Made by a program: the position numbers and the translations under genes. From positions 1 through 15,809 of the forward strand of contig JBJCIZ010000458.1 in NCBI GenBank assembly GCA_051294375.1: a stretch of 15,809 bases of DNA, read 5' to 3'. How positions within the stretch are numbered: the first letter of the stretch is position 1; every line of letters begins with the position of its first letter. Below the pieces are notes generated by a model, which had not been told where the DNA came from, made no database searches, and saw nothing but the letters and a program-made list of their open reading frames with translations. This document shows positions 1 to 15,809 of this stretch, in pieces. Source of the stretch: Paraspadella gotoi. Its lineage: Eukaryota > Animalia > Chaetognatha.

Positions 1-184
1 AAAACAATTGAGTGAAAAATGAGACCCCATTTTAAAAGCCAACTTCTCCACTTTTTTTTCAAAATAAATCTCAAATGATTGATCATATAAGATTTTTGGT
101 AATTTCTACTAAACTTTAAAATCAATGGTTACAAATGGCAGAGTTTTTTTACCAGCGGTTTAGAATTGTCACTATGTAGTTCGC

Positions 185-590
185 AGTGATAGTCGGTCTT
201 GGTAAGGCGGTCAACGGCGGCGGCGGCACGGAACAAGCCGATCGTCAAGCGTTGCCCATAAAGTCCTTGGCGGAGGGCGGTGATGCACTGCCCAGAGTAG
301 ATTCTTCTTTAAGAGCGGGAAAATGAGCTCTGCACCCCAGTCTCAGGAATAGGCAACGGCGGCGGCGCGGAAAATAGAACCAAGGTGGCGATGGTGGGGG
401 CGCCGAAAAAAGGTATGACGACGAGACGGAGGTGCGCTGAAAATGCAGGAAAGTGATCTCCCGGCGACTGAAAGTGGCGTTGGCAAGACGAATTCGGCCT
501 CGGAGAAGCGAAGAATACCCGTCGACTTGGAGACGAGATTCGACGTCGTCGGAGGCGGCGACCGACCGAGTGACACTTATCGCAGAGACT
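185..590. other. GC/CpG-rich island upstream of the leader; possibly degraded coding sequence or part of the LTR/U3
   Basis: Sharp composition contrast with both flanks. Short open frames on both strands are broken by shifts. The 14-mer CAACGGCGGCGGCG occurs at 212 and 354. Confidence 0.35.
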
Positions 591-760
591 TAAAAATGCT
601 GAATTTATTGGATAAACTATTTTTTATAATTTTTTTTTATTTCAAATTTTTAAAAAAAAATATATTCTTATATAAAAATTAATTATATAATATATTATGT
701 TACGCGAGCCCTCGGTTCCAGGCTGATAATATCTCGGGAGTTAATCTCGTTGCTATTTTG

Positions 761-785
761 TCAACAGTGGTGATAGAAAAGTTCT
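761..785 (+). other. Candidate 5' LTR end (...TCAACA, 766) and primer-binding-site-like TGG at 768
   Basis: AACA is followed after 1 nt by TGGTGATAG, the usual LTR/PBS geometry. TATAAAA lies at 671 and TGTTAC at 698. I cannot assign a tRNA, and there is no second LTR copy to confirm it. Confidence 0.3.
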
Positions 786-932
786 TTAGTCACTCCTGAG
801 ATACTAGCGCCTGGAAAGACTCTTGTGATTTTTTAGAAGAATTATTTAGCCATTTGTAAAGAACAGAAGCCGGAGCAGAAACGTTAGATATTAAGTGAAA
901 TAATATAGGGTTTAATTTTGTATCTTTACCTT

Positions 933-957
933 TTTTGATAATCTAGGATTATCAAAA
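933..957. repeat. Perfect 11-bp inverted repeat with 3-nt spacer in the 5' leader
   Basis: TTTTGATAATC-TAG-GATTATCAAAA read directly. Confidence 0.9.
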
Positions 958-1323
958 CGCTTGTGATCAATTGGATACTAATATAAGGGCTTTGCCTTGG
1001 TTTAATGATCCTGTTCATAATCATCTGCAGGGCACAGAGCGAAGCGCAGGGCTAATAGAAATTGAAGATATTTCCCTTAACATTTGATAATCATGCTCAA
1101 TAAACGCTAAATTCCGGGAAAATATCTTTTTTGATTAAATTACGTTTCCTTCAACGGAGGGTTGACGATCTTATCTATGAGAGTTGTAGATGCTCTTAGG
1201 GATAAGAAATAATAAAAATATACTTGTCCGGACCGGCGACCGGCCGTCTGAGTAGTTCGTCGACGTGGGGTTTGGAGGTATTACTTTCAATCACCTCAAA
1301 CAAACCTATTTGGGCTTCAGTTA

Positions 1324-4089
1324 ATGGAAAGTTTTTTCGATGAAGATAAGAATGTTAGTGAACGTGGTATTCGAGTTTTTGTTTATCAATTAAATAAAGA
1401 GTTGATCGAATTTATTAATAAGTATAAAAGAGCCCAAGAAGGTCCGTCTATTGAAACTGTTAATGTTGTTGAAGGTGCCCGTGATCACGTTCGTAGATTG
1501 CATACTGTTTTAACTAAGTTTATTAAAAGGCACCCTGAGTTTGAATCTAAAAAGGTTTTTAGTATTCTAAGTAAGACCGAGAGTCAATCTGTGCCGTATA
1601 TTTTAAATAAATATCCGCCGTTACCCGTTCCGTCGCGATCCGTCCGTTCGAATATGGACAATAATTTTGAACAGTCAGGGGGAAGGGATGAAGGGAATGA
1701 AACTGAAAGTGATCTTATTGTCGTAGAAGGTCCCGTTGTTTTGTCTTCCCAGTTAGAACCCAATCCTGTTGCACCATCGGCCCAGGCCGATGATATTTCG
1801 CCCGATCTCGATCCTCTTCCTCCTCCTCCTCGTATTGATTTAACACGAGAACGATCTTCTGCTGTCGAAGCAGCAGAAAACGCGCCAGTTCGGAGTCGGT
1901 CCGTGTTATCGACGCTTGCTAACGTTTCTGCGCATTTATCCGCTCTGGGAAGAAGTCGACATTCTTCGCCAAATGAGACGGTAGTGTCTGAAGTATCACC
2001 TGATGCTCGTCCGGAAAATCTATCTCAAAGGTTAGTAGACAAAGAACGAACTCGTAGAATTCGACGTTTAGAAATTGAACGAAAAAAGGCTCATTTAGAA
2101 AAGTTGATTAGAGAAATCGAAATTGCTGAAATTGAAGAAGACGCAGAAAACGAAATGACTTTGAATGAAAGGCAATGTAAAGGAAATGAAACTAATTTGA
2201 ATGCTTCGACCAGATCAAGGAATGGCGGCGCCGCGCGGAGAGCTTACAATGAATCCGTCTACGATCGAGTTTGCGGAGTAGGAACGACTTCGACGACAAA
2301 CGTGATGACCACGGTGAGTTGCGAAAAGGGTGGGTCTGGCAGTTTATTAAAGGGATCGTCACCGTTATCGAAGATCAGTCCAAAAGGTTTGACTGTTAAT
2401 ACGAATGATGCTAATTCGACGCCCGCACTGGTTCCATCAGTCGTCCCGATTTCGAGTCGTTCACGTTTAGAAACTGTGCCTAAGATCGTTGCTCGTAGTT
2501 CACCACAAACTGAACAGATTTTGTCTGGGGGGGGAGAGATTGAGATACCAAATGAATCCGTCCCGGCTCCAGTCATTCGACAACCGCCGAGAATGTCAAG
2601 GAGTGTTCCTAATGTGTTGAATCGTATCTCTGCACAAAATCAAAATGTTGTAGGACAGGGAAAGGTTGAAAACATGATTCCCGCGAATTTTTTGGGCAAT
2701 CCATTTAGTGCCTACCCAGCATTTAATCCATATTTTGCCTACCCACAGTGGTCGACTCCTTCACCAATGCATTTCCCAAACCAAGCACAATCGCCACAGA
2801 CTTCTGTTGCAAAGGTTAGCGTCTCACCCAATACACCGTCGGTGGCGCCAGCTGTTTCAAATCGTAATTCTCCGGTCCATAATGCAAATTCCACTCGCGA
2901 GAGGCCGTGTCCAAATTCTATTGTGGGAGAAACTTTGGGTGATTTTGGTGAGGATAGGGACAAGTTGACACAACTCTGCACTATCCAGATCCAGCAGCAA
3001 GCATTAAGCATGATGAGGCAACGTAGGCCCAAATTAAAATTTAATGGGCGTGACAAAAGGGTCGATTTTGAATCTCAACTGAACTTGTTTAATTCTCTGG
3101 TCAATATTGCTGGAGTGACTGACCAAATGATGATGAATGAATGTAAGGAATATTTTGATGGAGATGCCGCTATAATCGTGTCCCAACATGAAGCCTCTAG
3201 CGATTTCACTGATGCTCTAAAGAAAGTTAGGAAGGCTTTAAAGATAGAATTTGGTAGAAAAACGTATAATGCCCATCAAATGTTGGAAGAGTTGCTAAAG
3301 GGTCCTAAGATTTCTGATAAAGATTTTACTGGGGCTAGAACGTTTGTTCTTGAGATGGAAAAGTTTCATGTGAGGGCTAAGGAGACTGGTAGGGAGTTGA
3401 CTTTTTCAACTCAGGAGACATATAAGGAAATTATCTCTAAGAAGTTGCCTTTTCTGGCTGCTTGGGTGGCAAGAAGAATGGTTGATAAGGAATGGGAAAA
3501 GATGAAAAGTGATGATGATGATGGATTTTTTGACCTTGAAATGAAATTCGAAGATTTTATTGATTTTGTGAAAAAATCTGTGAAAATCAATGAGAGAAAG
3601 TCAGCCTTGTTGGGAAGTCGAGATGCTGTAACGACAAGTGCACCAATTTCTACCACACAATCCAAACCGACGAACACCTTTCAACGAAATCCAATTCGTT
3701 TTGCCGCAACTGCTGTTTCTTCTAACCCACGCACCCAACCCGTCTTGTCAACTCGTACATCTGGAGCTGCAAAAGTAACGAATATTGCTGCAGCATCTTC
3801 TTTTCCAAATCCAAATTCCAACCCAAACAACCATGCACCGCGAAATGCATCAACCTCGAAATGCCGATTTTGTGAGCAAAATCATCACACTGGCAATTGT
3901 AGTGATTATTTGGCGCTTGATCATGAAGCTAAGGTGACATGGTTAAGAGAAAAGGCTTTGTGTTTTTTGTGCTTTGGTCATGGACATGTTGCTAAGAATT
4001 GTCTTCGGATGTTGGGTTGTTCAAAATGTAGTGGGAGGCATCATGTATCACTTCATCAGGTGACTACCACCCAGGTTGAATCATCCTGA
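1324..4089 (+). CDS. gag: Gag, 921 aa: long S/P-rich N-terminal half, BEL capsid-like region (from KFNG..., about 3037), three C-terminal Cys/His knuckles
   Basis: Uninterrupted ORF. CRFCEQNHHTGNC (from 3862), CFLCFGHGHVAKNC (from 3961) and CSKCSGRHHVSLH (4018-4056) give the Cx2Cx3Hx4C / Cx2Cx4Hx4C / Cx2Cx3Hx4H triplet characteristic of BEL/Pao Gag. Confidence 0.93.
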   Translation: MESFFDEDKNVSERGIRVFVYQLNKELIEFINKYKRAQEGPSIETVNVVEGARDHVRRLHTVLTKFIKRHPEFESKKVFSILSKTESQSVPYILNKYPPLPVPSRSVRSNMDNNFEQSGGRDEGNETESDLIVVEGPVVLSSQLEPNPVAPSAQADDISPDLDPLPPPPRIDLTRERSSAVEAAENAPVRSRSVLSTLANVSAHLSALGRSRHSSPNETVVSEVSPDARPENLSQRLVDKERTRRIRRLEIERKKAHLEKLIREIEIAEIEEDAENEMTLNERQCKGNETNLNASTRSRNGGAARRAYNESVYDRVCGVGTTSTTNVMTTVSCEKGGSGSLLKGSSPLSKISPKGLTVNTNDANSTPALVPSVVPISSRSRLETVPKIVARSSPQTEQILSGGGEIEIPNESVPAPVIRQPPRMSRSVPNVLNRISAQNQNVVGQGKVENMIPANFLGNPFSAYPAFNPYFAYPQWSTPSPMHFPNQAQSPQTSVAKVSVSPNTPSVAPAVSNRNSPVHNANSTRERPCPNSIVGETLGDFGEDRDKLTQLCTIQIQQQALSMMRQRRPKLKFNGRDKRVDFESQLNLFNSLVNIAGVTDQMMMNECKEYFDGDAAIIVSQHEASSDFTDALKKVRKALKIEFGRKTYNAHQMLEELLKGPKISDKDFTGARTFVLEMEKFHVRAKETGRELTFSTQETYKEIISKKLPFLAAWVARRMVDKEWEKMKSDDDDGFFDLEMKFEDFIDFVKKSVKINERKSALLGSRDAVTTSAPISTTQSKPTNTFQRNPIRFAATAVSSNPRTQPVLSTRTSGAAKVTNIAAASSFPNPNSNPNNHAPRNASTSKCRFCEQNHHTGNCSDYLALDHEAKVTWLREKALCFLCFGHGHVAKNCLRMLGCSKCSGRHHVSLHQVTTTQVESS

Positions 4090-4178
4090 CTCGCGGCAGC
4101 GTATGCGACGACGGGGGCGTTTCGACCAATTGTGCCATTGGTTGTTTCCAACGGTCTGAGACGCGTCGTCACATACGC
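4087..4178 (+). promoter_or_regulatory. Putative stop-codon readthrough signal: UGA-C, 9-nt spacer, extended stem-loop
   Basis: TGA at 4087-4089 is followed by C. Pairings read by eye: 4099-4105 GCGTATG/CATACGC 4172-4178; 4107-4112 GACGAC/GTCGTC 4165-4170; 4117-4123 GCGTTTC/GAGACGC 4158-4164 (one G-U); 4124-4127 GACC/GGTC 4153-4156. Confidence 0.75.
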
Positions 4179-7100
4179 AATGATGGATAGCGGCGCTACA
4201 AGATCCGCTGTATCATCTAGAATAGTCTGTGAATTAGGTTTAGAGCCATATACATTATTTACAAATCTCTCTACATATAATACTGTTTCCCAAGCTTGGC
4301 GAGACTTCGTTGATTTAAAAATCTCAACTCTTGATGAATCTTTTTCTAAAGAAGTGAATAAAGTGCTTGTGGGTGATATATTGACCACAGAAAGTGATAA
4401 GCCATGTCGTAATGAGGATATTTCTGATTATGAGTATATGAATGGAGTTATTTTTGATGAGTTAGATCATGAGGATGTTGAGTTAATTCTTGATGCTCGT
4501 TTAGCCTCAACATGGGTAGGGGGCGAAACCAGAGTTGGTCCTGAAGGGTATCCCATAGCTCTTAAGACAAGATTTGGTTGGACGTTAGTGGGAGCCAGTG
4601 AAAATGAGACTAAGGATCAGATTAGTTGTTGTTCTAGTATCTCAGAATTTGATAAGCTTGAGTTTATGATTGCCTCTATGTTCCGTCATGATTTTATCCT
4701 CAAGGGAGACGAACGTTATCCCTCAGAAGTTCAACATGCTTCTTGTCAGGATTCGTATGCAATTGAGCAGTTGGAACAACAGACATATTTTAATGAGGAG
4801 ACCGGCCATTACGTGGCTCCGTCACCTTGGAAGAAGGGCAGGAGTAAAACTGCTGAGTTGTTTGAACCACTGTATAAAGACGTGGCAGAAAATGCAAAAA
4901 GCAGAGCTAAGAAAACAGCCAATAAGATGAGAAAGGATCCAGTTCTTAAGGAAGGTGTTTTTAAGACTATGAAAGAGACTGTTGAGATGGGTCATGCTAG
5001 AAAGGTAGTTGAAGATCATCCACCTAAAGGAATCCCTGAATATTTTGCTCCTGTCCATGTAGTGACGCGACCGGACAAACCCGGAAAATTTCGGATTTGT
5101 CAGGATGCGGCTACTAAGGTGAAAGGCTCAAGTCTTAATGATTACTTAATCCCTGGTCCAGATAATTTGACGCCTTTGATAGGAATTTTATTAAAATTTA
5201 GAAGGAAAAGAGTGACGTTGGCAGGGGATATAAAATTATTTTTTCATCAAATAGAGTTACATCCTAATGACGTGGCTGCCTTTAGGTATTATTGGTATAG
5301 TGATGAAACCATGAAGGTTTTAGAAAAACATGAGCCCTTGGTTCACGTATTTGGTGGGGCAGGAAGCCCAGGGGTTGCTAATTTTATCCTTCAATACCAT
5401 GCAAAAGCAAATAAAGATGTGTTCTCACCTGATGTTTTAATGGCTTTATATTTAAAATTTTATGTTGATGATTTTATTGATTCGCTTGATGGAGTTAAGC
5501 AGGCGCGAAAAATGAGAATAGATATTATTGAAGCCTTAAAAAAGGGAGGTTTTGATATTGGGAAGTGGAAAAGTTCTGACGAACGTGCTTTACTTGATTT
5601 TTCAGTTGACGGAGAAGACGATCCTTGCCACGACTCTATCGCCACCCTGATCGACTCCGCTTCTCCAGATAACGCCGAGGATCTCACGGATGATCTTGAG
5701 AGAGTAATCGACAATGCCCTCCCTGATAATCCCACCCTTGATGAGCAAGATAACAAGGTATTGGGAGTTGGATATAATTTTCGTCGTGATATGTTTTTTG
5801 TAAGAATTTCTAAAAAATATGAAAAGGAGGCAAAGACTCGTCGTGATATCTTAAGTTTAGTCTCTTCCATGTTTGACCCCATGGGTCTTATTTCGCCTTT
5901 TATTTTAAAGGGGCGATGCTTTTTTCAAAAGGCGACTGATTTAAAACTAGAATGGGATGAGATGTTGCCTGAGGATTTGGAAAAGGATTTTAATTTTTGG
6001 CGTGTAAGCATTTTTAAACTTAAAAAATTGTTAATACCAAGATGGACCGCCGTGTTAGGTTTAAATGATTTTATTGCAAAACTGATAGTTTTTTGTGATG
6101 CTTCATCTGAGGGTTACGGCATGGCCGCGTATATTAAAAAAGAAAGTAAATGTGGAAAATTAAATCACGTTTGTCTATTATTTGCTAAGGCTCATGTTGT
6201 CCCTCTTAAGATGCAAAGAATGATTATCCCTGACCAGTTAGATCACGGAGATTCAATGCCCCGCCTTGAGCTGAATGCGGCAAGACTTGGTGCTCAGATG
6301 CGTGATATGATAGAGAGAGAATCTGGGGAAGTGTTTGAAACAGTTTTCATGATGACTGATTCTTTGACAGTATTGAGATGGATTCATGATTGGTGTAAAC
6401 GTTTCAAAACCTTTGAAAACTTTAGATTAAAAACAATTCGTTTACTTTCCAGGCCTACTGAATGGCGACATGTTCCGGGTGAGGAGAATCCGGCGGATCT
6501 TGCGAGCAGAGGCATCGACGCCGACGACGAGAAGAGTTGGTCTCGTTTTCATAAAGGACCCAGCTGGCTGAAGCAAGCTGAATCCGAGTGGCCTATGACT
6601 TCCGATCCAAACAAAGTCAAAAAGAAAAAAGGCAAAGTAGATCTTAAGGCCATTGACGAAGACAGCGCCTTCTCTCCGTCTGAGTTGGTTCTCTTAGGCG
6701 CTACTCGTGAGCATCCCGTAATGCCGGACTCTAAATTATCTACAGGTTGGGCTTTAAAAGTTACAAATAAACTGGAAAATTGGATAATGAAAGTTCGCCG
6801 AATTGCTTACTTTATAAATGCGGTTTTACGTTTTGTAAAATTTTTGGGAAAAAAGAAAAAAGCTGATGATAGTTTGTTTAAAAAAATTCGTTTGACGGCG
6901 CCCGAATTTTTAAATGCTGAAAAAATATTAATTCGGTCGGTCCAAAGATCACATTTTGAAAAAGAGATATTTTCTTTAATTAAACTAGGAGTTTCTTCCG
7001 CCGACGCTCACAAAGAGCTCCGCACACAAAGGTCTAAACTTGTTTCTTTGAGTCCCTTTGTCGATGAGATGGGTATTTTAAGGACTGGTGGTCGTTTAGT

Positions 7101-8283
7101 TAATTCTAGCTGTCTTAATTTTGATTCTAAATTTCCTATCATCCTTCCTAAAGACGACGAAGTGGTTAAATCTTTAATACGTTATGAACATGAAAAATTG
7201 TATCATGCTGGCCCAGCGGCGACTTACCATTCCGTACGTCAACGATTTACTATTTTAGGCGGACGAAGTGCGATTGATATTGTTGTCAGACGGTGTGTTA
7301 AATGTCAAAAATTATTTAAAAATAATTTAAGCCAGAAGATGGCTAATCTCCCGCCGGAGAGAGTAAATCTTTCGGTTCCATTTAAAAATTCTGGAATAGA
7401 TTGTTTTGGACCTTTTCAAATTCGTCTTGCTGGGAGGGGTCTGAACAAAAAATTTGTCTTGTTAATATGTTGTCTCGCTACACGTGCAGTAGTTTTTGAA
7501 CCATTAAAGGACATGTCGGCTCCGTCAGTCCTTAACGCATTAATTCGAGTAAAAAATTCTTTTCCAGGCATGGAATCGCTTTTCTCTGACAACGGCACTA
7601 ATTTCAAAGGTGCTGCAAACGATTTAAAGTCCCAACTTCAGGCGATTTGTAATGACGAAAAATTAAGCGAGGGAATCGCGGTGAGAGGAATCTCTTGGAA
7701 TTTCGGACCTCCGTATACGCCTCACGCAGGTGGGATTTGGGAACGCCTTGTACGTTCGGCAAAGAAACATTTAAAAGCAGTCATTCCAGATAATCTTGAT
7801 TATGATACCTTTAATACTATTTTAAGTGAAGTTGCCGGGATTCTTAACAGACGGCCTATTACGTTTGAGGCATCAGACCCTTTGGAACCTATTGTTTTAT
7901 CTCCACTTAATTTACTTTATCCTTATTTATATGCTCCTAGTTCTCTTACACTTTTACCACATGCTCCATCTGAAGGAGACATAATGAAGTCTACTTGGCG
8001 AAAAGTTCGTGAAGTAGCTGACGAGTTTTGGTTCCGATGGCGTGATGAATATTTGCCTTCCCTTCAGGCGCGAACGAAGTGGTTCCAATCGTCACCGGAT
8101 CTTCCAATCGGCGAAGTCGTTCTCATTGTTGACCCCACCGCGCCGAGAGACAGATGGCGCACAGGAATCGTTGTGGAAACGTCTGGAGAGGGTCCCCACT
8201 CGCGAGAGGCAATTGTTAAATTGCCTGACGGTCGAAAAATTCGTCGTCATTACCGTTCGCTTGTTTCGCTAGAACTGAATTAA
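4090..8283 (+). CDS. pol: Pol polyprotein (aspartic protease, reverse transcriptase, RNase H, integrase); probably translated as a Gag-Pol readthrough fusion 1324-8283 (2319 aa)
   Basis: The frame is open from immediately after the gag TGA. Motifs: protease DSG at 4186; RT LAGDIKLFF and YVDD at 5461; RNase H CDAS (D at 6097), PRLEL, TDS, NPAD; integrase H(7189)-H(7204)-C(7294)xxC and D(7399)-D(7588)-E(7741). The ORF-track GTG start at 4132 is unlikely to be real. Confidence 0.96.
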   Translation, partial: LAAAYATTGAFRPIVPLVVSNGLRRVVTYAMMDSGATRSAVSSRIVCELGLEPYTLFTNLSTYNTVSQAWRDFVDLKISTLDESFSKEVNKVLVGDILTTESDKPCRNEDISDYEYMNGVIFDELDHEDVELILDARLASTWVGGETRVGPEGYPIALKTRFGWTLVGASENETKDQISCCSSISEFDKLEFMIASMFRHDFILKGDERYPSEVQHASCQDSYAIEQLEQQTYFNEETGHYVAPSPWKKGRSKTAELFEPLYKDVAENAKSRAKKTANKMRKDPVLKEGVFKTMKETVEMGHARKVVEDHPPKGIPEYFAPVHVVTRPDKPGKFRICQDAATKVKGSSLNDYLIPGPDNLTPLIGILLKFRRKRVTLAGDIKLFFHQIELHPNDVAAFRYYWYSDETMKVLEKHEPLVHVFGGAGSPGVANFILQYHAKANKDVFSPDVLMALYLKFYVDDFIDSLDGVKQARKMRIDIIEALKKGGFDIGKWKSSDERALLDFSVDGEDDPCHDSIATLIDSASPDNAEDLTDDLERVIDNALPDNPTLDEQDNKVLGVGYNFRRDMFFVRISKKYEKEAKTRRDILSLVSSMFDPMGLISPFILKGRCFFQKATDLKLEWDEMLPEDLEKDFNFWRVSIFKLKKLLIPRWTAVLGLNDFIAKLIVFCDASSEGYGMAAYIKKESKCGKLNHVCLLFAKAHVVPLKMQRMIIPDQLDHGDSMPRLELNAARLGAQMRDMIERESGEVFETVFMMTDSLTVLRWIHDWCKRFKTFENFRLKTIRLLSRPTEWRHVPGEENPADLASRGIDADDEKSWSRFHKGPSWLKQAESEWPMTSDPNKVKKKKGKVDLKAIDEDSAFSPSELVLLGATREHPVMPDSKLSTGWALKVTNKLENWIMKVRRIAYFINAVLRFVKFLGKKKKADDSLFKKIRLTAPEFLNAEKILIRSVQRSHFEKEIFSLIKLGVSSADAHKELRTQRSKLVSLSPFVDEMGILRTGGRLVNSSCLNFDSKFPIILPKDDEVVKSLIRYEHEKLYHAGPAATYHSVRQRFTILGGRSAIDIVVRRCVKCQKLFKNNLSQKMANLPPERVNLSVPFKNSGIDCFGPFQIRLAGRGLNKKFVLLICCLATRAVVFEPLKDMSAPSVLNALIRVKNSFPGMESLFSDNGTNFKGAANDLKSQLQAICNDEKLSEGIAVRGISWNFGPPYTPHAGGIWERLVRSAKKHLKAVIPDNLDYDTFNTILSEVAGILNRRPITFEASDPLEPIVLSPLNLLYPYLYAPSSLTLLPHAPSEGDIMKSTWRKVREVADEFWFRWRDEYLPSLQARTKWFQSSPDLPIGEVVLIVDPTAPRDRWRTGIVVETSGEGPHSREAIVKLPDGRKIRRHYRSLVSLELN

Positions 8284-8709
8284 TTGAAAGTTTGGAAATG
8301 ACAACCAAACTTAGTTTGATAGAAACTTTCTATATTTGAAAGTTATTAAGAAACCAAATGGTTATTTAAATTGATTTTTTCTCTGAGTTATTCTGAGTTA
8401 AAAAATTAGTTTGCTATTTATTTTTCATTGAATTTACCTGTCCTTACTAAAATCGCCGTTCCGCTTTCATTTATATAGACAGATTTTAATTGAAACGATA
8501 ATAACTTCTCATTGAGAATACTTTGTTTGATCAACAAAGTTAGTTGAATTTGAAAGCCTATGTTGAAGCTAGTTGGATTGAATTTTTTTTATATGAATTT
8601 TTTTTTTAGTTTCAAATTTTTATTTTTTACTGCCGACGCACATTAATATTTATTTGTGGCACTTCGTCCTTGGTTATTCGTCGTTACGTTCTGCCGATCG
8701 ATCATTAAA

Positions 8710-8955
8710 ATGAGCCTTTCTCGTGAATTCGTTGAGAAGTTCTTTGCTCCGTCGGAAAGGGAAAAAAGAGTTTTCGTCTTGGGACTCGCGACGCGTAAGA
8801 GAACACGGTCAACTCCAGAGCTCAATAGGATCATGGAAGATATCAATGAAACGGAAAACGTGATGGTGGGCGTACCTTTACATGACCTTTGGATGCTCGA
8901 GCGAAAATTGAAGATTCAGTCCCAAGAGTTGGAAATAACAAGACTAAAATCGTAA
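8710..8955 (+). CDS. Small accessory ORF A, 81 aa, unknown function (MSLSREFVEKFF...)
   Basis: More GC-rich island between AT-rich spacers. Start context aaaATG, and it is the first ATG after the T-tract/AG at 8608-8609. AATAAA follows at 9027 and 9068. Confidence 0.65.
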   Translation: MSLSREFVEKFFAPSEREKRVFVLGLATRKRTRSTPELNRIMEDINETENVMVGVPLHDLWMLERKLKIQSQELEITRLKS

Positions 8956-9173
8956 TGGTTTTCGTCGTCGTCGTGGATGTTTGTTTAGTGTTTATGTTTC
9001 ATTTGATTCAAGTTTACAAATAACCTAATAAACAAGAATGAAAAGTAAAAAATCTATAATCAGCAGAAATAAAATTGTGTTTGTTTTTTTTTTCGAAAAT
9101 AATAATATATATTTGTTGTTGAACTTAATCGTTTCAGTTTGATTGCTAACTATTTTTAACTATTTTTTAAATC

Positions 9174-9256
9174 CGTGATCCGCTGCTCCATCTCACCGTC
9201 CTTTCTCTCATTACGTGATCCGCTGCTCCATCTCACCGTTCTTTCTCTCATTACGT
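9174..9256. repeat. Tandem duplication of a 40-bp unit (2 copies, 39/40 identical)
   Basis: CGTGATCCGCTGCTCCATCTCACCGT(C/T)CTTTCTCTCATTA at 9174-9213 and 9214-9253, followed by CGT. Confidence 0.97.
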
Positions 9257-9332
9257 TATACGCTGCACCGTTTGCAGTCCACTGCGCTGTTTCGCGATTC
9301 CCCGTTTCGGTACGCGATCAGTTTCATTGAAG

Positions 9333-9605
9333 ATGGCGGAACCCAAGAACAGCGGGCTGCATCGTTATCTGGTTTCTTTGGCGGTTCCAGATCACGCCAA
9401 ACAAAGGTTTCATGAGTTATACTCGCGGGTCATTTTGGCTAAGGAAAAAGAACTCTTTGAGATGATGGAGAGGATGGGAATTTCAAGAACAAGCTCCGGT
9501 CAGGTGCCTGCTGAATTTGTGCCGCTGTTTAAAGACTGGGAGCGTAAAGCCGAAGACGAACTCAATCACGAGATCGCGGAGTTCCTTCGGGATTTGGAGA
9601 AATGA
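9333..9605 (+). CDS. Small accessory ORF B, 90 aa, charged helical protein of unknown function (MAEPKNSG...)
   Basis: Start context aagATGg, first ATG after TTTCAG at 9137. Protein-like amphipathic composition, bounded by AT-rich spacers. Confidence 0.7.
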   Translation: MAEPKNSGLHRYLVSLAVPDHAKQRFHELYSRVILAKEKELFEMMERMGISRTSSGQVPAEFVPLFKDWERKAEDELNHEIAEFLRDLEK

Positions 9606-9731
9606 AGACGACGGAACATTGCATCTATTTGAACTGTTTTTACTGAGTACTATTTTTTAGGTTTAGTTAAAAATCAGTTGACCTAACGTGCCGTGGAATG
9701 ATTTATTTTTTAGTTTTTCTGGTCATCAGTC

Positions 9732-9929
9732 ATGTCGTCCAGCAATTTTCAAGTTGATCGAGATGGTGCTGAGGACGATAATGCCTCCGCAGCATTTGCA
9801 GTTTATATTGAACCTGGTGAAACATTGTCTTCTCAAGAAATCTTACAGTTGTTTCAATCTATTAGAAGGGGGATTTTGATCGCGCGAGAGGCAGAAAGGC
9901 AGCGAATTATTGATCAAAATGAAGAATAG
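9732..9929 (+). CDS. Small accessory ORF C, 65 aa, acidic, unknown function
   Basis: First ATG after TTTTTTAG (AG 9712-9713). The ORF fills the island and AT-rich sequence resumes right after the stop. Confidence 0.6.
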   Translation: MSSSNFQVDRDGAEDDNASAAFAVYIEPGETLSSQEILQLFQSIRRGILIAREAERQRIIDQNEE

Positions 9930-10218
9930 CTCTTTATATAAAGATTTATTGGTGCCTTTTATTATTTAGTGGTTCTATTCATCCACGGATAATATTTGAG
10001 TAATTTGAAAAGAGACTACTTATTTATCTGGCCTACAGATTAAATTATTAGGTCAATTATCTCGAACTTTAATTTTGAAATATTTGATTTAAATTTCATG
10101 TTCTTAATGAGGAGTTAATTATTTGTATTGTTAAACATGTAATATTTATTTCTTAAGCCTCCGTTGCAATCTACTTTGTTATTCGTAGTCTTAGTTAAGT
10201 AATAGTAACGTGATTGCC

Positions 10219-10470
10219 ATGGCTCAACGATTTGAGAGATTTTTTGAGTCCCTGGGAGAGGACGAGGCTGTGAGGCAGCTATTTGAAGAACGACGACTTG
10301 AAGCAAATGCTCAAGTCATTTCCGGCTTGGTTTATTCGCGAGAGGTTGAGTTCCAAGAAAATTACCTGTTACCTGAGATAGGCCCTCATCACGTATCTAC
10401 AGATTCGGCTGACGAAGAATCGTTGTCAAGAGAGCCTACCAGCCCAAGGAGAATTCGACTTCACCAATAA
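10219..10470 (+). CDS. Small accessory ORF D, 83 aa, unknown function (MAQRFERFF...)
   Basis: Strong Kozak context gccATGg, first ATG after TTTATTTCTTAAG (AG 10156-10157). Flanks are AT-rich. Confidence 0.7.
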   Translation: MAQRFERFFESLGEDEAVRQLFEERRLEANAQVISGLVYSREVEFQENYLLPEIGPHHVSTDSADEESLSREPTSPRRIRLHQ

Positions 10471-10542
10471 TTCATTCAAAATTTTGCATTGAATTTAATT
10501 TAGTATTTAAATTATTATTTTTTTTTTTTTTTTTTTTACAGT

Positions 10543-10629
10543 ATGAGTTCTTTAACTCCTAGAAAGCTGAATTTGTACTACCCGATTTATCACTTATTTC
10601 AGTTTGTTTTGTTTTCGCGAAGTTCATAA
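10543..10629 (+). CDS. Possible micro-ORF E, 28 aa (MSSLTPRKLNLYYPIYHLFQFVLFSRSS), or remnant of a longer gene
   Basis: ATG lies 1 nt after a strong acceptor-like site (T20-ACAG, AG 10540-10541). Too short for further support. Confidence 0.3.
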   Translation: MSSLTPRKLNLYYPIYHLFQFVLFSRSS

Positions 10630-11017
10630 CCAGTCGCATAATGCTACGTTTACCACTCTGATATTAATTTACATTAATTAGGCATAATCGTCGTCGTTTT
10701 TTCATTGGTCTCCTGCTCGGTTTTCTTGCGCTTGCCTGATCCTCTTCCTCTTCTCTCAGCTCCTCCTCATCCTCTTTTTGATCCTCCTCCTCTCTTTTTG
10801 CTCCTCTTCCTTTTTAAAAAACCAAGTTTGGGCACAAGCTTGTCAAGCTTTCATACGTTCACTTTATTCGAATCGTTTTCGTTTCGGTTAATTGAAATAA
10901 TAAGTTGAATTTAATATATTTTTTTTATTCCTTTCCTCGACGTTATTTACATAATTGATATTTTATTAAGCAAAGATATTCCAAGTTTTTCCTGACGTAC
11001 CTCATCGGGCTTCAAAA

Positions 11018-11626
11018 ATGAATGACTCTGAACTTCTTGGCTGGGCTTTAAATCGAGCGAACGCAGCCGCTCTAAAAGTTCGTAACACCAAGGCCTTTCT
11101 GCAAGAAGCCACGAAGGCGATCGATGCGATTGACGAGAGCCTTACTGCTACTAGGAAAATACTCGACCTAGGCATCAAAAGAATTGAGACTCGTCAGGAG
11201 GTAAGCATTAAATTAGTTGAAATTATGGGTTATCTTGTTCATTTTTTATTTTTAACTAGTTTAAGGTTATTCATTAAGTTATTACTTTAGGTCATTCGTT
11301 CTGCTAATCAGTCGGGAAATTATCCTCCGTTAATTACGTTCGACGATGATGATACCCCTAAAGTTAAACGTGGTTCCGTCAAAATCATTCCGTTGATCAC
11401 CAAAACACGAAAACCCACAAGCAACTTGGTCATGCCGCGATCTCCTTCCGTGCCCAAGTTAGAGGAACCGTTTAATCCGATTCCGTCGCTTATGGGACAA
11501 AAGCCAAAAACTGGGAATCAACTCTCAGAGAGTAACCGTAACGAGTACGTCCGCTTGCCAAAGAAGGCAGTGAGGCAATATAACCATGCTCCAAGCTCTG
11601 CTGGCCAAATTAAGCCAGACGCTTAA
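11018..11626 (+). CDS. Spliced accessory gene F, 172 aa: join(11018..11200, 11291..11626); N-terminal helical domain plus P/K/S-rich tail
   Basis: Donor GAG|GTAAGC at 11201, AT-rich 90-nt intron, acceptor TTACTTTAG|G at 11290. Phase-0 splicing joins the two track ORFs (11018.. and 11393..11626) into one stop-free frame. Confidence 0.8.
11201..11290 (+). other. Spliceosomal GT-AG intron, 90 nt
   Basis: Near-consensus donor and acceptor, strongly T-rich body, and removal restores a continuous ORF. Confidence 0.8.
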
Positions 11627-11802
11627 TTCAGGACAAACATTAGACTTCGTTGTGTGTTTCGTTTAGTAATTAGATTGTACCATTGTCACTTTGATACATG
11701 ATATTATTTTTTGTTAGTGTTGTTTGCGATGTTTGCGTCTCACTACGTTTTTTTTTTTTTTTTTTCTTTTCTCAGTTTATATGTTAAAGTTGATATAAAC
11801 TA

Positions 11803-12144
11803 ATGACGGTCGTTGCCTCATTACGATTAGCACAGTGGAAAGTTGATCTCGCTACGGACATTGCGGTCAAAGCGGGAATCCAAATGAAGATCGCGCGGAC
11901 GGATGATGAGAAGATAATAGCAAAGATTGGGTTTGCAGAAGCTGTGAGAATGCTGCAGGAAGCTAGCACCATGGCAGCACAGTCCTTTAATGACGTTGCG
12001 CTTGAGGATGTTGACGAGGATGTCCAGCGTTTAGAGACAATACTGCGGGAAAGGATCGAAACGGGTCATCAAGCACTTGACGATGCGTTAGGCTGGTACG
12101 AGGAAATACCCGCACTGGAACCGCTCGACGATTACGAGTCGTAA
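11803..12144 (+). CDS. Small accessory ORF G, 113 aa, Ala-rich helical protein with acidic C-terminus; paralogue of ORF I
   Basis: Follows T18-CTTTTCTCAG (AG 11774-11775). Ungapped alignment to ORF I gives 15 identities in the first 55 aa. Confidence 0.8.
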   Translation: MTVVASLRLAQWKVDLATDIAVKAGIQMKIARTDDEKIIAKIGFAEAVRMLQEASTMAAQSFNDVALEDVDEDVQRLETILRERIETGHQALDDALGWYEEIPALEPLDDYES

Positions 12145-12365
12145 AACTTAATAGTTAACTTGTTTAATGCCCAGTTCGTCGCATATCTTGTTAAACATCA
12201 GTATGTAACATACCTTGCATTAATTTGTTTGCTTTGGTGGCCTATGTTTTCCATAATACTGAAAGTTGATAGCTATTAAATTTTTTTTTTATTAAGATTG
12301 ACGAAACGATTTGAAATATTTGAGAATTTAAATTATTTCGTTGTATTATCATTTGGTAAATAAAC

Positions 12366-12602
12366 ATGACTCATGAATATTTGGATCGCGCTATCAATAT
12401 TATTTTAAAGACTCAAGCGTCCCTGAGAACTAGCACTGACGAATGGACTCGTGCAGTTATTTTAGAAAAAGTTAACACTGCTCTTAAACTTTTAGAGACA
12501 GCACGAGATACAGCTAGTCATTGTCCCGAATGTCAAAAGCGCCCTCTTGTGCAGAATGTAACGTCTGATCCAGTCCTTGCCGAAAAGTTTTCTAATTTTT
12601 AA
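12366..12602 (+). CDS. Small accessory ORF H, 78 aa, helical protein with HCPEC motif; probable paralogue of ORF I
   Basis: Start context aacATG, first ATG after T10-ATTAAG (AG 12295-12296). LDRAINII matches ORF I VERAINSI. Confidence 0.72.
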   Translation: MTHEYLDRAINIILKTQASLRTSTDEWTRAVILEKVNTALKLLETARDTASHCPECQKRPLVQNVTSDPVLAEKFSNF

Positions 12603-12706
12603 ATTGTTTGTGAAAATTATTTGAATTTCTGTGAATGCTAGTGTACTGGAGATTTAAACAATTGGTTAAAAATTTAATATTTATTTTAAGGTTTTATAAA
12701 TTTATA

Positions 12707-13033
12707 ATGAATACCGCGACGGTCGTATCACTCGCTATTGAAAAGGTTGAGAGAGCAATCAATTCAATAATTGAAGCCAGGGGAAAGTTGCTTTCTGCCG
12801 TAACTCCTGAGGAGCAAGTCGCCACGACGACGGCAATTGACCGGGCGGAGAGATTGACTCACGAGGCATCAAAGATAATCATTTCCACGATGGCGACGAT
12901 CGATCCACACGACGAAAGACTGTTCGAGTTCTGGGCTTCTGGGAATCGTGTTGTCAAGAAGTTGAATCAGGAGAAAGCGTTATTAGACGAGATGGTCGAC
13001 TTAAACAAAGATCGCGACGATATGATTAATTAA
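12707..13033 (+). CDS. Small accessory ORF I, 108 aa, helical protein (MNTATVVSLAIEKVERAIN...)
   Basis: First ATG after TTTATTTTAAG (AG 12689-12690). This start puts it in exact register with ORFs F and G. The 24 upstream codons in the track are AT-rich spacer. Confidence 0.8.
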   Translation: MNTATVVSLAIEKVERAINSIIEARGKLLSAVTPEEQVATTTAIDRAERLTHEASKIIISTMATIDPHDERLFEFWASGNRVVKKLNQEKALLDEMVDLNKDRDDMIN

Positions 13034-13263
13034 AACTTTCTACTAATGTTTTATTTAAGAAAACTCTTTAATATTTTCTTGTTGATTGTTTAAATCTATT
13101 TTTATGAATTTACAATGTTAAATTAAAAATTGTTTAGGTCATTTTTTCATTAATAAGGCCTGAGGGGCAAACTGATAATAAAACAATTCTTGGCCGAAAC
13201 GCGCGGCGATTACTTTAATAATATTGCAGTGAACTTTTCTAAAGATTAACTCTGAGTGGCACC

Positions 13264-14688
13264 ATGAGCGTAATTACTCCCAACCGGTGACATACTTTTT
13301 GGAGGGCTCACAGAAGACGAGCGATTAATGTTTGACCCGGATGAGCTCATTTGGCCGGACAACAAATCTGTCACGGAGTCCGAGATCGATCCCAGTCCAC
13401 GAAGAGGTGAATCAAGAATCCTCGCCTGCAAGCAAGGTACTTTGTATTGAAATTAAATTAACATATTTTTGGGAGAATTAACTCGGCATTGATCTTGATA
13501 CGTTTTTTTTAGGCCTTTGCCGATCAATTTTTGAATGTTAATGGCCGAAGACGATGCGCCCACCGGAAGGGCGGCTGAAGATTTACAACTGAACCAATTG
13601 TCTATGGTACGGAGATGAACGCCTCTTTGCCCCATCTTTCGTCTGTTCACCAGAGAAACAACAGATGTACCGTAACATTCGACGTGGCGCGTGGGAACGG
13701 ATTGCGATGCGCCGTGTGGTGGACACACCAGCAGTTCTGCGGAGTTTATTGGTCTTATAAACTCTGGAGAAAGGCCTATGTACTTTATAAATCGCTCGTC
13801 GCGTTTTTCCTCGGGAACCGTCAATGCCCCTTACGATGCATCCGGTCGGGTCTTCAAATTTCGTTGTGGACAGAGTGACAGACGCAGAGGAAAGTCTCCA
13901 AATTTTGTTCACGTGGCCAAGACTTCTCATTCGAATTCGTCAACAGAGGTTCAATATGTGGGCCAGTCTCCAGAAAGGCCTGCACCTTCGAGAAAGTCTG
14001 AACAATCTTCTGCTTGCCAAACCTTTTGGATGATGTCTCTTGGAAAGAATTGGAGAAAAAGATTGGAAAGTTAAAGAAGAAGCGGTGAGACACGAAGCCA
14101 TTAATGGAGAACTAAAAGAAAGAAAACGCTAAGATTGAAAAGAATTACAATGAAGAAATACAACGTCGACTGGAGGCTGAAATGAAAATAGACGTCATAA
14201 GAAAGGATGCTGACCAAAGAATTGACAAATTACAAAGACTTTGGAGCAAAGCCTTCAGTAAAGAAAAGACCCGGGCAGACGAGCAGAGTTTTTACTTGAA
14301 AAGGAGAGGAAACAAGTCATCTCTCAAAGTGAATTAGAAAAGAATAAAATTATTCAAAGATCTCGGTTCACCATTGCATCGTTCAGTCAATTTTGAATCA
14401 CGAGAATCCGCTTTTGGTTGGTCTCAGTTTGGGGAACAAGCCGATGTCCTGCCTCGTGACGGAATTTCCAGATTCGCGACCTCTTCGTTCAGCTCGCAGT
14501 TGGTTCCCTTTCATCCGCCGCCAGGCCAGGAACACTTGATTCATACGCCAAAGTTTGGGCCGCCTCAGCCGCGCCGCTTGAGGGAGTCTACTCCTTCTCC
14601 GGGGGATACACCTCCTCCTCCACCTTCTCCTCTTTTTTCTCCCAAAAGGCATCTGTCTAAATTTCGTATCGTAAAGCGTAAAAAGTGA
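13264..14688 (+). pseudogene. Larger frameshift-disrupted gene (J): probable 76-nt intron 13437-13512, coiled-coil segment about 14030-14350, proline-rich C-terminus ending in a basic NLS-like tail
   Basis: accATG at 13264, AAG|GTACTT donor and T8-AG acceptor. Protein-like segments alternate between + frames: KELEKKIGKL / KEEAVRHEAINGELK / KENAKIEKNYNEEIQRRLEAEMK (open 14116-14337) / RAEFLLEKERK / ...PPPPPSPLFSPKRHLSKFRIVKRKK*. The exact structure cannot be resolved. Confidence 0.5.
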
Positions 14689-14998
14689 ATTATTACACAT
14701 TTACTTTTTGAAAAGTAATATTAATCTTATAGCGTGTTTTTAAACACAAACAATCAAATTAAAGTTAGAAAATCCTTAGTTAATAATTTTTTTGAGATTC
14801 GCGAGTAAACCAGTTGATAATAAGATTTAGTTTGATTGTTATCGATTTGAAGCAATGATATTGTTGCGAAAATTTGAATTTTTTTTTATTTTTATTTGGT
14901 TCAGCGCGCGACGCTGATAGGTCGTAGAAACGAGATTTTACACAATTTTTTATGGGAATTGAATTACTCTTTGATGGATTCGTTGGAGCCTTGTCGAT

Positions 14999-15038
14999 GC
15001 TCTCTCTTTCGCTCGCTCTCTTTCTCTCTTTCTCTCTC
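14999..15038. repeat. Degenerate (TC)n microsatellite / GAGA-like tract
   Basis: GCTCTCTCTTTCGCTCGCTCTCTTTCTCTCTTTCTCTCTC read directly. Confidence 0.85.
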
Positions 15039-15809
15039 AAAACTGAATTTTATTTGCGGAACGGGTTTTATTAGTAAATACGGCAGACAGATTGACTATA
15101 ATACATAAATTATTTCAAATCTTGATAAGAAACATAGTTTCTTAAATATTTATTTTGTGATACTTGCGTATGAATTCACGAAACCTCGGATATGAGGTTA
15201 AATATTATTTGAATAGTGAAAGTTAAAACTTTGTACTATCTGAAACAAAACTGAAACCTTCATAATAAGGTTATATTGAGCGAAATTATAAAAATTTCGG
15301 AATTGAAAGTTGTTATAACTTAGTTTCGTTTGAACTGCAGTCCTATATTGAACCACAAAGATAGGTGGTAAAATTATACGTGTGACGACACGTTTTCTGA
15401 ATCTCGGTGACGACTGGGATAATAATTTATCTGCCGATTATTACATTTATTATTAAAGATTGTGTCCCGGGCAACACGGTCAGTCATTTAAAATTGTTTG
15501 ACACTGGTTAGTGTTTAATAAAGATAAGAGATTAAGAAAATTAAAAATTAAATTATTGATTTCTCTATTATCTTTACGGAAAGCGAGTAAATTAGTAGTT
15601 CTTGTTGGATTGCTTTAATTTGGCGAGTTAAGTTGGTAGTTCTTAATTTTTTTAAGACATACGCAGTTTGATAATGTAAATAATGATTGAATTGGATGCC
15701 TTTACAATATTAGTAAAGCTTACGATTAATCAATTTATACGTAATGTTGATATTAGTATTTGATTACTCCAAGAATTTAATCTGTTGTTTGGATTATTAT
15801 TCACTAGTC

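Follow-up and report, generated by a model that had tools for sequence, protein, structure and literature searches.

A conserved in-frame UGA with a putative readthrough signal at the gag-pol junction of a BEL/Pao clade

A BEL/Pao-type gag-pol unit from the chaetognath Paraspadella gotoi carries a single in-frame UGA between gag and pol, which, judged by comparison with its relatives, is a conserved feature of one BEL/Pao clade. Distant relatives (the loci L001, L002 and L004) keep the UGA, the next two bases and mostly a predicted hairpin, and therefore ribosomes likely read through this codon now and then. We consider the readthrough signal conserved and probably functional. Very probably it is best explained as programmed UGA readthrough of the alphavirus kind (type II) that one BEL/Pao lineage gained a single time. 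Most ribosomes would stop at the UGA and release Gag, whereas a presumed minority would insert an amino acid there and continue into Gag-Pol. The UGA-CU context would likely weaken termination, and the predicted stem, which starts 13 nt past the first letter of this codon, would likely sit at the mRNA entry of the ribosome and raise near-cognate decoding and readthrough, as in alphaviruses and coltiviruses. The outcome would be much Gag and little Gag-Pol.

The gag-pol unit in the window

The analysed stretch of 15,809 nt (hereafter the window) harbors the gag-pol unit on the + strand, in one shared frame of 6,960 nt, or 2,320 codons. Its parts are as follows.

1324 to 4089, + strand: gag open reading frame, 921 residues from the first ATG at 1324, ending at the junction TGA
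3862 to 4056, + strand: three Cys-His (zinc knuckle) boxes, at 3862-3900, 3961-4002 and 4018-4056
4087 to 4089, + strand: in-frame UGA, likely readthrough codon; the same codon in L001, L002 and L004
4090 to 4098, + strand: CU context (+4/+5) and 9-nt spacer; CT follows the stop in 4/4 clade sequences
4099 to 4178, + strand: predicted extended stem-loop, with the 5' arm at 4099-4127 and the 3' arm at 4153-4178; the conserved part is the basal 13 pairs
4090 to 8283, + strand: pol frame of 1,397 codons, with the protease Asp at 4186, the RT YVDD motif at 5461, a Pao peptidase A17/RNase H region, integrase H2C2 and DUF5641

Pfam search of the gag open reading frame gave no match and a search for Gag homologues found nothing; gag was identified by the three C-terminal Cys-His boxes and by its position ahead of the protease. 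For pol, the Pfam domains Peptidase_A17, DUF5641 and Integrase_H2C2 scored above the cut-offs, and the RT and aspartyl protease below them. The unit shares with BEL/Pao LTR retrotransposons in general the three Cys-His boxes at the end of Gag, the Pol order of protease, RT (YVDD), RNase H and integrase, and the presence of Pao peptidase A17 and DUF5641. In addition, its RT is related to BEL/Pao-type proteins, and PF05380 is present in 27/27 homologues.

No LTR pair was found inside the window. A segment at 698-790 reads TGTT...CAACA followed by G-TGGTG (CAACA-G-TGGTG near 764-774, seen by eye only), which resembles an LTR end plus primer-binding site, and a second LTR copy is absent from the window. 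A 63-nt T-rich stretch flanks gag-pol on both sides (596-652 and about 8560-8622, 78% alike), and the read depth of related contigs climbs near both ends of the unit. Behind pol, at 8700-13050 on the + strand, lie at least eight short tandem ATG open reading frames of 65-113 residues with AT-rich spacers between them. They are mutually unrelated; four that were tested had no significant Pfam match, and one had no Atlas match. These frames may belong to a large element as an array of accessory genes, its 3' LTR lying beyond the window, or they may be genes of the host. At 9163-9242, upstream of the open reading frame at 9333, a 40-nt unit occurs twice in tandem, the copies being 85% alike.

The junction stop in the window and its relatives

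An earlier sequence-only reading of this DNA had placed gag and pol in one frame with the TGA as the sole internal stop of 6,960 nt, and the codon count bore this out, giving one TGA, a terminal TAA (8281-8283) and no TAG. The TGA at 4087-4089 is followed by CTC GCG GCA. Its two other positional claims also held: the stop lies 10 codons past the last Cys-His box (4018-4056), and the first ATG beyond it, at 4180, sits two codons before the catalytic Asp of the protease at 4186. Contigs from the sequencing runs X1, X4, X6 and X8 span the TGA without a difference, and X7 has none listed there; X1, X4 and X6 are possible sources of the window DNA, and X7 and X8 are not so marked. An assembly error at the TGA was rejected, as contigs of five runs cover the stop without a listed difference.

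Scanning metagenomes with a generic BEL motif yielded at least 79 loci. Among the loci listed, five are close (L001-L004 and L007), three of which include junction DNA (L001, L002 and L004), making four elements together with the window; scans of viral_contigs and genome_contigs found no relative. The Pol proteins of the three share 40%, 35% and 31% identity, respectively, with that of the window. Their junctions read TGA-CTG in L001, TGA-CTC in L002 and TGA-CTA in L004, each in frame with the knuckles before it and the protease behind it, so that in-frame TGA-CT is present in 3/3 clade relatives with junction DNA among the loci listed, and in 4/4 elements with the window. In each relative the TGA is also the sole internal stop of the available frame (1,816, 893 and 1,445 codons in L001, L002 and L004). 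A sense codon in sister copies, which would have spoken against a recoding signal, was thus not encountered in these three relatives. The context proposed from the window, UGA-C, stands in that the C at +4 is kept together with the in-frame UGA, and is refined in that the conserved context is UGA-CU. Compared to the canonical hexamers UGA-CUA and UGA-CGG, the codon after the stop is CUC in the window and L002 and CUG in L001; only L004 has CUA, in the context UGA-CUAG.

Within the organism of the window itself, two further contigs in each of the four runs compared match the region 4030-4230 only at 4082-4130 (5 differences) and 4084-4155 (14 differences), both gapless, a comparison by match span and difference count in which the letters at the stop are not given. 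One of them, in X4, has a second, collinear match in the RT. In X9, which we guess to be an RNA run, the matches are the two sister pieces only, and this does not bear on expression.

These comparisons bear on whether the stop is simply an inactivating nonsense change, a fault of the assembly, or a codon read as Trp, Cys or Sec under a variant code of the host. Private changes do occur at BEL junctions: L026 has a TGA just before the protease (position 2462), whereas its near-identical twin L027 is open. Both lie outside the clade, the L026 stop was rejected as a clade-type junction, and the pair serves as a natural control for private stops. In the clade, by contrast, four elements with 31-40% identity share one stop and its context at the corresponding position of frames that are otherwise open. 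Moreover, the gag-pol frame of the window uses 28 TGG and only one TGA, which argues against a variant code, and no SECIS or other RNA family was matched in the window by Rfam at E up to 1. Such an origin of the stop is extremely improbable. A TGA-CT-like start of L047 (1-50) was dropped, since this contig end is adapter-like; we presume it to be sequencing-adapter sequence.

Counted from the stop, the catalytic Asp comes after 33 codons in the window, L001 and L002 and after 40 in L004, whereas the stretch between the last knuckle and the stop is of variable length (10, 16, 6 and 55 codons in the window, L001, L002 and L004). The signal is thus tied to what comes after the stop.

Alternatively, Pol might arise on its own, through internal initiation, reinitiation or a transcript of pol alone, in which case the stem would be an initiation or promoter element. 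CUG can act as a near-cognate start, and a CUN codon directly follows the stop in 4/4 sequences; CUG itself, however, occurs only in L001. Methionine codons past the stop lie at +31/32 in the window, +8 in L001 and +2 in L002, and are absent from the first 50 codons of L004. Because these positions differ, and L004 has none before its catalytic Asp, internal initiation is unlikely. In addition, pol keeps strictly to the frame of gag in 4/4 sequences, which separate initiation would not need, and in the window the first ATG comes only after the conserved R-P-I-V stretch of the protease. The Candida element Tca2 does have a junction promoter and an AUG within its hairpin, according to passages of PMC2194720, but for the clade studied here we regard separate synthesis of Pol as very unlikely. 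No heptamer shared as a slippery site was found among the four sequences. Taken together, neither AUG positions nor splice donors nor slippery sites are conserved, which speaks against internal initiation, splicing and frameshifting alike.

The predicted hairpin behind the stop

The sequence-only reading had described a C after the TGA and, after 9 nt, a 24-bp interrupted hairpin at 4099-4178. Fold prediction recovered it as 7+6+11 = 24 outer pairs plus a weak apical helix of four pairs, with an energy of -35.9 kcal/mol. The outer pairs have a pairing probability of 0.78-1.0 in contexts up to 500 nt, and the hairpin is the most stable of 1,391 sliding 80-nt windows across gag-pol. Its stability against chance varies with the trimming of the folded region: z is -3.4 for the exact hairpin (2/1000 shuffles), -2.5 for 4040-4240 and only -1.5 for 4087-4190 (18/200). 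When synonymous codons were resampled, z was -4.2 in the window (0/300 fold as well), -2.1 in L001, -4.0 in L002 and +0.1 in L004; the L001 stem is thus only moderately significant (5/300 resamplings).

The stems of L001 and L002 are long, start at +12/+13 and have ends matching those of the window. In the alignment of these two with the window, pairing holds for 89.7% of the basal helix of 13 pairs, six of which differ on both sides; one exchange, from G-C to A-U, falls at silent third codon positions of both arms. For all 24 pairs, 75% of the alignment cells pair, compared to 28-51% in slid controls, and 7/500 letter shuffles attain 75%, in a test of three sequences whose structure was derived from one of them, the window. 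RNAalifold predicted 30 pairs from the three-sequence alignment, 14 of which show two-sided change. In register, only 57.6% of the upper helix drawn from the window is paired. The compensatory changes that the sequence-only reading had proposed to look for were therefore found in two of the three relatives, L001 and L002, but not every relative has the stem. In L004 no stable one adjoins the stop, and the best one found, of 9 bp, is about 190 nt away. Altogether, a 3' stem 8-12 nt past the stop with compensatory changes is present in 3/4 sequences.

Among 129 windows spanning the first 480 codons of Pol, the strongest consensus fold (-21.0) is that of the junction, at only 48% DNA identity. 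Consensus folds can, however, stem from protein conservation, because a conserved RT motif folds nearly as strongly (-19.7). In this clade the RT motif DKPGKFRxCQD is encoded by self-complementary RNA that forms a shared predicted hairpin (window 5060-5115, L001 2078-2191, L002 1278-1391), with resampling z of -2.2, -0.7 and -1.1 in the three sequences covered, which is mostly explained by the amino acids.

A long duplex next to the stop might also guide removal of the stop from the RNA, either by A-to-I editing of UGA to a Trp codon or through a small intron. The consensus fold can reach the CU behind the stop, and 30 nt ahead of the stop the window has a CAG/GTGA that resembles a splice donor. 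Yet L001, L002 and L004 have no such donor upstream of the stop, and in the consensus fold the A of the stop is unpaired and preceded by a 5' G, which ADARs disfavour. Editing would moreover leave the conserved CU unexplained, and we consider removal at the RNA level highly improbable.

The variation among the four elements raises a narrower question, which falls within programmed UGA readthrough, namely that readthrough is real and comes from UGA-CU alone, the stem serving packaging, dimerisation or protection from decay. L004, with UGA-CUAG and no stem, fits this division of labor, and passages of PMC13517186 report that UGA-CUAG yields readthrough by itself and that deleting the downstream structure of PSIV left readthrough undiminished. 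Against it, the stem starts at +12/+13 in three elements, the same distance as that of tested stimulators. A role of the context alone is therefore possible but rather unlikely, and we favor readthrough in which the predicted stem takes part.

Distribution, known systems and meaning

A quick RT tree, built without bootstraps and with no named reference elements among its rows, grouped the window, L001, L002, L004 and P0001-P0016 in a clade of 20 rows with an SH-aLRT of 100. A full HMMER search and a second RT tree (FastTree), likewise free of named reference elements, gave a clade of 53 rows with a support of 89. Of the 49 predicted Pol proteins of this clade, none reaches past the junction towards Gag by more than two residues, and 35/49 start within 35 residues of it; such proteins show the break between gag and pol and not its kind, as a stop, a frameshift and a contig edge look alike, and the outgroup controls for contig edges only roughly. 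Outside the clade, Gag knuckles are in the same chain in 87/112 proteins. Another 15 of the 176 proteins, too short for the RT tree and carrying no knuckles, were left out of these counts. At the DNA level, 26 of the 29 other BEL/Pao loci that could be classified at the junction, among the loci listed, are fused, one has the private stop of L026 and two are out of frame (L037 and L073, the former probably a false motif match); the junction class was not assignable for 47/79 listed loci. Both counts show other BEL/Pao elements to be mostly fused, in agreement with the earlier claim of a single fused frame or a frameshift in most of them, and set the clade of the window apart from them. As the rows of the clade share ancestry, they represent one event and not 49. 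We think it somewhat probable that a large, deep-branching lineage, comprising 49 protein clusters with Pol identities as low as about 30%, gave up its fused gag-pol in a single switch and gained by convergence an alphavirus-style UGA-CU with an extended stem-loop, built from the first codons of the protease, and that a sub-branch swapped the stem for the stronger UGA-CUAG.

The closest likeness is to the alphaviruses VEEV and SINV and the coltivirus CTFV, which, in the passages of PMC3159437 and PMC13517186, share with the window the UGA, the C at +4, the 8-12-nt spacer and an extended, interrupted stem-loop, some 80-130 nt long, that begins at +12/+13. In SINV and VEEV, UGA-CUA/CGG with a stem 8-12 nt downstream raises readthrough 3- to 14-fold (passages of PMC3159437), and the structures of VEEV, CTFV and MoMLV begin at +12 (passages of PMC13517186). 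Compared to these viruses, the window holds a retrotransposon gag-pol junction known from its sequence, and the codon after the stop in its clade is CUN (CUC, CUG or CUA) and not CUA/CGG only.

Among retroelements, the fission-yeast Ty3/gypsy elements Tj1, Tcry1 and Tosmo1-3 share a clade-conserved in-frame TGA-CT between gag and pol (passages of bioRxiv 10.1101/2022.12.06.519325), and Tj1 transposition requires the stop (passages of PMC4600332). They belong to another superfamily and host, and have a conserved GAA before the stop that is absent here; a downstream stem is not named in those passages. Murine leukaemia virus likewise sets its Gag:Gag-Pol ratio by an in-frame stop, and a 3' structure lies 8-9 nt behind it (passages of PMC3159437 and PMC2194720); the virus uses UAG and a compact pseudoknot, in contrast to UGA-CU and a long predicted stem-loop in the window. 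Tca2 (pCal) of Candida albicans, a Ty1/copia element, shares gag-UGA-pol with a predicted 3' structure, yet this junction, similar in appearance, did not exceed background readthrough when assayed with a reporter in baker's yeast, according to passages of PMC2194720. Because Tca2 shows that such a layout, judged by its local sequence, can fail in a heterologous reporter, it calls for caution, and we infer rather than assert readthrough in the window.

Readthrough between gag and pol is already known in gammaretroviruses and in gypsy and copia elements. For the BEL/Pao superfamily, the BEL element Kamikaze of Bombyx mori is reportedly named with one stop between gag and pol in a survey of gag-pol recoding from 2003 and a review from 2004, and therefore a single-element precedent may exist. 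Titles and abstract openings retrieved by a literature search held no description of readthrough across a BEL/Pao clade or in BEL/Pao elements, nor did passages of PMC554778, PMC2678813, PMC8556966, PMC5009743 and PMC13517186.

If true, this would be the first clade-wide, covariation-supported readthrough signal in the BEL/Pao superfamily, and would add a recoding strategy to the least studied LTR superfamily. The elements would also offer a natural series, from a long stem with CUC or CUG to no stem with CUAG, for testing how the context of a stop and the structure 3' of it trade off, a question that recoding research has yet to settle. Moreover, the finding would be a warning for annotation, as gene callers split such elements into gag and a truncated pol and thereby score intact copies as dead.

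Follow-up and report, generated by a model that had tools for sequence, protein, structure and literature searches.

A BEL/Pao retrotransposon of the chaetognath Paraspadella gotoi followed by an array of small genes that may be its own accessory cassette

In the stretch of 15,809 nucleotides of Paraspadella gotoi DNA analysed here (the window), the pol gene of a BEL/Pao retrotransposon is followed by nine co-oriented ORF units, all on the + strand, and it seems to us probable, with some reserve, that the array belongs to the element as an accessory cassette of its own. The explanation that best accommodates the data, held with like reserve, is that of a BEL/Pao element whose gag and pol are split by a UGA and which carries about nine genes for soluble, host-binding accessory proteins, likely made via spliced subgenomic RNAs. 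Somewhat less firmly, although still on the favourable side, the whole may be read as an env-less “complex” BEL/Pao element of >15 kb, combining readthrough of the alphavirus type, about nine intron-bearing or splice-accessed genes, the duplication of a three-helix module and membership of a large undescribed clade from plankton metagenomes; its accessory genes would equal or exceed in number those of even the most complex retroviruses. If so, gene-rich “complex” genomes would have arisen outside Retroviridae as well, the element, with the array inside it, would have far more genes than the described BEL/Pao members, and the small orphan proteins would be candidate anti-silencing or RNA-export factors of invertebrates.

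Table 1. Features of the window, with their positions, strand and supporting observations
Feature	Positions	Strand	Observations
Repetitive region, maybe 5' LTR/leader or unrelated repeat	1..1155	.	Numerous variant contigs; frequent indels and substitutions, joints and loose ends
gag, 921 aa, ends in TGA	1324..4089	+	Three Cys-His boxes near C-terminus; 161 relatives at E<=1e-10
Predicted stop-codon readthrough signal	4087..4181	+	UGA-CUC followed by a long stem-loop that starts near +13
Intact pol (protease, RT, RNase H, integrase, DUF5641), same frame as gag	4090..8283	+	Pfam
ORF1, 81 aa, soluble	8710..8955	+	T-tract/AG at 8609 upstream; contig bridge to pol
Tandem repeat, 40 bp, 2.3 copies, 94%	9174..9266	.	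In ORF2 leader
ORF2, 90 aa, soluble	9333..9605	+	ORF list, property scan
ORF3, 65 aa, acidic	9732..9929	+	ORF list, property scan
ORF4, 83 aa, acidic	10219..10470	+	ORF list, property scan
28-aa ORF, probably no gene	10543..10629	+	Directly after T-run/AG
ORF6, two exons, 172 aa spliced	11018..11626	+	Predicted 90-nt GT..AG intron 11201-11290
ORF7, 113 aa, predicted three-helix bundle	11803..12144	+	ORF9 paralogue; strong T-tract/AG at 11775
ORF8, 78 aa, helical-looking, one CxxC	12366..12602	+	Weak ORF9 likeness, not significant
ORF9, 108 aa, predicted three-helix bundle	12707..13033	+	ORF7 paralogue
Long last gene	13264..14688	+	76-nt GT..AG intron 13437-13512; frameshifted in window

Coding signals and proteins of the array

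The + strand ORFs that an earlier note on this DNA had listed after pol are all present (Table 1), and their number is far above expectation: between 8284 and 13100 there are 9 ATG-ORFs of at least 60 aa on the + strand, as against 1.6–1.8 in 500 block shuffles that preserve the GC islands (maximum 7, p=0.002), and 2 on the − strand. Seven pooled ORFs show a codon-position bias (p=1e-19), 9 of the 10 starts have the purine at −3 that the note had ascribed to most of them, and in the last 100 nt upstream of nine starts ATGs are depleted (5 vs 15.5), an effect partly built in by the choice of start; the ORFs of the array thus look like real, protein-like genes, and are likely to be so. The sizes given at the outset stand, with the reservation that the 172 aa of ORF6 hold only if the predicted intron is removed, the unspliced frame giving 90 aa with a hydrophobic tail; in ORF9 an alternative in-frame ATG at 12635 would give 132 aa. 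GC-rich islands between AT-rich spacers, also claimed, are found for the ORFs (GC 0.39–0.50, against 0.30 for the pooled spacers) with the exception of the 28-aa ORF, which is doubtful because of its GC of 0.32 and its lack of codon bias, and the supposedly regular spacing is a loose one, with spacers of 104–547 nt.

As the note had stated, nothing in the array is env-like, nor is there a fusogen-like ORF, as judged by Pfam, hydropathy and Cys content, the last gene having been covered in five pieces only. The ORFs have 0–2 Cys each, their best 19-residue hydropathy is <=1.15, save for the 1.74 of the intron-read-through tail of ORF6, no membrane helix occurs in ORF1–4 and ORF7–9, and none of the ORFs has the MG start of myristoylation. 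The unspliced ORF6 could possibly end in a C-terminal membrane anchor, although T-rich introns yield such tails by composition.

Likewise, the searches gave no homologue for the array proteins, which the note had not recognised either. Queries of Pfam with 17 proteins and of PHROGs with 14 yielded no small-ORF match better than E 0.019, exact sequence look-up matched 0 of 10 proteins, and word-seeded searches with ORF9 and with a profile of ORF7 and ORF9 gave 0 matches at E<=10. Of the array proteins, the large protein collections were queried with ORF7 and ORF9 alone; Atlas offered no usable match for ORF7 or ORF9, the PDB sequences and tblastn against 79 loci no homologue of the array proteins, and the viral and prokaryote contig scans no relative.

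Within the array, ORF7 and ORF9 are shown by their sequences to be old paralogues, for which the same three-helix bundle is predicted. Aligned Met-to-Met without gaps, they agree in 14 of 54 residues (p=5e-5, with 28 pairs compared). All other offsets score at most 1, and the likeness is visible at the protein level only; single-sequence AlphaFold models reach a pLDDT of 77.5 (ORF7) and 81.2 (ORF9), with the same helix boundaries. Foldseek returned nothing for these models at E<=1e-3, and the best VIA comparison (Z 11.0, rmsd 3.1, 97 aligned) lies under the level of about 13 that bundles need, there being in this sense no specific fold match to MIT, BAG or syntaxin-Habc; an MIT/ESCRT mimicry of ORF7–9, proposed by eye from a motif, found no support in the fold searches. 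ORF6 and ORF8 were considered as further paralogues and set aside, their likeness not being significant.

Linkage, introns and a diverged copy

A short-read contig spanning 8065–10038 bridges pol and ORF1–3, and another (11809–15652) runs from ORF7 beyond the last gene; the bridge counts as one data set, the X7 and X8 contigs being identical, depths included. Run X7 covers gag poorly. The T-runs near 10500 and 11760 are spanned by none of the contigs listed, and it is only in the window that the sequence continues across them. In X1, X3 and X5 the array and gag-pol have similar contig depths, which are no measure of copy number.

As regards the ends of the element, the features examined were those of the Belpaoviridae: (i) LTRs of 0.2–1.2 kb with a target-site duplication; (ii) a primer site for tRNA-Arg or tRNA-Gly; (iii) and a polypurine tract preceding the 3' LTR. 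The long gag-pol contigs start at 1156, and the region that precedes this point has no 3' copy within the window. No direct repeat resembling an LTR pair was found in the 15,809 nt, in keeping with the note's remark that no 3' LTR was visible; the element may extend beyond the window on both sides. By eye, and with no host tRNA for comparison, no TGG site in 600–1330 was recognised as a primer-binding site, and the purine runs of at least 10 downstream of pol all fall inside ORF regions. Since neither LTRs nor a target-site duplication were seen, that the array is part of the element is something that we infer.

The last gene had been described as a larger broken gene; its fragments point to a coiled coil and to an end rich in Pro and Arg. 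The indel rows listed (12 of 75) all lie in 13.1–14.4 kb, and for 9 of these 12 indels contigs of all four runs compared have the indel at full depth or close to it; as the window's small indels have no counterpart in the short-read contigs, its frameshifts are probably errors of this assembly, and in the organism the gene is probably whole. There is, moreover, a diverged second DNA copy of the 3' half in which 13434 is joined to 13511, with GT..AG ends; the intron-less join occurs in four of seven run ids (X1, X3, X5, X6), with 0 letters between the two sides by the arithmetic of the X6 record, and the X7 and X8 contigs retain both introns. Such an exact loss is expected from the reverse transcription of spliced RNA, and it is likely that part of the array has passed through this route; alternatively, the intron may have been gained in the window's copy. 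The diverged copy is listed only from about 11470 onward, in contigs that show presence only; among the contigs listed there is no diverged one over most of gag-pol or over ORF1–4, and in X7 and X8 none of this copy. From its pieces neither a single locus nor an attachment to a pol is evident. The comparison of synonymous changes across copies that the note had proposed agrees with coding in a single frame-consistent part of the last gene, where all 5 differences are at third codon positions and 4 are synonymous (p=0.013), and falls short overall, where 13 of 31 coding differences are synonymous and about 28% would be expected (p=0.085), with 5/12 in ORF7, 3/11 in ORF6 exon 2 and 0/2 in ORF9, all among 40 of the 136 rows. 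The spacers have more T than A on the + strand in 10 of 10 cases, and T-tract/AG sites number 17 on + as against 5 on −, with a null of 9.4; the excess is significant (p=0.007) at a single threshold of the three used, the other two giving p=0.09 and 0.32. AG sites of this kind lie near 8609, 9137, 9729, 10194, 11775, 12296 and 12690.

If the array belongs to the element, a single long RNA would start in a 5' LTR not seen here, cross the array and end in a 3' LTR past 15809, and in its unspliced form would be the genome. Gag-Pol would be produced by readthrough of UGA-CUC, aided by the stem-loop, and access to each small gene would be gained by splicing at the T-rich/AG site of its spacer, from a donor situated in cis in the 5' leader or, if the host has it, by spliced-leader trans-splicing; the diverged copy would have come from the reverse transcription of a partly spliced RNA. 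The small helical proteins could be adaptors or decoys against host silencing, or regulators of RNA export, rather than entry factors, a role which is the most speculative part of the proposal and which would be doubtful even if the cassette is real.

The in-frame UGA between gag and pol

gag and pol are two ORFs, parted by an in-frame TGA at 4087–4089 that the earlier note had missed. By tblastn, gag matches the gag of BEL loci, and among 150 listed relatives 97 of the 100 with a third Cys-His box end <=70 aa past that box. In pol, the Pfam matches are PF05380 (1e-30), PF18701 (1.6e-17) and PF17921 (1.4e-8), together with a match to PF00078 that, at 3e-4, is below the Pfam cut-off; the RT has the YVDD motif, and PF05380 is present in all 120 pol relatives listed. 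The type of pol, the PR-RT-RH-IN order and the nucleocapsid Cys-His boxes of gag are those of Belpaoviridae.

TGA-CTN is found at four of four gag/pol junctions of the clade to which the element belongs, with CUC, CUG and CUA all represented, and the features of type II readthrough, for which CUN or CGG comes after the UGA, are thus present in the form of an in-frame UGA-CUN and, at three of the four junctions, of an extended 3' stem-loop (fold z −2.5, −3.9 and −2.6; +0.3 in L004); an Rfam scan gave 0 matches. This clade of 46 members (support 0.99) is separate and known from metagenomes. Clade relatives are encoded on long contigs, among them ones of 18.8, 19.0, 17.2 and 12.4 kb. Among the members a long 3' flank is available for L007 only; there, pol is followed by one long non-env ORF, which is preceded by a pyrimidine tract and AG and has no likeness to the window's ORFs. 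The lack of an array in L007 tells against the “lineage” of array carriers that had been envisaged. A stop between gag and pol was reportedly described by Gao et al. in 2003 for the Bombyx element Kamikaze. The type II readthrough of alphaviruses has CUN after UGA and an extended stem-loop that starts at about +12 to +16 (PMC13517186), and Candida Tca2 is arranged as gag-UGA-pol (PMC2194720); the window also has UGA-CUN and an extended stem-loop, but its UGA sits in a BEL/Pao clade. In the literature covered, to which subscription papers, Repbase and supplements did not belong, no BEL/Pao small-ORF array or readthrough clade was found. Array aside, the conserved UGA-CUN and stem-loop mark a well-supported BEL/Pao clade with a gag-pol expression unlike the family profile, a strategy that is directly testable by reporter.

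Alternative origins of the array and known systems

An alternative explanation, unlikely in our judgement although to be taken seriously, is that the small genes are real and constitute a separate unit (a mobile element, the relic of an endogenous DNA virus or a host orphan operon) beside or around a BEL/Pao element that is truncated or has lost its LTRs. This would agree with the LTRs not being seen, with a second copy of the 3' half whose link to pol is not seen either, with introns and acceptor-like sites, which host genes and operons commonly have, and with L007 lacking the array. However, intact pol is separated from ORF1 by 426 nt, on the same strand and with no LTR-like repeat, Pfam and PHROGs reveal in the array neither a transposase or helicase gene nor one for a polymerase or capsid, the precise removal of the intron suggests reverse transcription and, more weakly, the CpG and TpA ratios of the array ORFs are near those of gag-pol.

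That only part of the array (ORF1–4, for example, or a last gene equivalent to the 3' ORF of L007) is the element's, the rest having been inserted into it or wrongly joined to it at a T-run by the assembly, is improbable: the uncrossed T-runs, the many indel errors in the 3' part of the window and the point from which the diverged copy is listed speak for it, but both halves are alike in ORF size, spacer make-up and strand, and the flanking contigs stop right at the T-runs in all runs, as with a simple homopolymer break. That the ORFs are open by chance only, within the GC-rich islands of an extended 3' untranslated region, is very improbable, since, against the want of homologues and the weak overall synonymous excess, there stand the ORF excess over GC-preserving shuffles, the codon periodicity, the paralogy of ORF7 and ORF9 at the protein level, their confident single-sequence folds and the exactly lost intron. 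The note's reading of an accessory cassette is supported in part, by the non-random ORFs, the link from pol to ORF3 and the likely passage through spliced RNA; the lineage, the broken gene and the suggested functions do not gain such support.

Belpaoviridae are characterized by one to three genes in 4.2–10 kb, with gag and pol as one ORF or two overlapping ones (PMC8742986). The window's element resembles them in its Gag with three Cys-His boxes and its PR-RT-RH-IN Pol with PF05380 and DUF5641, and differs from them in the in-frame UGA that parts gag from pol and, if the array lies inside, in having about 11 genes over a coding span of >13 kb and no env; it departs from their typical layout, which is descriptive and no taxonomic criterion, and its Pol homology places it as a variant of the family in spite of this. 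In the env-bearing BEL/Pao elements (roo, Tas, Cer7, Atlas), a single large ORF comes after pol and encodes a Cys-rich glycoprotein that has a signal peptide and a membrane anchor, and Cer7 of C. elegans has an extra ORF; in contrast, no such glycoprotein ORF was found in the window, with the last gene checked in pieces. Complex retroviruses express their accessory genes from multiply spliced RNAs. Zebrafish DrFV-1 has three extra ORFs of unknown role (PMC2774666). As in the window, a number of small orphan genes come after pol in these viruses, but they are of another family, have env or fewer extra genes, and no sequence or fold link to them was found.

The env-less MDG1-group of Drosophila has sORF1 and sORF2 of 70–110 aa, these being Metaviridae in which the small ORFs lie upstream of gag and are unspliced, and sORF2 is a transmembrane FAST-like fusogen (10.1101/2025.03.14.642691). 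Small accessory ORFs in an LTR retrotransposon without env are common to both, whereas the window has about nine, 3' of pol, with introns and no MG start; in respect of the marks of such fusogens (N-terminal MG myristoylation, one membrane helix, a polybasic patch), a membrane helix occurs in the window only for the unspliced ORF6. Finally, bdelloid LTR elements carry after pol a non-env ORF3 that is usually expressed from spliced messages (PMC5408684), and C. elegans Cer1 has a spliced, SL1-trans-spliced RNA, its genome RNA being unspliced (PMC3315495). These systems, as described there, have one extra ORF, often an enzyme, and no BEL/Pao array; what they share with the window is the presence of non-env genes after pol and, as proposed for the window, a retrotransposon that would make use of the cis- and trans-splicing of its host and keep its genome RNA unspliced.

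Coding capacity of the array

The small ORFs which the earlier note had listed 3′ of the BEL/Pao pol (81, 90, 65, 83, 28, 172, 113, 78 and 108 aa) all lie on the + strand within 8710–13033, the longer unit said to follow them is likewise there, at 13264–14688, and we hold it as close to certain that the array consists of real protein-coding genes. In 8284–13100 there are nine + strand ATG-ORFs of at least 60 aa, taking ORF6 as two separate parts, whereas 500 rounds of shuffling in blocks of 30, 60 or 120 nt give 1.6–1.8 (p = 0.002), and the − strand has two; in seven ORFs pooled, base use is unequal among codon positions (p = 1e-19). The description of GC-rich islands between AT-rich spacers also stands (pooled GC 0.46 vs 0.30, the spacers being 104–547 nt long), as does that of a purine at −3 of the ATG, present at 9 of 10 starts; the 28-aa ORF, without these coding marks of the others, is probably not a gene.

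Features of the window (genes on the + strand), with the corresponding gag-pol junctions of three metagenome BEL loci
Feature	Position	Description
gag	1324–4089	terminates at TGA, same frame as pol
UGA-CUN + stem-loop between gag and pol	4087–4181; L001 1043, L002 321, L004 1988	
pol	4090–8283	uninterrupted, BEL/Pao type
linker in pol	5580–5760	acidic, GC-richer, between RT and RNase H; length varies among relatives
ORF1	8710–8955	81 aa
40-bp tandem repeat	9174–9266	in ORF2 leader; possible RNA or promoter signal
ORF2	9333–9605	90 aa
ORF3	9732–9929	65 aa
ORF4	10219–10470	83 aa
CT-rich 20–21-bp repeat	10735–10815	5′ of ORF6; could be a promoter or RNA signal
ORF6	11018–11626	172 aa only with 90-nt GT..AG intron 11201–11290 taken out
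ORF7	11803–12144	113 aa
ORF8	12366–12602	78 aa
ORF9	12707–13033	108 aa
last gene	13264–14688	analysed piecewise

Nine short-read run ids of one organism, one of which may be the source of the window, contain 68–88% of the words of 5500–15000, and the contigs of seven were aligned to it; since those of X7 and X8 are identical, they represent two or three studies at most. One X7/X8 contig (8065–10038) joins the end of pol to ORF1–3, and another contig (11809–15652) extends from ORF7 to past the last gene. A T-run near 8600 is the break point of contigs in the other runs, those near 10500 and 11760 are crossed by none among the contigs listed, and ORF1–6 differ from the contigs by 0–2 substitutions. 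The last gene, previously thought broken, most likely owes its breaks to assembly error, because the many small indels that separate window and contigs in 13.1–14.4 kb are absent from the contigs themselves: of 75 rows 12 are shown, and for 9 of these the contig version has full or almost full depth in each of the four runs compared. The cluster, seen against all short-read contigs, marks 13100–14400 as a poorly polished stretch.

The small proteins

The ORF proteins found no match in Pfam, PHROGs, PDB-sequence, Atlas or large-collection searches, the last with ORF7 and ORF9 only as queries. Their non-env character, proposed from the sequence, is borne out in that no ORF has a membrane helix, save possibly in the hydrophobic C-terminal tail that unspliced ORF6 would have; none starts with MG. 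ORF7 and ORF9 align without gaps from Met1 (14/54 identical, p = 5e-5, 28 pairs), with scores of at most 1 at shifted offsets from −14 to +14; an ordinary local-alignment test gives p = 0.012 among 78 pairs, and their DNA shows no likeness. For both, AlphaFold2 (single sequence) predicts a three-helix bundle (pLDDT 77.5 and 81.2) with common helix boundaries (3–30/31, 34–64, from 71/72), and the fold search suggested earlier returned generic bundles only (best Z 11.0, rmsd 3.1, 97 aligned). On this protein likeness and shared predicted fold, growth of the array was at least partly by old duplication, after which ORF7 and ORF9 kept their frame and predicted fold. Small soluble helical proteins of this predicted kind would be suited to binding host proteins; that they act as adaptors is a guess, and a role in counter-silencing or RNA export is a guess that we regard as rather doubtful.

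A diverged copy and the proposed expression of the array

Diverged contigs, roughly 90–94% alike, cover parts of about 11470–14500 (X1, X3, X5, X6, X9) and carry a deletion, 12099 to 12769, which takes out the whole of ORF8 together with portions of ORF7 and ORF9; others cover about 1215–1408, one with an early stop in gag. In X1, X3, X5 and X6 there is a joint, 13434–13511, with GT..AG ends; the gap that X9 has there is a little wider. The 65 letters past the joint in X6 record 14 divide into 39 aligned and 26 loose, with 0 between, a count that leaves none, so that a 76-nt intron is precisely missing from the diverged copy. The alternative is that the intron was gained in the window's copy instead; precise intron loss in DNA being the usual mark of spliced RNA that has been reverse-transcribed, the diverged copy is likely to have passed through both steps and, if its pieces are one locus, the copied RNA would have carried several ORFs and their spacers. 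One stretch of the last gene that keeps a consistent frame has 5/5 copy differences at third positions, four being synonymous (p = 0.013); synonymous differences number 5/12 in ORF7, 3/11 in ORF6 exon 2, 0/2 in ORF9 and 13/31 overall, vs about 28% expected (p = 0.085; 40 of 136 difference rows). They fit a decaying second copy, with a weak indication of selection.

In eukaryotic RNA, internal ORFs require their own 5′ ends. Every spacer is T-rich on the + strand, few ATGs lie immediately upstream of the ORF starts, and T-tract/AG sites number 17 on the + strand vs 5 on the − (null 9.4; at thresholds 11, 12 and 13, p = 0.09, 0.007 and 0.32), with one in gag-pol. AATAAA occurs in some spacers only, which weakly favours a shared 3′ end over nine separate poly(A) sites. 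The reading we prefer is a retrovirus-like scheme, in which RNA left unspliced would be both the genome and the message for gag/gag-pol; splicing would yield further RNAs with each small ORF placed at the front, through cis-splicing from a 5′ leader or spliced-leader trans-splicing.

The element, its clade and known systems

Among the matches listed (120 of 143 pol relatives at E ≤ 1e-30), the best 46, nearly all from ENA metagenome assemblies, have 34–45% identity; most start at the protease or close to it, and for this reason likewise have no fused Gag. In a midpoint-rooted FastTree of the RT/RNase H stretch, restricted to 70 BEL/Pao rows (the window, 45 of these 46 and 24 hand-picked others, with two rows removed for length and 49 matches left unchosen), the window and the 45 form a single clade (support 0.99, long stem), separate from every named fish, insect, crustacean and fluke match. 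One Pol fragment of this clade (P0148) has been filed as a bacterial protein from a SAR324 assembly, eukaryotic contamination of that assembly being the probable cause; its place there would point to a marine planktonic animal as host. Five of 79 metagenome loci are nearest to the clade, and the gag-pol junction is present in three (TGA-CTG, TGA-CTC, TGA-CTA; window TGA-CTC), a long stem-loop following the TGA in 3/4 junctions (z −2.5, −3.9, −2.6; L004 +0.3). A third Cys-His box is found in 100 of the 150 gag relatives listed, 97 of which terminate at most 70 residues beyond it, although some ends may be contig ends or frameshifts. UGA-CUN, conserved in frame between gag and pol and with a stem-loop downstream, is the mark of a distinct BEL/Pao clade that numbers 45 metagenomic Pol clusters or more, and in which Gag-Pol would be made by readthrough of UGA.

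That the array lies inside this readthrough-type element is the reading to which we incline. Against it, neither an LTR nor a primer site nor a target-site duplication is seen in the window; 1–1155 is repetitive, with no partner copy within the window. This stretch, GC-rich at 100–600, has many variant contigs and could be an LTR or an unrelated element. Among 34 loci hand-picked from the 79, 13 extend at least 2 kb after pol, none with more than four + strand ORFs of at least 60 aa there. The sole clade member among them, L007, of the same family as L004, carries a single Pro/Arg/Ser-rich non-env ORF after pol (2510–4807; 612 aa from the counted Met). This ORF is coiled-coil-like towards the C-terminus, is preceded by a pyrimidine tract and AG, and has no sequence relation to the array; it speaks for 3′ genes other than env in the clade, not for an array. 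Contigs carrying clade relatives reach 19 kb. Outside the clade, L054, L021, L077 and L051 have + strand ORFs of 984, 784, 763 and 512 aa after pol, which could be env-like or belong to neighbouring elements.

Subscription papers, Repbase and supplements aside, the literature searched yielded neither a BEL/Pao element that carries an array of this kind nor a UGA-readthrough clade; the present clade may correspond to one among the five environmental BEL clades of PMC5029228. BEL/Pao elements measure 4.2–10 kb, with one to three genes (PMC8742986; also PMC3118150), and the small accessory ORFs known from LTR retrotransposons number one to three in each. For the splicing scheme, Cer1 is a precedent (PMC3315495), and the UGA-CUN with stem-loop matches the type II readthrough context that PMC13517186 tabulates for alphaviruses.

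What the first reader, a model, noticed from the sequence alone, without database searches (positions are those of the whole stretch)
8581..13265. Almost every small ORF sits behind its own T-tract + AG acceptor-like site: nested alternative splicing or SL trans-splicing of a polycistronic RNA
Seen: acceptor-like AGs end at 8609 (A), 9137 (B), 9713 (C), 10157 (D), 10541 (E, T20), 10970 (F), 11775 (G, T18), 12296 (H, T10) and 12690 (I). The ORF's ATG is the first ATG after the AG in all cases except G, which has a 5-codon uORF at 11781. Inference: one LTR-driven transcript could be resolved into monocistronic mRNAs, either by splicing a common 5' leader to alternative acceptors as in complex retroviruses, or by spliced-leader trans-splicing as in nematode, flatworm and tunicate operons. 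AATAAA in some spacers (9027, 9068, 13177) would fit operon-type processing. An alternative is internal promoters, since Inr-like TCAGTT/TCATTT occurs just upstream of several ATGs.
Basis: partly seen in the sequence, partly recalled or inferred. Interest (0 to 1): 0.75.

Follow-up and report, generated by a model that had tools for sequence, protein, structure and literature searches.

The report
Jumping gene with nine extra genes
This is an unusually long BEL/Pao jumping gene, likely from an animal, that carries about nine small extra genes of unknown kind, which it likely switches on one at a time by splicing its RNA to a separate landing site in front of each, although no read yet shows those particular splices.

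Summary
The window is a roughly 16-kb BEL/Pao LTR retrotransposon (LTR 698-1082, gag, in-frame TGA, pol) followed by eight coding-like small genes, a doubtful ninth (E) and a frame-broken long gene. They are strand-biased (9 plus versus 1 minus at 12 or more T) and placed so that leaders lack ATGs (P about 0.003-0.013), but only A and H beat composition-matched shuffles individually, and E leads only to a 28-codon ORF that does not look coding. One public run, probably RNA, shows four GT-AG joints through gag-pol and a probable fifth inside the LTR, so this element is cis-spliced. None lands on A-I, and contigs run straight across A, B, C, F, H and I. Those contigs also keep the two best predicted introns and would drop short leaders, so they cannot decide. 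Best reading: alternative 3' acceptors joined in cis to an upstream leader (0.45); spliced-leader trans-splicing 0.25; internal promoters 0.2. The small proteins have no detectable relatives; G and I look like duplicated three-helix bundles. Also noticed: no tRNA primer site, but a Tf1-like self-primer whose pairing is predicted to depend on the LTR intron. New variant of a known kind.

The parts
698..1082 (+). 5' LTR, 385 bp, TGTTA...TAACA ends
   Evidence: Sequence; an X1 contig runs from the window's 3' end through further letters into a second copy of 698-1082 and then into unlike sequence (record 1 and joint 15809->698)
883..946 (+). Probable 64-nt GT-AG intron inside the LTR; 698-882 before it has no ATG (candidate common leader exon)
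   Evidence: joint 883->955 with six letters between that match 948-953; ends read from sequence; ATG-free P=0.02, post hoc
947..956 (+). Predicted self-primer, complementary to 1083-1092; also one arm of hairpin 933-957
   Evidence: (P=0.001 in shuffled LTR)
1083..1092 (+). Primer-binding position: no TGG, complementary to 947-956
   Evidence: criterion of PMC6317226
1324..4089 (+). gag-like ORF, 921 aa, C-terminal Cys/His knuckles, ends in TGA in frame with pol; acceptor-like AG at 1320 just before its ATG
   Evidence: one relative at 32%; no Pfam hit; knuckle motif recognised from recall
4090..8283 (+). pol (PR-RT-RH-IN) of BEL/Pao type, reached by likely readthrough of TGA-CT
   Evidence: Pfam PF05380 1e-30, PF18701, PF17921, RVT_1; TGA-CT context also in L001, L002, L003
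2314..5605 (+). GT-AG intron seen as a joint; leaves a 344-codon gag N-terminal ORF
5606..5757 (+). Internal exon inside pol
   Evidence: record 2
6453..6745 (+). Internal exon inside pol
   Evidence: joints 5755->6451, 6742->7565
7568..7729 (+). Internal exon inside pol; next acceptor 8067/8068 leads into the 3' gene array
   Evidence: joints 6742->7565, 7726->8065
8710..8955 (+). ORF A, 81 aa; acceptor-like AG 8609
9333..9605 (+). ORF B, 90 aa; AG 9137; 40-nt tandem duplication in its leader (9163-9242)
   Evidence: no relatives
9732..9929 (+). ORF C, 65 aa; AG 9713
10219..10470 (+). ORF D, 83 aa; AG 10157
10515..10629 (+). Site E: long T-tract + AG 10541, followed only by a 28-codon ORF that does not look coding
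11018..11626 (+). Gene F, two in-frame exons (11018-11200, 11291-11626; 172 aa if the predicted intron 11201-11290 is removed); AG 10970
   Evidence: intron predicted only, kept in X1 contig
11803..12144 (+). ORF G, 113 aa, predicted three-helix bundle; AG 11775; 5-codon uORF 11781
12366..12602 (+). ORF H, 78 aa; AG 12296; possible paralogue of I
   Evidence: P=0.013, uncorrected
12707..13033 (+). ORF I, 108 aa, predicted three-helix bundle, likely paralogue of G; AG 12690
13264..14688 (+). Long gene J (AG 13157, predicted intron 13437-13512), broken by several frame changes in this sequence
   Evidence: X1 contig 11809-15652 differs by 40 gaps and 4 other letters

Best explanation
This is a BEL/Pao LTR retrotransposon whose RNA is cis-spliced, and its eight or nine small 3' genes are likely each made the first ORF of an mRNA by alternative splicing of an upstream leader to the acceptor in front of that gene. 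Shown: the element, its LTR, gag, in-frame stop and pol; four GT-AG joints that step through gag-pol via three small internal exons to an acceptor at 8068, just upstream of the array; coding-like ORFs each behind an ATG-poor leader. Inferred: that A-I (E doubtful) are used; that the leader lacks the gag start (candidates: the ATG-free LTR stretch 698-882 with its donor at 883, or a donor at 1278); that each spliced form is a small share of the RNA, as for accessory genes of complex retroviruses (recalled); that all share a 3' end in the 3' LTR. The products are likely small host-interacting or regulatory helical proteins, grown partly by cassette duplication (G, I, perhaps H); their functions are untested.
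For: Joints in X1 with canonical ends. Acceptors A-I score 8-14 against 8-11 for the five used ones, so the host spliceosome should see them; weak donors are used here (5 to 7 of 9 matches to the consensus). Placement relative to ATGs is non-random. Plus-strand bias 9:1. ORF excess and codon bias. ATG-free 698-882 ends at the probable donor 883. Precedents for splice-expressed extra genes: Cer1 CERV five-exon mRNA (PMC10309623, passages), Tor3a env (PMC4402516, passages), bdelloid ORF3s (PMC5408684, passages).
Against: 0 of 9 listed acceptors has a joint in X1, while a joint at contig depth 3 was kept elsewhere; contigs cross A, B, C, F, H, I unspliced. The four gag-pol donors seen all lie downstream of the gag ATG, so mRNAs using only them would have a gag fragment as first ORF. 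The LTR donor was seen joined only to 947, in a contig that continues from the element's 3' end, and the start site is unknown, so 698-882 may not be in 5'-LTR transcripts. Only 1 of 9 sites has G after the AG against 4 of 5 used acceptors (P=0.02, post hoc; spacer background is 9 of 89). Five of the sites do not beat shuffles alone. The pol-internal sites are not kept in L001 (1 of 7 aligned places), so they may be incidental cryptic splicing.
Confidence: 0.45

Rival explanations
1. The array works like an operon: one LTR-driven precursor is cut into single-gene mRNAs by spliced-leader trans-splicing at A-I (and at 1320 for gag), with 3' ends made in the spacers.
For: No strong unpaired donor between 8068 and A (one weak one at 8539); gag itself has an acceptor-like AG 3 nt before its ATG, behind four upstream ATGs; poly(A)-type hexamers about 100-120 nt before the acceptors of B, D and J; no cis joint at A-I in X1, and short leaders would not survive in contigs; trans acceptors are more U-rich than cis ones in Schistosoma (PMC5832876, passages).
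Against: Host unknown, so no evidence it has a spliced leader. Only 4 of 10 intervals have a hexamer before the acceptor. The element has working cis donors upstream that would compete. Processing at A-I would cut the genomic RNA the element needs whole (inference).
Confidence: 0.25
2. Each small gene has its own internal promoter; the T-rich tract and the TCAGT/TTAGT/ACAGT or TAAG at the AG mark the start site rather than an acceptor, possibly with short 5'-UTR introns.
For: TCAGT occurs 7 times in spacers against 2.8 expected and TTAGT 12 against 7.9; five of nine sites read (TC/TT/AC)AGT; GC rises after the AG at 8 of 9 sites; internal promoters drive env in Tor3b/4b (PMC4402516, passages); compatible with the absence of joints.
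Against: TAAG is not enriched (9 against 11.5); nine independent promoters in 100-550-nt spacers inside one retroelement has no precedent in my searches; the long T-tracts at A, E, G, H fit acceptors better. The initiator consensus is recalled, not from a call.
Confidence: 0.2
3. The T-tract/AG sites are a by-product of T-rich untranslated spacers; the ORFs are read by re-initiation from a long RNA, or are decaying captured genes.
Against: Joint placement test P=0.003-0.013; ORFs A-I are intact with coding bias; scanning through 19 or more spacer ATGs and whole ORFs is implausible (inference).
Confidence: 0.1

Closest known systems
BEL/Pao LTR retrotransposons (ICTV Belpaoviridae profile, PMC8742986, whole text; Flow elements up to 16,272 bp, PMC3118150 section 12)
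   Same: pol with Pao-type domains in PR-RT-RH-IN order; LTR of 385 bp; gag with C-terminal knuckles.
   Different: About 16 kb with 10 or more genes against 4.2-10 kb and one to three genes; gag and pol split by an in-frame TGA; no tRNA primer site; sits in a clade of unnamed metagenomic proteins, nearest at 45-46% identity.
Cer1 of C. elegans and its CERV protein (PMC10309623, passages)
   Same: LTR retrotransposon whose RNA is multiply spliced, sharing the gag N-terminus with a spliced product.
   Different: Cer1 is gypsy-type with one extra protein; here the spliced gag product is a 344-codon truncation and there are many separate small genes.
Tor elements of Oikopleura (PMC4402516, passages)
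   Same: Extra 3' gene expressed by splicing from the LTR in some classes, by an internal promoter in others: the same two mechanisms at issue.
   Different: One env gene only; described as LTR elements with gag, pol and env; none of the ORFs here matches a known family.
Giant elements with accessory ORFs: Burro/GYPSM1, Ogre, foamy-like fish ERVs (PMC6431247, passages); Retand (PMC11963269, passages)
   Same: Long region beyond gag-pol holding accessory ORFs.
   Different: Gypsy-type or retroviral; large recognisable domains, or antisense ORFs; not an array of 65-113-aa sense orphans each with its own acceptor.
Spliced-leader operons (Schistosoma data, PMC5832876, passages)
   Same: Same-strand genes with short U-rich spacers and an acceptor before each start.
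   Different: No leader read, no known host leader RNA; sits inside a retroelement whose full-length RNA must survive.
Tf1/Sushi self-priming elements (PMC6317226, passages)
   Same: 10-nt stretch right after the LTR is complementary to a stretch inside the LTR, meeting that paper's criterion.
   Different: BEL/Pao pol; the primer begins exactly at an acceptor and is predicted to be hidden in a hairpin until the LTR intron is removed.

Membership tests
BEL/Pao superfamily | pol with Pao-type RT/RH/IN domains in gypsy order | tested here: met
   PF05380 1e-30, PF17921, PF18701, RVT_1 in order; all 73 of 73 pol hits carry PF05380
BEL/Pao superfamily | Two LTRs of 0.2-1.2 kb | tested here: met
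   5' copy 698-1082; second copy seen in an X1 contig beyond the window's end, not in the window itself
BEL/Pao superfamily | gag with capsid and nucleocapsid | tested here: inconclusive
   No Pfam hit; three Cys/His knuckles by eye (motif recalled); one relative
Belpaoviridae as profiled by ICTV | 4.2-10 kb, one to three genes | tested here: not met
   About 16 kb, 10 or more genes
Belpaoviridae as profiled by ICTV | 18-nt primer site complementary to tRNA-Arg or tRNA-Gly | tested here: not met
   No TGG after the LTR; self-complementary instead; host tRNAs were not available to compare
Belpaoviridae as profiled by ICTV | gag-pol continuous or overlapping | tested here: not met
   In-frame TGA between them, also in 3 of 3 related loci that show it
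Belpaoviridae as profiled by ICTV | Polypurine tract before 3' LTR | not testable with these tools
   Lies beyond the window's end
Complex-retrovirus-like alternative splicing | Small exons and acceptors inside pol | tested here: met
   Three internal exons joined in X1
Complex-retrovirus-like alternative splicing | Junctions from a leader donor to each accessory gene | tested here: inconclusive
   0 of 9 seen, but in contigs that drop rare forms and keep predicted introns
Complex-retrovirus-like alternative splicing | Major donor upstream of gag ATG | tested here: inconclusive
   Donor 883 probably used; start site unknown; 1278 read by eye only
Spliced-leader operon | Host leader RNA joined at each acceptor | not testable with these tools
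   Only contigs were available; host unknown
Spliced-leader operon | Poly(A) signal about 100 nt before each downstream acceptor | tested here: inconclusive
   Hexamer in 4 of 10 intervals, about 100-120 nt away in 3
Self-priming LTR elements (Tf1-like mechanism) | At least 10 nt starting 0-5 nt after the LTR complementary to the LTR | tested here: met
   947-956 with 1083-1092
Self-priming LTR elements (Tf1-like mechanism) | RNA cleavage and priming from that duplex | not testable with these tools
   Folding only; result depends on the stretch folded

The most novel reading that the evidence does not exclude
A lineage of BEL/Pao retrotransposons has become a complex virus-like element: a short ATG-free leader in the LTR is spliced (or a host leader is trans-spliced) onto ten alternative acceptors to express an array of orphan mini-proteins that grew by duplication, and the first of these splices, inside the LTR, also frees a self-primer, so that splicing gates reverse transcription.
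Probability: 0.25. Interest if true: 0.82.

Novelty: new variant of a known kind. Interest (0 to 1): 0.6.

Why it matters
BEL/Pao elements are described with one to three genes and tRNA priming. An element with about ten extra genes, multi-exon splicing and a likely self-primer would show that this group can reach the gene-expression complexity of complex retroviruses independently, and its orphan mini-proteins are candidates for new host-defence antagonists. If the host leader is used, it would be a mobile element that resolves its own operon by trans-splicing. Ten literature searches listed no such BEL/Pao element, but the library is partial, I read passages only for most papers and saw no supplements or repeat databases.

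Tried and rejected
No whole genome is held, so copy number, the 3' LTR and host introns could not be studied. No RNA holder listed: X1 is RNA only by guess; its canonical joints show splicing happened, but it could hold DNA copies of spliced RNA. X1 gives no cover at 1083-1581 and 2636-3162; a hole proves nothing and was not used. Contig depths were not used to rank genes. X2 and X3 lie only on repeats. D, E and G fall in gaps between the listed contigs, and 101 loose ends, 62 indel rows and 845 pieces were not shown, so use of these three sites and any leader tips stay open. DNA 3' of pol in relatives was not obtained: metagenome scan 4 loci, none reaching more than 158 nt past pol; viral contigs 0 in 3 scans; GTDB 0 in 2. 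So conservation of the array is untested. Relatives of small proteins: B none, G none, I one 26-residue match in a repeat protein judged spurious, Pfam none below E 0.03 for the 12 small frames and none convincing for 10 further frames. Fold searches of I: 0 matches at E 0.001 in viral and PDB libraries. Gapped pairwise paralogy among 13 frames was not significant (best z 3.0 of 78 pairs); only the gapless test and the models support G/I. F as paralogue of G/H/I rejected. A 187-codon ORF across the spliced pol exons was set aside: most of it is in the pol frame. Baculovirus-like TAAG promoters rejected as not enriched. Rfam 0, tRNA 0. Self-priming fold: paired in 4 of 4 starts with the LTR intron removed and 0 of 4 with it kept, but a start at 947 gave 0.012 when folded to 1130 against a paired minimum-energy structure to 1110; the competing-arm column was out of register and is void.


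Full report
What the window is. Two long ORFs, 1324-4089 and (4090)4180-8283, are gag-like and pol. Pol carries Pao peptidase_A17 (1e-30), integrase zinc finger, DUF5641 and a weak RT hit; all 73 relatives found carry PF05380. Gag ends in an in-frame TGA followed by CT, and the same context stands in 3 of 3 related loci that show the junction, so pol is likely made by readthrough (inference). A contig of run X1 runs from the window's last base through further letters into a copy of 698-1082 and on into unlike sequence; 698-1082 has TGTTA...TAACA ends. It is the LTR, and the element is about 16 kb. In a FastTree of the window plus 36 of the 73 hits (chosen for near-full coverage), the window falls in a 19-row clade (local support 100) made only of unnamed metagenomic proteins, apart from all named animal elements; its nearest identity is 46%. 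The host is unknown; BEL/Pao elements are described from animals.

The observation. The first-ATG rule holds for seven; G has its uORF; E leads to 28 codons that do not look coding. The ORFs are more than chance (9 on + against 2 on -, shuffle maximum 6 of 1000) and B, C, D, both F exons, G, H and I score best in the annotated frame under a codon model trained on gag-pol; A and E do not. Acceptor-like sites are strand-biased (9 against 1 at 12 or more T; 21 against 6 at 10 or more; gag-pol 1 against 1 and 12 against 14). Spacers are T-rich, however, and only A and H beat shuffles singly. The informative signal is placement: 7 of 8 spacers have such a site with no ATG after it (P=0.003), and the top-scoring site lies 3' of every spacer ATG in 6 of 9 (P=0.013). 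So the pattern is real but modest.

RNA evidence. One run holds 81% of the sampled words and is RNA only by guess. Its contigs show joints that read as 2313->5606, 5757->6453, 6745->7568 and 7729->8068, all GT-AG, and a joint in the LTR that fits removal of 883-946, also GT-AG. The element's RNA is therefore cis-spliced, stepping through three small exons in pol to an acceptor just upstream of the array. No joint lands on A-I (0 of 9), and single contigs cross A-C, F and H-I. This is weak evidence against: the same contigs keep the in-frame intron of F (donor 7 of 9 matches) and that of J, they carry no strand, they drop rare forms, and a short leader would be trimmed (inference from how such contigs are built). 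D, E and G lie in gaps between listed contigs. The pol-internal sites are not kept in L001 (1 of 7 aligned places) and only 1 of 2 in L002, so they may be peculiar to this element.

How it likely works. A scanning ribosome needs each small ORF near a 5' end. On one simple score A-I (8-14) match or exceed the five used acceptors (8-11). For cis splicing the leader must lack the gag start; the LTR stretch 698-882 has no ATG (P=0.02, post hoc) and ends at the probable donor 883, and gag itself has an acceptor-like AG at 1320 behind four upstream ATGs. That layout suits one leader and a ladder of acceptors (946, 1320, A-J). It suits trans-splicing nearly as well, and nothing here says whether the host has a leader RNA. 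Poly(A)-type hexamers precede the acceptor in only 4 of 10 intervals. A-I lack the G after AG that the used acceptors mostly have (1 of 9 against 4 of 5), and TCAGT is somewhat enriched (7 against 2.8), which keeps internal promoters alive. I give cis 0.45, trans 0.25, promoters 0.2, incidental 0.1.

The proteins. No family or relative was found for those tested. G and I share 14 of 54 residues without gaps (best-offset P=0.003 among 21 pairs; H/I 0.013) and each folds alone into three helices with nearly the same bounds (pLDDT 82 and 78), which points to cassette duplication; the gapped test was not significant and fold searches were generic. A long gene at 13264-14688 is broken by frame changes in this sequence; X1 differs there mainly by gaps, so these may be errors.

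Priming. No TGG follows the LTR. The next 10 nt are complementary to 947-956 (P=0.001), which meets the self-primer criterion of PMC6317226 (passages). That stretch starts at the LTR acceptor and pairs with the intron's end in unspliced RNA. Folding gives 0.81-0.96 pairing with the intron removed and 0 with it kept for 4 of 4 starts, but a start at 947 gave opposite answers for two 3' limits. It is a lead only.

Comparison and novelty. By pol it is BEL/Pao; by size, gene number, gag-pol junction and primer site it fails the ICTV profile (PMC8742986, whole text), so I file it as a BEL/Pao-type element, not a typical belpaovirid. Long BEL/Pao copies are on record (to 16,272 bp; PMC3118150 section 12) without a described gene array in the passages I saw. 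Splice- or promoter-expressed extra genes are known in Cer1, Tor and bdelloid elements (passages), accessory ORFs in giant gypsy and retroviral elements (passages). Passages of PMC5029228, PMC6238403 and PMC13524379 added only that unnamed BEL clades exist in plankton. An earlier unchecked note on another genome (e1-8578977) reached a similar reading for a different element; I did not test it and it is not support. Supplements were not seen. Verdict: real, unusual element; mechanism of the small genes unproven; new variant of a known kind; interest 0.6.

Noticed in passing
window 883-1092: Probable intron in the LTR ends exactly where a 10-nt stretch complementary to the primer-binding position begins; in unspliced RNA that stretch sits in an 11-bp hairpin with the intron's 3' end. 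Possible splicing-gated self-priming; no such case for BEL/Pao came up in searches.
   Followed up: partly
window 4087-4092; L001, L002, L003: gag ends in TGA followed by CT, in frame with pol, here and in 3 of 3 related loci that show the junction: a conserved likely readthrough signal for the clade.
   Followed up: partly
window 2314-8067: Four GT-AG joints remove most of gag-pol; the first leaves a 344-codon gag N-terminal ORF. An AATAAA at 6766 lies 20 nt past the 6746 donor.
   Followed up: partly
window 13264-14688: Long gene with Cys/His, coiled-coil and proline-rich, basic-tailed stretches, broken by several frame changes; the X1 contig over this region differs by 40 gaps and only 4 other letters, so the window may carry indel errors.
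   Followed up: partly
window 10667-10813, minus strand: Antisense open frame of 49 codons, acidic then basic, with no ATG at its start, between sites E and F; the T-run at E could be tied to this rather than be an acceptor.
   Followed up: partly
window 14869-14904: Another strong T-tract + CAG (16 T) in the 3' tail with no clear ORF behind it.
   Followed up: no
window 9163-9242: 40-nt tandem duplication in the leader of ORF B.
   Followed up: no
P0001-P0023: A well-supported clade of unnamed metagenomic BEL/Pao pol proteins, many starting at the protease, on contigs up to 18.8 kb; one cluster member is labelled as from a bacterial bin, likely a stray contig.
   Followed up: partly

Follow-up and report, generated by a model that had tools for sequence, protein, structure and literature searches.

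Three adjacent small genes of Paraspadella gotoi, here called G, H and I, are on the reading towards which we lean old tandem duplicates in an accessory cassette of a BEL/Pao retrotransposon, probably encoding non-enzymatic binding proteins, and a fourth neighbouring gene, F, has no detectable kinship with them. All four lie in the window, by which we mean the whole 15,809-nucleotide stretch of DNA analysed. A sequence-only reading of this DNA had proposed a four-member paralogue family, leaving unnamed its setting in what is probably the 3' region of a BEL/Pao retrotransposon; shuffle and profile tests uphold that family for G, H and I and place F at chance level.

The body of the window is recognisably a BEL/Pao LTR retrotransposon, because its pol carries a Pao RNase H, DUF5641, an integrase zinc finger and a reverse transcriptase (RT). 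The pol frame (4090..8283, plus strand) was annotated from Pfam and homologues as protease, RT, Pao RNase H, integrase and DUF5641, with Pfam matches to Peptidase_A17 (Pao RNase H, E=1e-30), DUF5641 (1.6e-17), Integrase_H2C2 (1.4e-8) and RVT_1 (3e-4); the protease match is weak (E=0.049), and the domain order fits BEL/Pao. Ahead of it lies a gag ORF of 921 aa (1324..4089, plus strand), whose translation has C-terminal Cys/His knuckles and ends at a TGA. A Pfam search with gag gave no match, and tblastn matched it to the gag regions of related BEL/Pao loci, among them L001 at E=1e-38.

Gag and pol share a frame on the plus strand and meet at an in-frame TGA-CTC (4087..4092). L001 has TGA-CTG at the homologous spot, near its position 1043, with similar residues flanking it on both sides, and the gag-pol TGA is likely a read-through stop. 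Of the 67 closest pol matches, the majority stand alone as ORFs of about 1,400 aa. Because the TGA is conserved in L001 and stand-alone pol ORFs occur among the closest matches, the comparison suggests that stop read-through is clade-wide. Pol has 291 homologues, of which the nearest are proteins from metagenome assemblies at no more than 47% identity, the best value; identity to proteins of named animals (sea cucumber, amphioxus, barnacle and fish) is 30-34%. A tree made by a quick method, with 34 of the 120 listed matches beside the pol of the window, placed that pol within a clade of 22 rows (SH-aLRT 100) that contains no named protein. Pol had no match among viral contigs.

Self-BLAST of the window revealed no LTR-like long repeat, and thus the ends of the element, which possibly fall outside the window, are not visible in it; PBS and PPT motifs were likewise not found there. 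Far more variant contigs cover positions 1-1155 than cover the interior, long contigs begin at 1156 and two stop at 15799. These contig edges may be LTR edges or mark another repeat. The window and the run contigs disagree by many 1-3 nt indels near both ends (43-374 and 13097-14688), because of which we regard the window ends as probably the product of error-prone assembly or of a repeat-library consensus.

Behind pol, in the interval 8284-13263, the plus strand has eight ATG-initiated ORFs of at least 65 aa and the minus strand has none; local shuffles gave an expectation of 1.2±1.1, with a maximum of five in 500 shuffles. The row begins about 430 nt past the pol stop, on the same strand and with no repeat in between. 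Taken from the ORF list, its first four members are orphans: A (81 aa, 8710..8955; Pfam and PHROG without a match), B (90 aa, 9333..9605; homologue search empty) and the acidic C (65 aa, 9732..9929) and D (83 aa, 10219..10470). Gene F follows, with a predicted Ala-rich exon 1 of 61 codons (11018..11200), a predicted 90-nt phase-0 GT..AG intron of 21% GC (11201..11290) and a predicted basic, Pro-rich exon 2, a 111-codon open frame in phase with exon 1 (11291..11626). Then come G (113 aa, 11803..12144), H (78 aa, 12366..12602) and I (108 aa, 12707..13033), all on the plus strand like A-D and F. The coordinates and letters that the sequence-only reading had given for F (start 11018), G, H and I proved right. 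Beyond I, a GC-richer, coding-like region on the plus strand (13264..14688) has a 76-nt GT..AG intron at 13437-13512 and frames that are broken in the window's letters.

The gene islands are 39-50% GC and the T-rich spacers between them mostly 19-36% GC, and a purine stands at -3 in eight of nine starts (the ninth being that at 13264) versus 56 of the 101 ATGs of the region. AG acceptors with strong pyrimidine tracts precede G (18/18) and H (14/18), that of G being a strong poly-T/AG acceptor 27 nt upstream of its ATG, and weaker ones precede the other genes. A single multi-exon gene with the spacers as introns is ruled out for G and H by in-frame stops 3 and 2 codons before their ATGs; an in-frame splice into gene I is possible. 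A to I contain no transmembrane stretch (maximum 19-residue hydropathy 0.31-0.98), the segment by which an env or a FAST/sORF2-like fusogen would be recognised. Pfam and PHROG searches gave no enzyme-domain match for any of the eight small genes and only weak matches otherwise (E of at least 0.019), and an Rfam search gave nothing at E<=0.5.

Several sequences beside the genes were also seen. The spacer ahead of gene B has two or three tandem 40-nt repeats (9163-9255). On the minus strand, 10672-10815 is free of stops and reads as an acidic run and then a basic cluster like a nuclear-localisation signal. No in-frame ATG lies upstream of the acidic run, and the stretch is possibly an antisense exon or low-complexity DNA. 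Two related, GC-rich BEL/Pao loci have plus-strand ORFs after pol (L007, 2582-4807, 741 aa; L021, 8024-10378, 784 aa), which are possibly other accessory genes.

Contigs of run X5 span from pol to gene C (8065-10038) and from G to past I (11809-15652), and the interval 8300-14800 is present, with 58-83% of sampled words, in nine runs of three studies of one organism; no RNA run was listed among those containing it. At 13437-13512, DNA contigs of three of four runs align on either side of the GT..AG interval and not across it. The interval is skipped or replaced in these contigs, possibly by loss of an intron via an RNA intermediate or by a diverged intron in a sister copy. The X5 contigs, which are of only guessed RNA status, are unspliced at both predicted introns, and no spliced form across the F intron was seen in the contigs.

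Because no LTR pair, PBS or PPT was found in the window, membership of the cassette in the element is a matter of inference, and we consider that membership probable. Alternatively, the row could be a cluster of host genes, or what is left of a different endogenous virus or element, beside a truncated BEL/Pao copy. Besides the missing LTR pair, the intron-like features and the start contexts typical of ordinary genes would suit that account, as would the finding that no similar array lies downstream of pol in 19 listed of 79 related loci, which are mostly distant (about 30%) and of which the closest ends 158 nt after pol. We judge it unlikely, since the row stands on the same strand close behind the pol stop with no intervening repeat, one contig runs from pol to C, the organism also carries copies that have diverged or suffered deletion, as a repeat family would, and the searches for viral matches were empty.

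Within the cassette, G, H and I are very probably paralogues. They were compared ungapped over 50 columns with BLOSUM62, counting G and I from residue 9 and H from residue 1, and scored 44 (G-I), 33 (H-I) and 22 (G-H) at 16-28% pairwise identity. The identities read off by eye were all present: exactly the 15 listed residues of 55 between G and I, and 10 of 50 between H and I at an offset of eight, including RAIN-x-I, L28, A47, L50 and A54. At the proposed heptad positions 10/17/24/31/47/54, G and I both have A,A,A,A,A,A and H has T,A,T,S,A,A. An S/T-x-x-E capping box lies at the turn in the same register in all three.

Chance similarity was assessed with several shuffles. Plain and heptad-keeping shuffles gave p<=7e-4 for all three pairs, and shuffles that keep the apolar/small/polar pattern gave p=0.006, 0.023 and 0.025, with p=2e-4 for the summed score. 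For each pair the best diagonal is the claimed register, the offsets are transitive, and the best diagonal stands well above the next (43 vs 16, 36 vs 9 and 25 vs 9). Unconstrained local alignment was marginal (p=0.016, 0.042 and 0.29). Because the register had first been picked by eye, we performed a leave-one-out test of two-sequence profiles over all offsets; G, H and I each gave p=1e-4 with the peak at the expected offset. The G-I and H-I scores were reached by none of 278,377 background windows, which are mostly from retroelement proteins and not from helical hairpins. These tests speak for H as a member, despite the doubt that it would fare no better than a generic heptad background; the same doubt over F was justified.

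At the scale of a database the signal disappears. When two-sequence HMMs were run against 177,635 PDB sequences, H (9.6 bits) was outscored by 13 listed sequences and I (11.0 bits) by three; G was weaker, at 6.1 bits (E=100) and below the listing threshold. The PDB-size E-values of the left-out members, 8, 100 (G) and 3.5, are not significant database-wide, and hhalign of G+I against H gave E=0.002 with a probability of only 12.9%. Because the shuffles and profiles pass but the PDB-size E-values do not, the kinship as judged from sequence is convincing among about ten neighbouring genes and invisible in a database search. A six-frame scan of 342 window segments and 5,700 segments of 79 related loci found no fourth paralogue (best E=0.12). 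The G/H/I alignment drew 286 candidates from 5.8 billion proteins, none at E<=10, and the G/H/I profile had no match at E<=0.001 among 1.84 billion representatives; an Atlas search for I and G gave no usable match, and G, H and I had none among viral contigs.

Single-sequence AlphaFold models predict helices at 3-31, 34-64 and 71-107 in I (pLDDT 81.2) and at 3-30, 34-64 and 72-100 in G (pLDDT 77.5). The boundaries of the hairpin helices agree within one residue, and both models bear out the turn expected near residues 32-36. The proposed helical hairpin or bundle is seen in these models as far as the hairpin goes; the third helices differ both in sequence, with no similarity and a best ungapped score of 1, and in packing, which has opposite handedness in the two models. 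The G model fits PTS IIA 2wwv and Sso2 7q83 at rmsd 3.0 and 2.9, for which the I model has 9.3 and 8.7; the I model fits clockwise designed bundles, and the structural-match lists of the two have 2 of 50 entries in common. The opposite handedness may be a prediction ambiguity or a real difference. We take the homologous unit of G, H and I to be the hairpin, a predicted helix-turn-helix core of about 50 residues, to which a third helix and an acidic tail are added in G, a CxxC at 53-56 and a short tail in H, where the core starts eight residues later, and a third helix in I. Variable tails had been proposed for all four genes and are present in G, H and I; the Pro-rich tail of F is present only if the predicted 90-nt intron is spliced.

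The fold itself is ordinary. The G model matches generic three-helix bundles (syntaxin Habc, PTS IIA, spectrin, BAG and MIT) at Z 9-12.6, the top example being 2dnx (Z 12.6, rmsd 3.6, 110 residues aligned); these scores are tied, lie in a range common for helical bundles and come with 4-17% identity, and the I model has the other handedness. Foldseek searches of PDB and BFVD with the models gave nothing at E<=0.001. The MIT three-helix domain is presumably one candidate likeness for the helical genes; MIT, Habc, BAG and spectrin had no Pfam match at E<=1, and their structural matches are tied with those of unrelated bundles.

Such results are also what one would expect if G, H and I were unrelated Ala-rich helical hairpins, alike only through the heptad pattern of close packing: identities are low, database-scale E-values are not significant, the folds match many generic bundles with tied scores, and the third helices differ. 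This account is improbable, because the signal outlasts shuffles that keep the heptad and the residue pattern, the registers are transitive and well above the next diagonal, the genes adjoin, and few PDB sequences outscore a left-out member.

The paralogues have diverged far. Between them, third codon positions are identical at 10-16 of 50 sites, which is background level, and second positions at 23-28 of 50, which is higher; because of this difference the duplications are best read as old, with protein-level similarity being what persists. Second-position similarity in the DNA is also expected from a shared hydrophobic pattern, and protein-level constraint on G, H and I is plausible.

The same organism has a diverged sister copy, revealed by contigs 80-95% alike to the window that cover F exon 2, G and later genes. 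Among 40 listed of 139 rows, G has four synonymous and four non-synonymous changes (pN/pS 0.27, p=0.07) and F exon 2 has four and twelve (pN/pS 0.81, near neutral). None of these 24 listed changes (8 in G, 16 in F exon 2) is a stop. A control on gag, with three synonymous and five non-synonymous changes and one stop when changes were judged singly, is too small a sample. The changes in G lean synonymous without reaching significance and are compatible with constraint. At 80% identity no diverged contig was seen to cover H or F exon 1, and such a lack of cover proves nothing. A deletion variant in DNA lacks 12100..12768, losing H, the end of G and the start of I; its junction, 12099->12769, appears in contigs of X1, X2 and X7 (three of four runs, from two studies), where it is anchored on its shorter side by only 30 letters.

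The deletion variant, which drops H and breaks G and I, the near-neutral ratio of F exon 2 and the non-significant signal in G would also fit genes that were duplicated in the element's past and persist as neutral cargo, still undecayed. We think this quite improbable, given that the frames are intact though third codon positions between the paralogues are at background level, and that the sister copy's listed changes in G and F include no stop.

Gene F is likely a separate, intron-split gene, and on its sequence it is very improbable that it belongs with G, H and I. The six residues said to be identical between F and I are present, with R46 in addition, and F and H do share T-x-A-x-L. Over the common register, F scores -27, -16 and -16 against G, H and I (p 0.18-0.65). 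The G/H/I profile gives p=0.24 for F, hhalign E=0.41 and the two-sequence HMM about 0 bits. F has A,A,T,A,K,K at the six heptad positions and lacks the S/T-x-x-E capping box at the turn. The least probable account, that all four genes are paralogues co-assembling in one hetero-oligomeric helical complex, could cite the Ala of F at 10, 17 and 31, a best 45-residue F-I diagonal at offset 0 (score 16) and the absence from H of an obvious third helix, which it could borrow from a partner, but F is at chance in every test, has no turn cap and carries Lys at 47 and 54, and G and I are each predicted as a closed three-helix bundle alone.

Returning to old duplicates within a BEL/Pao cassette, a mechanism can be sketched. 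Small non-enzymatic accessory proteins of retroelements usually act by binding proteins of the host or of the element, and for this reason we take G, H and I as soluble adaptors or decoys, a role we propose tentatively. The Ala and small-residue heptad would let the hairpin helices pack closely, duplication would diversify the binding partner, and the differing tails would lead to different partners, for which host germ-line silencing factors, RNA-export factors or the element's own particle are candidate targets. We infer a separate subgenomic RNA as the message for each gene; such RNAs would most likely arise when the T-rich AG sites ahead of the starts are used for splicing or trans-splicing. 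The unspliced RNA would be the form that is copied and packaged, and introns would therefore be kept. Packaging of unspliced RNA beside processed subgenomic RNAs would parallel Cer1 of C. elegans, where CERV comes from a spliced transcript and drives export of the unspliced one (PMC10309623). A more far-reaching and more doubtful picture is a complex BEL/Pao element of more than 15 kb, from a clade represented in metagenomes, with UGA read-through, about ten intron-bearing accessory genes and triplicated helical effectors diversified against or for host germ-line defences; its accessory genes would then outnumber those of complex retroviruses.

LTR retrotransposons that lack an envelope gene are commonly regarded as having just two genes. 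If our reading is true, duplication can enlarge the accessory repertoire of such elements in the way known from complex viruses, and G, H and I would be small, soluble candidate factors for counter-defence or RNA export encoded by a transposon. A further question it raises is how many of the downstream genes, some of them intron-bearing, are expressed and passed on by way of an RNA intermediate. What makes the case notable is the size of the orphan cassette more than the fold, and the paralogues number three, not four. Our literature search, which left most subscription papers and the repeat databases outside its range, turned up no BEL/Pao element described with a cassette this large.

BEL/Pao elements, as described in PMC3118150, have one or two ORFs and rarely env, with 15 kb as an upper bound for full-length elements. 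The present element resembles them in having Pao RNase H, DUF5641, RT and integrase in the usual order after gag, and differs from those described there in the in-frame TGA between gag and pol, in the stretch of more than 6 kb that follows pol and holds at least eight small orphan ORFs, and in having no env. It is well established that further ORFs can follow pol, among others in elements of plants and rotifers, and the cases described share with ours orphan ORFs behind pol and a long region from pol to the end (PMC6431247, PMC7264820, PMC5408684, PMC11963269). The additional ORFs described there number one or few, are env-like, enzymatic or antisense, and belong to Ty3/gypsy or other lineages, whereas the window has many short sense ORFs for soluble proteins, some with predicted introns. 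In a preprint, sORF1 and sORF2 of Drosophila MDG1-group elements are functional accessory proteins and sORF2 is a membrane protein (bioRxiv 10.1101/2025.03.14.642691); A to I, unlike sORF2, have no transmembrane stretch, and their likeness to CERV and the sORFs is one of description.

A parallel for the duplication is AciFLERV, a fish foamy-like endogenous retrovirus whose 3' region has tandem duplicate accessory genes, acc1a and acc1b, that lack any known domain (PMC5512871); related fish elements also have large, accessory-rich genomes (PMC5210030). Both AciFLERV and the present element thus have a tandemly duplicated orphan accessory gene in the 3' region of a large retroelement. AciFLERV is a retrovirus with env and eight ORFs in total, whose recent pair of about 250 aa matches at a BLASTp value of 1e-26 (PMC5512871), whereas here three copies of 78-113 aa, at 16-28% identity, lie in a BEL/Pao element.
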